A stretch of 64,000 bases of DNA, taken from NCBI GenBank assembly GCA_946965045.2, contig OX337236.1, forward strand, positions 310,001-374,000. The letters are read 5' to 3'. A program made the position numbers and the translations under genes. Of this stretch, positions 1 through 64,000 are shown piece by piece. The DNA is from Epithemia pelagica. Lineage: Eukaryota > Protista > Bacillariophyta. The first letter of the stretch is position 1. Each line of letters begins with the position of its first letter. Below the pieces are notes generated by a model. It ran no database searches. It was not told the origin of the DNA and was given only the letters and a program-made list of their open reading frames with translations.

Positions 1-615
1 ACTGGGAGTTCTCTCCCCGAACTTAGAGGACACACGAAAAAGGCGAATGGGAAAAGTGATCTCGTAATCGGAAAGAAAGTCGAGCTACAGGTTGCGCCCG
101 ATCCCTATGACTTTGCTTTTGGTCTCATTGAATTGAAGCAAGATATTTTCAACCTGAATAAGGGACAGAATATTTTGGAACTGGCGTCTCTTGCAACAAT
201 AAGCCGAGTTGGAAAGAATGTTTCTCTGTTGGCAACGGACTGCAACACGAAATGGGAGCTATTCTGGTTTGAAGACGACAAGACGATCGTTCGTGGGGTT
301 TATCGCAGCGGCCGCAAATGCTTGGAAGATTTTCGGAAGTTTCTGGTGGGTGCAGAGAGCCGCGTCCTCCGTCCTCCACCCAAGCAATCGCGCCTTGTGC
401 TCCCGAATTTCGAAGAGCATAATGAGGATGATATTGACCCGGACGATGAACAAAATATGGATGGATTTGACGTGGATGATCCCAAAACAGCGGCATTAGA
501 ACGCCAGGGGCAACTCGGTGTTTTGGCCGACTATCTTGGCGATCTGTACGGCGCACGCCCTTCTGTTCCATTTTGGGCAATGGCTGAGAACACCTGCCCC
601 GATTATTATGTGTAG
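1..615 (+). CDS. 5'-truncated Crinkler-like protein with putative PD-(D/E)xK restriction-endonuclease-fold domain
   Basis: Frame 1 is open from base 1: ...GKSDLVIGKKVELQVAPDPYDFAFGLIELKQ...QNILEL...LATDCNTKWELFWF. The SD...ELK...Q spacing fits a PD-(D/E)xK core, followed by an acidic tail. The start lies outside the window. Confidence 0.55.
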   Translation, partial: TGSSLPELRGHTKKANGKSDLVIGKKVELQVAPDPYDFAFGLIELKQDIFNLNKGQNILELASLATISRVGKNVSLLATDCNTKWELFWFEDDKTIVRGVYRSGRKCLEDFRKFLVGAESRVLRPPPKQSRLVLPNFEEHNEDDIDPDDEQNMDGFDVDDPKTAALERQGQLGVLADYLGDLYGARPSVPFWAMAENTCPDYYV

Positions 616-658
616 TGTCAGCGACGACACTTGGATTCGCTACTCTAATCCATCTTTC

Positions 659-860
659 GAGCTGCTTTTTGGTGGTTGGTTTGGAGACAACAATTCACAA
701 TGCTGTTTGGATTTTTCGCCACATATTCTATGGATCATCTTATCTGAGAGATGATGAATGTGAATGCTTGTCAAAGGCCCTTGTCGTGGCTATCCATTGA
801 TAATACACAATTAGAGAATGTGAGAGTAATAAGGAAAATGACAATACAACCCAAGTTGGC
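659..860. repeat. ~200-bp dispersed direct repeat, copy 1
   Basis: gagctg..ttggagacaacaattcacaatgctg..atctgagagatgatga..gaatgcttgtcaaaggcccttgtc..gatacacaa..tagagaatg..acaatacaacc recurs at 1471-1695. Confidence 0.85.
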
Positions 861-1470
861 ACGGAATGGTGGACACGGCATAACTGACTGTACAAATGTA
901 ACAACAACAACGCTACGTGACTTTTACACAACACCCCTGTGCTTTGCGAGGAGAGCAGACACTAGTCAAACAAACGGATGGAAGGCGATGATGTTACGCT
1001 GTCCATACCAAAAGTCCTGTTTGGACTATTGCGTTTTAATATAGAGTCTTTGGTATCTCTATAGTACGCAGAAGAATCATTCAATATTGTGATCAGGAGG
1101 AGTACGAATGGGAAATAGGAACGTTGCATGTCGATCTTCCACTCTCTTCCGTCCATCTCTAGCTAGAGGGAGCTATGGTAGAGCAACAGCTCTACTCCTT
1201 CTTGAATCACAACCTCTCCGTCCTTGTCCTTTGTCCGTCGATACAACCACATCCACGAGCTTCGAAACCCTTCTTCTTGTTGGGAAAAACCAACAACCGC
1301 AACACGTCTCCTCTCGCTGAATATTTCAATCATTGCCCCGCTCCGTTTTCACGACTGGAATAGGATGTCAAGAACGTGCAGTCCCCCATTCCTGGCGGAT
1401 ACCTCCTTCACCGTAGCCACAAAGAGTAGTCGAAACGACCGAGGCACATTTCTCCATGGGGGACAGAAGA

Positions 1471-1695
1471 GAGCTCTTTTGGTGGGTTGGAGAGACGACA
1501 ATTCACAATGCTGTCTTTGGAGTTCGCCATGGTCTATCGATCTCATATCTGAGAGATGATGATGATATGAATGCTTGCCAAAGGCCCTTGTCTAGGCTAT
1601 CTAAGGATGATACACAACTAGAGAATGAGACTAGAACCCATTTAGGTTTATGAGAGTAATATAAGGATAATAACAATACAACCAGACTTGGTGGC
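1471..1695. repeat. ~200-bp dispersed direct repeat, copy 2 (with small insertions)
   Basis: Aligns by eye with 659-860. Confidence 0.85.
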
Positions 1696-1722
1696 GCTCT
1701 GTTTCAAGGGATTCTTCTTCTG

Positions 1723-3054
1723 TTAGAGCATGACGACGGCAGCGTCATTTCGGGTAGTGGGAGGGAACCTTCGTGGTGGCAAATAGGGATAATTGAGGGG
1801 CGCCATGCGGGACGATTTGGTGGGATCCATGGAATGGTGTGGTGCCTGTTGTTGTTGTGGTGGCGGAGGAGGAGCATGAGGCACGGAGGGTGGAGCCGTC
1901 GGAACATTGGTTCGAAGCACAAAGCCTTCTCCATCAAAGGTCATGGTCAAACTCATTTCGCCTCGGCCGTGTAACAAGTGACTAAACAAATTGGGTCCCA
2001 TGGTATTGGCCATCTGGGCAAAGGCTTGAGTACCGTGGGGGATCTCCCCCAAAACAATGGGTCGCGTGCGAACGTTGGAGGACATTCCCAAAGACGACGA
2101 GGATGGGTGAGCTTGTTTCCCACTCGTGCTTGGTTTGGGACCGTCTCTTGGGGGATCTTCCGATTGGTCCTTGCTGCTGGGTTCTCGTTGTTGTTGTTGT
2201 TCCGATGCCCCATCTTCGTCTTGTGGACCACCCGATTTGTTGCCCTTGCTCAATTCCAACAAACTTTCCGCAAAATCCATGGCAGCGTGTTCGCTCTTGA
2301 CGTTGTTGGCAGGACGAGGACCAGTCGGCTGTTCAGCCATGGCGGGTGACTGTTCACAGGAAACCGTTCGCAGCGAGTGGCCGCCACTCATTTGAGGCGT
2401 GATCAAATAGGGCTGCGGGAGACCATCTTGATCCAGTGTTGTTGCTCCTTGTTGTGCTTCGCCTTGTGGTGGTGGTTCCAATCGGGCACGCTTGGTAGCG
2501 GGAGCACTAAAGGGAGGAGGACTGTCCGAGACGGGGCGCTTGTGGGAGACGGGTTCCGGTTGACTGGGACCCTCGTGAGCGCGGCAGGAATGTTGAAAAA
2601 TTCCACATCGACGGCGGCTAATGAACCAATACCCCATGTTCTGATCCCAATTTATTTGAAAGTGAAACTTGCATCCCGCAAAGCGGCACTTGAGACGAAC
2701 TCTCAAGATGGATCGCTTCTGCGTGGGGTTGGCCCATTCCTTCACGACTACCGCAAAGCCTTGCTCGGCAAAGGACGCCTGAAACTGGCTCGCCAAGGCC
2801 GATTGATGATCGCGGCTGGGACTACTAAAGCGCTCTTGTTCCAACACGACGCGATCTCGCAATATCGTGACTCCATACGGCAATTTGAGCGGGTAGGTTC
2901 CTCGGGTGTTGTACACCTCCGCGTCCAAATAAGTGAGCAAATCAATTCGATCGGTCTCACTGGCCGTTGAGGGAAGCAAATGCTTGGGTGGCCAAAACAA
3001 GTGCTTAATCTGCTTCGTCACAGCTGCCGTAGTTGCAGAGTTGGCGTTGCTCAT
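1723..3054 (-). CDS. Putative WRKY/GCM1 (FAR1-like) zinc-finger DNA-binding protein, 443 aa
   Basis: LRVRLKCRFAGCKFHFQINWDQNMGYWFISRRRCGIFQHSC gives a C-x4-C...W...H-x-C pattern. It is a paralog of the N-terminal domain of the 16.8-19.2 kb gene. Confidence 0.6.
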   Translation of the reverse strand: MSNANSATTAAVTKQIKHLFWPPKHLLPSTASETDRIDLLTYLDAEVYNTRGTYPLKLPYGVTILRDRVVLEQERFSSPSRDHQSALASQFQASFAEQGFAVVVKEWANPTQKRSILRVRLKCRFAGCKFHFQINWDQNMGYWFISRRRCGIFQHSCRAHEGPSQPEPVSHKRPVSDSPPPFSAPATKRARLEPPPQGEAQQGATTLDQDGLPQPYLITPQMSGGHSLRTVSCEQSPAMAEQPTGPRPANNVKSEHAAMDFAESLLELSKGNKSGGPQDEDGASEQQQQREPSSKDQSEDPPRDGPKPSTSGKQAHPSSSSLGMSSNVRTRPIVLGEIPHGTQAFAQMANTMGPNLFSHLLHGRGEMSLTMTFDGEGFVLRTNVPTAPPSVPHAPPPPPQQQQAPHHSMDPTKSSRMAPLNYPYLPPRRFPPTTRNDAAVVML

Positions 3055-4379
3055 GATCTAGATTGGCAAAATGAATCGACAAGGACGACAAGTCGTCAAT
3101 GGTATCTCTCTCAACTGAAACAAGAGACTCGATGTAATCGTTCTTTGTTTTTATGGGGTGAATTGAGGCGGCGCAAAAGTCCAAACACTGCAGACCCCAA
3201 CGATCCAACCTGTAGATTCTGTACGGGGGCTCACGGGGGACAACTTCTTCCCCCGTTCCTTTTTCCCCGGCGCCGGCCTCGCCGGAAATGTGGTTTCGTT
3301 CGTGTCACGAGATCGGGGACTGTGCAACAACCAGTACAATTTCAATGACCCCAGCGAGGCGATCCAATCCAACACGTCCAACGCACGTCGCAGCCCAACG
3401 ATCGTTTCACATCTCATCGTGTCGGATTTGAAAACGAGACGGTCACGGTCCTAAGTAGATCCAACGTGAGATATTTTTGGCGAGGACTGCCGAGCGCTGA
3501 ATAGTGCAGAAAAACTGTTCCTGTGCCAAGGTGAGCCGGCATATGATAAGTAATCTTTCTCCAAGACTTTGGGCTTGGGCACTTCTCTTTATTGGTTGCC
3601 GCTCGCCTGTTTTTCAAAAATCAAATACCTAGGACATGTGCGCCGTGCGCCGTGCGGTTCGCCGTACTTTCGCACCCCCCAACCACCAAAACCAACGCAA
3701 CGCCTTGGTTACTCGCGTTGCTCGTCTCTGCTTGGGGCCTTGTTGTCTCTCTTTTGTTCCCACGACTTGACGTGCGGCCGGTTTGGGGTCTCTTGGGGTG
3801 TGGGTGGTTCCCCCCGCTGGAGAATCAATCATTGGAGGACACGACGCCGGAATGGCGCGATGGGGGAAATGCGTTCGCCATGAGTGACGAGCATCGGATG
3901 TCAGATGCCACATGTTAAATGCTGTGTGTGTGTTGCGAGTTACCAAATACTCCTAATAATGTGGGACTTTTCGGCCCCAGCCATCAAAGCGATAGAATAT
4001 GTAGAATCGAATGTCCTTCGGTGTGTTTCGTCGCATGGATTGAATCTTGACAATGACCCCGCATACCGAGACTCGGACCCCAATCCGACAAACTACCCTC
4101 GCATCCAGAACCCCTGGCTCTCCACACCAGGTTGACATTGCAGTTCCTCGAAACTCAACATTCTACGCCAAAAAGTGACCACGTCCTAGATCAATAAAAA
4201 ACTATTGCGGTAGTGTCAAGTCGATTGTCTAGCGACAGGCTCATTGATTCAAAAACGGAGAATGACCATTGTCCCACGACAGGATATACACTATGTTGTT
4301 CGAGCAATTCACATAAGACGCAACTGTACTTCCGTAGATAGACTGGATTAACTGATTCAAAGGCTCTATGCCAGACTGA

Positions 4380-4640
4380 ATGCTGCAGACTTCTCCGACA
4401 CTCGTAACTTATCTTCAGTCTTCAGGGTATCAAATAGAACTTCGGTCGAAATGTTTCCTACCGAGGCACAACAAACAACATCGTCACCACTCCTTGTGCT
4501 ATTGGTTCTCCAACACTAGTAACCCGGGTTTCATAAACATCAATTCGCATCCCTCGATTTCGGACATGAAACACACATTCAACCGTAATGGTGTCACCCA
4601 CCAAACTTTTAATTGCCCAGGAGTATCCCCAATATGGCGG
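4380..4640 (-). pseudogene. 3' fragment copy (A) of the thioesterase gene at 8496-9485
   Basis: High nucleotide similarity to about 8480-8700, e.g. tcgcatccctcgatttcggacatga and ccttgtgcta..ggttctcca. It carries indels. Confidence 0.85.
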
Positions 4641-4677
4641 CGGTTCATCGTCATGGTTGGTCGCTGGTGACAGTTAT

Positions 4678-5330
4678 GATGTGATGGAAATAGCATGGTA
4701 TGGTGGTGTTGGATGTGCTGCCGCAAGAGGGTAGGGGGCTTCTTCTTTTTACGACTTTCGAATCCTTTTTTCTCTGATGAAAGCGGCGCAAATAGGGGGC
4801 GATTCCTATTTGTTTCTTCGAGACTCTTAACTTATCCTCAGGGTATCCAATAGTGACGGAGGCAACTTCGACGTCGGTCGGTCTACGTCTTTCAAAATGT
4901 CTTGAATGGCGAATTCATCACCTAGGTCTGGAGATGATCGAAACTTTTGGTTCTTTACTCCAATGATTACCTGTTCAATGAGGTTCGACGACAGAGACTG
5001 CTGTTGCTGCAAAGCGCGGTCATAAAACTTGACTGAAAGAACGGTAGGAATAGTAGCTTCACCATTCGTAGTGATGGTTGATGGTAGACGAGAAGTGCTG
5101 GGTCAAACCAGCTTGGCCGAAGCGATTCTTCCATTGCGAAGTAGGAGTACTTGTTTGAAGGCCATTGTACAGCTTGAAGCAGGCCAGCAACACAGAGAGC
5201 AAAAGAAAACTTTGTTGGCACATTTTCAACTTCAATAGAGCTTGCGTATGGGCGAGAAAAATCCAAAGACAAAAGAAGTGGAGACAGACGGGGTTGATTA
5301 GGGTTTGCGTTAAGGACGCATGAATCAGCC
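4678..5330 (-). pseudogene. Internally deleted copy (B) of the thioesterase locus with its flanks
   Basis: Colinear with about 8357-9660 but lacks 8550-9083 (534 nt) and 9236-9319 (84 nt, containing the DTDTYG motif). It has a 7-nt insertion near the 5' end. The upstream block gggttgattagggtttgcgttaaggacg is shared (5291 and 9621). Confidence 0.88.
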
Positions 5331-6181
5331 GCTATTGTTCACGAGTAAATATAAAAAAGAGAAGAACAAAAAGATATTCTGTTGATTTGGGCACAGAACT
5401 GACGGTTGGTTGTGGAGTTGGCCCATCACCAAGGTCACCATGGTCGAACGCGATGGCAAGACGATGAATGTTCAGCGCATGGGTGTCGAATCCCATCATG
5501 TTTTTACATGTGAGAGTTGAAATTGCTGACGTGTAATAGAGAATGAAGTGGGATTTTTCGGTCAATTGTTGCTTCGGGGCGGGCCCGCCACGATTCCACG
5601 TACACATGACTCGATTAGGTCCCTAGTTGAATCTTTGACACCGACGTTCGCAGAATTCAGTCCGTCCTTGTCCCGTTGCTTCTCTGGCCATAGCTCACTT
5701 TCCTTCCTACCTTGGTAGCCTAATACCTACTCTTAATTCCTACTCCTAGGAGTAGGAGTAATTCCTGAAGATCATAATTTTTACGTCCTAGCAATACATG
5801 GGTATGGCATTCTCAGTATACTGTCGAGCACATGTGCTTATTGTGGGCAGACCCACACTTCGGGAAGCACCCAGCACAAAGTCGATCACACCGCGCTGCC
5901 TTTGCTCTTTACCAAGAACTTCCAAACCTGCCCAAGATCCAAGCACAAATCTTCTCCATCGGCCATTTTGCCCGCACCTCCCTGGCTCATTCCATCGTTT
6001 CCTCCCTGGCCTTCTATCTCAATCCAGTCGACTTCGCAAAACCCAGCGTGCCCATGTAGCTCTACCCGGCTTTGCCCCACAACTCCCCTTACACGCCATA
6101 CACTCTATCACACACTCTCCCCCCTCAGCCCCACCTACAGATCGGCCCAGCCGCTTAGTAACCATAGAGCCACAAAAAACC

Positions 6182-7075
6182 ATGACAGACAGCATGGGCG
6201 ATGACAGTGACGACGGTGGCTATGACGCTCAATTTCGGGCAGAGGACGGATGTGATGATGATGTACGTGAGTACTTCGAAACCTTAACACCAGATGTCTT
6301 AGGAGATGGTTGGTTTGATCGACGGCTGGGCACTCTTCACGATGGAATTGAGTTGGCTGCGGGCCGTGCCTTTTTCGCACACCCAAGATCTCGCGACACA
6401 CAACCTTCAAGTGTCCCTGCCCGTCACCCATTGCGTGCTCTAGCGTGGGTGTTGTCTCAAGCTCCGGTGGGATCGACCGTTCGGATATATTGCTACATGC
6501 TTACCGATCCGTATGCGATTGACCTTATTATTCACCACGGCGCAGACAAGACGGTGCAGGTTATTCTTCACCCTGATGAAAAGAACAGAAGCCGGCTCGA
6601 ACATTTCTTTAATGAACACGGGCATATCGCGTTAAGAGTATTTCGGGACCGCCTTCAGGTTCGAGTAGCGAATACGAGATTAATTCGCGAGAATAATTAT
6701 TCCTCCATGCACGACAAATCCATCATAACATCCGACCACTGTACCTTCGGTAGCTACGATCTGTCATGTCCGGCGCGGTACCAAAGCTGGGAATCACTTT
6801 ACATTGCGGATGTCGAGCCGTCCCACGTTCTGCGTTTTGATCAATTGTGGAATTCCCTTGCACGTCGAGCCATACAAGATGTTTATGAGACTTGGGCACC
6901 ATCGCCCGCTGGCGGTGACGGTAGCGGCACTGGCGGTGCTCGTCGCGGTCGCTCCCAACGAGGAAGTGGTGGTCATGATGGTGGCGCTCAAATTCGGGGT
7001 CCAAAGAGAAACAGAACTGGAGCTCAAAACGGGCTTGATAACTCCGAAATAAAAAGATTACCGTACTCCGCATAA
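6182..7075 (+). CDS. Single-domain phospholipase D-superfamily (Nuc/Zucchini-like) protein
   Basis: STVRIYCYMLTDPYAIDLII..VQVILH and SMHDKSIITSDHCTFGSYDLS..A...WESL match the PLD-nuclease layout HxK(x4)D..GSxN in variant form. The ORF is open from 5798; the likely start is the ATG at 6182, ahead of an acidic N-terminus. Confidence 0.7.
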   Translation: MTDSMGDDSDDGGYDAQFRAEDGCDDDVREYFETLTPDVLGDGWFDRRLGTLHDGIELAAGRAFFAHPRSRDTQPSSVPARHPLRALAWVLSQAPVGSTVRIYCYMLTDPYAIDLIIHHGADKTVQVILHPDEKNRSRLEHFFNEHGHIALRVFRDRLQVRVANTRLIRENNYSSMHDKSIITSDHCTFGSYDLSCPARYQSWESLYIADVEPSHVLRFDQLWNSLARRAIQDVYETWAPSPAGGDGSGTGGARRGRSQRGSGGHDGGAQIRGPKRNRTGAQNGLDNSEIKRLPYSA

Positions 7076-7456
7076 TACTGAACATGCCCCATCAATTTCA
7101 GGAGGCTAGACCATTAGATTGCGTTGACTTCTCAGCTTTTCCCCACCTTGGTGTAGCGAATCGAATGGACAGGGTTCTTATTAGAAACTAGAATGCACCA
7201 TATTGTACAAAGGAGTACGAGGACTAACAAGAGCGACCACACACTGTGTGATCTGCTATCTGATCCCATTAGTTCGACTCTCTTCTTCTGCGTCGACGCA
7301 TGCATCACGGGTAAATCGCGAGCTATCGTGTCCATCAACAGACACACACCAACGTGTTGGTGTTGGGGGTTCCTCCCTCGTTCTCGGATGGTCGTGCTTG
7401 GTTGTGGTAGACCGACTGCTCCTAGTAGGACTAGGTAGGTAGGTAGGTAGGTAGTA

Positions 7457-8460
7457 TTACGACGAGGGCGGCGGTGGTGGTGGATGCACGGTGGTGGTCA
7501 CTGTGTAGGATGATGGTGGAGGTGTATAAAAATCCGCCGCCAAAATACCCATTCGAGGCGATGGATCGGAGGATTTGGGTTCGGCGAGAGTCACACTGTC
7601 GTGCGATGGTTGTGGTTGTGGTACTTGTTGTCCTTCGGGTGCTACTGCTGCTGTCTGCGACACACTGCCCGACGAACGAGTCCATCCGCCAGTCATCAAC
7701 AAACCAGACAGACTGCCACCTTCGTGATTTCCCACAATGGACAACATGTTGCGGACCGAATCGGTCAAGGATGTCATGGTCAAGTCATTGATGGAAAAGT
7801 TGTTGGTACTGTTGTTGGCGTTGGTGCTGTAGAGACTGTCTCGGTGTTGTTGTGGTTGTTGTTGTTGTGACGTGCCGGTCGTGGTCGTTGGTGCTGTCGT
7901 ACTGACGGTCGTGGTTGTGGAACTCGCCAGAGGCATGGCCGGAGGAGGGACCGCCATTGCCATGGGGTGAGACGACGACGACGATGATGATACGGGTTGT
8001 GGTCGTCGATTCAAACTGTGTTTACTGCTAGTCGCTGTCGCTGTTGCTGTCGTAGTAGGAGTGCCGTCGACAAACCAGGACCCAATCGAATTGTAATGAT
8101 CCGAGGTGAGCCGTGATAAATTGGAATGGGGGATCTGAGGCAATCCATTCATCCAATATTTGGACGAAACACTTCCCAAGGTCAACATGTTGCTTTCACT
8201 TTCACTCAAACGGACATGCCATCCGTTTCTCCACTCGCGCCACCACTACCTGCAGCTGGGTCGTCCTTCGGTTTAGCACTGGATATAATGACTCTTGCCG
8301 ACACCGTCAATGCCCGTCTACTCAACAAAGACGTTGTGCTATTGCTGTCATTGACCGATGTGATGGAAGTAGAATGATGTGCTGGTGCTGGATGTGCTGC
8401 CGCAAGAGGGTAGAGGGCTTCTTCTTTCTGCGTCTTTCGAATCCTTTTTTTCAGACGCAA
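7457..8460 (-). pseudogene. Chimeric, frameshifted ORF: R3H-gene fragment fused to an inverted copy of the 3' end of the 16.8-19.2 kb gene
   Basis: 7380-8272 is an inverted copy of about 18388-19250, including the 3' UTR. 8297-8402 matches 10421-10529. A 1-nt loss at about 8200 gives ATG TCC GTT TGA where the donor has ATG TCA TTC TTG AGT. Confidence 0.8.
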
Positions 8461-8495
8461 GTAGGTGGCAATGCCTGTTTGCTTCTTCGAGACTC

Positions 8496-9485
8496 CTAAC
8501 GTATCTTCAGGGTATCCAATAGTGACGGAGGCAACTTCGACGTTGGTCGAAATGTTTCCTTATCGAGGCACAAAATCGTCACGACTCCTTGTGCTAGTGG
8601 TTCTCCAGCACTGGTAACCAGGGTTTCATAGACATCATTTCGCATCCCTCGATTTCGGACATGACACACGCATTCCACCGTAATTGTGTCACCTACCAAA
8701 TTCTCCGTGCCATGTTCGAAAAGGTACAGATCACGGATGCCGGATACCACAACGACGATCCCATGCTCGTCCCGCAGTTCTCGTAATGCCTTGGGTCCTC
8801 CTATAAAGTTGCTTCGAGGTCGTTCCATGTGATTCAACACGCCCACTAGCGGTAAGTGGGAAACCATGGATGGATCAAATTCATCTCGATAGGCAATAAA
8901 GGAATCAGCTCGCTCCAAATACGATTCTGATATGGAAGGCTCTTCTTTAAAACAAGCTTTGGCATCAAAGAACTGTCCTGCACCTTGACAAGCACATGTT
9001 GTCACACCAGTGGCTGAATGATAGACCGTACTACCGTCCAGACTTGTGGTGGACAAATCCCACACCTGTCGCTGAGTCGAATCGTCTACGTCTTTCAAAA
9101 TGCCTTGAATGACGAATTCATCACCCAGAACTGGAGATGATCGAAACTTTTGGTTCTTTACTCCAATGATTACTTGTTCAATGAGGTTCGACGACAGAGA
9201 CTGCTGTTGCTGCAAAGCGCGGTCATAAAACTTGAGGTAGTTGGAATTTAGCACCACTCCATACGTATCCGTGTCTTCAATAAATACAGCCATGGGATCG
9301 GACGTGAATGTTGTGCCAACTGAAAGAACGGTAGGAGTAGTAGCTTCCCCATTCGTAGTGATGGTAGACGAGAAGTGGCGCGTCAAACCAGCTCGGCCGA
9401 AGCGATTCTGCCATTGCGAAGTACGAGTACTTGTTTGAAGCCCATTGTACAGCTTGAAGCAACATGCCAGCAACACAGAGAGCAA
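8496..9485 (-). CDS. Double hot-dog acyl-CoA thioesterase (4HBT/YbgC-like), start codon uncertain
   Basis: VFIEDTDTYGVVLNSNYLKFYDRAL is the YbgC/4HBT motif. A second hot-dog unit has AYRDEFD...VLNHMERPRSNFIGG. The N-terminal RFGRAGLTRHFSST looks like a mitochondrial transit peptide. There is no in-frame ATG upstream of 9293. Confidence 0.8.
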   Translation of the reverse strand: MLSVLLACCFKLYNGLQTSTRTSQWQNRFGRAGLTRHFSSTITTNGEATTPTVLSVGTTFTSDPMAVFIEDTDTYGVVLNSNYLKFYDRALQQQQSLSSNLIEQVIIGVKNQKFRSSPVLGDEFVIQGILKDVDDSTQRQVWDLSTTSLDGSTVYHSATGVTTCACQGAGQFFDAKACFKEEPSISESYLERADSFIAYRDEFDPSMVSHLPLVGVLNHMERPRSNFIGGPKALRELRDEHGIVVVVSGIRDLYLFEHGTENLVGDTITVECVCHVRNRGMRNDVYETLVTSAGEPLAQGVVTILCLDKETFRPTSKLPPSLLDTLKIR

Positions 9486-9930
9486 AAGAAAGTTTTGTTG
9501 CCTTCAACAGCTTGTATGCTGGAACGTGATTATTAGTCTCGAAGCTAGTTTGATTTTCTTGAACACATCATTGTCGAAATTGTTGAGCCGCCGAAATCCA
9601 GACTGACGTAAGTTCCTAGTGGGTTGATTAGGGTTTGCGTTAAGGACGCTTGAATCACGCACGGGTAGCTGTAGCTAAAGTGTACTCCCACTCCTATTAA
9701 CTTAGGAGTAGGAGGTAGGAGTAGGAAGACCTTCATCCACCTAGGAGTATCGGCAGTCAAGACCCACGAGCGAATAAAAAGTACGCACATATGAATGAAA
9801 AAGGTTTTACTAATGTACAAGACTTTCTACTACATTTGGTAGGTGAGAGGTTCCACACGCAATGTGCGGACCATCTGGGTTGACGCTCGCTCGCTGTCTC
9901 TCTCATCTCGCCTTCTACCATTCGAGAGTG

Positions 9931-11742
9931 TTAGGAGGGATACACACCGACAGTGGTGCCAGTCGGTGGTGGTGAGGCACCTGTGGCAACGGCCGAGTGA
10001 TTGGAAGATGTTGCCGACGGTGAAGTATATGTCACTTTGTTGGCATGTTGTTGTTGTTGTCCTTGTGGTACACCCGAAGGGTGCTGATGTACATAGGGTT
10101 GTGGTTGCTGTTTTCGGGGTGAGTAGGCACCCGTGGCCGTTGAGTGAGCATACGATGGGGGCACTTGTGCAGGCCACCATCCTTGTTGTGGTTGTTGAGT
10201 GTCGTACCGAGTATTGCCATTCAAGGGTCGCATCGAGCCATTCTTGTTGGGAGACGCCGCTGCACTGGCGGCATTCGACCAGGACCGTGTGGATTGTGAT
10301 TGTTTGGTGGATGCCGCGAGATAGGATGCGGCCCCCGGATGATTAGTACTACTTGTTGATGTTGTCGTTGTCGTCGCAGAGCTGGTCGAGGCGGCTGCGG
10401 CACCAGGTACAAAGACAGGAGCCGATGCCGTCAAGGCTCCACTACTAAACGAAGACGTTGTACTAGTGCTGCCATTTACCGATGTGGTGGAAGAAGAGGC
10501 ATGTGGTGCTGGTGTTGGATGCGCCGCCGGAGGAGGAGGAGGGGCATGCGGATTGTACGCTGCTGCCGCCGCCATGGATGGATAATAAGCGGCATTGGGA
10601 TTGTAGGATGCCACCGAAGCCATGGTTCGTGGAACACCGCCATTCGGCGAAGGCAGTACGTTCGTTCGGTGTCGTATTCTTCCCCGTTGAAAATCTGGAT
10701 CGGCCGCTTCTTCGGCACGGTTCCGATAGACGGCTTTGCGGTCCACATTGGACAGTGCTGCGTCAGTGGGACCTGTCGTTGGTGACGATTCGGTGGTGGT
10801 CGTCGTCGTCGTCGCGCTCGTGCTGTTACTAGCAGTTGTGGTGGTGTTAGGCGTCGTGGGCTGGTTCGGGGCTTCGGCTTCGGTTTGCACCGCCAAATTG
10901 GCCATGGCCTCCGAAACAGGTTCGACCGTGTCCAGTGCTGCTGCATCTGTGGGAGTTCCGGTATCGTCACGCTCATCATTGAAGATACGGGCTCGTGCTT
11001 CGGCGTAGGCGCGTTCTTTGGCTTCCAAATGCTCGGACGAGGACGATCGTCCAAATTCGTTGGATCGCGCATCGTCTCCAGTTCGTCCAGCGGTAGTCGA
11101 CGAGGGCTTGCGTTGCAACAGGACATTTTGAGGACCGTTGGAGGACCGCTTCTTGACAATAATGCGTTTCTTGGGTTGCTTTTCCACAACCACTGGGGCT
11201 TGGTTACTGGTCTCGGTTTTCGCTTCCAGGGGAGAACCTGTGGTTGCCACCAATGTTGGAGGCACAGGCGTACTGTTTGTATTGCTGTTGATGTTGCCGT
11301 TATTTACATGGTTCTGAGGATTGATATTGTTGACAATGGTTGTATCGGGCACACCAAGATGTGTGGGTGGATAATAAATGGCTGGATCCAATCCTTGCAG
11401 CAGAACGGAAGGTATTCTGGTTTCCGGGCACTTGTACAATCGAATGACATTGGGACTTCTAGATTCTCTTCGAATGCCAAAGCGATCCGCCAATCGGTGG
11501 ACCAACAATCGATGAAAGGAGGTTTGATGGCCACCGCCCACTTGCGGTTGATAATAGCCATCTTCGCCCGGCCGCGGTCCAATCACAACACTCCGATTGT
11601 AGGCCCCTCCGACTTCCATCCAAACACTGCCACTGGCACAAAATTCTTGGTACCAATACTCCAATCGAAACAAGGCCGCTCGTTCACGAGGGTCTCGCAT
11701 CCCGGCACACAAGGCCGAGTCGATCGTCGACTCGGATTCCAT
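9931..11742 (-). CDS. R3H and SUZ domain RNA-binding protein (R3HDM/encore-like), 603 aa
   Basis: R3H: SFHRLLVHRLADRFGI. SUZ: SEHLEAKERAYAEARARIF. SUZ-C-like: RKAVYRNRAEEAADPDFQR. Confidence 0.85.
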   Translation of the reverse strand: MESESTIDSALCAGMRDPRERAALFRLEYWYQEFCASGSVWMEVGGAYNRSVVIGPRPGEDGYYQPQVGGGHQTSFHRLLVHRLADRFGIRRESRSPNVIRLYKCPETRIPSVLLQGLDPAIYYPPTHLGVPDTTIVNNINPQNHVNNGNINSNTNSTPVPPTLVATTGSPLEAKTETSNQAPVVVEKQPKKRIIVKKRSSNGPQNVLLQRKPSSTTAGRTGDDARSNEFGRSSSSEHLEAKERAYAEARARIFNDERDDTGTPTDAAALDTVEPVSEAMANLAVQTEAEAPNQPTTPNTTTTASNSTSATTTTTTTESSPTTGPTDAALSNVDRKAVYRNRAEEAADPDFQRGRIRHRTNVLPSPNGGVPRTMASVASYNPNAAYYPSMAAAAAYNPHAPPPPPAAHPTPAPHASSSTTSVNGSTSTTSSFSSGALTASAPVFVPGAAAASTSSATTTTTSTSSTNHPGAASYLAASTKQSQSTRSWSNAASAAASPNKNGSMRPLNGNTRYDTQQPQQGWWPAQVPPSYAHSTATGAYSPRKQQPQPYVHQHPSGVPQGQQQQHANKVTYTSPSATSSNHSAVATGASPPPTGTTVGVYPS

Positions 11743-12568
11743 TGCTGCGTAGATTGTGTACTAGCGCGTACGTGGCCGGTGGAATCGCACAAGGGAAAAT
11801 GCCCAAGGACTGCGACCAGGGCGAGTTGCTTGGCCAATTAGAAAGAGGAAATGGATAGAGCCTTGACAATACAGAGTGGTTGGAAGGATTCAGAGCTTGA
11901 CCACCACTTTCGATACTTGGACAGGCTGTGTTAACGTTTCTATTGTTGTTTCGAACCTCCCTCCAATGAATATTATACAATTGGGCCCACGAATCACAAG
12001 AAAGTTGGCAGGTAAGCGTACTTGTTGTGTTGCCGGATGAAAAGCAATGTTCTTTTCAAATGAGATTAACGCAAGGGAAAAACACAACCACCCACACCAA
12101 CACAGAACATAAGCGTCCTTGGTGCCGGACGCTCCTATAGGGAGAGAAGTACACTCAACACCAACACCACACTTTTTGCGAGAGAGAGACGGAAGGAGGA
12201 AGTGCGGCGGAGACAAGCACGCACGCAACACACCATCAATGGACGATCGCGCACAGCTTTCTCGCATAAGAAAAGTCGCGCAGAATCCATCGATCGGTCA
12301 AGGAACTATTCTGCGACCGACAGGGAAGAGAATTCTGGATCGTCTGTCGGCCACCATGGCGACGACAGACACATCAAGGCTATCATTGAAATCTTTGTGA
12401 AAGCGGCCGCAACAGATTCATTCTGCTTTATTGATCCTCCAAGGAGATAACCATACCAATTGGAAATCCACATCTACACATCTCCTTTTAAGCTCTCTCC
12501 AACGGCAACCACCACGACAACAACTCAAAAATTGCATTATCATGGTCCATCCCACTCCCATTTGGTGC

Positions 12569-12754
12569 ATGGCACGAGGAAAATCGAAGCGGGTCATTAT
12601 CAAGCTCGTGTCGACAGCGGCTACTGGATTCTTTTATACCACCACCAAAAATCCGATCAATACACCGAAAAAACTTGTCTTGAGAAAATTTGACCCCGTC
12701 GTACGAAGACATGTCTTGTTCAAGGAAGAAAAAATCAATACTGGAAAAAAGTAA
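12569..12754 (+). CDS. rpmG: Ribosomal protein bL33 (probably mitochondrial), 61 aa
   Basis: [55 protein letters not shown] is the L33 signature. The ATG is at 12569. Confidence 0.92.
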
Positions 12755-13101
12755 ACAACGCCTGACGAAAACTTGAGAGATACGGGTTGGATTTCCATGG
12801 CGAATCCTGTACAGACATCAACTTTGAGGGCTTCGTCATCCAACAAGGGAGATGTATGGATTGACGAGGCACACCAGCAACGCTGCAAGGCGATGATTTT
12901 GGACAAATCACGGATACTTCTCAGTCTGGATTGAAACGAAAGGATTTTAATTAGTAGTAACTGAAATGGCTATGTTCCAAGCACGGTAATTGCTGTATGT
13001 TGATGTCGTATCTCCATAGCATCTTTTCTTATTGCAATGGCAAGGCTTTTTTGTCCGCCCACGGCGACCTGTGGGGGTGTTTGCTTGCAATGGCGTATTC
13101 C

Positions 13102-13862
13102 TTAGTCGTCACCAATCAAATCAATCAATTCCACTTCCCTTCCCGGAACGGCCACCACTTCAAGGTCAAACACAATCGTGGCGTCAGCGGGAATACGAGG
13201 TTTTCCCGCCGAAGCCCGACGTCCCTCTTTGCCAAAGGCCATATTTCCCTGTATTAAGTAACCAACAAGAATAAATTGCCAAGCAACAACGATCAAGTCA
13301 ACAATTCACATTGCGTGAGAAAGAGTGCTCCCTTTTAATCCACCAATGGACCCAACGGCCCTTCTCGTCGAATCTCTTCTTCAACAACAACAAGACGTAC
13401 CGGGATGGTGAGGACCCATCGATCTCCCGTTTGCATCGTGGGCAAGACTTCTTCGACGCCCTTGATCAAGCCACCGCTACCGACACGGGTGTAATAGGGT
13501 TCCGGTGTATCAAAAATATCATCAATCTTGATGTCATTAAAGTAGGCGGCAAAGCGAATGGCAGCCAGTTCGCCCACTTCGGGTTTGGCGCCAGTGCCGG
13601 ACTTGACAATGCGGTAGGAGACGCCACTGGGCAAGGTCACTTCATCTCCTTCGGCAGCAACCGCAACGCCAGGTCGACTCAGTGCGGCCACTCCGGAGGC
13701 CAACACGGTCGTTTGCAGGACCGACGTCAAAAAGTCTTTGCGTGTTGAAGTCGTTGTGGATTCGGACGGTGGAGTTCTTCCCGGAGTGGAAAGAGTCCAA
13801 GCAGTTGTCGACCAAGCCAACAAGGCCACCAAGCTCAATTGTTGAACTACCCTCATGATCAT
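13102..13862 (-). CDS. FKBP-type PPIase, plastid/thylakoid-lumen targeted; two exons (13862-13401, 13248-13102)
   Basis: Signal peptide plus an RKDFL Tat-like motif. The FKBP domain LPSGVSYRIVKSGTG...RVGSGGLIKGVEEVLPTMQTGDRWVLTIP|GNMAFG...IPADATIVFDLEV is joined across a phase-0 GT-AG intron at 13400-13249. Confidence 0.9.
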
Positions 13863-14444
13863 CGTGTGTTGTTGTTGTTTGTTGTTTGTTGTGATTCACG
13901 TTGTCGTCGTCGTCGTCGGAGGCACTGTAGAAAATAATGATACCACGACATTTGACACTTCAAATACGCTGACTACCTATGCTCCAACGCAGCCTAGCTG
14001 ACGTTAGCTATGTATAGCGATAGGAAAGAGTCAGCGACATTTGCTACCCTTGCTATCCCTCTGTTTGGTGGAGTCATCGACAGCCGCATAGCTAACACTT
14101 GTGGGAGAAGTAGCAGTTGTTGCTCCTACTACTCCTACAAGCGACGATGCCGAACATTCGAAATGGCACACAAACTCTTGTGATTTATGCATGGAACATT
14201 CCCTGTTTTCTACAGTCGTACGTATCTCTAGATGAAGCGCGCTGTCCACGAAACGGAATTGATTTCCAAACTCGAATGGACCAACGACCCTGTTGTGGAC
14301 AAACCAACATTCCTCCATCTGACGTGTGTAGTTCCGACAGTCGTTTCTACTCGTCCATGGGTCAAGAATCATCCATGATGCAGCATTGGTTCCACGACTG
14401 TCTGGAATCTGCGCGTTTTCATGTGGATCGATTGCCAAACAGTG

Positions 14445-16322
14445 TCATGTCGATTCGCGAGTCGTTGTCTTCTTCTTCTTCTTCTTCTTTTTCGTCGTCA
14501 TCTTTTGGGTGCCCTTCTTGTCGTTCGGTGCCAGTTGAATGGTGGTTCCCTGCACAAGGGCAATCAATCGCGCCGCTTCCTGAGCTTCCACGGAACCCGG
14601 CTTGTATTCTTCATCCTCTCCTTCCGGACTGTCCATATCGACCGCTTGGGGATGAATGGAAAAGGCTGTCGTCGTGGGTCGTCCTGCCGAGTCGTTTTTG
14701 CTAGTGTGGTTGTTGTTGCTGTTGTTGTGGTCACGAGTCTCGACGATACCGGGAGTCGCTGGGCCTCGTTTGGGGATGGTGGCCGTTGGATAATCACTCG
14801 TAGTGGTGGTGGTGGTGGTGCTACGTCTCGGTCGCCGTGGCCGGGGTGTTGTTGTCGTTGTTGTTGAGTCGTCTTGTGGTTCCTGTGGTACTACGACTTT
14901 GGAGGTGAGTTGTCCACATCCGGCATCAATATCAATGCCTCGTCGGACCCGGGGTGTACAGGAAATGCCAAATTCGTGAATCAACGTGTCACAAAATAAA
15001 TTGACGGCGTGGCGTCCCGAGGGACTTCCCCCATAGCCACCCGTGGGATTCAAGGGAATGACATTGACATGAATGCGATCGGGCCGCATGCCATGTTGGT
15101 GTACCACCAATCGTCCCAAGTTCCGTGCCGTTTCCACATCATCGTTTTGGCCTTCGATCAAGGCCCATTCCAAGGTAATGCGTTGTCCGGTATGATCCAT
15201 ATAGTCTTGGAGGCAGGTCATTAATTCCGTCAATCCACCATAGCGGGCATTGACGGGCATGAGGGCCGATCGTTCCTCGTCCGTGGCACAATGCAAGGAC
15301 ACGGCCAAGCGGACCTTGGGCATGTCCGGGTCGGTGTAGAGGCGTCGAATGTTGGGAACAATCCCGACGGTACTAATGGTAATGCGACGGGCTCCAATGC
15401 CCAATTCCGATTGAATTCGTTGAATGGCCCTCTTGACATTCCGCCAATTGGCCAAGGGCTCTCCCATTCCCATGAATACAATATTACTCAAGCGGGTACT
15501 CTTGCCATGCAATTTGGGTGGCGGATCGTCGTGGTGGTGGTTATTGTTGTTGGTTGGATGTTTGGATTTGTGTTTGTGATTGTCCTGTTCTTCTTGTTGC
15601 AATTCATGAGCAAAGCGAGCGACTTGTTCGTAAATTTCGTGCGAGGTCAAGGATCGTTGAAATCCCATTTGCCCGGTGGCACAAAAGACACATCCTTGGG
15701 CACAGCCCGCTTGACTACTAATACACGCCGTATAGCGACCATCTTGATAGGGCATGAGGACAGATTCAATGACTTGTCCATCGGGACATTTGTAGGCTCG
15801 TTTCACTGTGCCATCTTTGGAGACTTGTTCCACGGCAATTTCCAAGGCGTGCGGTTTGCACCAGTGATCCAATTGCGTGCGCAAGGCTTGCGGAATGGTA
15901 TGCATGTCGTGCACATTGGTCCGACCCTGGGAATGAATCCAGTGCCACACTTGAGTGGCGCGAAATTTCGGATAGCCCAAATGGTCGACAATCAAGGCGT
16001 GCAATTCGTCCTGGGTCACCGTGGCCAAATTCAAGACCCGTGTATCATCCAGTGTCGAAGAGGATGGAGGAGGCTCGTTGGTCGAGGTGGTCGTTGCCTG
16101 GAGGGACGACGTGGAACAAAAAGATCTTGTGGATGGTAGCACCAGCAGCCGTCGTTGTCGCTGGAGCGCCAACTTGGTCCACACCGACATGGACGAGGAG
16201 GACAACCACGAGTGGACGGATTGGATCCAGAAACTAGAGCAGGCTGCCATCATGATGGTCCACCACAAGCAACAACAACAAGGTCGACACGGCTGCTGCT
16301 TTTGCTGGGAGGCCAATGCCAT
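14445..16322 (-). CDS. rlmN: RlmN-family radical-SAM RNA methyltransferase, organelle-targeted (start uncertain; frame open to 16475)
   Basis: CISSQAGCAQGCVFCATGQMG (CxxxCxxC), VFMGMGEP, LAVSLH, NVIPLNP, RGIDIDAGCGQL. Confidence 0.93.
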   Translation of the reverse strand: MALASQQKQQPCRPCCCCLWWTIMMAACSSFWIQSVHSWLSSSSMSVWTKLALQRQRRLLVLPSTRSFCSTSSLQATTTSTNEPPPSSSTLDDTRVLNLATVTQDELHALIVDHLGYPKFRATQVWHWIHSQGRTNVHDMHTIPQALRTQLDHWCKPHALEIAVEQVSKDGTVKRAYKCPDGQVIESVLMPYQDGRYTACISSQAGCAQGCVFCATGQMGFQRSLTSHEIYEQVARFAHELQQEEQDNHKHKSKHPTNNNNHHHDDPPPKLHGKSTRLSNIVFMGMGEPLANWRNVKRAIQRIQSELGIGARRITISTVGIVPNIRRLYTDPDMPKVRLAVSLHCATDEERSALMPVNARYGGLTELMTCLQDYMDHTGQRITLEWALIEGQNDDVETARNLGRLVVHQHGMRPDRIHVNVIPLNPTGGYGGSPSGRHAVNLFCDTLIHEFGISCTPRVRRGIDIDAGCGQLTSKVVVPQEPQDDSTTTTTTPRPRRPRRSTTTTTTTSDYPTATIPKRGPATPGIVETRDHNNSNNNHTSKNDSAGRPTTTAFSIHPQAVDMDSPEGEDEEYKPGSVEAQEAARLIALVQGTTIQLAPNDKKGTQKMTTKKKKKKKKTTTREST

Positions 16323-16822
16323 GGTAGGATATGACAATGTGTTGTCTCTCTCTCGCTGGAGCGACTCGGATGTGATGGCTTGGATCGATCCGAAGAAAGA
16401 ACAAATCATCCATCTGTTGTTTGGAGATTGGAAATTGGAAATTGGAATGGATGGAGGGAGGGCGATCACGATCACGAATCACAAGGGGCGACCGGATCTA
16501 AATCTGAGTCATAGGGCAATAGTAAAGTCAGAAAACCAAAGCTGTTTCGTGATACACTTTGATGCAGAGTCAGGATCGCCGGCCGGCTCCATCGCCTCGA
16601 GACCCTTGTTTTCTTTTGTTCGCCCGGTTTTTTCCATAACAATGGCAGCAGGTTGTGGTTCCGTCTTGTGTGTGTGTGTAACTGTTGTGGAGAGAACGAC
16701 TATAGACAACCGAAACCGTGTCGGTGGTGATACACACAGAGAGGAAACAAAACGAACAAGGGAACACACACAAGCGCTGTACAAAGAGAACAACGAACGA
16801 ATACATTCATCATCCTTGCCTC

Positions 16823-19180
16823 ATGTCATCGTCCTCCTCCAGTCCTCCCACGAGCAATCCGACCAATGAAATTTTGTGGTGGCCTCCCCCTTCGTGTCGT
16901 CCCGTCACTACTGCGCCAGGGGGCGAGGAGGAGGAACCGCCGTTGGATTTGTTTGCCTGCATTCACGCTCCAGGATCGGACGACCAGGACATTTATGTGA
17001 CTCGCAATGGCTTGTTGGAAATCCATCCCTCCAAGGTCGTCTTTGATTCGACACGATTGTATCCTTCGTGTTCCCGACAAGTCCAAAAACGCATTGTGGC
17101 CGATTTGCAAGAATCTCATGCCCAAACCAGTGGCGGTCGGGAATTGGCCGTCAAGGAATGGGCCGACGAAAGTCAAAATCGAGGCATTTTGCGATTGCGC
17201 TTGCGGTGCAAAAAGGCCAAGTGTCGGTTGCAATTTCAAGTCAATTGGGAAACCCAAAAGAATCATTGGTTCATTACCCGACAATGTCAAAATCTCGTTC
17301 ATACCTGTCCGCTTCCCTCCAGCACGACCAATACCAAAGCCGCCAAGGAAGGTCGCAAAAAGACAACGACCAGCACCAATGGAACCAAGAAACGTGCAGC
17401 TCCCACCAATGGAACTCATGAGTCCTTTGGATCCAACAACCACAACAATCCTGCACCTTTGACCGAGACGGCTCCGTCGACCATGGTCCTGAGTCCTCCA
17501 GTGCCTCCAGCCACTCCGGCGGTACCCGTCGGTATACCTACGGGTGTCCATGTTGTACCAATGAATAGTGCTGCTACAAACCCCGTGGCAGCTGCACCAC
17601 CCACAACAACGCCATTGGTTCCCATGCCGGGCGGCGGGGTGCCACAGCCACTTCAACCAGGTCTTGCTGCTGTGGCCCCATCAACATCCACAACTGTTGC
17701 GACGACTGCTCCGATTGCTAATACGACGGTCCCCTTGGTGGTGGTGACGGATGCCGATCGAGCCGAAGCGGAATTGTTGGCCACCGATTTGCAAGGATGG
17801 GTACCACCACCACCACCCGCCACCCTTCCAACCACAACCACCACTCAGCCGCTTCCACAACAGTCCTTGCCACAACCATCCTTTATGGGTACAACAACAA
17901 CAACAACAACAACAACAACAGCCATGACGGATCCAGTGGTCTTGCAGCATCCACCGGAACCAGCCTCGGCCGCTCCCCTGCAAACCTTGTCCATTCCATC
18001 ACCGCATCATCATCATCATCATCATGTACCGCCATCTACTGGGATGGAACAAGCACCCATGGCTCAACCAGTACCCATACCATCGTCCAGCAATACCATG
18101 GCACCACCGCCAACCACTAGCATTCACATTCCTCACACGATTGTCAGTACGACAACAGGTACTACTACTACGACAGCTACGGCGACGACACCACCACACC
18201 ACCACCAAGAACCAGTCGAGCATTTGCAACCCTTGCAGGCCCCCTCTTCCCCCTTGTCATCCCCCTCACGCTATCATCATCCTTCCACTACGGCAGCCAC
18301 GATCAACGAGTATGAACAATCCGCGGCGGGCATGTCGATTGGAGCCAATAGTACGGCCATGATGAGTTTGGACGACCAGGACGAACTCAAGGACGATCCT
18401 GCCGCTGGTGGCAATAGTGGAGAAACGGATGGCATGTCATTCTTGAGTGAAAGTGAAAGCAACATGTTGACCTTGGGAAGCGTCTCGTCCAAATATTGGA
18501 TGAATGGATTGCCTCAGATTCCCCATGCCAATTTATCACGATTGACCTCGGATCATTACAATTCGATTGGGTCCTGGTTTGTCGACGGCACCAGCAGCAA
18601 TCCTCCTACGACAACAACGACTAGCAGTAAACACAGTTTGAATCGTCGACCGCAACCCGTATCATCCTCGTCGTCTTACCCCATGGCAATGGCGGCCCCT
18701 CCTCCAGCCATGCCTCTGGCGAGTACCACAACCAGTACGACATCCATGACTCCAGCACCAACGACCACGACGTGTTCGTCACAACAACAACAACAACAAC
18801 AACACCGAGACAGTCTCTACAGCACCAACGTCACCAACAGTACCAACAACTTTTCCATTAATGACTTGACCATGACATCCTTGACCGATTCGGTCCGCAA
18901 CATGTTGTCCATTGTGGGAAATCACGAAGGTGGCAGTCTGTCGGGTTTGATGGGCAGCGGGTGGACGCGTTCGGGCAGTGTGTCCCAGCCAGCAGCACCA
19001 CCCGAAGGACAACAAGTACAACCACCACAACAACAGCAAGACGCTGTGACTCTCGCCGAAGCCAAATCCTCCGATCCATCGCCTCGAATGGGCATTTTGG
19101 CGGCAGATTTTTATACACCTCCACCAACCTCCACAGGGACCAACACCAGCCTGCATCCACCACCTCCGCCTTCGTCGTAG
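16823..19180 (+). CDS. Putative WRKY/GCM1 (FAR1-like) zinc-finger transcription factor with long P/T/S/H/Q-rich tail (frame open from 16718)
   Basis: LAVKEWAD...LRLRLRCKKAKCRLQFQVNWETQKNHWFITRQCQNLVHTC, paralogous to 1723-3054. It has a low-complexity activation-like tail. Confidence 0.65.
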   Translation: MSSSSSSPPTSNPTNEILWWPPPSCRPVTTAPGGEEEEPPLDLFACIHAPGSDDQDIYVTRNGLLEIHPSKVVFDSTRLYPSCSRQVQKRIVADLQESHAQTSGGRELAVKEWADESQNRGILRLRLRCKKAKCRLQFQVNWETQKNHWFITRQCQNLVHTCPLPSSTTNTKAAKEGRKKTTTSTNGTKKRAAPTNGTHESFGSNNHNNPAPLTETAPSTMVLSPPVPPATPAVPVGIPTGVHVVPMNSAATNPVAAAPPTTTPLVPMPGGGVPQPLQPGLAAVAPSTSTTVATTAPIANTTVPLVVVTDADRAEAELLATDLQGWVPPPPPATLPTTTTTQPLPQQSLPQPSFMGTTTTTTTTTTAMTDPVVLQHPPEPASAAPLQTLSIPSPHHHHHHHVPPSTGMEQAPMAQPVPIPSSSNTMAPPPTTSIHIPHTIVSTTTGTTTTTATATTPPHHHQEPVEHLQPLQAPSSPLSSPSRYHHPSTTAATINEYEQSAAGMSIGANSTAMMSLDDQDELKDDPAAGGNSGETDGMSFLSESESNMLTLGSVSSKYWMNGLPQIPHANLSRLTSDHYNSIGSWFVDGTSSNPPTTTTTSSKHSLNRRPQPVSSSSSYPMAMAAPPPAMPLASTTTSTTSMTPAPTTTTCSSQQQQQQQHRDSLYSTNVTNSTNNFSINDLTMTSLTDSVRNMLSIVGNHEGGSLSGLMGSGWTRSGSVSQPAAPPEGQQVQPPQQQQDAVTLAEAKSSDPSPRMGILAADFYTPPPTSTGTNTSLHPPPPPSS

Positions 19181-19564
19181 TACTTACTACCTATTATTAG
19201 TCGTACGAGGAGCCGTCGATCTCCCACAACCAAACACGACCATGTCGGTCCGGAGAATTCGACGCAGTCCTTCTCGCAAACCCTACTCAACCCTATGGGG
19301 GCCTCGTCTCATTTACGCTTTGGGAAATTGTACCCTCCAAGTGCAACTTGCGTACCTCTACTAGAGAGAACGAAGAAAAAAGAAAACGAGACGTATCGAA
19401 CTACGGTTTCGTTCCACGATCCATGAGATGGGTTTTCATGAAAAACGAATCTGGAGTACGCATTCACGGCCCAAGCAACAGTAACCCACAGGACGAGGTC
19501 TCACGAGACACGCGCCAGAACAGTGTCACTTGTACACACAAGTCATTCGCTATAGAAGTCCAGC

Positions 19565-20122
19565 ATGTCTATCCGTTCCAAAACATCAAACTCTGATATC
19601 AAGATGACAATGCGAGAGATTGCTGAAATGGCTTTAATTCCGCACGACGAAGGACAGATCTCTCCATTTCGATTCCAGAAGCTGGATATTGTGTCGCAGT
19701 TTGCTCATCTAAATGCTCAACTGGATCGTCATGCGGAGCAGATTGAAGACCTGCGCATTGCCAGCGCTCGTCGTGAGGAGCAGATTGAAGGCCTTGAGGA
19801 GCAGATTGAAAGCGTACGCATTCACATCTCTCGTTGTCAAGAGGAAATTGATGACCAGAAAGAGAGCCTTCAAAGATTGGAGTCGAGGAATGATGATTTC
19901 GATCGTGAAATTAGTTTGCTTCGACGTGACATGGGACTGCTCTATTGTCCGGTATGTATGGGAACACGTGAGCTCTTTCTCGTGTTTTGCAGACACCTCA
20001 TGTGTCGAACATGCATCCATGCCACCCAGAACAATGTGTGCCCGCTGGGACATGGCGTAGATGGATACGTGCGCAATCCAAGAACGGATTCTCCGCCCAA
20101 GTCTCATTGCACATACGAGTGA
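19565..20122 (+). CDS. Coiled-coil plus C-terminal RING-like zinc finger protein, 185 aa
   Basis: Heptad-rich region followed by CPVC...CRH..CRTC...CPLGH. Confidence 0.7.
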   Translation: MSIRSKTSNSDIKMTMREIAEMALIPHDEGQISPFRFQKLDIVSQFAHLNAQLDRHAEQIEDLRIASARREEQIEGLEEQIESVRIHISRCQEEIDDQKESLQRLESRNDDFDREISLLRRDMGLLYCPVCMGTRELFLVFCRHLMCRTCIHATQNNVCPLGHGVDGYVRNPRTDSPPKSHCTYE

Positions 20123-20485
20123 TTGTGATGGACGGAAGATGCCAAAGAAGACCGAACCGTCTTGTAGTTCTGTGTTTCCGTTCCGCTCCGTCGGGACCTT
20201 TACGTCACTCTACCAACACCTCCTCACCTAATGGTACCAGGTTGTTTCTTAAAGCGTGCCCCTTTCCTACTTCTATGTAGCGAAATGCTTGTAATCAAAA
20301 GCAATACCGCTTAATTCGTATGAGAGTAGGTAGTCCTTTCCTGAAGCTAGTACTCCTTCTTCATGCGAGTCATTTATTACAGAAACGGCAAGTAGCTTTT
20401 GTCACGCCTCATTTGTATTACAAAACGACAAGGAGCTTGTCTCGCACCCACCCTCGCTTCTTTCATGTTTGAGTCTTCTGTATTC

Positions 20486-21694
20486 TTACTCAAATTGATT
20501 GGGATTCGGGAGTCCCCATCCCCCATTTTCGGGATCGTTGAGCGCATCCAAGGCGTGGACTTCGTCAGCCGTCAATTCAAAATCCCAGAGTTGCGTATTG
20601 GAGGTGAGCCGTGCGGCCGAATTGGTCAAATACACGACTGTGTAGCCATGTTGATACAAGTATCGAAAGCCCAATTGACCCACATCCTTGTGGTACTTGG
20701 CTTGCAAGTCTTGCAAAATGCGAGGCATGCTAGCATTGGCCCGATGGACTGTTCCTCGAAGGGTGGAATAGGCTTGTAGGACAATGCCGTGTTGCAAACA
20801 ATAGTCGCGAATGGGAACCGATTGAACCTCCACGCTGGCTTCAATTTGATTGATCATGGGCAGTATCTTGGCCCCATCCTCTTGCAATTGCTGCAAATGC
20901 CGGACATCGAAATTGGATACCCCAATGGCGCGACACCAGCCCATTTCGTACATGTGCTCCAAGACACGCCACGCCGCCAAGCGCTTTTGACGCGCCATCG
21001 TACTAGACGTGGCGTTGGCACGGTTCGAGGAGTCGTCCTCCTTGTTTGTCGTGGTCGTATTGGGCCACATGCCAGGCCAATGCAAGAGCATGAGATCCAT
21101 GTATCCGACATTTAATTCGTCCAAGGCCCGTTCAAAATCGCGTCGGGTCCGGTCCGAAATTTGTTCCACGGTCAAGTCGGCAAAATCCGACATGTGTGAA
21201 ATGCCAAAACAATCGGGCGAGGGCGGATGAAAGATTTTGGACGTGATCCACACTTCTGAGCGCGACGCCAACTGTCCGGTGCGAAACCATTCGCCCAGGA
21301 CCTGGGACAAGGGTGTGTGCGATCGATAAATGAGTGCCGTATCAAAGGCTCGCATGCCGGCCTGAAGGGCCAATTCGATTTGTCGATATCCTCGTTCCGG
21401 TTGCATTCCCACAAAGTTGGGCGGTGCGTCTAAATCGGGTGCCAAGCGGGTAATCAATTGGGCCGTGCCCAATTGCAAGACGGGCATGGCCACTCCATTG
21501 GGCAAGAGAACCGTGGGATTCTCCAACAACGACGACGACGACGACGACGATGACGATGAGTCGGTCGTATCAGGAATGACACCACATGACGATTCTTGCG
21601 TCTGAGATGCGGATACGCCTACCGTAGGGTAGAAATGGACAGCGAGGGATGTCCAAAGCAATACATACAACCACGGTGTCCAGGAGTACGTCAT
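20486..21694 (-). CDS. Aldo/keto reductase with N-terminal signal peptide, 402 aa
   Basis: GMRAFDTALIY, WITSKIF, YMDLMLLHWP, RAIGVSNF, INQIE; the D-Y-K-H catalytic tetrad is present. Confidence 0.92.
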   Translation of the reverse strand: MTYSWTPWLYVLLWTSLAVHFYPTVGVSASQTQESSCGVIPDTTDSSSSSSSSSSLLENPTVLLPNGVAMPVLQLGTAQLITRLAPDLDAPPNFVGMQPERGYRQIELALQAGMRAFDTALIYRSHTPLSQVLGEWFRTGQLASRSEVWITSKIFHPPSPDCFGISHMSDFADLTVEQISDRTRRDFERALDELNVGYMDLMLLHWPGMWPNTTTTNKEDDSSNRANATSSTMARQKRLAAWRVLEHMYEMGWCRAIGVSNFDVRHLQQLQEDGAKILPMINQIEASVEVQSVPIRDYCLQHGIVLQAYSTLRGTVHRANASMPRILQDLQAKYHKDVGQLGFRYLYQHGYTVVYLTNSAARLTSNTQLWDFELTADEVHALDALNDPENGGWGLPNPNQFE

Positions 21695-21898
21695 GATGGC
21701 GATTCGAAAAAATGAGAGACATGGTGTGGAGAAAGAAAATGCATCCGACGACGTCCGTACGTCGGCCGCTCCAATCGTACGCCGACCTCACGCCGCATTA
21801 TGCAACACACAGCAAAACATCGTCTTGAACCCAAGGCACACAACCAAAGAAGCAGACAGCGAGGGTCTATTCCAACACAGCAACGCAGTATCATCATC

Positions 21899-22648
21899 AT
21901 GTCGGAAGAACCGGACAAGGTCCCGGACGAGGAGGCGGATGTGGCCGCCATGTTGGATTTGTCCAAAAAGAAGAAGAAGAAAAAGAAGAAAACCAAAAAA
22001 GACGAGGGCGGCGGCGATGCTGCCGAGGGCGAGGACGAAGGCGGGTCGGGCGGAGCCGGTAGTGGCGCCGTGAGTACGTCGGATCAAGAACGTTTGTTGA
22101 AAGAATTGGACCAAGCCCAGGAATTGGATGGCGAGCAAGGGGAACTGGATCGTCGAGCGGATTATACCTACGAAGAACTCCTCGATCGTGTGATTGATTT
22201 GTTACAAGCCAACAACCCCGATCTCATTGAAAAGAAACGTACCAAAATCAAACCACCGCAATTGCAACTTCTCAGTAGCAAAAAGACGCTGTGGGTCAAT
22301 TTTCAAGAGATTTGCAGCATGATGCAGCGCGAACCCCAACATGTGTATCAATTTTTCATGGCCGAATTGGGAACCGAAGGTTCCATTGATGGCAATCAAC
22401 GATTGATTATTCGGGGCCGGTATTTGGCCAAATACATTGAATCGCTCTTGCGTAAATATGTGGTGGAATATGTCACGTGCGAAATGTGTCGATCGCCTTC
22501 GACCGATTTGATTCGAGATCAACGCAGTCGTTTGTACATTTGCAAATGCCGCGAATGCGGCTCCCAACGCAGTGTCGCACCCATTCGGGCTGGATACCAT
22601 GCCACCTCTCGAGCCGACCGAAAAGCGCAACGAAATGCCAAGAATTAA
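21899..22648 (+). CDS. EIF2S2: Translation initiation factor eIF2 beta subunit
   Basis: Poly-Lys box DLSKKKKKKKKK, YTYEELLDRV, FFMAELGTEGSIDGNQRLIIRGR, zinc ribbon CEMCRSP...CRECGS. The ATG is at 21899. Confidence 0.95.
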   Translation: MSEEPDKVPDEEADVAAMLDLSKKKKKKKKKTKKDEGGGDAAEGEDEGGSGGAGSGAVSTSDQERLLKELDQAQELDGEQGELDRRADYTYEELLDRVIDLLQANNPDLIEKKRTKIKPPQLQLLSSKKTLWVNFQEICSMMQREPQHVYQFFMAELGTEGSIDGNQRLIIRGRYLAKYIESLLRKYVVEYVTCEMCRSPSTDLIRDQRSRLYICKCRECGSQRSVAPIRAGYHATSRADRKAQRNAKN

Positions 22649-23242
22649 GCAAGGTTCCAGGGACTGCCGTTTCGATAGCATTCTCACAAACGGTGGCCAT
22701 CGTCGCGTGCCGTGGCATGATAATTCTAAACTACCTAGTCCTCATTTGATTCCAATCCATCAATGTATGTTTCCACTGTATCCATAGTCTTGTCTGTTTT
22801 GTCAGGGTAGGCCGCAATTTAGCTCTGTGTGCATGCCATGTGATGCGGACAGCATACCTACAACAAAAGTTGTTGGAAGTCGACAATCTGTCCTACTCAT
22901 GTGGAGAAGAGAGGTCGTTTCGTCGATCCTGGCCACCTACAATGCTGGTGTGAAACAAGATGGGGGCGCTCATTCTCGTCGACGAGATTCCTAGAATATT
23001 ATTATTATTATTGCCAACCCCCGTACAGTTGGGACAATCATGAACTGTTATGAACAAGAGAATGTACAAACTCAAATCCAGCGAGTTTCATTCTCCATTG
23101 ACAAGAGCGCGCGCGTCGTATGAAAAAGCTTCGAAATGTGTATCATAGTATTTTGAAATGGAAGGCAATAACACAAACTGAACCAATGGAACCATACATG
23201 GCTCAGGTGCCTGCATCATTTCTGTCTGGAACATTGTCCCAC

Positions 23243-25049
23243 TTAGGAGGAAATAGTGATGGTACGGACATAGTATCCCTCGGAGTCGTATTCTTCGTAA
23301 ATGTGACCCTTGGCACCCAAGAATGCACCTGTTCCACCCGTGATCACATAATGGCCCGTCGCCTCAGAGTCTTCGTGGAACCCCGAAAAGGACAACTTAC
23401 CGTGACAGCCAAACAAGTTAATGTACGTTCCTGCGCAATGCCAATATCCGCCATCGTTCAAACGTTCACAAAGCTGCACATCAAAGGCAACTTCCTGGTC
23501 ACGGTCGGCTTCCATGTACACTTCCTGTGCGTAGGGCAGACGCACTCCCTGACGATTGGACAAGTCGACGACGTTGTCCACCTTGGTGCCGTCGGGTTCC
23601 AGGCCAGGTCCTTGCCAGCGCTGCGCAATCTTGTAGATGCCGCTGCATTGCGACGGAGATTCCGGGGCAACTGGCTTTTCGGTAGGCTTGGAAGTAGGTT
23701 TGGCCACTGGCTTTTCTGTGGGTTTGTCGGTAGGCTTGAGAGTTGGTTTCGCCACTGGTTTCTCGGTGGGTTTTTCAGTAGGCTTGGGGGTTGGTTTCGC
23801 CACTGGTTTCTCGGTGGGTGTGTCGGTAGGCTTGGGAGTTGGTTTGGCCACTGGCTTTTCGGTGGGTTTGTCAGTAGGCTTGGAAGTAGGTTTGGCCACT
23901 GGCTTCTCGGTCGGTTTGTCGGTCGGTTTGGGTGTGGGCTTGGATGTCGGCTTCTCCGTAGGTTTCTCGGTGGGCTTGGATGTCGGTTGCTCGGTAGGCT
24001 TATCCGTGGGTTTGGACGTTGGTTTGGAAGTAGGTTTCTCTGTGGGTTTGGATGTAGGCTTCTCAGTTGGCTTATCCGTTGGTTTGTCGGTGGGCTTGGA
24101 CGTAGGTTTGTCGGTGGGCTTGGACGTAGGTTTCTCTGTGGGCTTGGACGTAGGTTTGTCGGTGGGCTTGGACGTGGGTTTTTGCGTCGGCTTTAGAGTC
24201 GGTTTGTACGTCGGTTTGCTCGTAGGTTTGGGTGACGGCTTTTCGGTGGGTTTCTCGGTAGGCTTCGAGGTTGGCTTTTCCGTGGGTTTTGCCGTTGGAT
24301 GGGGTGTCGGCTTTGCAACAGGTTTATCGGTAGGTTTGGGTGTTGGTTTCAGCGTCGGCTTTGCCGTTGGATGGAGTGTCGGCTTTGCAACAGGTTTGTC
24401 GGTAGGTTTGTAAGTGGGTTTATGGGTCGGATCGTAGCCCTGTACATGCGCGAAATAGAATTAGTTCTGGTGAGTCATGATGGTTATACAATGAAGATGA
24501 AGAATATGAAGAAATGCTCGTACCTTTCCTTTGCCATTGCCACCGTCATATTCGTAACCATCATAGCCCTTGCCTTTGCCATTGCCACCGTCATATTCAT
24601 AACCATCGTATCCCTTGCCTTTGCCCTTACCACCATCATATTCGTAACCGTCATAGCCCTTGCCTTTGCTCTGCTTTGAAGTGAAATTGAGTTAGAGATG
24701 TATTCGTCTCACCGCTTTGATGCTAGGAAGTTATGATTTACCTTCTCTTTCTTCCCTCCATAGTAGTATCCTTTTCCTTTACCCTTGCCTTTGCCCTTTC
24801 CTTTACTCTGATTACATGAAAAGCATAGAATGAGAAAACATGGGACATCTGTCGAATGGATGACTCTTGCAACTTGTGCCTTACCTGCAAGGTACGGTCA
24901 AACTCGGAATCTTCCTTAGTAACAACAGCGTCTAGGTTGAGCTCTCGGTTCTCGTTAGAGGGCACAAAATCCGTTGATGTCTTATCGACAGCAAGCTCGG
25001 CCATGGCCGCAGTTTGGAGGAACAGAGTGCAAACAGTGGAGAGCTTCAT
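23243..25049 (-). CDS. Secreted protein: signal peptide, GK/Tyr-rich repeats, KPT repeats, C-terminal dirigent/AOC-like barrel; four exons (25049-24885, 24807-24742, 24670-24524, 24439-23243), about 524 aa
   Basis: Three phase-0 GT-AG introns give one open frame. Exon 2 is SKGKGKGKGKGKGYYYGGKKEK. Exon 3 is (GKGKGYDGYEYDGG)x3. Exon 4 has KPTDKPTEKPVAKPT repeats followed by ...YVITGGTGAFLGAKGHIY. Confidence 0.85.
23670..24430 (-). repeat. Coding tandem repeats KPT(D/E/S)KP.. with 4-, 8- and 16-aa periodicity
   Basis: Repeated ggtttgtcggtaggcttg-type units inside exon 4. Confidence 0.9.
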
Positions 25050-25857
25050 GATTCTCGTCGTGATGTAGCTGAGTTCAAATTATAGAAGCTCTGGAATTGT
25101 GAGCCATTCCAGAGAATTTTGGTGACCGTCTAAGATACAAGAAAGATTTGGAGATCACCATCAGTTGAATCGTTTGAAGAGCAGGGCAACATAGAGTCCA
25201 GGATGGCTGGCAGCATGTCTGCTCCGGAAAACTCTGTCGTGTCTTGCAGGAGATCGTTCATAATCAGATATGTTAAGTCGTCACACAACTTAAAACGGAT
25301 ATGTATCCTCCCTCTATTTGAATATTCGACATCGTGCCGATGTTCATTCTTGCTTCGGAATGGTCCCGTGGTGGACGATAGAAGAAGATACAAATTTTTA
25401 CGAGAACCAAGAACCGTTCGTATCGGCATGTGCTCCCGACACGTGGGATCATCTGGCGGGACGATAAATTTTGTTGCCGAGCCTGCGTACATGGATTTAG
25501 AACCTGTGTGACCATACGGTGGCATGCGCGGAAGCGCCGATTTTTTTCAAGTGGAAGGCTTGCGCGGAGGTGCGGCCAAACCAAATATTATTAATCGCGT
25601 TTGTATCGCGTCGAAACCTGTTCGGCCGGCTGGTTTGCACGCCAGCCGACGTGTACATCGCCACTTTTCGACCCTCTCTAAAGGCAGAAAGGCCGCTAAG
25701 AGAGCAAAATCATCACTCCTGGCTTTGGACGGGTGCGAATTGACATCGTATTATCTTCCCCTTGAAGCAAGGTCGTTCCAACCAAACCCACAAGCTCAAC
25801 CATCTCCTACAAACAGAACTGACAAAGTGAATAGGAATTGCCTACTTGCATTGAAGA

Positions 25858-28158
25858 ATGTCGACGTTGAATGGAAGCACCGTCTCAGCTGAGCCGGAGA
25901 AAGAGAAATCTTCCCTCAACAAGGACAAAATGGATCGAGTCCGTCGCGTCTTTGGAGATAGCGTCATGGACGATGATGATAGTTTCTTTATGTACACACC
26001 GTCACCCGCGAAACAGGAAGATAGCCAGCCTGGTGACATTTTTGGGAAAACCGACATTACTCCGATCAACCGTGCTTCAGTGGATAGCACAAAGCCATTG
26101 CTAACAAAGTCCGTCCTTAACTTTGACAGTGACAAGGAAAACGAAAGGGATGTTAATGCTGTGCAAGCATCTGGAACGCCCAAGATCCATACACCAGTCT
26201 TGGGATATAGCCAACGCGCAGGCTTGAATCGACAGTCACGAGCATCTGTTTCATCACAAATGATGAAGAAAACCCAAGAGGCTGTTGACAAGGCAGCGTT
26301 AAGTGTTCAGCGATCAGCCGGGGCCGCAGAGACTGGAAAGGACTCCACATCAGCCGTGGAGAAAACCGCAACGAAACAACGGATCGAATGGCAGAAAGAC
26401 TTGACAGAAGCAAAAGACTTTCAGGAAGAGATGAAAAGAACACGATTCGAGGGATTACGTCTACAGAGGCAGCTTGCATCTGAGGCAAGCAAAGCAAAAG
26501 CAGGTTTTCATCAAGTTCTTAGGGACTGCAAACTGCAGTGTATTGAAGAAGAGTCACAGTTCAAGTCATCTGTTCATCGTGACCATACGGAAGCTCTGCG
26601 ACAAGAACGAGAGCGTCGACGACGAGAGTCTGAAGCCACAAGAGCGCAAGTACGAGCCAATGCTCGCATCGGTGTCGAACGGCTTCAAAAGGAACAACAG
26701 CTGATGGATGAAAGGATTTCGGCCGAACGCAAGGCAGCGAGCGACGCAACACGTAAGACAAGACGCGAAGAAGCCGAGCAACGTCGAAAGAGTTTTCAAT
26801 TCCGGTCGGGAGACGCACAGCGTATTCGAGATATCTGTGCCAAAATGCGGGCTGAAAAACTAGACGAGCAACATAAGAGCTACGACCTGGAGAGAAAGGC
26901 GGCGAAAGATGTCGACGAATACCGCAAGCAGGTAGGAAAGGAGCGACGTGAGTGTATGATACAAAGAGGAGTGGACTCGCGCAAAGCGAAAGAAGTCGAG
27001 AAGCAACGGGTCATGGAATCACAAGACCAGGACACTAAGCTCTGGGAACTTGAACGAGCTGCTGCACGAGACGTCGCTAACGCGAAGGTAGAAGCAGCCA
27101 GAAAACAGCAGAAGGAACTCGCTGAAATGAGAGCCGTAGCCATGGCAAACCGCAAGCAACTCGAAAAGAAGCACACCCAAGAAAGGGAACAGATTCACCA
27201 GAGCTACGAAATGGAACGAGCAGGTACAAAGGACGTTGATGACTACCGAAAGAAGCTGGCGCAACAAAAGCGTGAGAGTATGGTGTTTCGTGGCCAAGAA
27301 TTTGTTCGTCAACGCGAGATCACTTCTAAATCTCAAGCTCATGACAAGGAGCAAGAGCATGAGTATTTCGAGATGAAGAGGGACGCAGAGAAAGACGTAC
27401 AAAAGTACTTAGCCGATGAGCGAGAGGAACGAAGAAAGAGTATGGCTGGTAGAAATGAGGAGCGTTCCCACCATGCAAAAGTAATGAAAGAGCTTGAACA
27501 AGTTGCTCGTGAAAAGGAAGCGGAAAGTTATGTTCTGAAATGGGCAGGAGAAAAAGATGTTCAAGAGTATGAACGAAAAATAAAACAAGAGCGTAAAGAA
27601 TCACTTGAACAACGAGGGAAGGAAAGCGTCCGGATACGAAAGCAAGAAGTTGAGGAGAGACAACAAGAACTCCAATCCGCCCATGAAGACGAAGTTTTAA
27701 GATCAAATGACGCGAAAGACGTTGAGGAGTATCGACGGAAATGTGTTCAACGAGATAGAGCCTCGTTGCAATACAGAGGGAAAGAAGCGACAAAACAAAG
27801 ACTGCAGAAACGTGAAGGACAAATGGCGGAAAGAAAGATTGAAGAATCAAACTGTGAACTAGAAACCATGGCTCGAAAAGACGTTGAAGATTACGTTGCA
27901 GTATGTAAGCAACGACGACGATACTCTCTGGCATTTCGAGCCAAAGAGAAACGTCGGCACATCCAATGGAAGAAAGATCAAGAAAAACAGCAACGTCTGA
28001 ACCAGACCGCAGAAATTCGCGCCCGGTTGATGGATCAACAGTACTTGGAACTTTCTCGACAGCAAGAGCAAGCTGCAAGGACGCTGGAGGCAATTCAACA
28101 CCAACAGCGCCTTTTCGAGAAGAAGGCACGGAATCCTTTTCAGGATTTGTTCAAATAA
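25858..28158 (+). CDS. Charged alpha-helical protein with exact 54-aa tandem repeats, 766 aa
   Basis: KDV..Y......RRxS...RG motifs recur every 54 residues. From 26743 to 27877 is 1134 nt, exactly 7 x 162. Confidence 0.85.
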   Translation: MSTLNGSTVSAEPEKEKSSLNKDKMDRVRRVFGDSVMDDDDSFFMYTPSPAKQEDSQPGDIFGKTDITPINRASVDSTKPLLTKSVLNFDSDKENERDVNAVQASGTPKIHTPVLGYSQRAGLNRQSRASVSSQMMKKTQEAVDKAALSVQRSAGAAETGKDSTSAVEKTATKQRIEWQKDLTEAKDFQEEMKRTRFEGLRLQRQLASEASKAKAGFHQVLRDCKLQCIEEESQFKSSVHRDHTEALRQERERRRRESEATRAQVRANARIGVERLQKEQQLMDERISAERKAASDATRKTRREEAEQRRKSFQFRSGDAQRIRDICAKMRAEKLDEQHKSYDLERKAAKDVDEYRKQVGKERRECMIQRGVDSRKAKEVEKQRVMESQDQDTKLWELERAAARDVANAKVEAARKQQKELAEMRAVAMANRKQLEKKHTQEREQIHQSYEMERAGTKDVDDYRKKLAQQKRESMVFRGQEFVRQREITSKSQAHDKEQEHEYFEMKRDAEKDVQKYLADEREERRKSMAGRNEERSHHAKVMKELEQVAREKEAESYVLKWAGEKDVQEYERKIKQERKESLEQRGKESVRIRKQEVEERQQELQSAHEDEVLRSNDAKDVEEYRRKCVQRDRASLQYRGKEATKQRLQKREGQMAERKIEESNCELETMARKDVEDYVAVCKQRRRYSLAFRAKEKRRHIQWKKDQEKQQRLNQTAEIRARLMDQQYLELSRQQEQAARTLEAIQHQQRLFEKKARNPFQDLFK

Positions 28159-28338
28159 GAGTGTATATTCGTGACAAATAAGAGTGAAATGAGTGAACTA
28201 CTCCAAAGCTTTATTCATGCGGAAGTTTCTTGTATACTAGTGGATGTTTGGCTCAAGTCAACAAGTTATTTTACAACGCCAAACAACAGCAACTTATTTC
28301 TTTCTCTTACTTAGATTAGCACTTTACGTACAAGGGGA

Positions 28339-30356
28339 TCACTGTCCTTGAAATGAGCGGAACGCGTCCCTATCGTCGTCATCATCCGATCGAGCTTTAA
28401 CTCCACTTCTTCCAAATAGCACATCTGTCATTTCACTACCTCTATCATTCATCTCTGATGATTGCTCCTCTCCGACCAAATCATCCATGAGCATTTGTCT
28501 TGCTTTCTGTAAATGGGCTTTCCGAGCAGCATCCAATTCAGGTGGAGTTGACTGTGCAGCAAAGAACGGCTTTTCCTCTGCCTTGTCAGAAGCAACTGCT
28601 TCCACCGTGGCCACACTAGCGCTTGTTTCAATCGACGAGGCAATTTGATCGAGTTCCTGAAGGAGATATTCCGTCGCCATGGACGCCACACTTGTTTCCG
28701 GTCCAGTCAGTCGAGGTGGTCCACGGCTTGCTTCACTTCCAGTCAGTCTCTTTTCCAAGGCCTGCTTGAGAACCTTGATGAGATCACCCTTTTCGACTTG
28801 TTTGCGGTCAACGACCCGATTCGCAACGGGGATGGCATCATTGGCCAAGTTCATATCCTTTTCCGGTACAGCCCCTGTTTCTTGAAAGTCTTGAGCAATC
28901 TTCAAGGCATCCATTTCCTTGCGATTGACCTTTTGATCCTCCAAGGCATCCCAGTCACGAAGCCGGAGCATGGTTTCCAACTGGTCGACGGATATTTGAT
29001 TCAATGTCTTCTCGTTTTGTTTGTACACAAGTCCAGTGGGTATGCCCCTCTGTGCCGTTCGCACTTGTTTGGTTCGAAGAATATTGATCATGGGCCAAGG
29101 AGAACGTCGAGCATAGTTGGCAGCTTGACCTTGCGTCGCACGGTCACCGCCATCTCGGAAGGACCAGTGTGGATGGAAAAACACCAATTGGAGCAGCTCT
29201 TCCACTTTGAGGGCGGTCAAGGGTTGTGTGAGTGAATTGCAAAAGGTTTCAAACAACTCGACATTGTCCATAAAAAACTCTGGAGCAATCAGTAAGGTCG
29301 TGCTCAGGTCCTTTTCGGGTTGTTGTTCCACGCGGACGACTTCTTCCCAATACTTGACATACATATCTTCTACCGTACTCGCCCGAGTCACTTCGTAATG
29401 CACGGGTCCCAAGGGCAATCCAGCCGTCTCGGCACTGGTGGTAAAGGGACACACACCCATGTCCGACATGAACCGTTGGACCCACCGTTTGGACACCTCA
29501 ATAATCTCTTCGTCGTCGTTGGGGACTTTGTTGACAATTTCGGGGTAGGGATCTTTGGGCAAATCGCAGTCGTCAATCCCCGAGTAGAGCGCTTCAAAGT
29601 CGGTTCCATCGTCCCAATAGGGATCGTACCCAAAGTTAAACTCGTCGTCCTCATTGGCGTCTTCGCCACTTCCATCCAGGTTGACCGTCTTTGGATCCTT
29701 GAAGGACTTGGCGGTAAACCCCACCACGCGGTTGGTCGCCTTGTCCACGTAGGGCGTGAGCGCCGTTGTCATACCAAAGTGATCACACACATCTTTGCAG
29801 TAGTCGAGATGGGCAATGACATTGTTCAAATAACGAGGTGGTTGTTGATTGAGTTGTTCTTCCATTTCGGGATAAATGACAGTATATGTTTCCTACGAAA
29901 GAAGGAAACCAAAAGCAGAAGCAGAAACAAGCAGAAGCAGAAACAATAGGGTAAGAAAGTCAAGGGTCTCCTTGGTTGACCTCCATGGACAACAGAGTGT
30001 CCATTTCTCGACACACAACGTAACAAACAAAGGTCACCCACCCCTCTTGTCATTGTACCCGATTGAGCAATTTGGTGCCAAAGACCAGCCAACAGTTGAG
30101 GTGTGGTGCTCGCTGGATCTCGTGGATGCCACTCATCGTCCTCACTTTCCACTTCATCCTTTTTGGCGGACGACAATGCAAGGCCAACCGGTGCAAGCAA
30201 GTGTTTTTGTTGGTTCGTAGAAGTAGCGGATGGAAGGATACCGGCAGGGGACCTTTGTCCATTCGGTTTGTGAATCGTAAAAGACGTGGTGTAGCATGGT
30301 GATACGACCAGCCAAACGACGACCATCAAGGGTATCCGCCGAATGAAATACAACAT
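28339..30356 (-). CDS. DUF1415-like domain protein, likely plastid-targeted and intron-containing (5' exon structure approximate)
   Basis: WVQRFMSDMGVCPF, STTLLIAPEF, QLVFFHP, NYARRSPWPMINILR resemble DUF1415. The 5' exon MLYFIRRIPLMVVVWLVVSPCYTTSF resembles a bipartite presequence. Confidence 0.7.
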
Positions 30357-30838
30357 TGCCAATCTTTTTTTCTGACTTCTTTCCAACTGCTTGCAGCAAA
30401 TGAGACGAGGTGCTTTTGGAAAGGACAATGGGGGGAACAGAATTGCCAATCTCCACAATCTCGGTGTAGAGCAATTTGTTCTGTTGTGTTGATGGGCAGG
30501 TGTCTGTCCGATCTGTGCCAAAAAATGAACGAGCAGATGGTGCCGTGTTCCGATTCTCTTGGCTCTCGTCGCAATGGCATTGCAGCTGGATCAAAACTGG
30601 GAATCTAACTGCCTCCATTGGTCTCTCGACTCTCGACGCCCATAGTTTGTTCCTTTCACCTTCATGACGACTTCAATATAAATGAGTTGATTCTAGATAT
30701 GGAGACCATCGTTCTAATGTGTATGGCAAATCGACACCGATCGAATCAATCAAGCATCCCAATGTGGGTCGTACTGCTAGCTAAGCCAATGGTAGGTAGT
30801 TTTTTCGATTCTCGTCGATGGGAAATGTTTTCTATTTG

Positions 30839-31921
30839 TTATCGAGGTGTGGACAGCCCATTGACGGAAACGAGAGAAATGTCATATTGGAGGGTGGCAT
30901 CGGGAGGAATCCCACGCCGTGGCAGACCCTTGGATCCATAGGCCAGGACGGGTGGAATGAGCAACCGTCGTCGCTCTCCCACACACATGCCATAGAGACC
31001 CGTGTCCCATCCCGGTGGAAACTGCCCCATGAGCTGTTTGCCCAGCACAAAGTACAAGGTCACGTCATTGCCTCGACCCGGAATGCCGTCACCATTGATT
31101 TTCACCGCCGATCCATCAAAGATTTGGCCCGTTTCGACCACTTGTCCAACATAACTAATTTCCAACAAATCATCGGTTTGGGCCCCCACGGTGCACAGTT
31201 TGGGAGCCACTAGTTGCGTCACGGTATAGGTTTGATCCTCTTGACTGACTCCTTTCCGGACCTGACCGGCCGGAGCGACCTGCGTGGTGGTGGACTCTCC
31301 TTCCGCCAAGGATGCCATACTGGTACGAAATCCACTGGGATCTCGGAACCGGAAATCGACATAGTCCGTCGACGTATCTTTCAACAGTCGTCCGAGAATA
31401 ATCACCACACCCTGCGCGTTGGTTCGCTCGGTTGGTACGTCATTCAAGGACACGATCACAAAGTTTTTTTGGATTCCCTGCTTTCCAGCCAACGAATCGG
31501 CCGGAACCGACTTGACAAAGACACGCACACTTCCTCGAAACTCGACCTCACCCAATTCAATGCCCAGGCCTTGTTGCAAATCGGATTTTGACAATCGAAT
31601 CACCACCTCATCTTGAGGAATCGGTGATGATGACACTGTACTTGGCTCTGGGTTCGACGACAATTTGCTCCCTTTGGTTGTCCACCAATTGTCACCAAAG
31701 GCATCCGTTTCATCCGTCACGGCCGCTGGAGCGGGAGACGGTACACCCACAATCCATGAGGATAGTGTTGCTGCTGCGGCATGTCCCAAAAAGGTTCGTC
31801 GCTGCGACAACTTCGTCATTTTGGATCCATTGGGATCAACGGCCAGTCCTTCGACACCACTGCCAAAGGTTAGCAGGAGTGAGAAGAGTACAATACACCA
31901 GTGCAGTGTGGTTCTCCTCAT
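30839..31921 (-). CDS. FKBP-type PPIase with upstream PDZ-like domain, plastid/thylakoid targeted (frame open to 31969)
   Basis: Signal peptide plus RRTFL. PDZ-like: GLGIELGEVEFRGSVRVFVKSVPADSLAGKQGIQ...IVSLND. FKBP: SYVGQVVETGQIFDGS...GWDTGLYGMCVGERRRLLIPPVLAYG...IPPDATLQYDISL. Confidence 0.9.
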   Translation of the reverse strand: MRRTTLHWCIVLFSLLLTFGSGVEGLAVDPNGSKMTKLSQRRTFLGHAAAATLSSWIVGVPSPAPAAVTDETDAFGDNWWTTKGSKLSSNPEPSTVSSSPIPQDEVVIRLSKSDLQQGLGIELGEVEFRGSVRVFVKSVPADSLAGKQGIQKNFVIVSLNDVPTERTNAQGVVIILGRLLKDTSTDYVDFRFRDPSGFRTSMASLAEGESTTTQVAPAGQVRKGVSQEDQTYTVTQLVAPKLCTVGAQTDDLLEISYVGQVVETGQIFDGSAVKINGDGIPGRGNDVTLYFVLGKQLMGQFPPGWDTGLYGMCVGERRRLLIPPVLAYGSKGLPRRGIPPDATLQYDISLVSVNGLSTPR

Positions 31922-32306
31922 GATTTTGGATGGCAAGGATATCAAGTTGCCACCGGTTGCATCGGCCATGGTTCTTCGCTTTTGTCCTGACGAGACATCT
32001 TTTTGTGACGGAAGGATGACGTCATCGTGTGGTCAGTGAATCATCGTCGTTTTTCTACCCTTCCATGTGTGGCACTTAGCAAAAGGAAAACAGGCCGATC
32101 CTTTGGTCATCGATCGAACTAACCAATGTTCCATGCCACAGAGTCCCAACATCTCCCATGGATTCGAACTCTAATAATGAAACTTTTCTGACCTGGAACG
32201 CCGGTTCAGCACGTGGCAAACCATTCGCTTGGATGGATGAAAACCTTTGGCACGAACCCAAGCTTTTCATGCTGAATGCCGTTCAATCTCCTACAGAAAA
32301 AAAGTC

Positions 32307-34586
32307 TCATTCACGTTCCGATGATTCATCCTCCGAGGATAATGATGATGATGATGCATCGCTGACATGTGACGCCCGTTTCAACACAATACGATCGAGC
32401 GCCAAGGAGGGATACTCATCTTCCTCCTCCTCCTCATTCTGTAGGTCGTCGTTGCTGTGGTCTTGCTCGACAACCCCTCCTTCTTGGACATTGTCATGTT
32501 GGTTGTTGCTCTTCTTCTTCTGGAACGAGTCGTGTAGAGGGGCGTTGTCTGGTTCCATACCCTTTCTGTTCTTTGTGGGTGTTTCGTCCTTTTCCTTGCT
32601 CGTCTGGTTCTTCTTGTCGACTTTGGGTGTCGTTTGGGTCAAGGCGAGTAGATTGGGATCGACCCATTGGTGACTGGCCGTCAAGAGTGTCACCATGTCA
32701 TGCGCGAGGGGTGCCAAATTGCGGGTAAAAAAGCTATAGACCGTCGCCGATTGTTGTTGTTGTTGTTGTTGTTGCTGCTGCTGTGGACCACCCGAACGAC
32801 GACGACCGGCTCGACCACAACGATGCACATATTGTTCCAGATTGCCGGGAAAATCGTATTGAATGACGTACCGAATGCCCTGGACGTGCAAGCCACGGGC
32901 GGCCACGTCCGTGGCCAAGAGCAGGGGTATTTTGCCACACGAAAAGGTTTGAATGTTGCGTTCGCGCGTGGATTGACTTAGTTTGCTGTGCAATTCCAAA
33001 CAGGCAATGCCCTCTTTGCGTAAGAGTTTGGAAGCTTGTTGAAGGGCCTTGATGGTGGCAAAAAAGACCAGGCCCAGGGAAATGGATCGTTCCTTGGGTT
33101 TGGTTGGGTGGGCATGTTTTCCGTAGACACCCAATTGTGCCAGAGTGGTGAGGAGTTTGCGTGGTTTCTTGTGTTCGGCACAGACATGAAGTTTCTGCGT
33201 AATGTTGGAGGGAATGTCGGACCATTGGTGTTTGGGTCGTTTGGCCGTGTTGTTGTCATTGTCGTCGTCATTCTTGTCCTTTGCAAATTGTGTCTCCATG
33301 TCGTGCTCTGGTTCTGTCGGCATGGCTTCCTCGTGGCACCCGTCTTTGTTCGTATTGGCGTGTGATTCGTGTACGGAATGCTCCATATTGTTGTTGTTGG
33401 GTGTGGGAGACGCTACGGTAGTGGAAGTGGTCATGGTTTGCGGTAATGATGATGCCATCGAATTGACTTGCAGAACGGCACAGGGACGATTCAAACGGGT
33501 CGTCGACGAGGACGAGAAGCGTTGCAGCCAGGACCGCCATAGAGGCGTCACCTTGTCGGGCCAAGTGGCCGAACACAAGACCATTTGTGGTGCTAGTCGT
33601 GAGTCATCCGTCACGACCATGTGAGTGGCAAAGAGCGTCGAGAGTTGGGCACACAAGTCCCGATTCGAGGCCAATTGATCGGCTTCATCCAAGACCACGG
33701 TGTGAAGCGAGTGACACAGTTGCGACAATTGGGGAGACACGGAGCATTCGTTTTTCTTGTTGTCTTTTTCTTCTCCTCCTCCTTCTGCTTCCTTTGGTCC
33801 TTGCAGCAAATCCAAGAGTCGACCCATTGTGGCCACGACGAGGCACGCACCATTTTTCAGATCCAAGGATTCGAGACGGTCGAGTTGCCCTTGTCGGGGA
33901 ACACCTCCATGCAAGGGGACTACCATAGTCGAAACGGGTTGTCGTTGTTGTGGGGAAGTGCCAGGATCTTGTTCTGGACCATGGCGTCGACCACGACGTG
34001 ACAGGGCTTTGCAGGTTCGTTCCAATTCACGGGCCACTTGTTGGACCAATTCTCGCGTCGGCACGACAATCAAGGCATGCTTTTTCTGGTTGGAACTAGA
34101 AGAAGCGGCGGCAACAACCAGTGGAAGACCATAGGCGAGTGTTTTTCCCGACCCCGTCGGTGCAATGGCAATGAGATTCCACCTTTTTGTAGTAGTCTTG
34201 TTTGGAGAGTCGTCGTTTTGGTGTGGCAGTAAAATGGGCCACGCATGACGTTGAATGATGGACGGTGCATCGGCCGGTTTCCCATGTGCGTGTTTCCAGG
34301 ACTGCCAGGCCCACTGCCACCAGGGACAAGAGGATGGAGTCTTGTTGTGGTTGTTACTGTCCTTAGTGGGCGGTTCATCCTCCTTGGTCCAGGGCCCGGG
34401 AAGTTCTTGCAGTGTTGTCGTCGTCGATGTGGTGGTGGACGACGACGAGGAGGATTCGGTTACGGAAAACAATCGTCGTTCGACTCGCGGCAGTTGTCGT
34501 TGGCACGACACGGAGGAGAATGGTTGTGTCGTTGTCGTTGTTGTCTGCTCTCCGCGTCGTCGTTTGCGACCACCGCGACGTCCCAT
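32307..34586 (-). CDS. DEAD-box RNA helicase, 759 aa
   Basis: APTGSGKT, VPTREL, DEAD, SAT, ATDVAARGL, YVHRCGRAGR. Confidence 0.95.
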   Translation of the reverse strand: MGRRGGRKRRRGEQTTTTTTQPFSSVSCQRQLPRVERRLFSVTESSSSSSTTTSTTTTLQELPGPWTKEDEPPTKDSNNHNKTPSSCPWWQWAWQSWKHAHGKPADAPSIIQRHAWPILLPHQNDDSPNKTTTKRWNLIAIAPTGSGKTLAYGLPLVVAAASSSSNQKKHALIVVPTRELVQQVARELERTCKALSRRGRRHGPEQDPGTSPQQRQPVSTMVVPLHGGVPRQGQLDRLESLDLKNGACLVVATMGRLLDLLQGPKEAEGGGEEKDNKKNECSVSPQLSQLCHSLHTVVLDEADQLASNRDLCAQLSTLFATHMVVTDDSRLAPQMVLCSATWPDKVTPLWRSWLQRFSSSSTTRLNRPCAVLQVNSMASSLPQTMTTSTTVASPTPNNNNMEHSVHESHANTNKDGCHEEAMPTEPEHDMETQFAKDKNDDDNDNNTAKRPKHQWSDIPSNITQKLHVCAEHKKPRKLLTTLAQLGVYGKHAHPTKPKERSISLGLVFFATIKALQQASKLLRKEGIACLELHSKLSQSTRERNIQTFSCGKIPLLLATDVAARGLHVQGIRYVIQYDFPGNLEQYVHRCGRAGRRRSGGPQQQQQQQQQQQSATVYSFFTRNLAPLAHDMVTLLTASHQWVDPNLLALTQTTPKVDKKNQTSKEKDETPTKNRKGMEPDNAPLHDSFQKKKSNNQHDNVQEGGVVEQDHSNDDLQNEEEEEDEYPSLALDRIVLKRASHVSDASSSSLSSEDESSERE

Positions 34587-34830
34587 GGTCTCTCTCTTTT
34601 TTGGTTTCTGATTTTTTGTTGGCCATGTGGGGACACTCCATTTTCCGGGTCCTCTATATCCCCTACCATCATCGAATCTATTATGGAAAGGAGAGTAGCT
34701 CTAGCTCTAAGCCAATCCTTTCTATTATCCCCCTGGCAGAAACAGCAGGAGGAGAGACTCTTCAGAATGGAAAATACATTAGAAACAAAGCAATCGGTTC
34801 TGCACAAAACGTTGGCGATCTAGGTCTAGT

Positions 34831-36453
34831 CTACGATCTATTAGTCTTTTCCGTTTCTTCTTCTTCTTCGTCTTCGTCTTCCAGTTGTTCCATGGCCGTA
34901 AAGACTCGTCCCAATTGGGGAGGATAGATTTCTCCCGTCCACTGTTGACCAAAGGCGGATTCTGGATTGGTCAACAAGACACTGACACGACTGCTGGCAC
35001 TCATGGTCCACGACGACGACGACGACGACGACACTGTGGAACATTCTTTTGGTGGGTCGTCGGTGTCGTCCTTACCGGGAGAATGCTCGGTTTCATGGTC
35101 CTTGTTGTCGTCGTCATCGTCCTTGTGGTTCGTTGGAGTCGGAGTGGAACGGGTGGACGACGAACCACGGAAACGACGATCCAAACACCAACACAATTGT
35201 GCAAGCCATTCACATTCCACCACCAAAACACCTCGTCCCCAAATATAATCCAAGACGTCCGTCAAGAGTGCATCCACTGTTATTGTTGGAAAAAGAGTCC
35301 CTACGTCGGATCGTGGTACGACAACGAAAGAGGTTGTCGGTGGAATCCATTCATGCTGGCTCCCCCAAGGATCCTCCTCCTCCTCGTGTCCCGAATTCCC
35401 CAAAGTGTCGACGCCACGACACGACGCAGGGACCAGGTAGTCCAACAAGGGTCCAAAACAAGCCTGTCGAAAGGCGTGGGGCGGCCAGTCCAAATCGCGA
35501 CCACAGGCAAAGAGAGCGGTGGATTGGCGGATCCAGTCCGGATCCAACGCCATTCGAGACGTTGTGCTTGTGGAATTTGTCGTGGATGGTGGTTTCCGAA
35601 TCATCATGGGTATCGACCAATTGCGAAACCGGGACCAGACATGTAAGAGCATTTGGTTCGGGTCCGTTTCCTCCTCCACAGGGCAGCTGGGTGACCGTGC
35701 GTCGTCGTCGGGAGAACGCTCCCGAGGTGGTCGTCGCTGAATCCATTGTTCATAGGTTTGCAATTGCCTCCAAAATCCCGCATTGGGTTGAATCTGCGGT
35801 CGACAGTGTTGAACATGGTCCAAGGCTTGGGACAAGGTCATGCCGTGGTATTCCATGAGATAGGCCAGAACGACACTGGCCTATCGGGACACGCCAAATT
35901 GACAATGGACCAAGACGGAGCACTGGTATCGGTACAAACAGGTATGTACAAAGGCGGTCGCCACCGGCAAAAAGGAGAGCAAATCGGCCGTTTCGATATC
36001 GTGAATGCCCACTTGGGCGTAATAATAATAGTAGCGAGTGTCATTCTTGGATCGACGACCATCACGACGACGACACGAAGCGGGAATTTCCTTGGTACAA
36101 TTGACAATGCCTCTTATTCCAGCCGCCTTATTGTGCGGCACGATCGAGGGGACTGTCGTTGTTGTCGTTATCATTGTCGTCATGAGGTTCACGGCCGCTT
36201 GCAAAGATCCCAAATAAATCATGGGACGACGACAGGGTGAATTCGTATTAGTGGGTGTCGTTGTCGCATCCTCCGTCTCGTCGTGTGGATGTGGTACTGG
36301 TACTGGTGCTTCCCACACGCGATTCGCATGTCCTCCCAAGATGGCAGTGGCAGATGACGATGCCGAGGAGGCGGCAAGGACAGGCGAGCGTTCTGGGAGC
36401 ACCGCGATTTGAGTGGTAGTAGTAGGGTTGTCGTTCGGTGGAGGCAATGCCAT
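34831..36453 (-). pseudogene. Dual-specificity protein phosphatase interrupted by an in-frame TAG in the catalytic loop
   Basis: IYLGS, GIVNCT, VLVHCQFGVSR-TAG(35883-35881)-ASVVLAYLMEYHGMTLSQAL..RPQIQPNAGFWRQL. Both halves are in the same frame. Confidence 0.85.
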
Positions 36454-36966
36454 ACTGATTGTGTAGAGGGAAACCAACGAATGTTGGGAGTTGGTCGAAA
36501 ATGAGAACGATGGATCAAAGGAAGCAGTATTTCTCTCTCTCTCGATCTCTCTCTCTCGAACGTTCTCCTTACTAGATCTGCGACGACTTCGACAATGCAA
36601 AAGAGTTGTGTTGGGGACCACCACAAAAAATGAGATTGTGTCGTGCGCGACTGGAAACGGTTGCTGTGCGACTCAAAACTATGAGGGGTGGATCTGCGAG
36701 AACGGGGGTCTACCACCTTCTCCTTCTTTTACAGGGGGCCAAAATCGGAGGGCGTAAAAAGCTTCTTTCGTCTCCCCCAAATTTGCATTGCATTGGACTC
36801 TTTTGTTATTGTGTTGATCCTGTGTCTTGCCACTTGGATCTAGAGAGAGCTCGAGAGAGAGACCATTCGTCGACACGACGACAACGCAGGTATCGGCAGC
36901 AACATCAAGGCACGTGTATAGGTAGAGTTTGGGTCACGACAAGAAAAGGATTCCTTCAGTATCATC

Positions 36967-39900
36967 ATGGCATCGTCTCGTTGGAAACGATTTGCCTTTT
37001 TTGATCGTCATACGTTGACCATTCCTCCCGAAGTGTTGGAAGATGTCGTTCCTCAATCCACCTTGTTGGAACAAAACAGCAACCATGGTGCCAACAATAG
37101 CAACAACCAGAGCAACAACAACAACAACAAGACTTCCAAGGAAGCTTCCTCCACCACCGTATCGTCGTCCTCGACCAATACTTCGACAAACAACACTGCT
37201 ACCACTACCACCAAATCGTTGGAGGACAATGTCGTTTCCATGGTGGTGACCACGGCTGGGTTGCCCTTGACCACACGCCCCGTACCCCTGCCCTTGTCGT
37301 CGTCCACGACCACCACGACCACTCCATCCACCACCAACAACAACAGTACCAAGACGGACATGGATCAAGCCGTCGATGCCATGTGGTCCTCCTTGGTCAC
37401 GTGCAGTACCTTGAATTATGAATCGGCCGTCTTGGGTGCCGAACACGAAGTCTGGATGTCCTCCTTGCCCTTTCCCTCCAAACCAACAACAACAACATCC
37501 ACGACAACGACGAATCCCAATAACAACCACAACAAACCCTTGACAGCCGCATCCTTGCAACAACAAACACAACCAGCAGCAGCTGCGGCCTTGGATGGAT
37601 TGGTCTTGGCCTTTGTCTCGTCGCCACATACCGAATTGGTTCATTGTATGGATGTCACGGTCCGATGCAATCCACCCCTGCCATCCATGCAAAAGGGTGG
37701 AGACGATACCAACAACAATCAAAGCAACAACAACAACACCACGGAACAACGAGACTTGTTGGAAGATTTGGATGGATGGCGTGGCTATTTGGGTCCCTTT
37801 GTCCGAACCACCAAACGCAGCACTACGACAAGTACGACGGCCTCCAACCACAGTGGAGGCCAGGATGACGCCACCAGCAATTCCGACAAGAAACCAGACG
37901 ATTGTACCATTCGCGATTTGGCCGTGTGTCGACTGGGCGATACAACTTCCAATACGACTACTACTACCAATCCAAAGGACGCTCACAATGCGGTCCATTT
38001 GGCCTGTCTGGCCCATTCGCAATGTGTCGTGTGGGAAGATCCACACTTGTACTTGTCCTGTCAACGACCCCTGTCGACGACAACGCAAGCACCACAATCG
38101 CAGGCACAACCATTCATCATGCCGGCCGACGCCAAACGATGGCACTTGCAAGCCTCCACATCGACGCAAACGGCCGATGGACACTTTACCAGTGTCAGTC
38201 TGTTACCAGGACTCTTGGCCATTGGGACCAGCCAGGGAGCCGTCTTGATCTATGTCTACAATCCTCAGCAATCCAAATCTTCCGTGACGACCAGCAGCAC
38301 GGGCGCGACCGTGTCGTCCCAGACGGCCTCGACCAATTCCACCACGACATCGACCGGGACTGCCACTACCATTGCCACATCCGAGGCATCCTCCTCACGG
38401 AGCAAAGGAAACAGCAAGGATGGCACGAAGCAATTGGCCTTTCGACGCTATTTGCGCATTCCCCCGCCGGCATCCTCATCGTCCTCCTCCTCATCGGATG
38501 GCACCACCACCACAACGGGAGTGACAAGTGTCAAACTCTGTCCATCGTCCCGCAACGATCAACATTCCAGTGTCTTTGTCGTCTACAATCGTCCGCAAAC
38601 GACGAGTACGACCAACGCAACGTCTGGAACCACCAACAACACGACGGGCGGCACGGCGGGGATTTGTTGTTATGATTTTCCCACACCCTCACCCAATCAT
38701 GCCACGGTCGGATCGCCCATTTATTCCCCCTTGGCGCGTCATGATTTGGAAGGTCGTCCCGTCTCCTCGGCACGGTTGGTCGATGCCCATGCCCGACGAT
38801 TGACCGTCGCTCGACCCGATGGCTTGTATACCTTTTCGCAAACCGAACGGGTCAGTGTCTCACCCATTGATGATGGTGGACCCAAATTAACCGTTGCCAT
38901 GATCCCGCCCGCGGCTTCTGGTACGAATCCGGCGACGCCGGCGGCATCTCGACGAACGCCCCTGGATGCGGCTACTACTACTACAACCACGACCATGGCG
39001 GATGAGACGGGTGCGACTCCTTCCAAGACGGGCACGACGACGACCACAACTACTACTACGACTTCCACGTTGTTGGGCTATACCTTGTTGGCATCGACCG
39101 ATGAAAAGTCGGGCCGTGATGCCGTGGATGTTTACGATGCCACCAACAAATTGGTCGCCTTTCACTTGTTGCTCAGTCCAGGCCATGGTGCCATCCGAGC
39201 GGCCGGCGTCTCGACGCCCGCCACAACCTGTTCCGATGGCAGTCTCAAGGGGGGTCGATCGTCGGCGTTGGTCTTGACATCGGGTGGATCGCTCGTTACC
39301 TTGACGGAAAAACGTACCGTCGAAAAGGTGGATTTGCTCGTCAAGAAAAACTTGTATTCGGCCGCGGTCGTGGTGGCCTATTCGGATCCCTCCTATTCAG
39401 CCGCCGAAATTAGTACCCTCTATCGTCGTTATGCCGAACATTTGTATCGCAAGGGTGATTTGAGTGGAGCTGTGGATCAATACATTCATACGATTGGATC
39501 CTTGGAATCCTCCCATGTCATTTTTCGGTTTTTGGATGCTCCCAAAATACCCCTCTTGGTCAAGTATTTGAATCAATTGCGACATCGGGGCCATGCCACA
39601 CCGGTCCACGATGAATTGTTACGCACCTGTTATCTCAAACTCAATGATGCCGAAGCTGCCGAAGCCATTGCCAGTTCGTCCAGTACCGTAAATCGAGCCT
39701 CGGTCACCTCCGTCTTGTCCAATCTCACAACCAACCCCAAGGAAGCCTTGTCCACCATTTGTGCCTTGGAAGCCCCCGAAGCCGTCGATATCCTCATGGT
39801 CCATGGGGCCTCCTTGGCCCGTGTCCTTCCGCAAGCCACGGCCGGTGTCGTCATTGCCTTGTGTGTGGGAACCTTTTCTCCCCGAACCTTGGCGGAAAGT

Positions 39901-41280
39901 AGTACGACCAAAACCGCCCAAGAAATGATGGAATACATTTCGTCGTCCGAGAGTGGCAAACAGCGGGTGTGTGATCAATATCCCGTGGAATTGTTTGCCT
40001 CGGCCTTTATGGAACAACCCAAAATGCTTCGTTTGATTCTCGCGCATTGCAATCGCAGCAAATGTCCCCTGTCTCCCTCCCTCCGACGAACCCTGTTGGA
40101 ATTGACCTTGGAAGAATGGAATTTTGCCCAACGGACGCAGGATACACAGGCCTTGAAATTGCGACACAAGGAAGCCATTGCGGCCTTGACGGATTCGCAC
40201 GCCAAGGATATTGGGGATACGCAGGCCTTGGTGATTTGTCAAATGGCGGGCTTTGACGATGGACAATTGCTCTTGTACGAACGCTTGCAAATGAAACCCA
40301 TGTTGTTGGAACGTTATGCCAAGGAGGGCACGGAAAAGGCGCGACGACAAATGATGGCACTCTGTCAAACCGATCCCGAACTCTTGGTTGAGGTCTTGGG
40401 ATACTTTGTCGCCATGGCCAGTGAACGATTGGCGCATGTCCACAATCCGGATGATCACGACGACCACGACCAGGGGGCTCATCCCGAGTCCGCCAAACCA
40501 CGACACCGTCCGACCGAAGAAGAGTATGCCGAAGAAACCGAAGACTTGTTGGATGATATTCAAGCGGTATTGACCATGGCTCGGAATCAAGGCGCTTGTC
40601 CACCCGTTCGAATTGCTCGTATTTTGGCTGGCGAAGGAACGGGACAATTCAGTCCCACGACCAACCACAACAACCACAATCACAAGACGCAACAGCGTCG
40701 CCCATCCCCGCCTTCGTCGTCGGCCCTTGTGCCTCCGGCGACGGTGCCCTTGTCCGTGGCCTTGGAGTATTTGGGTTCCATTTTGGAAGATTCACGGATC
40801 GAAGGGGACCGATTAAAGGCCAAAGTGGAAGAGTACAATGAATTGTGCAATTCCATGGAACGAGAAATTGAATCCTTGTTGCGCACCAGTCGCGGATTGC
40901 CGCCCACGGCCACCAATGATGATACTGCCGCAACCTCATCACTGGGCAATCCATCACCCATGGGTCTGGCGGCCTTGAACATTGATGAATTGTATTCCAC
41001 CATTCGACGAGAAGGAGACCTTTCGACCACCGGCTCGGCTTCCAATCCCAACAACACGAGCAACAATAGTACAAGTAGTAGCAACAACAACACCAACAAC
41101 GCCAATGGAACCACGGGGACCATTCTGATGGACACGCACAAGGACGGTTCGGCGGCCTTGTCGTCCTCGTCGTCCTCTGCCTCTTTGCCACGAGAAGCGT
41201 TTTGGAGAGAAATGGACCAATCCGATGGAGGCGGAATGGATACGATTGCTCGATTCTTTGCCAAGGGTGTCATTCGGTAA
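36967..41280 (+). CDS. VPS11: Vacuolar protein sorting 11 homolog (HOPS/CORVET), 1437 aa
   Basis: N-terminal WKRFAFFD; KKNLYSAAV; YAEHLYRKGDLSGAVDQYIHTIGSLESSHVIFRFLDAPKIPLLVKYL; C-terminal MDTIARFFAKGVI. Confidence 0.9.
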   Translation: MASSRWKRFAFFDRHTLTIPPEVLEDVVPQSTLLEQNSNHGANNSNNQSNNNNNKTSKEASSTTVSSSSTNTSTNNTATTTTKSLEDNVVSMVVTTAGLPLTTRPVPLPLSSSTTTTTTPSTTNNNSTKTDMDQAVDAMWSSLVTCSTLNYESAVLGAEHEVWMSSLPFPSKPTTTTSTTTTNPNNNHNKPLTAASLQQQTQPAAAAALDGLVLAFVSSPHTELVHCMDVTVRCNPPLPSMQKGGDDTNNNQSNNNNTTEQRDLLEDLDGWRGYLGPFVRTTKRSTTTSTTASNHSGGQDDATSNSDKKPDDCTIRDLAVCRLGDTTSNTTTTTNPKDAHNAVHLACLAHSQCVVWEDPHLYLSCQRPLSTTTQAPQSQAQPFIMPADAKRWHLQASTSTQTADGHFTSVSLLPGLLAIGTSQGAVLIYVYNPQQSKSSVTTSSTGATVSSQTASTNSTTTSTGTATTIATSEASSSRSKGNSKDGTKQLAFRRYLRIPPPASSSSSSSSDGTTTTTGVTSVKLCPSSRNDQHSSVFVVYNRPQTTSTTNATSGTTNNTTGGTAGICCYDFPTPSPNHATVGSPIYSPLARHDLEGRPVSSARLVDAHARRLTVARPDGLYTFSQTERVSVSPIDDGGPKLTVAMIPPAASGTNPATPAASRRTPLDAATTTTTTTMADETGATPSKTGTTTTTTTTTTSTLLGYTLLASTDEKSGRDAVDVYDATNKLVAFHLLLSPGHGAIRAAGVSTPATTCSDGSLKGGRSSALVLTSGGSLVTLTEKRTVEKVDLLVKKNLYSAAVVVAYSDPSYSAAEISTLYRRYAEHLYRKGDLSGAVDQYIHTIGSLESSHVIFRFLDAPKIPLLVKYLNQLRHRGHATPVHDELLRTCYLKLNDAEAAEAIASSSSTVNRASVTSVLSNLTTNPKEALSTICALEAPEAVDILMVHGASLARVLPQATAGVVIALCVGTFSPRTLAESSTTKTAQEMMEYISSSESGKQRVCDQYPVELFASAFMEQPKMLRLILAHCNRSKCPLSPSLRRTLLELTLEEWNFAQRTQDTQALKLRHKEAIAALTDSHAKDIGDTQALVICQMAGFDDGQLLLYERLQMKPMLLERYAKEGTEKARRQMMALCQTDPELLVEVLGYFVAMASERLAHVHNPDDHDDHDQGAHPESAKPRHRPTEEEYAEETEDLLDDIQAVLTMARNQGACPPVRIARILAGEGTGQFSPTTNHNNHNHKTQQRRPSPPSSSALVPPATVPLSVALEYLGSILEDSRIEGDRLKAKVEEYNELCNSMEREIESLLRTSRGLPPTATNDDTAATSSLGNPSPMGLAALNIDELYSTIRREGDLSTTGSASNPNNTSNNSTSSSNNNTNNANGTTGTILMDTHKDGSAALSSSSSSASLPREAFWREMDQSDGGGMDTIARFFAKGVIR

Positions 41281-41371
41281 TGTTTTAAAAGACGAAAGGC
41301 AGTGTCATTCCGAAATGCCGTGACATTCCTGATATGCCTGCGGTTTGATTCAAGTTTCGATAGAACGACAT

Positions 41372-41705
41372 GGTAAAGTAGACGATGCTTGGTTTCTCTT
41401 CTTGAGCAATAGAATAGTGTAGAGCAGTAAAGGGCACCAAATGAATCCCAAGAGACGAACCAAACTATCTACCTCTATTCGGTTCGGATCAAACTTACGC
41501 GAGAGCTCGGAACATATGGTAGACAATGTGTTTGTGTGGGTAAAGGATAGACTATGCTTGGTTTCTCTTCATCAATAGAATAGTGTAGAGTTACAAAAAG
41601 AACACAAAATGAATCCCAAGAGACGAACCAAACTATCTACCTATATTCGGTTCGGATCAAACTTTAAAGAGAGCTCGGAACGTATGGTAGACAATGTGTT
41701 TGTGT
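41372..41705. repeat. Tandem duplication of a ~167-bp unit between convergent gene ends
   Basis: 41372-41537 and 41539-41705 share atgcttggtttctctt..aatagaatagtgtagag..aaatgaatcccaagagacgaaccaaactatctacc..ttcggttcggatcaaactt..gagagctcggaac..atggtagacaatgtgtttgtgt. Confidence 0.92.
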
Positions 41706-41750
41706 TCTATTATTTCCACTAAAGTTGGTCTTATTCTCTCAGTGTCTCTC

Positions 41751-42689
41751 TCACCCTTCCACTTCCATGGCGGTCGCCGCCACAACCGGTTCCTCGTCGG
41801 TGGAAGGCGGATGCGGGGTAAAGGATTCGTTCAAAATGGGTGTGACACCGGGTGGGACGACCAGTCGTCCGGAATGTTGAATGGCATTGCGCAGGGGTTC
41901 GACTGGATTGGCCAAGACAAATCCCCGTTTCATATCGACCGATCCATCCGTTCGCAGGACAATGATATCGCAATTGGACCCCGAGCCCAAATCGTTAAAG
42001 ACACCGGCCAAAATGGATCGTTTCACCACTTCCACCGCTTCGGCTTCTGTCATGCCGTCGCGCCAGGAGGATTCCAAGACGGACATGGCCGCCAATCCAC
42101 CACTACCACTACTCGTAAAGGGCAATTTTTCCGTCGATCCATGCGAATGAATTTCAAACAAGTGCGGTCCACTCACATCGACGCCACCCAGGACATAGGC
42201 GGCACCAATATGTCCTTGATACCGAAACAACAATTGTCGCAACATGGTCACGGCTGTAATGACGCGCGATTGCTTACTGTTCATATCCATACGCAAGAGT
42301 GCGAGGCGACTACTGACCAAATCGGCCGTCTTGTCGGCATCGGCGGCCGTACCGGCTCCGACACAATACACATTGGGGGCAATGTAATGAATTTTGCGAC
42401 AATTCTTTTCCGCCACTTCTTCTCCACCCGTTGCACGCGTATCGGCACCCAAGACCACACCACCATCAAAAATACAACCCGAAATCGTCGTCCCCGTCTT
42501 GGTGGCCTCGGGCAATTTGGGTGGAGCCGAAGAAGGAGAGGAAGCACTAATGGGAGACGGTGCTCCAGCCAGCATTTGTTGAATCATGGCATTGCGATGA
42601 ACATTGTCAAAGTTGAATCCTCCGCCAGAGCTGGAAGATGGCTGAAAGTCGTGATTCACTTGTTCCGACATGGTTGGATCCTTTGGCAA
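41751..42689 (-). CDS. PSMB7: 20S proteasome subunit beta-2 (PSMB7/PUP1-like)
   Basis: Propeptide, then KTG|TTISG..DGGVVLGADTRAT..KNCRKIHYIAPNVYCVGAGTAAD, and DLGSGSNCD. Confidence 0.9.
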   Translation of the reverse strand: MPKDPTMSEQVNHDFQPSSSSGGGFNFDNVHRNAMIQQMLAGAPSPISASSPSSAPPKLPEATKTGTTISGCIFDGGVVLGADTRATGGEEVAEKNCRKIHYIAPNVYCVGAGTAADADKTADLVSSRLALLRMDMNSKQSRVITAVTMLRQLLFRYQGHIGAAYVLGGVDVSGPHLFEIHSHGSTEKLPFTSSGSGGLAAMSVLESSWRDGMTEAEAVEVVKRSILAGVFNDLGSGSNCDIIVLRTDGSVDMKRGFVLANPVEPLRNAIQHSGRLVVPPGVTPILNESFTPHPPSTDEEPVVAATAMEVEG

Positions 42690-42875
42690 AGTGATGAGAT
42701 GCTGGAATCACCACTTGCTTGTTTTTGTTTGTTGTGTTGTGCAATGTTTTTCTTCGTCATGGATCTTTGGACATCGATCCAACTCTCAAGCGGTGATAAT
42801 GTCCAAAGCAATAAACCGATTTATGATGTGGCTATCAAAAGAAAGCTGAGCTTTGAGGATCGTTGGCTAGCAGCA

Positions 42876-42902
42876 TTAGCCACCCCCGCTGGGGGTGGCT
42901 AA
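42876..42902. repeat. Perfect 12-bp GC-rich hairpin with 3-nt loop
   Basis: ttagccaccccc-gct-gggggtggctaa. Its core acccccgctggggg (42882-42895) is inverted again at 43017-43030. Confidence 0.9.
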
Positions 42903-43135
42903 GAGGGTTTAATTTCGTGTAGCCACCCATCTCTTCTGGGTAACCCTACTAGAGTAGCTAGCTAGAATACATGATGTCATGCTTCTCTAGGAGTAGTAGA
43001 GCTCGTATTGTACTGCCCCCCAGCGGGGGTTTCTTTTTAGGGGCCATCCCGCGGCTGTCACGCTACGGAAAAGCGCGATTTCGTTGCTCATGCTCAACAA
43101 AAGTTCGCGTCGCGCTTTGACACATCTCCAGAGCG

Positions 43136-45679
43136 ATGACCAGGACAAGGGTGCTTCTCTTCTTCATGTTGTCGTTGTCGTCGCAAGGAGTCGCTGGATT
43201 CTCGGTGCGTCCACCGTACAACAAACGAAGAAGAATGGGGAGCAATGACGAGGAAATGAAGTTTCCTCCGGATCAATCATCATCTCCTCCAAAGCATGAA
43301 GCCAATGTTAGCAAACTACCAAAGGCTCCGAAGGATGAAGAAACCCTCAAAGACTACTACGATGAAAAACTGTGGAAAAAGGATAACCTTACGGATGATC
43401 AAGAGAGCGCCTTAAATTTTCTTCTTGGGTTGCGAATTAAGTTGTGCAGAAATAACAGTTCTCAGCGTCAGATAATTCAAGAAATGTTGAAGATTGACTT
43501 GTCTCACTTCTTGAAGACTGGCTTTGTCGTCAATCGTCAATCCGCCCCCTTTGACTCTTTCCGAATGGCTGCCTATGACTTTGGATTCAACCTGCGCCTT
43601 GCTCACGACGAGGACCTGAAACTCTTCTTGGAAGAATTGGAAAACGTGAGACAATGGCACAAGGATGACGAAATCCGTGATAAATATCTCTCGCCGACCT
43701 TGACAATTGTGCAATCGAGTGGAACGGGCAAATCAAGACTAATGATTGAGGCAAAGAAACAACTTGAGACGGAGAATATTGCATGCCGGACTATTTTATT
43801 GTCATTGAAGGACCGCGCCAACCTAGAAACAGGTAAATTTGATACCTCTTACAGCATTCCTGACTCCCTGCCAAAAAACAATGATTGGAAAGAAGCACGA
43901 AAAAAGTTTCGCGCAATGGTTTTCGATCAATGCGACGCGGCAATTTCAAAATCAAATCCCAATCCGAAACAGAAGGAAAATGATCCGGCCGAGGTTATTC
44001 TGTTCTTTGATGAAGCACAACACCTGGTAAAGCACGACGGCTACTTATTTCGTGCGCTGCGATGGATTCTTCGGGCGGACCCTGAATATTCTCTTGACGC
44101 AAAGAAGTATCGAATTGTTGCTGTATTGGCGGGTACAACCACGTCATTGACCAATTTGTTCCCCGAAGTTGAAGCTAAGTCGTCAGACACGAGAGTTCTT
44201 GACCCAAAGGGCGGATATTTCGAGAAGGGGGAAACACCATTTGACCCATTCTTCATGTTCCGAACGATGGGATGTCTTGCAAACTACCCCGGCCTTGAGA
44301 CTCCTCAAAGCAGTGACACAAGTGAATACGACAATATGATTCGATTTGGTCGTCCCTTGTTCGCAGCAATGCACAAGGAGAAGAAGTTGGGCGATGACAA
44401 GCTCTTTGAAATTGCCAACAAGATTATTCTGGGCGATATGACAATACCGCTGGAGTCGTGTCTCAGTGTACTGGGAACTCGCATCCAGATGGGACAGACA
44501 TCTGTTGCCATGGTGTCAAGCCTAGTCTCCAAAGGCTACGCTCACTTGACATCGTTTCAGCAGGCGCCAAGTAGATCTGACGTACCGTCCAAGGCAACAT
44601 TTGCGTTCTTGCCAGACCCTGTTTGCGCCCGAATCTGTATGGCACTCATGGACGAGGACTTTTCGATCCAAGGTGGAGGGAATAGCGCACGTATGCTTGG
44701 CATCACAGGGCGTAAAAAGACCTTTTGGTCCGCTAAGATGGGCGAGCTTTTTTCAAACAGTATATGTGAGGCCAACAAGGGGGACTACGGCGAAGTGGCA
44801 TCGGCTTTGTTCTTGTTGTTTTGCGGAGACATTCTTCGCAAGGAGGCAGACTCTAAGTACAAGACGTTTTCAGTTGCCCTGGGTAAATATCTTGAACAGA
44901 TTGCAAGAAATGCGAATGCTACTGAGGATAATGGCCTGGCAGGCGATGCGATATCAAATTGTCAAGTGAATTTCATTCAGTTGTTTCGATATACATTCCG
45001 CGTTGCTCTGTCCGATCTTGGGCGGTCGGAATTTCTTGAGGGTTTGTACAACAAGGCTTGCGCAATATACTGTCCAAACAACCTGGAAGCAGTAGATTTG
45101 GTGCTTCCCTGCCGATCAAAGGAATCGTCCGAAAGGGTTGAGTATATACCCATCTTTGTGAGTGTCAAGAACCACGCTGAGGTGTGTCCCAAGGAGGCGA
45201 ACGGCTTCCTGTCGAAATCATTGAAGAATCTTCACTCAGCCGGTATCACAAAAGGTTTGTTGCTGCTGTGCCTCGTTGGACAAGATCGGGAGGATGTGGG
45301 ACGGTCAAGCTATAAGAATGTTCTTGGCAAGCTTGGAACCGATAACTTGCCCGCATTGGAGTTGGACAATGCCCTGAAGAAAGCCGTCTCTAGCAACCTT
45401 GACGATTTGAAAGAAAAGCTGGTTCCCAAGATGTTTTGCATTCATAAAGACGAATTTGGTATCTATGCGGCTGTCATGGCTTCCAAGTCACAGAAAGCGC
45501 TACAAAGAGCCGATGTGTTTACAATGCACCATGAGCTATTGCATCAGCAACAACAAGAAGAGAACGATGACGGCCCGTTGCCGTCCTTTGTATCCACGTA
45601 TAGGAAAGATGCAAAGGACTTGTATGAGAAAACGTCCGGTTGCGTGAGAAAGTACCCTCCAACGGACTCACAGTTGTGA
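43136..45679 (+). CDS. Crinkler-type P-loop NTPase plus putative C-terminal REase-fold domain, with N-terminal signal peptide, 847 aa
   Basis: Walker A: LTIVQSSGTGKSRLM. Walker B: ILFFDEAQHL. C-terminal AIYCPNNLEAVDLVLPC...IFVSVKNH is a PD-(D/E)xK-like D...xxK motif. The N-terminus is hydrophobic, ending VAGF. Confidence 0.7.
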   Translation: MTRTRVLLFFMLSLSSQGVAGFSVRPPYNKRRRMGSNDEEMKFPPDQSSSPPKHEANVSKLPKAPKDEETLKDYYDEKLWKKDNLTDDQESALNFLLGLRIKLCRNNSSQRQIIQEMLKIDLSHFLKTGFVVNRQSAPFDSFRMAAYDFGFNLRLAHDEDLKLFLEELENVRQWHKDDEIRDKYLSPTLTIVQSSGTGKSRLMIEAKKQLETENIACRTILLSLKDRANLETGKFDTSYSIPDSLPKNNDWKEARKKFRAMVFDQCDAAISKSNPNPKQKENDPAEVILFFDEAQHLVKHDGYLFRALRWILRADPEYSLDAKKYRIVAVLAGTTTSLTNLFPEVEAKSSDTRVLDPKGGYFEKGETPFDPFFMFRTMGCLANYPGLETPQSSDTSEYDNMIRFGRPLFAAMHKEKKLGDDKLFEIANKIILGDMTIPLESCLSVLGTRIQMGQTSVAMVSSLVSKGYAHLTSFQQAPSRSDVPSKATFAFLPDPVCARICMALMDEDFSIQGGGNSARMLGITGRKKTFWSAKMGELFSNSICEANKGDYGEVASALFLLFCGDILRKEADSKYKTFSVALGKYLEQIARNANATEDNGLAGDAISNCQVNFIQLFRYTFRVALSDLGRSEFLEGLYNKACAIYCPNNLEAVDLVLPCRSKESSERVEYIPIFVSVKNHAEVCPKEANGFLSKSLKNLHSAGITKGLLLLCLVGQDREDVGRSSYKNVLGKLGTDNLPALELDNALKKAVSSNLDDLKEKLVPKMFCIHKDEFGIYAAVMASKSQKALQRADVFTMHHELLHQQQQEENDDGPLPSFVSTYRKDAKDLYEKTSGCVRKYPPTDSQL

Positions 45680-46364
45680 AGGAATCCAAGCTTAGAGAAG
45701 TCGATAATGCTAATGGATGAAACAAAAGACTAAAAGTAGAGCACTATCGCTAAGATGTTGTCTTTACTTTTCTTGATGTGACAATTAGCGAGTTTTGAGT
45801 TCGAGCAGTATCTCGCATGGGAGGTGACGTACTGGTGTCACTTGAAGAATTGACGAGGCGCGCATCCCGCAGTTGCACTTGGTGAGGCCGCCCCGCAACT
45901 GATTCTGGAATTGAAGTGTAGCGGTTGTGTGTGGCTGAGACCTGCAAGAGCATCCCCAAACAAGATCGCTTCTCTGGCCAGAACGACTACAACAACTTGC
46001 GTATATATGCCAAAGAGCCATTCGAATACACTAGGATTAGGAGGTTTCCTTCTTTGAAAACGGCGGAGTGGAAACAGAGAATCATTGTTGGCTCACGACT
46101 TGTGTGTGTGGACGAGCGATGGATGCAACACTGCCTCCATGTCCTCGTGGAGTGGCTGCTGTGCCATGAATGACTCTCGTTGCAACTCGTTGTAACCTCT
46201 TTTCCCCCCTGCTGCGACTCTAATATAGTAGCTGCAGTGTGGACCGTTTTGCAAATACCAATCCATTTGGAACGGTGATGGATTATACCGGACCCGACAG
46301 CAGCCAAGATATTGGAGGCTTATCGGAGATGACGGAGCCTCGATTCGACTCTCACGGTGCCCAA

Positions 46365-48989
46365 TTACTGGTACGACCAGGGATCGCAGGTGAACAGGTC
46401 TGGTACGTGCAAGGGGAAGCGGCCAATGGACCGAGCTTCCAACACACGTTGATAAACCATTTCATCGGCAATCATGGAGGATGACGGTCCAATCCAGGCC
46501 GTTCGTGCTTGACTGGCCCATGCCCATGCCTTCCAATCCCAGGAAGAAGAATCAATTGTTGTTTCGGCTGCTGCTGCTTCTTGGTGTACGACGGCGCTCT
46601 CATCTGGCAATGATACAACAAAGGGATGAATGGAACATCCCACAAAGTGGACCGATTGGTTCGAGTCGTCTGATTGTACGTCCCTCCGTTTTGTGATTTC
46701 ATTCAGGTGCAGTTCCACTTGACGGCTCCAGTATTGGACCGTTTCCGGACTGTCGGCCAACAAGTACACACGACACATGGCGGGAGGTGTGGACGCCATG
46801 GCCTGGGACAGGCACTCTAGTACCGTTGTGGTGCTGGGACTGGCAGCATTGTCGTGGTTCGTGTGGACCGTGCTGCCACGGTTGTTGTGGTTGTGGTTCT
46901 CGTCGGAACACCGGGACATGGTTCCTCGTGTATCGACGGCCAGAGATACGGTCGGTGCTCGGAGCAACAATTGTTGCGGGGTCGTGCGACCCTTGGAATG
47001 CTCTTGCATGGGTGTGGGAAACAACTCCCGCAAAATCATGCCATGAATGAATCGAGGACCAAATTCAAACAGGGGTTGCAAGGCCGTGTTGTTGGCAATT
47101 CGTTCCACGGGTAAAACCGGTGGAAACTCGAGTACCCGTGACGTTTCATTATTAGTGAGACGATTCCATGGATGGACCAAGTCGGGGACCTTGGAAGACC
47201 ATTCCTCCCATTGAGGGAGCCACGAGGGCAACTGGGACAAACAGGTCGTTTCGTCCTTGATTCTTGTCGATAGGGCTCGAATCAAAAGGGTTCGATTGGT
47301 CAAAAACGACCAGACCATGCGAGTGACAAAGGCACGTACGGCTTGATCCTGGCCCAAACCCGGACACGTTACATTGGCCACGGCAAAGAGACGACCCGAT
47401 TGCAACCATTCGTGAGATTCGGCATGTTCTTGTTCCAGTGCCTCTTGATCATGGCGTTCCCGGTACAAGCGCCATAGTTTCATGGGGTACAGTTCGGGTA
47501 AGCTTTCTTGTACTTGCACAAAGGTCGAAGATCCCGGACCGTAATTGTACCCAAATGGCGATCGATACGGCAACGAACAAATGGTCAATGGATCGGGTGG
47601 CCCAAACTCATCCAACGACGACGACTGCTGCTGTTGTGCAGAGTGTTCCATGGTACGATCGTACGTGATGAGTTCGTGCAAGAGTTTGAAGGAACTTCGT
47701 TCGTATTCTCCAATCAATGCCGTCCGCGCCTGGATCGCCATGGCCAAATCCTGAAAAAAACCACGGCCGGCATGGGGACCGTGTTCCATCGCTCGTGTCG
47801 TGTTGGTTGTATGGGCCAGAGCCTCGTCACGTTGGGGTTGGTTGGTTCGATGGAACCGACACGAGGGATATTCCACCTGCATCCACTCTTGTAGTTGGTC
47901 CAGGGTGGCGTCTCGGTCCGAGAGAGCAAACACATGACACGGTATGTTCTTGACTCCACCGCGACTGTTGTTTCCTATTGTGGACTCTTGTTTAGGTAAA
48001 AGACGAGACAGACAATTCATTTCCTCTTGAACATTGGATCCATCATCTGCCTTGGCCACGTGTCGACTGTGCAGCGCAATGGTAATGGCCTGCGGTTGCG
48101 TATTGGGAAACGGATGAGTGTGGTTGTAGACGCTCGTGTCCCTGTCATTTGATTGTTGTTGTTGTTGTTGTTGTTGTTCGGGTACCAAGACGAAGAATTG
48201 ACGAAACAACAGGCCATACCAAAACTCGATTCCCAGGGATATGAGACCTTGCACTCGGTCTTGTTCTGGTTCGGATCGGTCTCGCAAGTAGGCTTGGTAT
48301 TCGGGTTGAAAGGGATGTTGCGACCACGAGACGCGGGAAATGTCGGTATCCTGGAAATGGACATCGGGAATTTGTGGAAAGAGGGCCAATGTATGAACCT
48401 CATCAAACCAACGTCGTGCCACGTCAATTTCAATGGGAATGGCTGTCGACGAAGGGAGCCGGTCCTTCCAATCCTCCCAAGTCGGGATCCATGGTTGGCG
48501 ACGCAAGACAGTTTCGCATTCCGGAAGCGTGTTGTGATTCGAGTTGTCGTCCAGCCATTGGAGGAGAATGGTTCGATTGGTGATAATGGCCCATGTCACG
48601 GTGTTGAAAAGATTGTGCAAGGCATTTCCCGATCGATCCGGACACCAATACGGAGCCAAGGCATATTTTCGAGAGGGATCAAGGCGACCCAAGGACTGTA
48701 CTTCGTGTTGGAGAACCTGAGCACTGTGTTTTGCTTGGTACTGAGAAAAGAGATGGACGGGAAGTGGAACCTGTGGAACGTTTTCGTGTCGAAACTCGGA
48801 CGATTCGATGGCCCCATCCAGTCGTCTGGCATTTGTTGTGCTCCCGTCAAATGTAAAATAATCCAGCATGTCCATGGCGGGCAAAGGATTCGACCAAAGG
48901 CCAACCAACGTAGAGGCTACCACAAGGGCCAACACTGGCCTCATGGATGGCATTTTGGTTTTGCGCATGGGTCCAGGACGTTGCTGCAA
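46365..48989 (-). CDS. Type II membrane glycosyltransferase-like protein (fucosyltransferase-like, two tandem units), 874 aa
   Basis: N-terminal TM. Unit 1: CPDRSGNALHNL..WAIITNRTILLQW..IALHSR..FALSDR..DLAMA..LIG..SSF. Unit 2 repeats the pattern in degenerate form: WSFLTNRTLLIR..LAVDTR..YLLADS..AWIGPSSS. Confidence 0.55.
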   Translation of the reverse strand: MQQRPGPMRKTKMPSMRPVLALVVASTLVGLWSNPLPAMDMLDYFTFDGSTTNARRLDGAIESSEFRHENVPQVPLPVHLFSQYQAKHSAQVLQHEVQSLGRLDPSRKYALAPYWCPDRSGNALHNLFNTVTWAIITNRTILLQWLDDNSNHNTLPECETVLRRQPWIPTWEDWKDRLPSSTAIPIEIDVARRWFDEVHTLALFPQIPDVHFQDTDISRVSWSQHPFQPEYQAYLRDRSEPEQDRVQGLISLGIEFWYGLLFRQFFVLVPEQQQQQQQQSNDRDTSVYNHTHPFPNTQPQAITIALHSRHVAKADDGSNVQEEMNCLSRLLPKQESTIGNNSRGGVKNIPCHVFALSDRDATLDQLQEWMQVEYPSCRFHRTNQPQRDEALAHTTNTTRAMEHGPHAGRGFFQDLAMAIQARTALIGEYERSSFKLLHELITYDRTMEHSAQQQQSSSLDEFGPPDPLTICSLPYRSPFGYNYGPGSSTFVQVQESLPELYPMKLWRLYRERHDQEALEQEHAESHEWLQSGRLFAVANVTCPGLGQDQAVRAFVTRMVWSFLTNRTLLIRALSTRIKDETTCLSQLPSWLPQWEEWSSKVPDLVHPWNRLTNNETSRVLEFPPVLPVERIANNTALQPLFEFGPRFIHGMILRELFPTPMQEHSKGRTTPQQLLLRAPTVSLAVDTRGTMSRCSDENHNHNNRGSTVHTNHDNAASPSTTTVLECLSQAMASTPPAMCRVYLLADSPETVQYWSRQVELHLNEITKRRDVQSDDSNQSVHFVGCSIHPFVVSLPDESAVVHQEAAAAETTIDSSSWDWKAWAWASQARTAWIGPSSSMIADEMVYQRVLEARSIGRFPLHVPDLFTCDPWSYQ

Positions 48990-49419
48990 AGTCGTTCAAG
49001 GCTCGTGGAATGCCTTTCCAACACGGCATTCACAGGGATCACAAACAGAAATAAAGAGACAGACGTATTCGTTATTCGTCAATCCTCCTAATCTGGGTCC
49101 CTCGTTTGCGTTCGGCGGCTCTGGAAAATATGGCAATCTATTGTGGACTCGACGTGCGATTTTCATGGTTACTTAGAGAGATCAAGAGTCACGTTTGCGC
49201 GGAGTTGCGCGCAGGCAAGCATAGGGCATACCTCTTTTTATCAGCGACCAATCTGCTGTCATTTTTTCTCCGACAAAGGGAACAAAAGATCCATGAAGAT
49301 CTTTCGTTGGAGCATTCGAGAAAAGTGCTCGTCTCCACTCTCCAAGCACTCCGTAAAGGATCCATAAATAATTCAAGACAAGAGATCCATCCAGAACGAG
49401 AGAACAGTACCATCCCAGA

Positions 49420-50483
49420 ATGGCTCCGGTCGATACAAAGCATGGAAAGGTCCTGACTGTGGCCCAAGCCTTGGAGGAACCCCGAAAGCATCGTGACATG
49501 GCCATGGCCGTCCAGCCCATGCCCAATTTTCAGTCCACCCCCGGAGCTCCCAATGGCGTGCCCTTGACATTTCGAGCCGCTTGGGAATTGACGAGTCGAC
49601 CGCGTCGCATTGCCTTGTTGATGGACGATTGTGAAGAAGAATATCGTCCCTACGCCGAACATCTTCAGATTCTGGACAATTTGGTCCGTCTCTGCGACAC
49701 CTTTCGGGCCAAACAGGCCGAAGTTGGATCCTCGTCGTCGGGTGGTGTGTGTTTGGCCTGGAGTGTGTGGAGTCGAACCTTTGACGATGGCATTTCCAAC
49801 AGTATGGACCGCTGGTATGGACCCCATGGGTTGCGACCGGAACAACCCGAAAATGCCTTGTACATCATGGGTGGAAACGCGGGTATGGAAATCTTTTCCG
49901 AGATTGCTCCCACGGAACAAGAACGTGCCAATGGCTGGTTCTTTCAAAAATGTCATTTGGACATGTTTTGGAACGTAAGTGTCTTTTTGTGTGTGTTTGT
50001 CGTGGTAGTGTGTGTTACTGTGGCAAATTCTAAGTGCAAACGACCGTACTGACTCTTTTTGTTTTGGAATGATAGTTTGACGAAAATGGCAAGTCTTACT
50101 TGGACAAGAAGCTCAAGGTAAGTCAAAAAATCTCTTGTCTACACGTGCCAAATCCATTGGAAAAGAGTGTGCTTCCTCACGGTAGCATGTTCCATCAGGC
50201 GCAAGGCATTGACACGGTCGTCTTGACGGGTCTTTGGACGGATGAATGCGTACTGGCCACGGCCTATGCCTCCTTTTCGCGGGGATACGATGTCATTGTC
50301 GTTTCCGATGCCACGGCCACGGCGACGGCCCATCAAACCGTGGCCTTGAATGTGATTAATGGCGTGTGTTGCAAGGTCTTGACCACCGACCAAGTGGTTT
50401 CGTACATGCAGGAATCCTTTGAACTGGGGGCCGTCGGACAAGTCAAGGGAACCAAACACCCCGATGGACGTCTCGATGATTGA
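49420..50483 (+). CDS. Isochorismatase-family cysteine hydrolase; three exons (49420-49974, 50076-50117, 50199-50483)
   Basis: IALLMDDCEEEY, FQKCHLDMF, GIDTVVLTGLWTDECVLATAYASFSRGYDVIVVSDAT. Two GTAAGT..AG introns preserve the frame. Confidence 0.88.
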
Positions 50484-50667
50484 AAAATGGGTATAGAGAA
50501 GTAGACCAAAACCTAAAAGAGACACGAGTATTATAGGTATAAGTGTGAAGTCCACAGGGCGGAACCAAACACCCCGATGGACGTTTTCATGATTGAAATA
50601 TGGAATAGAGTAGACCAAAAGCTATGAGACACGAGTATTATAGGTATAAGTGTGAAGTCCACAGGGC
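50448..50667 (+). repeat. Tandem duplication (about 110 bp) of the last codons, stop and 3' UTR of the isochorismatase gene
   Basis: ggaaccaaacaccccgatggacgt..atgattgaaa..gagacacgagtattataggtataagtgtgaagtccacagggc occurs at 50448-50560 and 50561-50667. Confidence 0.92.
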
Positions 50668-50912
50668 CCTGTCGAAAAAGTTTAGATACCACTCTTGAAA
50701 CGTCATAATGCACGGTCGGGTGGATGCACCATGGCACGCGTTCAAGGGTCTACTATTTTGCAAGTCATTCACGTCATTGGACGTGCTTGGACACATCCAC
50801 CTGTAAAAGTGTTGCGATGCTACACGAAAGACTCCACCACTGGAGATAGCCCGATGGGAATAACAGCCTTGTTTTTCAACGTGTCAGTCCGCAGTGGTCC
50901 AAGACATTAGTT

Positions 50913-53108
50913 TCATTGGACTGTAGTCGAACTTTGTTTGTTGGGCTTGGTCTTTTCATGGATCCAGTTTCGAGCGCGAGCAAACATTTTGCCAAACCAA
51001 TAAAATCCATAGTGATGCTCCCACAATGACAAATAGTCTTGTTCAGTTATCAGTTCAAATGCCGAAGCTCGAACAGTCAGCACAACAAAGGCAAACACCA
51101 CAATTGTAAACATGGTACTGGCAACCCAGGTTAACCCACTTTGAGCCTACGAAATTCAAGGATATGCCCATTCCTGTGAGTGAGACAAGACGCTCGAAAT
51201 TGAGAGGAAACAAACAGAAAACGCCAAGCGTTCTACTTACATCATAGCAAATGGCGTCATGCATGAGAACCGTGTAGACTGGATTCCAGGCTCGACACCA
51301 CAAAAAACGATTAATATCGGAGAGGGTAACACCCAGAAAACACATGTTGGGTTTTAGCCAATCGGTTAGAGAGTACAGTGCACGGGTGTCCCGTCCACAA
51401 ACTTCAGTCCATACCGTATTGTCGACGGACTCGAGATCATTCGAGAATTGTTCGACCCTCGTCATCATCTCCACATATGCGTTAAGGTATGGATTCAGGG
51501 TCAGAGGAAATAGATCATCATTGCATTGATTGACGTAGTACTTTGCCCATCTATAGATAATGGAATCCAACTTTTCTTCATTGGATTCGAGAATATGAGT
51601 CACTTTTACGTCCGGAGAGTTGATACACCAATCCGATGCCCCCACCGCAGCAATAATAAAGGCCACCGAGAAGGCGTAGGCCACCAGAGCCAAGAAACAA
51701 AACAAGGGAAATAAGAGCCGACGTCTTAGTATAAATTCGTTTCCACCCTTTTTGAAGGATGGATGGAAATACATTCCAATCACCATCCAGCAACAGCAGA
51801 CAACCAAAGCAATTGTGAATGAAAAGGATATCCAGAAAGTCCATTCCAGATTGGAATTCCCATTAAGAAAGGTCTCAATTTCATCGTACAACTCTAAAAG
51901 GTCGTCTCTAAAGCCGTTCACTTCTTCTGACAAATATTCCTTGGATCGATACAGAGCATCTAATATAAGAGCCAGACTTTGGTTGACGTAGGGCAAGTCT
52001 TGAAGCGTACAATCACCTATTGTTACAGATTCACCGGGACGGTTGTCGTCCACAACTTGACACAGTTGTTCACGGAGTCCTGGATAGACTCCATTAATCT
52101 CGGTAAAGAACTTCTCGTTGCGATCCACAGCGACTGATAAACGTGCCGTGAATCGATCCACGACATAGACACCTCCCTGACAGAGTTTCTGAATTTTTCT
52201 CAAGCCCTCCTTGACCGAAATGAACGATTGATTGAGATACTTTTCTCCGTAATAGCAAAAGAGAAGACCGGAAACAACAATAGAAATGCAGGAAAGTACA
52301 AGGACTAGACGAGCTCTCCGCATTCGAAGTTTCTGACGATGACACGCCTCCAACCATGGCTCATCATCTGCACCTCCATCCTCGTCTTCGGATTTCGCAT
52401 CACTTCCAGAAGTAACTTGTTGAGGCTTGCTCTGACCAGTTTGCATTTCGTCTTGTAGCAGGTCGTCAATTCTCGTTTCAGATGCCAATGGATCGTGCTC
52501 TACGGCCTCCTCTTTCAAATTGTTGATCTGAATATTTTCATTGTCATCATTTTCGTCCTCGTCAAGCGGCACATTGCTTTTAACGCTCAATTCTGATGGT
52601 TGGTCACGTCCATCTTTTTCTTCAACAGATTCATCTCCTTCTGATGCTGCTGCTGCTCCTCCTTGTTCGCTTGGAGTAAATTCCAATAAGAGGCGTGTTC
52701 TGGCGATGACGTGCGCTCGATGATGATAAACCTCCCAGACAAGAAACCATAGCGCTTATAGGAGGAGCGTGAACATTGTAAAACCAACAGGACGATACAC
52801 CACACAAGGAAGAAGGCCGCCACAAACAGGCTCGTAGCAACCAGCCCCACAACATAGTCTTTTTTCTCTTCATCCGTTCCTTGTAGCAATGTTATCATAT
52901 CGTTCGAGCCACCAAACCGAAAGGCAATCTCATTGGTTCGTTCTAACCGATCGGAGGGTTCAAATGGTTCGGGGTTGAAGTGATCCTCGGCAAGTGTAAG
53001 ATTGCAATAGGAGAACTCGTAAAAGGTGACATTTTGTTTAGGATCGTTCGCATCCCATTCAGGAGGGAGCGGCAGGGATGACGAATCCTCCAAGATCTCA
53101 GTGCTCAT
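50913..53108 (-). CDS. Tweety-family-like multipass membrane protein; intron 51240-51147; frame break near 52.6-52.75 kb
   Basis: IAAVGASDWCINSPD resembles the tweety AVGxSDFCxxP motif, and there are several TM helices. The 5' part (53108-52587) and 3' part (52686-51241) are in different frames. The last exon is 51146-50913. Confidence 0.7.
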
Positions 53109-53160
53109 ACTGGCTGCTGTTGACTTGGCTTGGTTTTGGGTGCATCAGACTTGCCACACT

Positions 53161-53490
53161 TCATGAATACATTGCTTTTGCATGCAGCCGAAGGGGCTTG
53201 CCCAATGCTCTGCCATAAACACCATTGTTTGCTGGTTCATTCAGTGATGTTTTGGCAGCATTTGCAAGGTATTGCACCACTTCCAACTTGGCAAATTGAT
53301 TGCAACACCAATGCAAGGCCGTCCTCCCTGATTCATCTTGGTAGTCGACTGCCTTGGGATAGGCTTCTACTCTTTGTAAAATTGTCACAAAGTGTTGTGG
53401 TTGCTCTTTACAAGCAGCAATCAACTCATTGCCAAACCTAGCGATCTTTTCTTTTTTTTTCTTGTCACCGAAAAGATCCAGCTTTTCCAA
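53161..53490 (-). CDS. Short ankyrin-repeat ORF, possibly truncated
   Basis: YQDESGRTALHWCC..LEVVQYLA is one ankyrin repeat in a 109-aa ORF. Confidence 0.5.
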   Translation of the reverse strand: MEKLDLFGDKKKKEKIARFGNELIAACKEQPQHFVTILQRVEAYPKAVDYQDESGRTALHWCCNQFAKLEVVQYLANAAKTSLNEPANNGVYGRALGKPLRLHAKAMYS

Positions 53491-53869
53491 TTGTTTGGAT
53501 GTTACAACTTGGTTTTTTCAATCGTTGTCCTTTAGGAGTATCTTGTGATTATTATACCGGAAGATGTCTGGGATCCCAAAACTGTTTTTTTAAAATGGAA
53601 TCAAGTTGCAAGGCTGAAAAGATATGTTTGAAATCACTAGCTTATCATCAGAATGGATGACGACACAATCAGCTAACCCAAAGAGATCACATCTTTGACG
53701 TACCTTAGGGCTTCAATAAGTGATTACAACAACCACTTCTCTTCCAGTCTAAGAGATTTGATGGATGAGGAAATTCAGAGCCAAGTCAAGTCGTACTGAC
53801 CAACCTTGCAGCTTTCGTTGCTAGAAGTATGATGCACAGTATTTTGTTGTTCAGTGTCCCGTTGAAGGT

Positions 53870-54009
53870 AATGAAAATCGAAAAGATAGTCTCAACAAAA
53901 TACGCGTAGGGGTGTGACTCGAAAATATAAAATTGTGACTATCTCATGCCTCAAGCTTAGAGGCCTTACTATCGCTAATTTCGCTCAATAGGCTAGCCAT
54001 ATTTTGGTC
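53870..54009 (-). repeat. Possible 3' LTR of the copia element
   Basis: It lies directly after the putative PPT, but has no canonical TG start and no second copy in the window, so the boundaries are guesses. Confidence 0.3.
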
Positions 54010-56673
54010 CCCTCACAGTTCTTCGTCTCGTAATGAAGTAACTGTGCCAATCTTCTCTTGTCCCATCTAGACCTGCTTAAAGCCCTTTCATCTTTTAGGT
54101 GCAGGACGTACCCAGACCCAACAGAGGTTGGCGGGAAACGCACTAATATATGATCATTGATGCTAACCGTGTTCTCTCTGTACCTGTTTGAATCTTAGTA
54201 AGAATGTCAGCAAGGTTAGTCTTCGACGGTTCAAAAGCAACACGACACATGCCCGATGCAACATTCTCACGAACAAAATGATATGCGATTGAATTTGACT
54301 TCTTTTTCAGTGTTGATTCAGGGACCGACGTATTCAGTACCACAGACATGTTATCAACCCGTATATGCGCATGTCCATCCAGAGGTACGCCCATCATCCT
54401 TAACTTGTATCGAAGTCCTTTAACCATTTCAATGCCCACTTTGAGAGCCATGAATTCTGACCCAAATGTCGATGTTTCGACGCTGGTCTGTTTCTTACTG
54501 TACCAAGTTACAGGAGCTCGATTCAGATAGATTAAAACTCCAGTTCTTGAACGTCTGGTGATCAAATCCCCAGCATGATCAGAGTCGACAAAGACCGTCA
54601 TCTGGACTGGATTACCCAATGGTTCTGGAGCGTCTGCTGGAACGTCCTCTTTGGCGTCTGGATAAAAACCTGCCCAATCAGCAGTCAATTCTTCTCCGTG
54701 CTGAATATATGAAGGGTCTAATACCAGTCTTGAACGGTCATGTAAGTTCAGATAAGCGAAGACATGAAGCATCGCATGAACATGACCTTCTCTTGCTCCT
54801 GCTAAGAAAGCCGCCAACATTGAAACCTCCGCAGTAATGTCGATCCTTCCCAGCTCGACCAACCATCTGAGGACACCAATCTGCTGTTGGAAAAACGATT
54901 GCCAATCAGCATTGCAATATGGGCTCGTATCCAATTCTGGACGGTATCCTGTTGGGAGCACGCTTGGGGCTCGAGTCTTAAGACTCAAGTTTCTTTCATC
55001 CATCCAAACCTTGACATTCCGTATGGCTTCTGTTGCGTATCGCTTTGAACTTAGCGCCCAACATCTTTTAGACACGTCATTGTCAATGTCGAAAGTTTCT
55101 ACTTGGTTCCCCAGATAGATCTTGGGTATTCCGATCGAATCCGGTTTCAATAAATAATGTTGGTCGATCATATTCAAGATCTCTTGTGCCTTCTGAGAGA
55201 TGACTAGGACGTCATCTATATAGATGAACACCAGTTCATAGTACTTCGATCCATTGTCTTTTGTAGAGGCCCGAAGATATACATCGGGATCTGCTCGGCA
55301 CGGTCGAAACCCTAACGACTCTTGTAAAGTCATGGAAAGGTGTTCTCTCCATGCGAAGGCACTCGTCTTAAGGCCATATAGTGCCTTAGTGATTATCGCG
55401 TACCTCCCTTCATTTTCTTTTCCAAATTCTAAGCCACATTTGGTGCACACTCTTTCGTGGCAAGGAGCGTTCAAATATGCTCCAGCGATATCAGCCGCAA
55501 GGATATTGATTCCATTCAGTGCTGCAAGTAAGAATCCGATTCTCACGCTCTCCCTGCTGACTACACTGGCATAGGTAGGCGTTTCTGGCTCTTGGGTACG
55601 GTGTCCCCCTGCTACATACCTCGCTTTCCTGGTAAAATCCATCTTTATGTCAAACACAATATGACATGGGATGACTTGATGGCCAGGTGGATGCGGCGCG
55701 CCTTCTTCCAAAATCTTGACTGCAGGAAAGATCTTAGACATTTCGAGTTGAAGGGCTTTAGCCCAGAAGTCTGTTCCTGTTTCTTTATCGATTTGCAACG
55801 CCCGTTCTACGGTCTTAGGAAGCTCAATACCGTACTTTTGCCATTTTCGCATGTACCTTGTGCTTGAGACTGCCTTGATTAGTTTTGCACGCCTCTTGAG
55901 AGTGAAATCGACCCACCAATTGAAAGCCGGTTCTTTGTCAAGCAAATTAGCCACTGCATATTCGGCTACTTCTAAAGGATACGATTCCTTCAGGTCCTTG
56001 AGCATCTCCCACGACGTGGAACCATCTTTCCACAATATACAAAGCTGCCAACCCCTCGTCGTCTTTTTCTTATGTTCTCTCCCATTGTGAAAGAACGTAC
56101 CCTCTGAGATTGGTATGGCAGTTGCATCTTTTCGGTGATCCATGATCTGATCGATGAGTTTGTATTTGTTTCCCTCATCGTCTAACTGCTCGTAAATGTT
56201 CTCGGCAATCAGGTTTGCCGCATAAGACTCGACGTGGCCATCATGGAACTCTACTTCGTACAACGACGTATCCAGATACGGATTTGAAGATGACCGACCA
56301 ATTGGATTACCGTCTGCATCTCTTTTCCGACGTATAACTTGACCTGGTCTCTTTGAGTCCCCTAAAGGGAGCATCACCTTGGCCGAGATTAATTTGTCGT
56401 ATGCATCCACCTTGTAATCGTCGGCCTCTGGAACTCTCGTGTCTTCTTGCTCATCGTCTTCATATGCCTCGAAGAAAGGAGTATCATTTCCTTCTTCTGC
56501 GGGATCATCTCCTTCCTCTGGGTCAAGACCTTCGAATCGGTTCCCCAGAGCTTCCTTTAGGTCAGTATCAAACTGTTCACGTTGTGCAGTAAACGACGGA
56601 TCATGGGACTTTTCAACTGACAGGGGCCACACGGAAGTGCGATGGACAATCTTCCCTTTACGTGTCAGTATTT
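54010..56673 (-). mobile_element. Ty1/copia (CoDi-like) LTR retrotransposon, 3' part of pol (RT plus RNase H), 5' side cut off by a LINE
   Basis: The ORF is intact from the junction to the stop at 54143: ADIAGAYLNA, LYGLK, IYIDDVL, VFVDSDHAGDLITRRSRTG, KKQTSVETSTFGSEF, NLADILTK. A purine tract gtgagggga lies on the minus strand at about 54010-54018. Confidence 0.95.
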
Positions 56674-56818
56674 TCGAACTCAATAATAATTGTGGCAGAC
56701 GAAATTGAAAGCGCCCTAGTTTCTGCCCCTTTAAGATACTTTCTGCTGTCTCGTAGCTTTTGTACTGAGCCTTACACACCAGAAAGTGTGTGGGGGCCGT
56801 ATCGGAACGCCGACGACC

Positions 56819-58954
56819 ATGGCCGATCCTCCTCCTGCTGCTGCCGCTTCCACAAGAGCCAATGATGCTTCTATGTCGGATAACAACTCTAGTGTTCAGT
56901 TTCGAAACACCGATACGACAAACAGGAATGACAATCGCGCTTCTAATACAGAGAAACAACACAGCGCCACTGACGACGATGATGCAAGTGCAGCAACGGC
57001 AACGACAACACACCAACCGATTGTGTATGAGGGCGATGAAGAAGAATATACCATTAAATTTGTGTTTCGTCCACAAGACGACCAAGCTAACAATCAAGTC
57101 GCCAAGCATCATTATGCCATCTTACAGATCATCGCAAAGGTGTATCCTGAAGTAAAGATTTACGATAACCGTGGAGCACACCTGAAGGCGAAAAGGATCG
57201 AGTCATTGAAAACTTACTCTGCGTATCTACGTCACTTTGATTTGCATTATTCTAAAGGCAACAAGAGCAAGAACCGATCTGCGATCTATGTGGTGATACA
57301 TCGATTTTTATCGCGAATTCCAATTAGTGAGGTCAGAAAACATTTCTCGGTGCAAGAAAAACTGAAATCTGGTACCGCGAAAATGACAAGGCATATGTGG
57401 AGAGAAGACGAAACGAGAATCTCAAACCTCGGATTCTTTGTTGGGTACGACCCAAGCAACATTTTGCCAGAAGACATGCATGACATAGTCGAGAACAAGA
57501 TCATTATCCAAACAGGCACTCCCAAGAAAAGGATTCCTAAATTCCGTTGCAACTACTCTTCCCCAATTCTGTACGACAAGGATACAGACGATAAATATGT
57601 GACGAAAGCGTTTGATCTCCAGTGCCGGCAAAGCGACGCCAAAGCACTTTTGGATATTCTTCACGCAACCTATGTTGCAGATCCAGATTTTGTTTTCCAT
57701 CGATCAAGACACACTCACAAGCAATTATACATCAACGCCATGAAGGAACAGAATGCCTATCTACGTGACTGTCGAATCATTCCCATTGCAGGTATACATC
57801 CCACCATTATGTGGACCTTGGGCGACAAACTATGCGAATTTGAAGGCGTGATACGTGTCACAAAACATAAAGACAGCGACTTGAAAGGACGGTTCAATGT
57901 GCATACAAGTGAACCACATTTCAATGTTCTGAAAGGACGGTTTAGGAGAGAACTAGCATCACTTGTCCAATTTGAGAAGAACAACCAGAATTTGAATCCT
58001 CAGCCATATGAAGATGGAGGACCGAGACTAGCTTTCAAGATCAATAATCAAGGCGAAGAAGAAGACGAAGAGTCAGGAAACACATCACACGCAGGCTCTT
58101 ATGCGACCTACATGACTGCTATGAATGAAAGATACGCCAGAGCAGCAGAAGAATCAGATGAAGGCTCGCTAACAAGCCCACCGGTGTCAACAGGACCAGT
58201 TACTCAGGCATGGACAAGTAGTGTACCGATCCAAACTGTTGTTACATCTAAGACCGATTATTCAATCAAAAGCCAAGTGAGTCAAGAAGAATATGATCGC
58301 ATGAAGACTGATCTCACCTCCAAAGTCGAAGAAGTAGAAGACAAATTTCGCGCGTTTGTGGAAGAACAACGAATTAAGCAAGATCAAGAACGTGATGCTT
58401 TAGTACAGTCCATTATGGCAGCAGTTCAACAACAAGTTGCGGCATCGATTCAACAACAGATGCAGATGCACCCAACACCGGTCCCTTTCTATCCACAACA
58501 ACATCCACCACAACAAGTACATCATCAGCAACAACTACCAACCGCTACAGGTCACCACCATCCGGGCATTTACCAAACTCCTCAAAATCGAATGATGCCA
58601 CCACCACCGATACCACCACAACAACAGTACAATCCTCACCAAATGACACCACAATATCAGATACAAAACCAACCAAGCTCGCCAATACAGCCTCATCAGC
58701 TCCACCCAATGGATCATGAACCCGCAACCGGACTTTACAATCAGGACCAACAACAACAACATACTGCAAACTACCAACAACAAATCAACCCTCCGAATAG
58801 GAGCAACAACGAAATGGGTCAACAGCCATCGAGCGACCCCCAGCAGCAGGCCACGCCAAATCTCGACGTGAGCATGGTCCAACCAAACTCGCCCTTGCAA
58901 GCGGACGGGTCGTTGGCCGACAGAAGCATGTTTAGTCATGAGTCGAAATCTTAA
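56819..58954 (+). CDS. LINE ORF1 protein (about 711 aa) with coiled-coil and Q/P-rich tail
   Basis: Long ORF directly upstream of ORF2, starting at the ATG at 56819. Its identity comes from position only. Confidence 0.8.
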   Translation: MADPPPAAAASTRANDASMSDNNSSVQFRNTDTTNRNDNRASNTEKQHSATDDDDASAATATTTHQPIVYEGDEEEYTIKFVFRPQDDQANNQVAKHHYAILQIIAKVYPEVKIYDNRGAHLKAKRIESLKTYSAYLRHFDLHYSKGNKSKNRSAIYVVIHRFLSRIPISEVRKHFSVQEKLKSGTAKMTRHMWREDETRISNLGFFVGYDPSNILPEDMHDIVENKIIIQTGTPKKRIPKFRCNYSSPILYDKDTDDKYVTKAFDLQCRQSDAKALLDILHATYVADPDFVFHRSRHTHKQLYINAMKEQNAYLRDCRIIPIAGIHPTIMWTLGDKLCEFEGVIRVTKHKDSDLKGRFNVHTSEPHFNVLKGRFRRELASLVQFEKNNQNLNPQPYEDGGPRLAFKINNQGEEEDEESGNTSHAGSYATYMTAMNERYARAAEESDEGSLTSPPVSTGPVTQAWTSSVPIQTVVTSKTDYSIKSQVSQEEYDRMKTDLTSKVEEVEDKFRAFVEEQRIKQDQERDALVQSIMAAVQQQVAASIQQQMQMHPTPVPFYPQQHPPQQVHHQQQLPTATGHHHPGIYQTPQNRMMPPPPIPPQQQYNPHQMTPQYQIQNQPSSPIQPHQLHPMDHEPATGLYNQDQQQQHTANYQQQINPPNRSNNEMGQQPSSDPQQQATPNLDVSMVQPNSPLQADGSLADRSMFSHESKS

Positions 58955-61900
58955 CATACCGGAGATTAACAACTACATAAACCACAATCATCACCATTTC
59001 GCAACTATGCCAGAACCTACACAACAGGAAGATTTTCCTGATCAATTATTTCATGACACACTCCACCCCAATTCAAGCACACAAGAAACATTCAAATTCG
59101 ACGCACCAATTGGAATACCATTACAAGAAAAAGACGATAACACTTTTCGTATATTTGGGAGCAATCCCAATGGACTAACTCTGGGGCATGATGGAGGAGA
59201 CTTCGCAGAGCTATGTTTGGAAATGAGTAACTCGCAAGTCGACACATGGTGCATCTATGAAACAAATCTAGATACAACACAACACAACGTGAGAAACAAG
59301 TTACACAATACAATACGGAAACATACAGAACACTCACGCATTGTCTACGGGAGTAGTTTGATTTCAACAGTAAGAGGACGAGCTTATAAACCAGGAGGGA
59401 TACTACAAGTCACACAAGGTCAGACTACTGGACGAGTAGTGAAACAGGGACAAGATTCGATGGGAAGATGGGCATATCAAGTGTTTTCGTGCAGAGGTCA
59501 TAAAACTTTGACGGTGATTACTGCTTATCAAGTTTGCCATCAGACGTTAATCGATGAAACAACGCAGAGGAGGCGCTCCTTTACCGCCTCGGCACAACAG
59601 GTTTCAATGCTTCGACAAATGAATCGCACGTGCACTCCTAGAGAGGCATTTATTCAAGATCTAGGAGCTTTCATCCAAGAAAGAACCGTTTGTAACTCCG
59701 GTATTCTATTAATCGGTGACTTCAACGAAGCACTCTCAGACTCCTACTCAGGCATGTCAAAACTATGTTCCGACAATAACTTACAAGATCTCATGTGGCA
59801 AATACTCGGGACTACTGACTTTGGAACCCACGCAAAAGGCCGAGAGAGAATCGACTACGTCTTGTGCAGTGATTGGGTGGCTGCAGCTGTCAAGAATGGA
59901 TACTACGAAGCATTCGGATACCGCCCAAAGGGAGATCACCGCAACATCATGATAGATTTTGATATTGAAAAACTCTTTGGAAATCGCACTCAACCACTGG
60001 GACCAATCTCCAGTCGGAATTTCACGAGTCAAGACAAATCTTCAAATAGGAAGTATATTGAAGCGAAACATCGATACTGTCGTGATCACAATTTCAGACA
60101 AAGACTCGCAGCCTTACAAGAAGAATGGAACCCTGATGAAGCTGAAAAACTGGACAAAGATTGGCAACGAGCTGGCGAGTACGCTGCGAAACAATGTTCC
60201 AAAAAGCCCAGGAGTGTTCCTTATGTTGCTGAACTGGCTGAATTGCGACAGCGTAAGAACTTATTGCTGAAACTGATCTCCGCTGCCAAGCTGAACAAGT
60301 CCTTTGACGCTGGCATCGCACATCTGACAACGAATGGCTACCAAGGCGGATTCCCTTCAACAATGACAGAATGTCAAACAGAATGTCGAGTCACACAGCA
60401 GAAGATTAAAGCTATGACAAAGACAGCTATATACAGAAGGCAAAACGAACTCAAGATAGCCTTACAAGAAGCGATTGACTGTGGAGACAAACAACAATCA
60501 AAAGCTCTCAAGCACAGGATTTCAGCTGAAAGAACAAAAGCGATGTACGCAAAATTGCGGCAATGTCGTGAGAATCCAAAGGCCGGAATAACAAGATTGG
60601 ATGTTCCAGCAGACAGTACGAACACTGATTACAACAATTGCTCTAGTTGGATCACCATCGACACTCCATCGGAGATCGAAGAACGTCTACTTCAGCGTAA
60701 TCGCAAACACTTTGGACAAGCTGATGGCACTTTTCCAACCACGCCTCCGTTTTCGGAGTGGTGTGACTGGGGAGCGTCGACGCATACGGCCGAACTGATT
60801 CTTGAAGGCGACTGGCAATCTGAGGAGTTGACTGACTTGCAACAATGCCTGATCAACCATATGAAAGCGCGAGTTGCACTGGATACAATCTCGAGTACAA
60901 TAAGCACAGAAGAATGGGTGGGAAAAATTCGCTCGTGGCCCGAATCTACAACAACTTCGCCATCTGGCTTCCACCTTGGACATAGTAAGGCACTCATCTC
61001 TGGACACGATCTTGATCCCAAATCACACGAAAGCGAATTACTCGAGCATCAAAGATCTGAGCTAATCGAATGGCAAGTTGCTCTACTGAATTGCGCCTTG
61101 TCCAACCAATATTCCTTCACAAGATGGCAGCACATAGTGAATGTCATGATTCTAAAAGAGCCAGGCGACTTGAGGATTCACCGCTTACGTGTAATCCATC
61201 TCTATGAACAAGATTACAACCTTGTTCTCGCTATCAAGTGGCGAAAAATGATTCAGCTATGCACCAATCAACAAGCGTTGCATCCTACACAATTTGGAGG
61301 TGTTCCTGGACGTGATGCTATAATCCCGACTCTTTGCGAAGAGTTTCAGTATGAAATATCAAGAGCAAGCAAACGACCGCTCGTACATCTAGATTACGAT
61401 GCCACTGCGTGCTACGATCGGATCATTCTTTCGTTTGGCAGTTTAGCCTCGAGAAGCTTCGGACAGAACAGGTCAATTGTGTTCATCAACGCACGAACAC
61501 TTGAACAAGCAAAGTACTATTTGAAGACGCAACTAGGGGTGTCAGAACGCTTTTATAAGCACTGTACTTCATACCCCATCTATGGCTCAGGACAAGGTGC
61601 AGGGAATTCCCCGGCTATTTGGTGTGTGGTGTCTAGCATTCTCTTTGAAACATATGAGGAAGGCGCCAATGGAGCTTCTTTTGAATCACCAGACGGTACT
61701 GTTAAAACAAAAGTGTATATGATTGGATTTGTTGACGATACGAGTGGAAGTGCCAATGACTTTCGCCGCCCATCTCGTGCTCCTCTCACCCATTATATTT
61801 CCAAGGCTCAAGATGACGCCCAGCGGTGGAATGATGTACTTGCCTTGTCTGGTGGTGCACTGAACCCCCAGAAATGCTCATACCATTTCATGGACTATGA

Positions 61901-64000
61901 CTTTAGTATCGACGGTCTTCCTTTGCTTCAAGCCGGTACATTTGGCCCAACTATCACAATCACTTTTAATGATGGCGCTCAAGGTTCACAACTGACCCAG
62001 TTGTCGGCGTACAAAAGTCACAAGACGCTCGGAGTTCAGAAATCGCCTCACGCTACCAACAAAGGTTTATATTTCGCTTTGGCTAAACGCAACGACAGTC
62101 ACACAAGGACCATGGCTCGCAGTCCCTTCAACAGAACTGATGCGTGGGCATACTACCACGCTATCTACTTGCCCAGTATGTGCTACCCATTTCCTTCCTC
62201 AACTATCTCGGATGCATTTTGCACAGCACTTCAACGCCAATTCAAGAAAGCTTTCTTACCCAAATATGGCTTCAACAGAAACATGCCAAACGCTGTGGTT
62301 TATGGACCATCTGAACTTGGCGGGATTGGTCTTCGTACTTTATCTGTCGAACGTGGCATAGCTCAAGTCTACCACTTTCTGGCTTGTATCCGCTCCGAAG
62401 GAGTTCAACATCAACTTGCATCAATCATGGTTTCTTGGGGTCAATTTCTTGCTGGCACTGGAATTCCTGTTTTAGAAGACGTGCATACAAATCTACCGCA
62501 TATGGAGCCAATGCAATGGCTACCTCAGATGCGTTCCTTTCTCGCCACAGTGGATTGCCGGATTGAACTTGAGCAGACATTCGTTCCAGACCTTCAACGG
62601 GAACAAGACTCTTTCTTGATGGATTTGGCCCTTGCCTATACCACGTCTCCAACCGACTTGAAATTGATTAACGCTTGTCGTCTCTACCTTGGAGTAACCT
62701 TCGTCAGTGACATTTCTAGCCCTGCGGGGTCAATAATCACTCGTGCTGCATATGACGGTCGTCTGGATATTCTCACGCGGCATCGCGGCCTTATCCCATA
62801 CCAACAAAGACCTGGTCCAAAATCCTGGACAAAGTGGCGTCATTTCCTCAACAGCCTTCTCAGCTCTACTCAAGATCGACGCTTGAACCGACCACTCGGT
62901 AAATGGTACTTTGGTGGATCGTCTACCTTTCGGAATTGGTTGTCTTATCTCGACCGTCCGTCTTCCCGTCTTTTTGTCTCGGCCCCAAACGGTCAATGGT
63001 TAGAGTATCGCTACTATGGCATGGCCTTTTGGCCCACTACAACGTTGCATTCCTCCGTCCCACCTACTGCTTGCCCAGCTCAGACTCTGTCGACTGGTCC
63101 AGCGAAGATTTTGTCCTCAAGCCACTACGTGTTAGCGCGCCCCAGTACACCACCGCCAAGCTCTCTGAGTGAACATATGGCTCAACTGTCTTCTTGGGAA
63201 AGGTCCCTCTGTACACAGTGCACTGCTCTGTGCTCAACTGATGATCTCGCTGCTTTTCTTCAATCGAGTTCGCCACTGTTGGTTAGCAGTGACGGTTCTG
63301 CTGGTTCCTTTGTTGGTACATTTGGCTGCGTTTGCTCCACTGACACCGGACAACGACTATTTCGACTTCATGGTCCCGCGCCTGGTTACAAAACGTCCTC
63401 ATTCCGTGCGGAAAGCTATGCATTCTTAGCCATCCTACGGTATCTGATACAATCGTGCGAGTTTCTAAGCTGTTCTCTACCCATCTCTCTTCAGATGTTC
63501 ACCGATTCTGAAAGTTTGGTCAAGACGATTCAAAAACGGATGGAATGGTTCGTTGAGTTTCCGTATTCTACAATGACGGCAGATTGGGACCTACAACAAG
63601 CAATCTCTCGGTCGCTCCGACAGTTTGCAGAACTCCCTCATATTTGTCATATCAAGGGCCATCAAGATCAAGAACAAGCATACTCAACTTTACCGCTGCC
63701 AGCTCAACTCAATGTCGACGCGGATCATGCAGCATCCGATTATTCTTATCCTTCATGTGTCTCTACGTGCCTCGCACCTATAACAGCGGGATGTCACGCG
63801 TTGCTCCACAGTGCGGATGGATCTATTAACTCAAACTACCGAGCTATTCTACGCAGACTGGCTACCTTTGACACACTCCGCGACTATCATTGCACCAAAT
63901 ATGACTGGTCCGAGGCCGTGTTCGATTCCGTTGATTGGACTGCTCATGGTCGCGCATTGAATTCAAATTTTTCTCGTCGCCACTTTTTGGTAAAATTCCT
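58938..64000 (+). CDS. LINE ORF2 polyprotein (APE endonuclease, RT, RNase H), runs off the window (start 58938 or 59007)
   Basis: APE: FRIFGSNPNG, YETN, LIGDFNE, RERIDYV, GDHR. RT: RLRVIHLYEQDYNL, DATACYDRI, YGSGQGAGNSP, IGFVDD. RNase H: VSSDGS, RAESY, FTDSES, HIKGHQD, NVDAD. All motifs I translated fall in one frame, and the ORF track lists no closed ORF in that frame. Confidence 0.92.
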   Translation, partial: MSRNLNIPEINNYINHNHHHFATMPEPTQQEDFPDQLFHDTLHPNSSTQETFKFDAPIGIPLQEKDDNTFRIFGSNPNGLTLGHDGGDFAELCLEMSNSQVDTWCIYETNLDTTQHNVRNKLHNTIRKHTEHSRIVYGSSLISTVRGRAYKPGGILQVTQGQTTGRVVKQGQDSMGRWAYQVFSCRGHKTLTVITAYQVCHQTLIDETTQRRRSFTASAQQVSMLRQMNRTCTPREAFIQDLGAFIQERTVCNSGILLIGDFNEALSDSYSGMSKLCSDNNLQDLMWQILGTTDFGTHAKGRERIDYVLCSDWVAAAVKNGYYEAFGYRPKGDHRNIMIDFDIEKLFGNRTQPLGPISSRNFTSQDKSSNRKYIEAKHRYCRDHNFRQRLAALQEEWNPDEAEKLDKDWQRAGEYAAKQCSKKPRSVPYVAELAELRQRKNLLLKLISAAKLNKSFDAGIAHLTTNGYQGGFPSTMTECQTECRVTQQKIKAMTKTAIYRRQNELKIALQEAIDCGDKQQSKALKHRISAERTKAMYAKLRQCRENPKAGITRLDVPADSTNTDYNNCSSWITIDTPSEIEERLLQRNRKHFGQADGTFPTTPPFSEWCDWGASTHTAELILEGDWQSEELTDLQQCLINHMKARVALDTISSTISTEEWVGKIRSWPESTTTSPSGFHLGHSKALISGHDLDPKSHESELLEHQRSELIEWQVALLNCALSNQYSFTRWQHIVNVMILKEPGDLRIHRLRVIHLYEQDYNLVLAIKWRKMIQLCTNQQALHPTQFGGVPGRDAIIPTLCEEFQYEISRASKRPLVHLDYDATACYDRIILSFGSLASRSFGQNRSIVFINARTLEQAKYYLKTQLGVSERFYKHCTSYPIYGSGQGAGNSPAIWCVVSSILFETYEEGANGASFESPDGTVKTKVYMIGFVDDTSGSANDFRRPSRAPLTHYISKAQDDAQRWNDVLALSGGALNPQKCSYHFMDYDFSIDGLPLLQAGTFGPTITITFNDGAQGSQLTQLSAYKSHKTLGVQKSPHATNKGLYFALAKRNDSHTRTMARSPFNRTDAWAYYHAIYLPSMCYPFPSSTISDAFCTALQRQFKKAFLPKYGFNRNMPNAVVYGPSELGGIGLRTLSVERGIAQVYHFLACIRSEGVQHQLASIMVSWGQFLAGTGIPVLEDVHTNLPHMEPMQWLPQMRSFLATVDCRIELEQTFVPDLQREQDSFLMDLALAYTTSPTDLKLINACRLYLGVTFVSDISSPAGSIITRAAYDGRLDILTRHRGLIPYQQRPGPKSWTKWRHFLNSLLSSTQDRRLNRPLGKWYFGGSSTFRNWLSYLDRPSSRLFVSAPNGQWLEYRYYGMAFWPTTTLHSSVPPTACPAQTLSTGPAKILSSSHYVLARPSTPPPSSLSEHMAQLSSWERSLCTQCTALCSTDDLAAFLQSSSPLLVSSDGSAGSFVGTFGCVCSTDTGQRLFRLHGPAPGYKTSSFRAESYAFLAILRYLIQSCEFLSCSLPISLQMFTDSESLVKTIQKRMEWFVEFPYSTMTADWDLQQAISRSLRQFAELPHICHIKGHQDQEQAYSTLPLPAQLNVDADHAASDYSYPSCVSTCLAPITAGCHALLHSADGSINSNYRAILRRLATFDTLRDYHCTKYDWSEAVFDSVDWTAHGRALNSNFSRRHFLVKF

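Follow-up and report, generated by a model that had tools for sequence, protein, structure and literature searches.

The window, a 64,000-nt stretch of the Epithemia pelagica contig OX337236.1, carries on its minus strand a gene (25049..23243) with four phase-0 exons that encodes a 524-aa protein (Table 1). The modules of the protein follow one another in the order signal peptide, acidic pro-region, (KG)6YYY, three GKGKGYDGYEYDGG units, P-T-x-K rod and 142-aa C-terminal domain. Translation of exons 1-4 recovers on the minus strand, at the positions in Table 1, the signal peptide and every module that the initial annotation had listed, and thereby confirms the secreted modular protein it described. 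Its further claim, that each module sits on a phase-0 exon of its own, stands as to the phase of the introns and falls as to the exons, since the rod and the C-terminal barrel share exon 4.

Table 1. Features of the gene, with positions counted along the window.
Feature	Position	Strand	Description
Exon 1	25049-24885	minus	55 aa; starts MKLSTVCTLFLQTAAMA/ELAV and has NENREL and FDRTLQ (translation)
Signal peptide, exon 1	24999..25049	minus	MKLSTVCTLFLQTAAMA, with A-x-A before Glu (translation)
Acidic pro-region, exon 1	24885..24998	minus	REL and a terminal DRTL/Q, an RXL-type processing motif that directly precedes the Lys-rich part
Intron 1	24808..24884	minus	77 nt, GTAAGG..CAG, phase 0; same position in the C2 paralog
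Exon 2	24742..24807	minus	22 aa, SKGKGKGKGKGKGYYYGGKKEK; (KG)6-YYY-GGKKEK
Intron 2	24671..24741	minus	71 nt, GT..AG, phase 0
Exon 3	24524..24670	minus	49 aa; three and a third GKGKGYDGYEYDGG(K/N) units
Intron 3	24440..24523	minus	84 nt, GTACGA..ACAG, phase 0; in-frame stop if retained
Exon 4	24439-23243	minus	398 aa and stop; starts GYD
Exon 4 first part, rod	23672..24439	minus	GYD, then 63 P-T-x-K tetrapeptides; the 64th unit, PVAP, enters the next part
Exon 4 second part, barrel	23246..23671	minus	142 aa, predicted eight-stranded AOC/dirigent fold, four Cys; holds ITGGTGAFLGAKG
Stop codon TAA	23243..23245	minus	

All three introns are bounded by GT..AG and lie in phase 0, and the retention of even a single one would cause a frameshift or introduce a stop. 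The fourth GKGKGYDGYEYDGG unit is split by intron 3, with exon 3 ending in NGKGK and exon 4 resuming at GYD. A paralog on another chromosome (C2) has its introns at the same three places and matching exon ends, GGKKEK for exon 2 and NGKGK for exon 3. The evidence for the predicted four-exon splicing is thus comparative, namely the intron positions shared with this paralog. The open frame is free of stops and its signal peptide is intact. Database entries for the locus are ORF calls of 170-202 aa made from genome assemblies, and one locus in the database, P0002, is 99% identical to it. Two plus-strand ORFs, at 23120-24196 and 23637-24413, were rejected as antisense shadows of the repeat. The module searches reported below were run exon by exon rather than on the joined spliced protein.

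The signal peptide, assigned by eye, has recognisable n-, h- and c-regions and is followed by Glu at +1; it lacks a Phe in that position and so is not of the plastid type. An R-x-L motif precedes the Lys-rich part of the protein, where FDRTL/Q is followed by SKGKGK. Exon 1 ends with EERTLE in paralogs, and P0011 has DTRTLRQ. The Lys/Gly/Tyr tract beyond it spans about 71 aa, 18 of them Lys and 12 Tyr, and the DNA of exon 3 repeats with a period of 45 nt over 3.3 copies. Neither exon 1 nor exon 3 matched Pfam.

The rod consists of 63 P-T/V/S-x-K units and a terminal PVAP, which makes 64 in unbroken register. Pro at position 1 is invariant, Thr or Ser holds position 2 in 56 of the 63 units and Lys holds position 4 in 59; the variable position is Glu, Ser, Asp or Ala, leaving the rod poor in Tyr. 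Pfam PT matches the rod at E 1.4e-50 and its DNA repeat periods are all multiples of 12 (indels 0%, except for two overlapping rows at 1%), so the repeat is not a product of chance. The TLP-4 glycofibril, solved by cryo-EM, is a linear PT/Sxx chain with a rise of 12.4 A per repeat (CryoSeek II, PNAS 2024; PMC11725842), and its glycans sit on 3,4-dihydroxyproline and on Thr/Ser. According to the same source, diatoms are rich in PT/Sxx tetrapeptides and count dihydroxyproline among their amino acids (PMC11725842). In the adhesive material of diatoms, 17% of the amino acids are dihydroxyproline, a residue first found in diatom walls. The rod shares with TLP-4 the long unbroken P-T-x-x array, here of 64 positions, and if extended with the same rise per tetrapeptide it would measure about 79 nm. 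In contrast to TLP-4, every fourth residue of the rod is a Lys, a folded or Lys/Tyr module flanks it on either side, and its glycans are putative.

The 142-aa C-terminal domain is, by its predicted structure, an eight-stranded barrel of the allene oxide cyclase (AOC)/dirigent superfamily. The initial annotation had called the C-terminus dirigent-like and staked its reading on a dirigent/AOC barrel, and Foldseek, VIA-align, the AF2 model and the family profile all agree in returning it. The AF2 model (pLDDT 95, pTM 0.87) has eight strands, and Foldseek ranks AOC, PodA and dirigents highest for the barrel, each with a probability of 1.00. VIA-align gives Z 12-14.5 over 108-133 residues across the AOC/dirigent/Diels-Alderase/PodA group, compared with about 8 or below for unrelated barrels; AtDIR6 and the pterocarpan synthases score 13.7-14.5 (with a pterocarpan synthase best at 14.5), AOC 12.5 and PsDRR206 12.2. 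Searched against PDB, the family profile finds AOC chains at E 4e-12 (P. patens AOC2) and dirigent chains at 1e-4, and the language-model neighbours of the barrel all fall into AOC_like or Dirigent clusters. In Pfam the barrel scores below both gathering thresholds, with 14.0 bits against PF06351 (allene oxide cyclase; threshold 31.2) and 15.1 bits against PF03018 (Dirigent; threshold 29.1). Weak Dirigent matches are found in 28 of the 40 family members, and P0039, a distant relative with three barrels, passes Pfam Dirigent at 47.8 bits. We found no dirigent/AOC-fold assignment for this domain in the searchable literature, and nothing relevant on diatom dirigents or, among the matches listed, on allene oxide cyclase in diatoms.

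Both plant branches of this superfamily offer points of comparison. Dirigents (PF03018; PsDRR206, AtDIR6, pterocarpan synthases) are likewise secreted eight-stranded antiparallel barrels with a GGTG.F motif, and have in common with this barrel a long loop between strands 1 and 2, which in PsDRR206 takes part in trimer formation (PMC4340379). Unlike dirigents, the present domain is fused to a long repeat protein and carries two putative disulfides: its four Cys covary as two pairs, which points to C9-C89 and C68-C79 (domain numbering). Monolignol chemistry, moreover, is not known to occur in diatoms. AOC (PF06351) and AOC_like (PF18678, annotated mainly in bacteria) have the same fold and are closest by sequence profile, and the AOC cavity Cys aligns with a Cys that would be disulfide-paired here. 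AOC carries a plastid transit peptide, whereas we find a plain secretory signal and disulfide covariation. In the HMMER alignment to 4h69, Y-K-I-A of this copy stands against Y-E-I-N, which puts Lys in the Glu column; members of the family fill this AOC catalytic-Glu column with K, E, T, S, V, Q or Y. The Glu of Y-E-I-N, on strand 1, is the one we take to be the catalytic Glu23 of AtAOC2. With the catalytic Glu not kept and the protein secreted, the possibility of an allene oxide cyclase enzyme was rejected; judged from these residues and from the signal, the barrel does not belong to the allene oxide cyclases. E66, R70 and R136, all on barrel strands, are kept by the family, and three family-majority positions are changed in this copy, E66 to Q, Y99 to H and D116 to A. 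The residue in GAxG, presumably the match of the dirigents' Arg141, varies across the family. The pocket pair Asp40/Arg141 is invariant among dirigents and missing from AOC (PMC4340379).

In this genome the barrel occurs 13 times, almost always together with a PT linker and mostly with KG tracts as well, and the named relatives are diatoms without exception. Stand-alone secreted barrels occur in centric as well as pennate diatoms, several relatives (in Skeletonema, Thalassiosira, Seminavis and Entomoneis) consisting of a signal peptide and the barrel alone, while barrels fused to long Lys/Tyr/PT proteins occur in raphid pennates, the group in which the family is expanded. The closest non-diatom sequences are roughly 140-170 aa long, carry the Pfam families PF06351 and PF18678, and are annotated as allene oxide cyclase family and bacterial where the organism is named. 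A word-index search for long relatives returned one Epithemia protein, and a word-index search with paralog L005, picked for the words it shares with AC3362 (see below), returned no match.

The initial annotation did not recognise this architecture as described, but a protein with the same plan, AC3362 of Amphora coffeaeformis, was published in 2014, its fold unrecognised at the end domain. AC3362 is 666 aa long and its end domain was termed only 'Y-rich', with no fold assigned (Buhmann et al. 2014, PLoS One 9:e110369). Its modules come in the same order: signal peptide, acidic region ending in R-x-L, KG/Tyr repeats, K-P-T-x rod and, last, a domain of about 130 aa that in AC3362 takes up residues 538-666. 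At the end of the acidic region, ESRAL followed by WWSWKGKG takes the place of the Epithemia motif. The KG/Tyr repeats of AC3362 (residues 95-146) have their counterpart in exons 2 and 3, and its rod (residues 147-325) is KPTY where the rod here is KPT(E/S/D/A). The C-terminal motifs PDGT, ELCTR, W.C.G, LYGC.G, ITGGTG.F and Y.YRT can be read by eye in its published sequence as in ours. P0017 matches the Epithemia barrel at E 4e-30 with 39% identity, and the end domain of AC3362 agrees with P0017, again by eye, at about four residues in five; judged through this proxy, the AC3362 barrel is about 39% identical to the one described here. Of the two proteins, only AC3362 has a further Cys-rich module and KGKGAPAPEPA repeats, which lie between rod and barrel. 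From its published sequence, read by eye, and from the proxy P0017, the end domain of AC3362 would be an AOC/dirigent-type barrel too. The Epithemia protein is probably a new member of the known, barely characterised AC3362-type family.

Among proteins of this architecture, experiments have been done on AC3362 alone, and our literature search on it found only the original paper and one review. AC3362-YFP lies on the valves and girdle bands, resists hot SDS and is part of the NH4F-insoluble matrix; it is absent from adhesive trails and excluded from the raphe region (Buhmann et al. 2014). An antibody reaches the C-terminal tag, and the extractable fragments comprise only the C-terminal 150-250 aa (Buhmann et al. 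2014), two results in keeping with a protein anchored at its N-terminus whose C-terminal head is exposed. The cDNA was checked by RACE, per its authors (Buhmann et al. 2014).

Silaffins and Y-type cingulins have a signal peptide followed by an RXL-type site. Like the Epithemia protein they contain Lys-rich and Tyr-rich low-complexity tracts; they are associated with biosilica or with the insoluble matrix, and the authors of AC3362 draw the comparison themselves (Buhmann et al. 2014). The likeness does not extend to sequence, where there is no homology, or to motifs such as KxxK, pentalysine clusters and Ser-rich phosphorylation tracts. The protein here also has a folded C-terminal domain. Its Lys residues are spaced K-x-K and K-x-x-x-K, in contrast to the KxxK of silaffins, and its scarcity of Ser leaves few likely phosphorylation sites, unlike silaffins and cingulins.

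Taken by analogy with AC3362, the Epithemia protein is probably (at a rough probability of 0.6) a structural cell-surface glycoprotein, most likely located in the insoluble organic matrix on the silica wall. A wall or biosilica role had been proposed in the initial annotation, and it is supported indirectly by AC3362, a protein built on the same plan that was localised to the insoluble matrix associated with biosilica. In this structural reading, the signal peptide would direct the protein into the secretory route and the acidic pro-region would be removed by cleavage after RTL. The Lys/Gly/Tyr tract so freed would anchor the protein in the silica-associated matrix through its charge and possibly through covalent cross-links. 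The 63 P-T-x-K units would form a stiff, extended stalk of about 79-80 nm, with O-glycans probably carried by hydroxylated Pro and by Thr. The disulfide-braced barrel, possibly trimeric like its plant relatives, would sit at the far, exposed end as a head for assembly or ligand binding; the two covarying Cys pairs suit an extracellular barrel. Against this reading, the barrel is only about 39% identical to the AC3362 branch, the rod is poor in Tyr where that of AC3362 is KPTY, and paralogs need not share a destination.

The same modules can be read in other ways. As a mucilage or adhesive glycofibril, the protein would use its PTxK rod as a heavily glycosylated TLP-4-like strand that serves adhesion, gliding trails or EPS and is connected through the barrel and the KG/Y ends. 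The PT/Sxx repeats enriched in diatoms have been put forward as the fibrils of trails, whose proteins are PTS-rich and whose material is rich in dihydroxyproline, and the barrel family has expanded in raphid pennates. We nevertheless consider this unlikely: the absence of AC3362-YFP from trails and its exclusion from the raphe region tell against the mucilage or adhesive alternative that the initial annotation had entertained, the trail-protein domains CAA, vWA-like and GDPH were not found by Pfam in the parts scanned, and a rod of 64 units is short beside trail proteins of thousands of residues. The barrel might instead be an exposed head for a small hydrophobic compound such as an oxylipin, a pheromone or a metabolite of bacteria, which it would bind or convert at the cell surface in the manner of AOC, PodA and the Diels-Alderases, with the rod as a mere spacer from the wall. 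Its solved relatives all bind small hydrophobic ligands inside the barrel, the closest non-diatom sequences are small proteins annotated as AOC family, the residues E66, R70 and R136 are kept on the strands by the family, and other diatoms secrete the barrel on its own. This idea is quite unlikely, however, as Lys fills the AOC catalytic-Glu column in this copy, the column varies in the family, and the family-typical E66 and D116 are lost here.

We are more doubtful still that the barrel acts as a dirigent, steering the dityrosine or isodityrosine coupling of its own or neighbouring Tyr-rich tracts into an insoluble matrix, with the phenoxy radicals of Tyr supplied by a wall peroxidase or laccase. 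The core of this idea, a barrel that templates dityrosine cross-links among the Tyr repeats of its own protein, comes from the initial annotation. H2O2-driven cross-linking of Tyr proteins is listed in the field as possible, if unproven (2021 comparative proteome study), and the matrix that holds AC3362 withstands both SDS and NH4F. The dirigent/AOC fold, the top structural Z for dirigent-type pterocarpan synthases, the above-threshold Pfam Dirigent score of P0039 and the Tyr-rich tracts attached to the barrel all favour this role. Against it, known dirigents act on small monolignol-type radicals. Several diatom relatives are a barrel without any Tyr tract, and the role of the barrel therefore does not depend on attached Tyr tracts. 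In addition, Q, H and A have taken the place of the conserved polar residues E66, Y99 and D116 in this copy, the Pfam Dirigent score of 15.1 bits lies under the cut-off, and the GAxG residue that presumably matches Arg141 is variable across the family. It is scarcely credible, finally, that this is no real spliced gene, so that only the long ORF of exon 4 would be expressed from an internal start, or that it is a decaying paralog. The short ORF calls in the databases would agree with either, but three canonical phase-0 introns, a repeat unit that continues across intron 3, the intron positions and exon-end residues shared with a paralog on another chromosome, and the intact signal peptide and stop-free frame all speak for the spliced gene, as does the RACE-checked AC3362 cDNA, which shows that such full-length proteins are made.

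These results bear on how diatoms form the insoluble organic material that covers their silica and gives it shape, for which a 2021 comparative proteome study states that the chemistry is unknown and may involve peroxide-driven Tyr cross-links. To this the present analysis adds a predicted AOC/dirigent-type barrel for the AC3362-type end domain, previously without a fold, a barrel family that spans the diatoms, and a rod that matches the peptide core of the recently solved TLP-4 glycofibril. AC3362-type proteins may thus be taken apart into testable pieces, an anchor, a stalk and a head, and they offer a candidate for directed cross-linking or for the capture of ligands at the surface. As a conjecture to which we give little credence for now, the barrel of these proteins could be the missing guide for the oxidative phenol coupling, Tyr to Tyr or Tyr to a wall phenolic, that insolubilises the silica-associated matrix. 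If true, a dirigent-like system would exist outside land plants, with a protein matrix in place of lignans or lignin as its target.

The gene model, predicted on the minus strand (25049 to 23243), comprises four exons whose translations sum to 524 residues. Its introns measure 77, 71 and 84 nt, each in phase 0 with GT..AG ends; retention of intron 1 or 2 would shift the frame, intron 3 contains an in-frame stop, and the repeat GKGK/GYD spans the intron 3 junction uninterrupted. Paralogs in the same genome lend this splicing good comparative support: L014, a locus on contig C2 whose barrel is 66% identical to the window copy, has the identical four-exon plan, with exons 1 to 3 ending in EERTLE, GGKKEK and NGKGK and exon 4 opening with GKGY before a PT rod, every intron GT..AG and phase 0 and every exon length divisible by three. 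The exon translations bear out the modules described in the initial annotation, except that it gave each module its own exon and the rod and the end domain are both in exon 4. The observation holds up, far beyond what chance would give. Searches with the window protein were run exon by exon. Two long plus-strand ORFs of GLSVGL-type low complexity (23120-24196 and 23637-24413; 358 and 258 aa) were rejected as genes, being antisense shadows of the PT repeat. The downstream neighbour (21800-22648, plus strand), an ORF of one exon with a poly-Lys tract, encodes translation initiation factor 2 beta (PF01873, E 3e-36) and has no evident connection to the barrel-protein gene.

Exons of the window gene (window positions) and segments of the Amphora coffeaeformis wall protein AC3362 (residues; Buhmann et al. 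2014)
Feature	Position	Strand	Content
Window exon 1	25049-24885	-	55 aa: MKLSTVCTLFLQTAAMA, then acidic stretch with NENREL, ending FDRTLQ
Window exon 2	24807-24742	-	22 aa: SKGKGKGKGKGKGYYYGGKKEK
Window exon 3	24670-24524	-	49 aa: three GKGKGYDGYEYDGG units, then ...NGKGK
Window exon 4	24439-23243	-	398 aa + TAA: GYD, P-T-x-K rod, 142-aa C-terminal domain
AC3362	1-17		signal peptide
AC3362	18-94		acidic region, ending ESRAL
AC3362	95-146		KG repeats with Tyr
AC3362	147-325		KPTY repeats
AC3362	326-355		further KG repeats
AC3362	356-386		Cys-rich module
AC3362	387-537		DYKGKG and KGKGAPAPEPA repeats
AC3362	538-666		published label "Y-rich" only

To characterize the end domain, we combined sequence profiles with structure prediction. 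Alone, it matched Pfam Dirigent at 15.1 bits and AOC at 14.0 bits, both weak and below threshold; among PDB chains it hit moss AOC2 (E 6e-4). Relatives fell into 63 clusters when 1.8 billion cluster representatives were searched exhaustively, and an alignment of 40 end domains supplied both the family profile and the AlphaFold2 input. Against the PDB, the profile gave E values of 4e-12 to 3e-9 for AOC chains and of 1e-4 to 5e-3 for dirigent chains, and the aligned members matched Pfam Dirigent (28/40), AOC (13/40) and AOC_like (7/40). The AlphaFold2 model has eight strands (pLDDT 95, pTM 0.87); its best Foldseek matches were AOC, the pyocyanin demethylase PodA, pterocarpan-synthase dirigents, AtDIR6 and AbyU-type Diels-Alderases, and VIA-align Z scores reached 14.5 for GePTS1, 14.0 for PodA, 13.7 for AtDIR6 and 12.1-12.5 for AOCs, against about 8 for unrelated barrels such as streptavidin. 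Together, these results settle the predicted fold at the level of the AOC/dirigent superfamily, and the agreement of Foldseek, VIA-align and profile upholds the dirigent/AOC barrel first proposed from sequence. Structure favours dirigents slightly and sequence favours AOC; the subfamily is left unassigned.

The architecture had been regarded as undescribed, which was mistaken because it is published in AC3362, a 666-aa protein that we reached through a literature search on adhesive-trail proteomes (Table S1 and File S1 of Buhmann et al. 2014). Its final segment reads ...PDGT...GQTWSF.G.V.D...ELCTRINHGEMW.CEG.YVDLYGCSGQLTWEGPY...YTITGGTGDF...YSYRT and is, compared by eye, about four-fifths identical to P0017, a database relative that itself is 39% identical to the window end domain (E 4e-30); by eye and through this proxy, we read it as the same domain as the window barrel. 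AC3362-YFP was localized to girdle bands and to the valves outside the raphe, resists hot SDS and remains in the ammonium-fluoride-insoluble matrix; its C-terminal tag is accessible to antibody, and the SDS-extractable pieces comprise only the C-terminal 150-250 residues (Buhmann et al. 2014). These fragment and antibody data fit an N-terminal anchor and an exposed C-terminal end. We found no later naming of the AC3362-type family or its fold in the literature searched. A small Cys-rich module (C..H..C.HL.G.CCP...GVYL.CC) with no Pfam match precedes the barrel in AC3362 and in P0024, a relative from Epithemia clementina, and is missing from the window gene.

The rod consists of 63 P-T/V/S-x-K units and a terminal PVAP, giving 64 positions in unbroken register, with invariant Pro at position 1, Thr or Ser at position 2 in 56/63 units and Lys at position 4 in 59/63 (Pfam PT, E 1.4e-50). 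Its DNA repeats at periods of 24, 36, 48, 72 and 144 with 0% indels, except two overlapping rows at 1%, so the four-residue register has been maintained through repeated duplication. Dihydroxyproline constitutes 17% of amino acids in Craspedostauros adhesive material. The sole protein of TLP-4, a freshwater glycofibril solved in CryoSeek II, is a straight PT/Sxx tetrapeptide chain rising 12.4 Å per repeat, in which a 3,4-dihydroxyproline carries two glycans and the following Thr or Ser carries one; its authors report that such repeats are enriched in diatoms and note that dihydroxyproline first came to light in diatom walls (PMC11725842). The window rod is a tetrapeptide chain like that of TLP-4 and is putatively glycosylated; if the TLP-4 rise applies, its 64 units would span ~79 nm.

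The window genome carries 13 copies of the end domain, in clusters on contigs C2, C6 and C11 and singly elsewhere on C2, on C7 and on C9 (the window copy). Loci L015, L021 and L022 retain a first exon with signal peptide and R-x-L end, and in L005, L006, L008, L011 and L012 the KG/Tyr tracts share an exon with the rod. In L002 and L003 (G000:C2:5825845-5826249 and 5845889-5846293), separated by ~20 kb, the last-exon open frames of PT rod and barrel (277 aa) are identical, which looks like a recent segmental duplication within a tandem cluster; a diverged third copy lies at 5868802. L022 (G000:C6:851500-853950; oriented 755-2168) keeps signal peptide, EERTLE, KG/Tyr exon and PT rod, and its barrel breaks after ...CKGTFKVVE and resumes in another frame (L013:1432-1875), either through an extra intron or as a decaying copy. 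A copy 99% identical to the window gene's end (P0002, P0064), found in a different ENA assembly on megabase-sized contigs, differs in a few C-terminal residues (GDIYEEYDSEAYY...ISY against GHIYEEYDSEGYY...ISS) and may come from another strain, a haplotype or a sister species.

Named relatives are diatoms without exception: Epithemia clementina, with many copies, two Entomoneis species, Seminavis robusta ("expressed unknown protein"), Skeletonema marinoi, Thalassiosira minuscula and Amphora. Many members consist of signal peptide and barrel alone, among them those named from Skeletonema, Thalassiosira, Seminavis and one Entomoneis; fusion to KG/Tyr and PT modules, in variable order, occurs in Amphora, Epithemia and the window genome. 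The next-nearest sequences (~140-170 aa) are annotated as allene oxide cyclase family and are bacterial wherever the organism is named. Two or three tandem barrels occur in P0012, P0039, P0041 and P0058; P0039 exceeds the Pfam Dirigent threshold (47.8 bits), and the hydrophobic C-terminal ends of P0039 and P0041 suggest a membrane or GPI anchor.

Conserved barrel positions (domain numbering) are mostly Gly, with four Cys, W77, E66, R70, T114, D116, F117 and R136; the window copy has Q66, H99 and A116 against E, Y and D in most members. The Cys columns vary together in two pairs: C68 and C79 co-occur in 33 sequences, are jointly missing from 7 and are mixed in none, and for C9 and C89 these counts are 19, 2 and 2. 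This pattern is consistent with an extracellular domain that holds two disulfides. HMMER alignment to 4h69 places the AOC strand Y-E-I-N, whose Glu we take to be the catalytic Glu23 of AtAOC2, over Y-K-I-A of the window domain; with Lys at this position and the column variable across the family, we rejected the barrel as an AOC enzyme. In dirigents, the pocket retains Asp40 and Arg141, and the loop joining strands 1 and 2 mediates tight trimer formation (PMC4340379); a long conserved loop of the window barrel (W19, P26, D27, G28, V31, G42) sits at that place, a shared position that is suggestive only.

We favour, at a probability of about 60%, an AC3362-type cell-surface structural glycoprotein, in which cleavage after RTL would free a Lys/Gly/Tyr N-terminal anchor, a glycosylated stalk would extend about 80 nm, and a disulfide-braced barrel would form the exposed head. 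The adhesive role also raised by the initial annotation is unlikely; adhesive trails were without AC3362-YFP (Buhmann et al. 2014). Within the structural glycoprotein, the head may oligomerise into a three-armed node, or may capture or convert a small hydrophobic molecule. That it directs phenol coupling, templating dityrosine crosslinks of the protein's own Tyr repeats as initially suggested, would tie to the stated question of how insoluble matrices form but has a low probability: stand-alone barrels in other diatoms argue against coupling of its own Tyr tracts, and the window copy lacks three family-typical polar or aromatic residues. The window gene joins a known, barely studied AC3362-type family as a new member; to that family the present analysis adds an assigned fold, a connection with TLP-4-type rods and a census.

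Follow-up and report, generated by a model that had tools for sequence, protein, structure and literature searches.

Tandem helical modules of about 35 residues, matched to the actin subunit spacing of 5.5 nm, are known from nebulin, and the long helix of stathmin, which contains an internal duplication, is said to lie along two tubulin dimers, its binding reportedly being weakened when its basophilic-kinase serines are phosphorylated. Known microtubule-binding helices are strongly basic. Diatom mitosis, moreover, has served for decades as a classic structural model, and few of its non-motor components are, to our knowledge, known at the gene level. The microtubule-binding helix of MAP7 is a single one of 53 residues, which runs parallel to the protofilament and is about one tubulin dimer long (PMC8985661). 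A helical unit of similar length, 54 residues, was found in a protein encoded in the window (i.e. the whole 64-kb stretch of DNA that was analysed), where, unlike the single helix of MAP7, the units form a tandem in-register array, and no Pfam or PDB kinship connects the two. The MAP7 domain is also far more basic than the unit found here. With nebulin, this protein shares the concept of fixed-length helical modules, while the polymer, the unit length and the sequence family are different; furthermore, it is a fixed total length that makes nebulin a ruler, whereas 8-9 units were counted in the window protein and 5-12 in its relatives. On the other hand, the ERRKS context of stathmin is similar to that of the units described here, but the tubulin bound by stathmin is curved and unpolymerised, and stathmin carries two repeats only.

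Translation of the forward strand from 25858 to 28155 placed position 26743 in frame at residue 296, from which eight 54-residue blocks followed in register, as had been claimed from the sequence alone. The self-identity of the protein peaked at lags of 54, 108 and 162 residues (0.235, 0.230 and 0.217, respectively), the maximum of 500 shuffles being 0.153, and the repeat observation is thus real and confirmed. At the DNA level, self-identity at lag 162 was 0.41, compared to 0.27-0.31 off register, while Tandem Repeats Finder reported no array at this locus; as this program is blind to it in the DNA, the array is old and diverged. The repeat was detectable only in the protein or at DNA lag 162. 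The unit HMM identified seven units with strong scores (i-E 1e-9 to 1e-20) and a weak one between positions 26728 and 27999, and no further units were found over the rest of the window. The sequence-only reading had assigned three motifs to every unit. KDV..Y was present in six of the eight blocks, with one more showing RDV and no Tyr; an RRxS-like site was likewise found in six of the eight, Cys (RREC) or Glu (QQKE) occupying the Ser position in the remaining two; and RG or RN appeared in five, RA being found in one block and RSG in unit 0. The third unit was degenerate, with Tyr, RRxS and RG all missing. The rod was mildly basic, with a charge of +19 over aa 284-715. The coordinates of all these features are collected in Table 1.

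Table 1. Features of the gene and of the repeat protein, with positions in the window.
Feature	Position	Strand	Basis or remark
Single-exon gene, 766 aa plus stop codon	25858..28158	+	ORF list; homologues of 781-810 aa cover 97-100%
N-terminal RRVFG (aa 29-33), with hydrophobic and acidic residues after it	25942..25956	+	
YTPSPAK (aa 46-52), candidate proline-directed CDK-type SPxK site	25993..26013	+	Sequence motif
KEN tripeptide (aa 93-95), in a low-confidence head predicted as coil	26134..26142	+	
Predicted alpha-helical rod (aa 171-752)	26368..28113	+	AlphaFold2; fully extended length ~87 nm
Unit 0 (aa 284-337), weak, RRKS (S312)	26707..26868	+	HMM i-E 0.001-0.002; R310 and S312 conserved at >= 90%
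Unit 1 (aa 338-391), RREC at the RRxS position (Cys366)	26869..27030	+	Unit HMM
Unit 2 (aa 392-445), degenerate, Glu420 in place of the Ser, basic pair gone	27031..27192	+	
Unit 3 (aa 446-499), KRES (S474)	27193..27354	+	Unit HMM
Unit 4 (aa 500-553), RRKS (S528)	27355..27516	+	Unit HMM
Unit 5 (aa 554-607), LKWAGEKDV, RKES (S582)	27517..27678	+	
Unit 6 (aa 608-661), DRAS (S636)	27679..27840	+	
Unit 7 (aa 662-715), RRYS (S690)	27841..28002	+	
C-terminal NPFQDLFK tail	28132..28155	+	

Known relatives were searched for at the levels of domain, sequence and structure. No Pfam family matched the window protein at E <= 1, including Stathmin, MAP7, TPH, IQ, Sfi1 and the domains of KEN-box spindle proteins, and the scans of this protein together with ten relatives returned either nothing or spurious helix matches of 10-40 residues (VbhA, PH_FT_C and others). 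Similarly, no relative was found in the PDB by sequence, with the unit profile or with the family profile (up to E = 10), the sole match, MukB (E = 0.2), being attributed to chance; in particular, none of the stathmin/RB3 chains was matched by the unit or full-length profiles at E <= 10. No usable match was obtained in the ESM Atlas with the whole protein or the repeat region, considering named clusters only. The best result of Foldseek with the full model against the PDB was vimentin (E = 1.6), which is meaningless for long helices, and a single axonemal entry appeared with E = 4.4. Long E/K/R-rich helices are shared with TPH proteins and the filamentous MIPs of cilia, such as CFAP53, MNS1 and their relatives, and in UniRef the orthologues from Cyclotella and Cyclostephanos are named 'Trichohyalin-plectin-homology domain' or 'Trichohyalin'; this label was not reproduced, the Pfam TPH family having no match in those orthologues at E <= 1. 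Comparison of a repeat HMM with ciliary MIP sets had also been proposed, and the profile searches of Pfam and of all PDB chains, which presumably include the solved axonemal doublet MIPs, matched no doublet-microtubule chain. The host proved to be a pennate diatom, the condition under which the protein had been called notable, with Epithemia clementina as the closest named relative (57% identity). Since pennate diatoms lack flagella and retain the family, a flagellar MIP role is unlikely, and, MIP matches being absent as well, it was rejected as the main idea.

The family comprised 358 cluster representatives in a library of 1.84 billion proteins, its named members being centric and pennate diatoms. 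Neither a name for it nor a paper on it was found in the literature, where searches for 54-residue repeats, diatom MAPs, diatom KEN boxes and the locus tags of orthologues yielded nothing relevant, and Sro696_g188970 of Seminavis had no entry in the supplements of the Seminavis papers examined. The repeat family is real and undescribed. Among 155 representatives with a mutual identity of no more than ~50%, the unit-to-unit spacing was exactly 54 residues in 568 of 586 cases and 108 in six more, so that the exact period claimed for this gene extends to the family. Most of the exceptions resembled unspliced introns. Periodicity at lag 54 was also found in a distant second subfamily, and 67 units from both subfamilies were aligned without gaps in 54 columns. 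Moreover, units were gained or lost only by whole blocks of 54 or 108 residues, which points to a constraint on the period and not on the total length. Such near-absolute invariance of length is unusual given a sequence divergence down to ~24% identity between repeats, and it argues for a geometric constraint, such as lattice matching or the packing of straight helices, that is directly testable.

Within each unit, a conserved block of 39 residues preceded a spacer of ~15 residues, variable in sequence and constant in length. Individual units kept their own orthologous identities, including one with the conserved spacer HAKVMEEL..LA.EKE; the spacer of unit 4, HAKVMKELEQVAREKE, was kept family-wide, and this unit showed one-to-one orthology across species. 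This layout would suit a multivalent docking scaffold, in which the block SYELKWAGEKD..Y......RRxSL..RN.E of each unit binds one soluble partner (a kinase, a phosphatase, an EF-hand protein or a phospho-reader) and the helical spacer separates the sites, in a manner comparable to Sfi1-centrin and to the IQ-light-chain arrays of myosin. The orthologous identity of the units would agree with it, and the C-terminal NPF tail suggests the recruitment of further partners. However, small changes of spacer length would be expected in a scaffold of this kind and none was seen in ~570 junctions, nor was any IQ or Sfi1 docking motif matched in Pfam, and we consider this reading unlikely.

The extended helix postulated for the repeat region was recovered by AlphaFold2, which predicted helices in the window protein at aa 171-389, 408-552 and 562-752, mostly with pLDDT values of 65-87 and a dip to 54-62 over aa 361-450. 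The models of the two homologous proteins P0001 and P0007 (~30% identical), which are monomers of moderate confidence (mean pLDDT 65-68, pTM ~0.25-0.27), contained continuous helices of 145-237 residues spanning 3-4 units, with a few low-confidence breaks located at different unit positions and not 54-periodic. Compact hairpins, which had been named among the outcomes that would refute the microtubule-lattice reading, were not observed in these two models, and 54-periodic hairpins were rejected on them. The small residues at columns 11 (A/G) and 34 (N/G/A) could in principle form the turns of a helical-hairpin or solenoid domain, but both models were helical straight through these columns in most units, Ala is common at the two positions, and solenoid loops usually tolerate indels, none of which was seen here. 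Proline was also nearly absent, with no occurrence in 72 sampled units and 18 occurrences in the 34,938 residues of 647 units. In turn, plain low complexity, i.e. a charged sequence without periodic function, is ruled out by the strong column-specific conservation over hundreds of proteins. As a whole, an explanation by compact hairpins, solenoids or low complexity is highly improbable. Tandem helical modules of invariant length, as expected of a ruler repeat, are what the 568 of 586 spacings and the two continuous-helix models describe.

A canonical heptad coiled coil was rejected as well, as the a/d hydrophobic occupancy in the best register (0.494) equalled that of the shuffles (0.491 +/- 0.015) and the conservation moment was absent at 102.9 degrees (p = 0.69-0.87), being best near 96-100 degrees. 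Nor is 54 divisible by 7. With 3.6 residues per turn, 54 residues make exactly 15 turns, which rise by 8.1 nm at 0.15 nm per residue, so that an identical face recurs along the axis at constant intervals, once per unit. When each residue was turned by 100 degrees, a single arc of 160 degrees held 13 of the 18 columns with the highest conservation, a one-face clustering that was statistically weak (p = 0.02-0.2). A single alpha-helix (SAH) domain would show very high charge, dense Glu-Lys/Arg pairs at i to i+4 and few hydrophobic residues; here, 45% of the residues were charged but 20% were hydrophobic, and the salt-bridge score was 0.119 against 0.101 +/- 0.009 in shuffles (~2 SD). Within the unit, basic residues were zoned in columns 19-42 and acidic ones in columns 43-54 and 1-6, while the hydrophobic residues clustered in columns 5-30.

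These features may be explained by a proline-free, non-heptad helical rod of 54-residue units, forming the middle part of the protein, that would be aligned along a protofilament of the microtubule, each unit matching a single alpha/beta-tubulin dimer, in a manner comparable to the MAP7 helix. The binding face would be formed by columns 4-36 (L7, A11, D14, V15, Y18, R26, S29, R33 and E36), and the diatom mitotic spindle or microtubule centre would be a plausible setting. Based on the geometry (54 x 0.15 nm = 8.1 nm) and on the analogy with MAP7, a match of each unit to one tubulin dimer is the leading hypothesis, and a tentative one. Against it, no homology to tubulin binders was detected, and the family-average unit is near neutral (+1), with the invariant residues D14 and E36 being acidic. 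Moreover, a straight-helix repeat restores its face only at multiples of 18 residues, so that a unit of 54 could suit self-packing or another periodic partner. Accommodating this, straight, non-supercoiled helices (54 = 3 x 18, periodicity 3.6) could associate side by side in a bundle or filament with an axial repeat of 8.1 nm, their packing being driven by the conserved face and by the alternating basic and acidic zones, and multi-site phosphorylation and APC/C could control assembly and disassembly in division, for instance in a scaffold at the spindle pole, in the spindle matrix or in the nucleus. The integer-turn argument for a strict period fits such self-packing equally well, the separation of the charged zones within the unit agrees with it, a hydrophobic content of ~20%, clustered as it is, lies above that of a typical isolated single alpha-helix, and the AlphaFold2 monomer folds back at its low-confidence breaks. 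Nevertheless, neither a heptad nor any other strong hydrophobic seam was present, the pTM values indicated no confident tertiary packing, and a period of 18 or 36 residues would suffice, 54 not being required; self-association was considered doubtful. If the rod does track the tubulin lattice, it would introduce a new principle into the architecture of MAPs and provide a natural phospho-rheostat with multiple sites, and if it does not, the family would still offer a clean natural 18n-residue straight-helix repeat and a diatom-specific candidate substrate of APC/C.

The claim of one basophilic-kinase site per unit gained support from the pattern of replacements at column 29, which was Ser in 604 of 647 units (93%). 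The 43 units without it, spread over 20 proteins, had Asp or Glu in 29 cases, Thr in one and Ala in two, and the basic pair was kept in 87% of the units with Ser compared to 24% of those with Asp or Glu. Across the 647 units, R26 was conserved in 79% and R27 in 96%, and column 30 was L, F, Y, M or I in 97%, so that a conserved RRxS-hydrophobic consensus of PKA/Aurora type coexists with phosphosite-like replacements. A Ser that changes mostly to Asp or Glu, usually with loss of the basic pair, is the pattern expected of a phosphosite, and RRxS is a probable kinase site in each unit as judged from sequence conservation; the conserved motif could also be structural. On the lattice-bound reading, a PKA/Aurora-type kinase would phosphorylate the serine of each unit, resulting in a graded, multi-site tuning or release of binding.

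Finally, conserved motifs were found in the head and tail of the protein. In 31 of the 47 representatives with a complete N-terminus, [KR][VIL]FG preceded Y(S/T)xSP by 14-24 aa, and a Lys-rich patch preceded the RRVFG-type motif in most relatives. RRVFG bears a putative resemblance to the RxLFG cyclin-docking motif and to the RxxLG D-box. The D-box reading was not robust, as Ser occupies the position of the D-box Arg in about one third of the relatives (ASKVFG, ASRVFG). Residues Y46, S49 and P50 of YTPSPAK were unchanged across 13 homologues, and Y[ST].SP was present in 53 representatives, 22 of which had K or R at +3. Within 150 aa downstream of Y(S/T)xSP, KEN appeared in 37 of these 53 representatives, compared to 3.8 expected from shuffling (~tenfold enrichment). 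In the window protein it lies in a region with pLDDT < 50 (aa 51-119), and an orthologue-conserved KEN in a disordered region is what characterizes the sequences of KEN-box substrates. In this respect, the protein resembles the spindle APC/C substrates TPX2, NuSAP and PRC1/Ase1, in which KEN is also a conserved short linear motif in a disordered region near proline-directed sites, but none of their domains is found here and its own status as an APC/C substrate is predicted from the motif. The repeat protein is probably cell-cycle regulated, the disordered head with (R/K)VFG, Y(S/T)PSP and KEN being predicted to place it under cyclin/CDK control and to direct its APC/C-dependent removal at mitotic exit. 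It could be the first MAP whose own sequence forms a tandem array matched in register to the lattice of tubulin dimers, a microtubule counterpart of nebulin with 15 turns (8.1 nm) and one phospho-switch per dimer, built and destroyed in each cell cycle, that might help to organise the central spindle, which is unusually ordered in diatoms, a proposal that we regard as somewhat doubtful. At the opposite end of the protein, which finishes in a short tail, NPF was found within the last 25 aa in 28 of the 45 representatives reaching the last unit.

Position 26743 lies in frame at residue 296 of the window protein, and from there eight blocks of 54 residues aligned without gaps. The self-identity of the protein was 0.235, 0.230 and 0.217 at lags of 54, 108 and 162, respectively, while the shuffle ceiling over all lags was 0.153 (n=500 shuffles). 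The exact repeat of eight indel-free units claimed by the sequence-only reading is thus real, and better founded than that reading knew. At the DNA level, identity at lag 162 was 0.41 vs. 0.27-0.31 off register, and the array went undetected by Tandem Repeats Finder, which points to an ancient array rather than a recent duplication. Moreover, a unit HMM recovered seven strong units and one weak unit at 26728-27999, and no further units in the remaining window sequence. The reading frame is covered to 97-100% by homologues 781-810 aa long, and the gene is therefore a single exon.

Features of the repeat gene and its surroundings in the window
Feature	Position	Strand	Basis or remark
Single long ORF, 766 aa	25858-28158	+	ORF listing
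Unit 2, degenerate, Glu420 at the Ser position	27031-27192	+	block alignment/unit HMM
C-terminal NPFx(D)LL tail	28132-28155	+	conserved in 28/45 complete sequences
Convergent neighbour gene, 508 aa, DUF1415 domain	28339-29865	-	E = 8e-39
Perfect 16-nt tandem repeat, AAGCAGAAGCAGAAAC x 2.1	29913-29946		intergenic or 5' region of the DUF1415 gene

A total of 13 relatives were found by word search, the best named one being from Epithemia clementina (57% identity), and a profile search across 1.84 billion cluster representatives returned 358 proteins with E <= 1e-3, of which 114 reached E <= 1e-30. Judged by its named members, most members being without a taxon label, the window's host is a pennate diatom, and the repeat family spans both pennate (Epithemia, Fistulifera solaris, Seminavis robusta Sro696_g188970 and Amphora coffeiformis) and centric diatoms (Cyclotella cryptica, C. 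atomus, C. cf. meneghiniana, Cyclostephanos tholiformis, Conticribra weissflogii and Thalassiosira antarctica). Durinskia baltica, of the Kryptoperidiniaceae, dinoflagellates with a diatom endosymbiont inside, was also among the named members, as was a partial entry of uncertain origin labelled Symbiodinium microadriaticum. These two provided one member each of a distant second subfamily (P0125, P0126, P0130, P0132, P0142, encoded at locus L001, P0149 and P0150; profile E-values between 1e-21 and 1e-30), and the Symbiodinium entry may reflect contamination or transfer. Proteins of this subfamily are shorter (about 600-640 aa), lack the YSPSP head and carry a Trp-rich unit signature, W.D(V/M)..YK......RRxSLA.RLD.WR. 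A literature search on the repeat family found no paper.

The period was conserved in both subfamilies. Inferred unit starts were exactly 54 residues apart in all 13 first homologues, and 568 of 586 successive spacings were 54 and six were 108 among 155 representatives of at most about 50% mutual identity. In the second subfamily, self-identity was strongest at lags 54, 108 and 162, and 67 units from both subfamilies aligned in exactly 54 columns with zero gaps. The odd spacings mostly coincided with short, non-helical inserts resembling unspliced introns in public gene models, and some relatives probably carry an intron ahead of the second-to-last unit. Inserts at non-54 spacings were seen in P0042 (~aa 358-385), P0080 (~aa 167-202) and P0134 (~aa 22-35), an example being STFCHSPAGTGH. 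Unit number ranged from 5 to 12 across the family and changed by whole units only, as in the exact 108-residue gap in P0008-P0013 and the identical amplified units in Cyclotella, so that it is the period on which selection acts and not the total length. The last four units were one-to-one orthologous between species, while the first units turned over. Lineage-specific bursts of near-identical units were observed toward the N-terminal end of the array in P0286 (Cyclotella cryptica), P0037, P0053 and P0042.

AlphaFold2 applied to the window protein with an 81-sequence alignment predicted helices at residues 171-389, 408-552 and 562-752 (mean pLDDT 65, pTM 0.25; mostly 65-87 in helices and 54-62 over aa 361-450). 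A separate run on the relative P0007, which is 30% identical and has more regular units, gave helices at 167-327, 337-493 and 505-741. In both models the helices spanned three to four and a half units, and the few, low-confidence breaks fell at different unit columns in each protein and were not 54-spaced. Continuous helix is therefore upheld as a prediction, compact hairpins, the outcome by which the sequence-only reading would have been refuted, being absent from both models; that the repeats are hairpins or low complexity is very improbable. Both models are monomeric and of moderate confidence, and hence cannot tell a single rod from a bundle. A canonical coiled coil was rejected, the best-register a/d hydrophobic occupancy being 0.494 vs. 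0.491 in shuffles. The conservation moment vanished at the heptad angle and was maximal near 96-100 degrees, and 13 of the 18 most conserved columns lay within one 160-degree arc at 100 degrees per residue, a statistically weak clustering (p = 0.02-0.2).

In a standard helix with 3.6 residues per turn, a 54-residue segment completes 15.0 turns and advances by 81 Å, the same face recurs only at multiples of 18 residues, and a single added residue rotates everything downstream by 100 degrees. The unit length of 8.1 nm would hold given the period and the predicted continuous helix, and the intolerance to indels would be explained if a straight helix had to show a repeating face to a periodic partner or to its own copies. 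Copies of the same helix would serve this geometry equally well; a self-packing straight-helix scaffold is considered rather unlikely.

The unit consensus was EHxSYELKWAGEKD(V/A)xxYxxxxxEERRxSLxxR(N/G)xExxRxR, followed by ~15 variable residues of fixed length, with columns D14, Y18, R27, S29 and R33 of the unit alignment at least 90% conserved. Proline was absent from 72 units and accounted for 18 of 34,938 residues in 647 units, and the rod was 45% charged and 20% hydrophobic. The motif R26-R27-x-S29-(L/F) matches a PKA/Aurora-type consensus. Of 647 ungapped units, drawn from 154 proteins, 604 had Ser in column 29; the other 43, in various units of 20 proteins, included 29 Asp/Glu, one Thr and two Ala. 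The basic pair was retained in 87% of Ser units vs. 24% of Asp/Glu units. When acidic residues replace Ser and the arginines that a kinase would recognise are lost with it, the pattern is that predicted for a real phosphosite and not for a merely small structural residue, which favours the proposal of one putative kinase site per unit. The motifs ascribed to every unit, (K/R)DV..Y, an RRxS-like site and RG, were found with exceptions, among them unit 1, where Cys replaces Ser, and the degenerate unit 2, whose Glu420 is one of the acidic replacements. In some of the unit bursts (P0053 and P0077), Asp has taken the place of Ser29 and the basic pair has disappeared.

The sequence-only reading had equated the unit with the tubulin dimer spacing and proposed a microtubule-lattice-binding filament. 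This interpretation found support only in part. Its predicted continuous helix, 8.1-nm unit and putative phosphosite per unit stood, while microtubule binding draws on the numerical match and one precedent, the MAP7 microtubule-binding element, a 53-residue, axis-parallel helix about one tubulin dimer long (PMC8985661). MAP7 is the nearest working analogue but no relative of the family. Tracking of a protofilament by the rod is accordingly proposed only tentatively, at somewhat less than even odds, a mild counter-argument being that the unit is nearly neutral in charge and has acidic residues that are invariant; a multivalent docking scaffold is an unlikely reading. Stathmin and nebulin are conceptual analogues, neither being a relative. 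Pfam gave no genuine matches for the window protein and ten relatives, a PDB sequence search with the window protein was blank, and PDB searches with the unit and family profiles at E up to 10 gave only a chance match to MukB; the PDB includes solved axonemal doublet structures. Foldseek and Atlas searches found no relative. The UniRef names 'Trichohyalin-plectin-homology domain-containing protein' and 'Trichohyalin' of three relatives (P0286, P0288 and P0274), the former name being given to Cyclotella orthologues, were not reproduced by Pfam at E <= 1 and are probably composition-driven labels.

The N-terminal 170 residues were predicted as coil with low model confidence and contained three conserved short motifs, which are a new finding here. 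Of 47 complete N-termini, 31 carried K-rich-A(R/S)(R/K)VFG(D/N)x(V/I)xx(D/E), Y(S/T)PSP was conserved, often with K/R at +3, and KEN followed it within 150 residues in 37 of 53 representatives vs. 3.8 expected from shuffling. KEN is a classical APC/C degron, and RRVFG is similar both to RxLFG, by which Cip/Kip inhibitors dock to cyclins, and to the RxxLG D-box, neither reading suiting every member. Judged from the motifs, the head would place the protein under CDK control and have it destroyed at mitotic exit, and a mitotic context, earlier raised as a possible spindle role, gains support from this putative KEN/CDK head. At the other end, C(S/T)F often precedes the NPF tail; elsewhere NPF is bound by EH domains, a hint of some connection with membrane traffic or cytokinesis. 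Finally, the protein of the DUF1415 neighbour showed long, acidic, disordered flanks.
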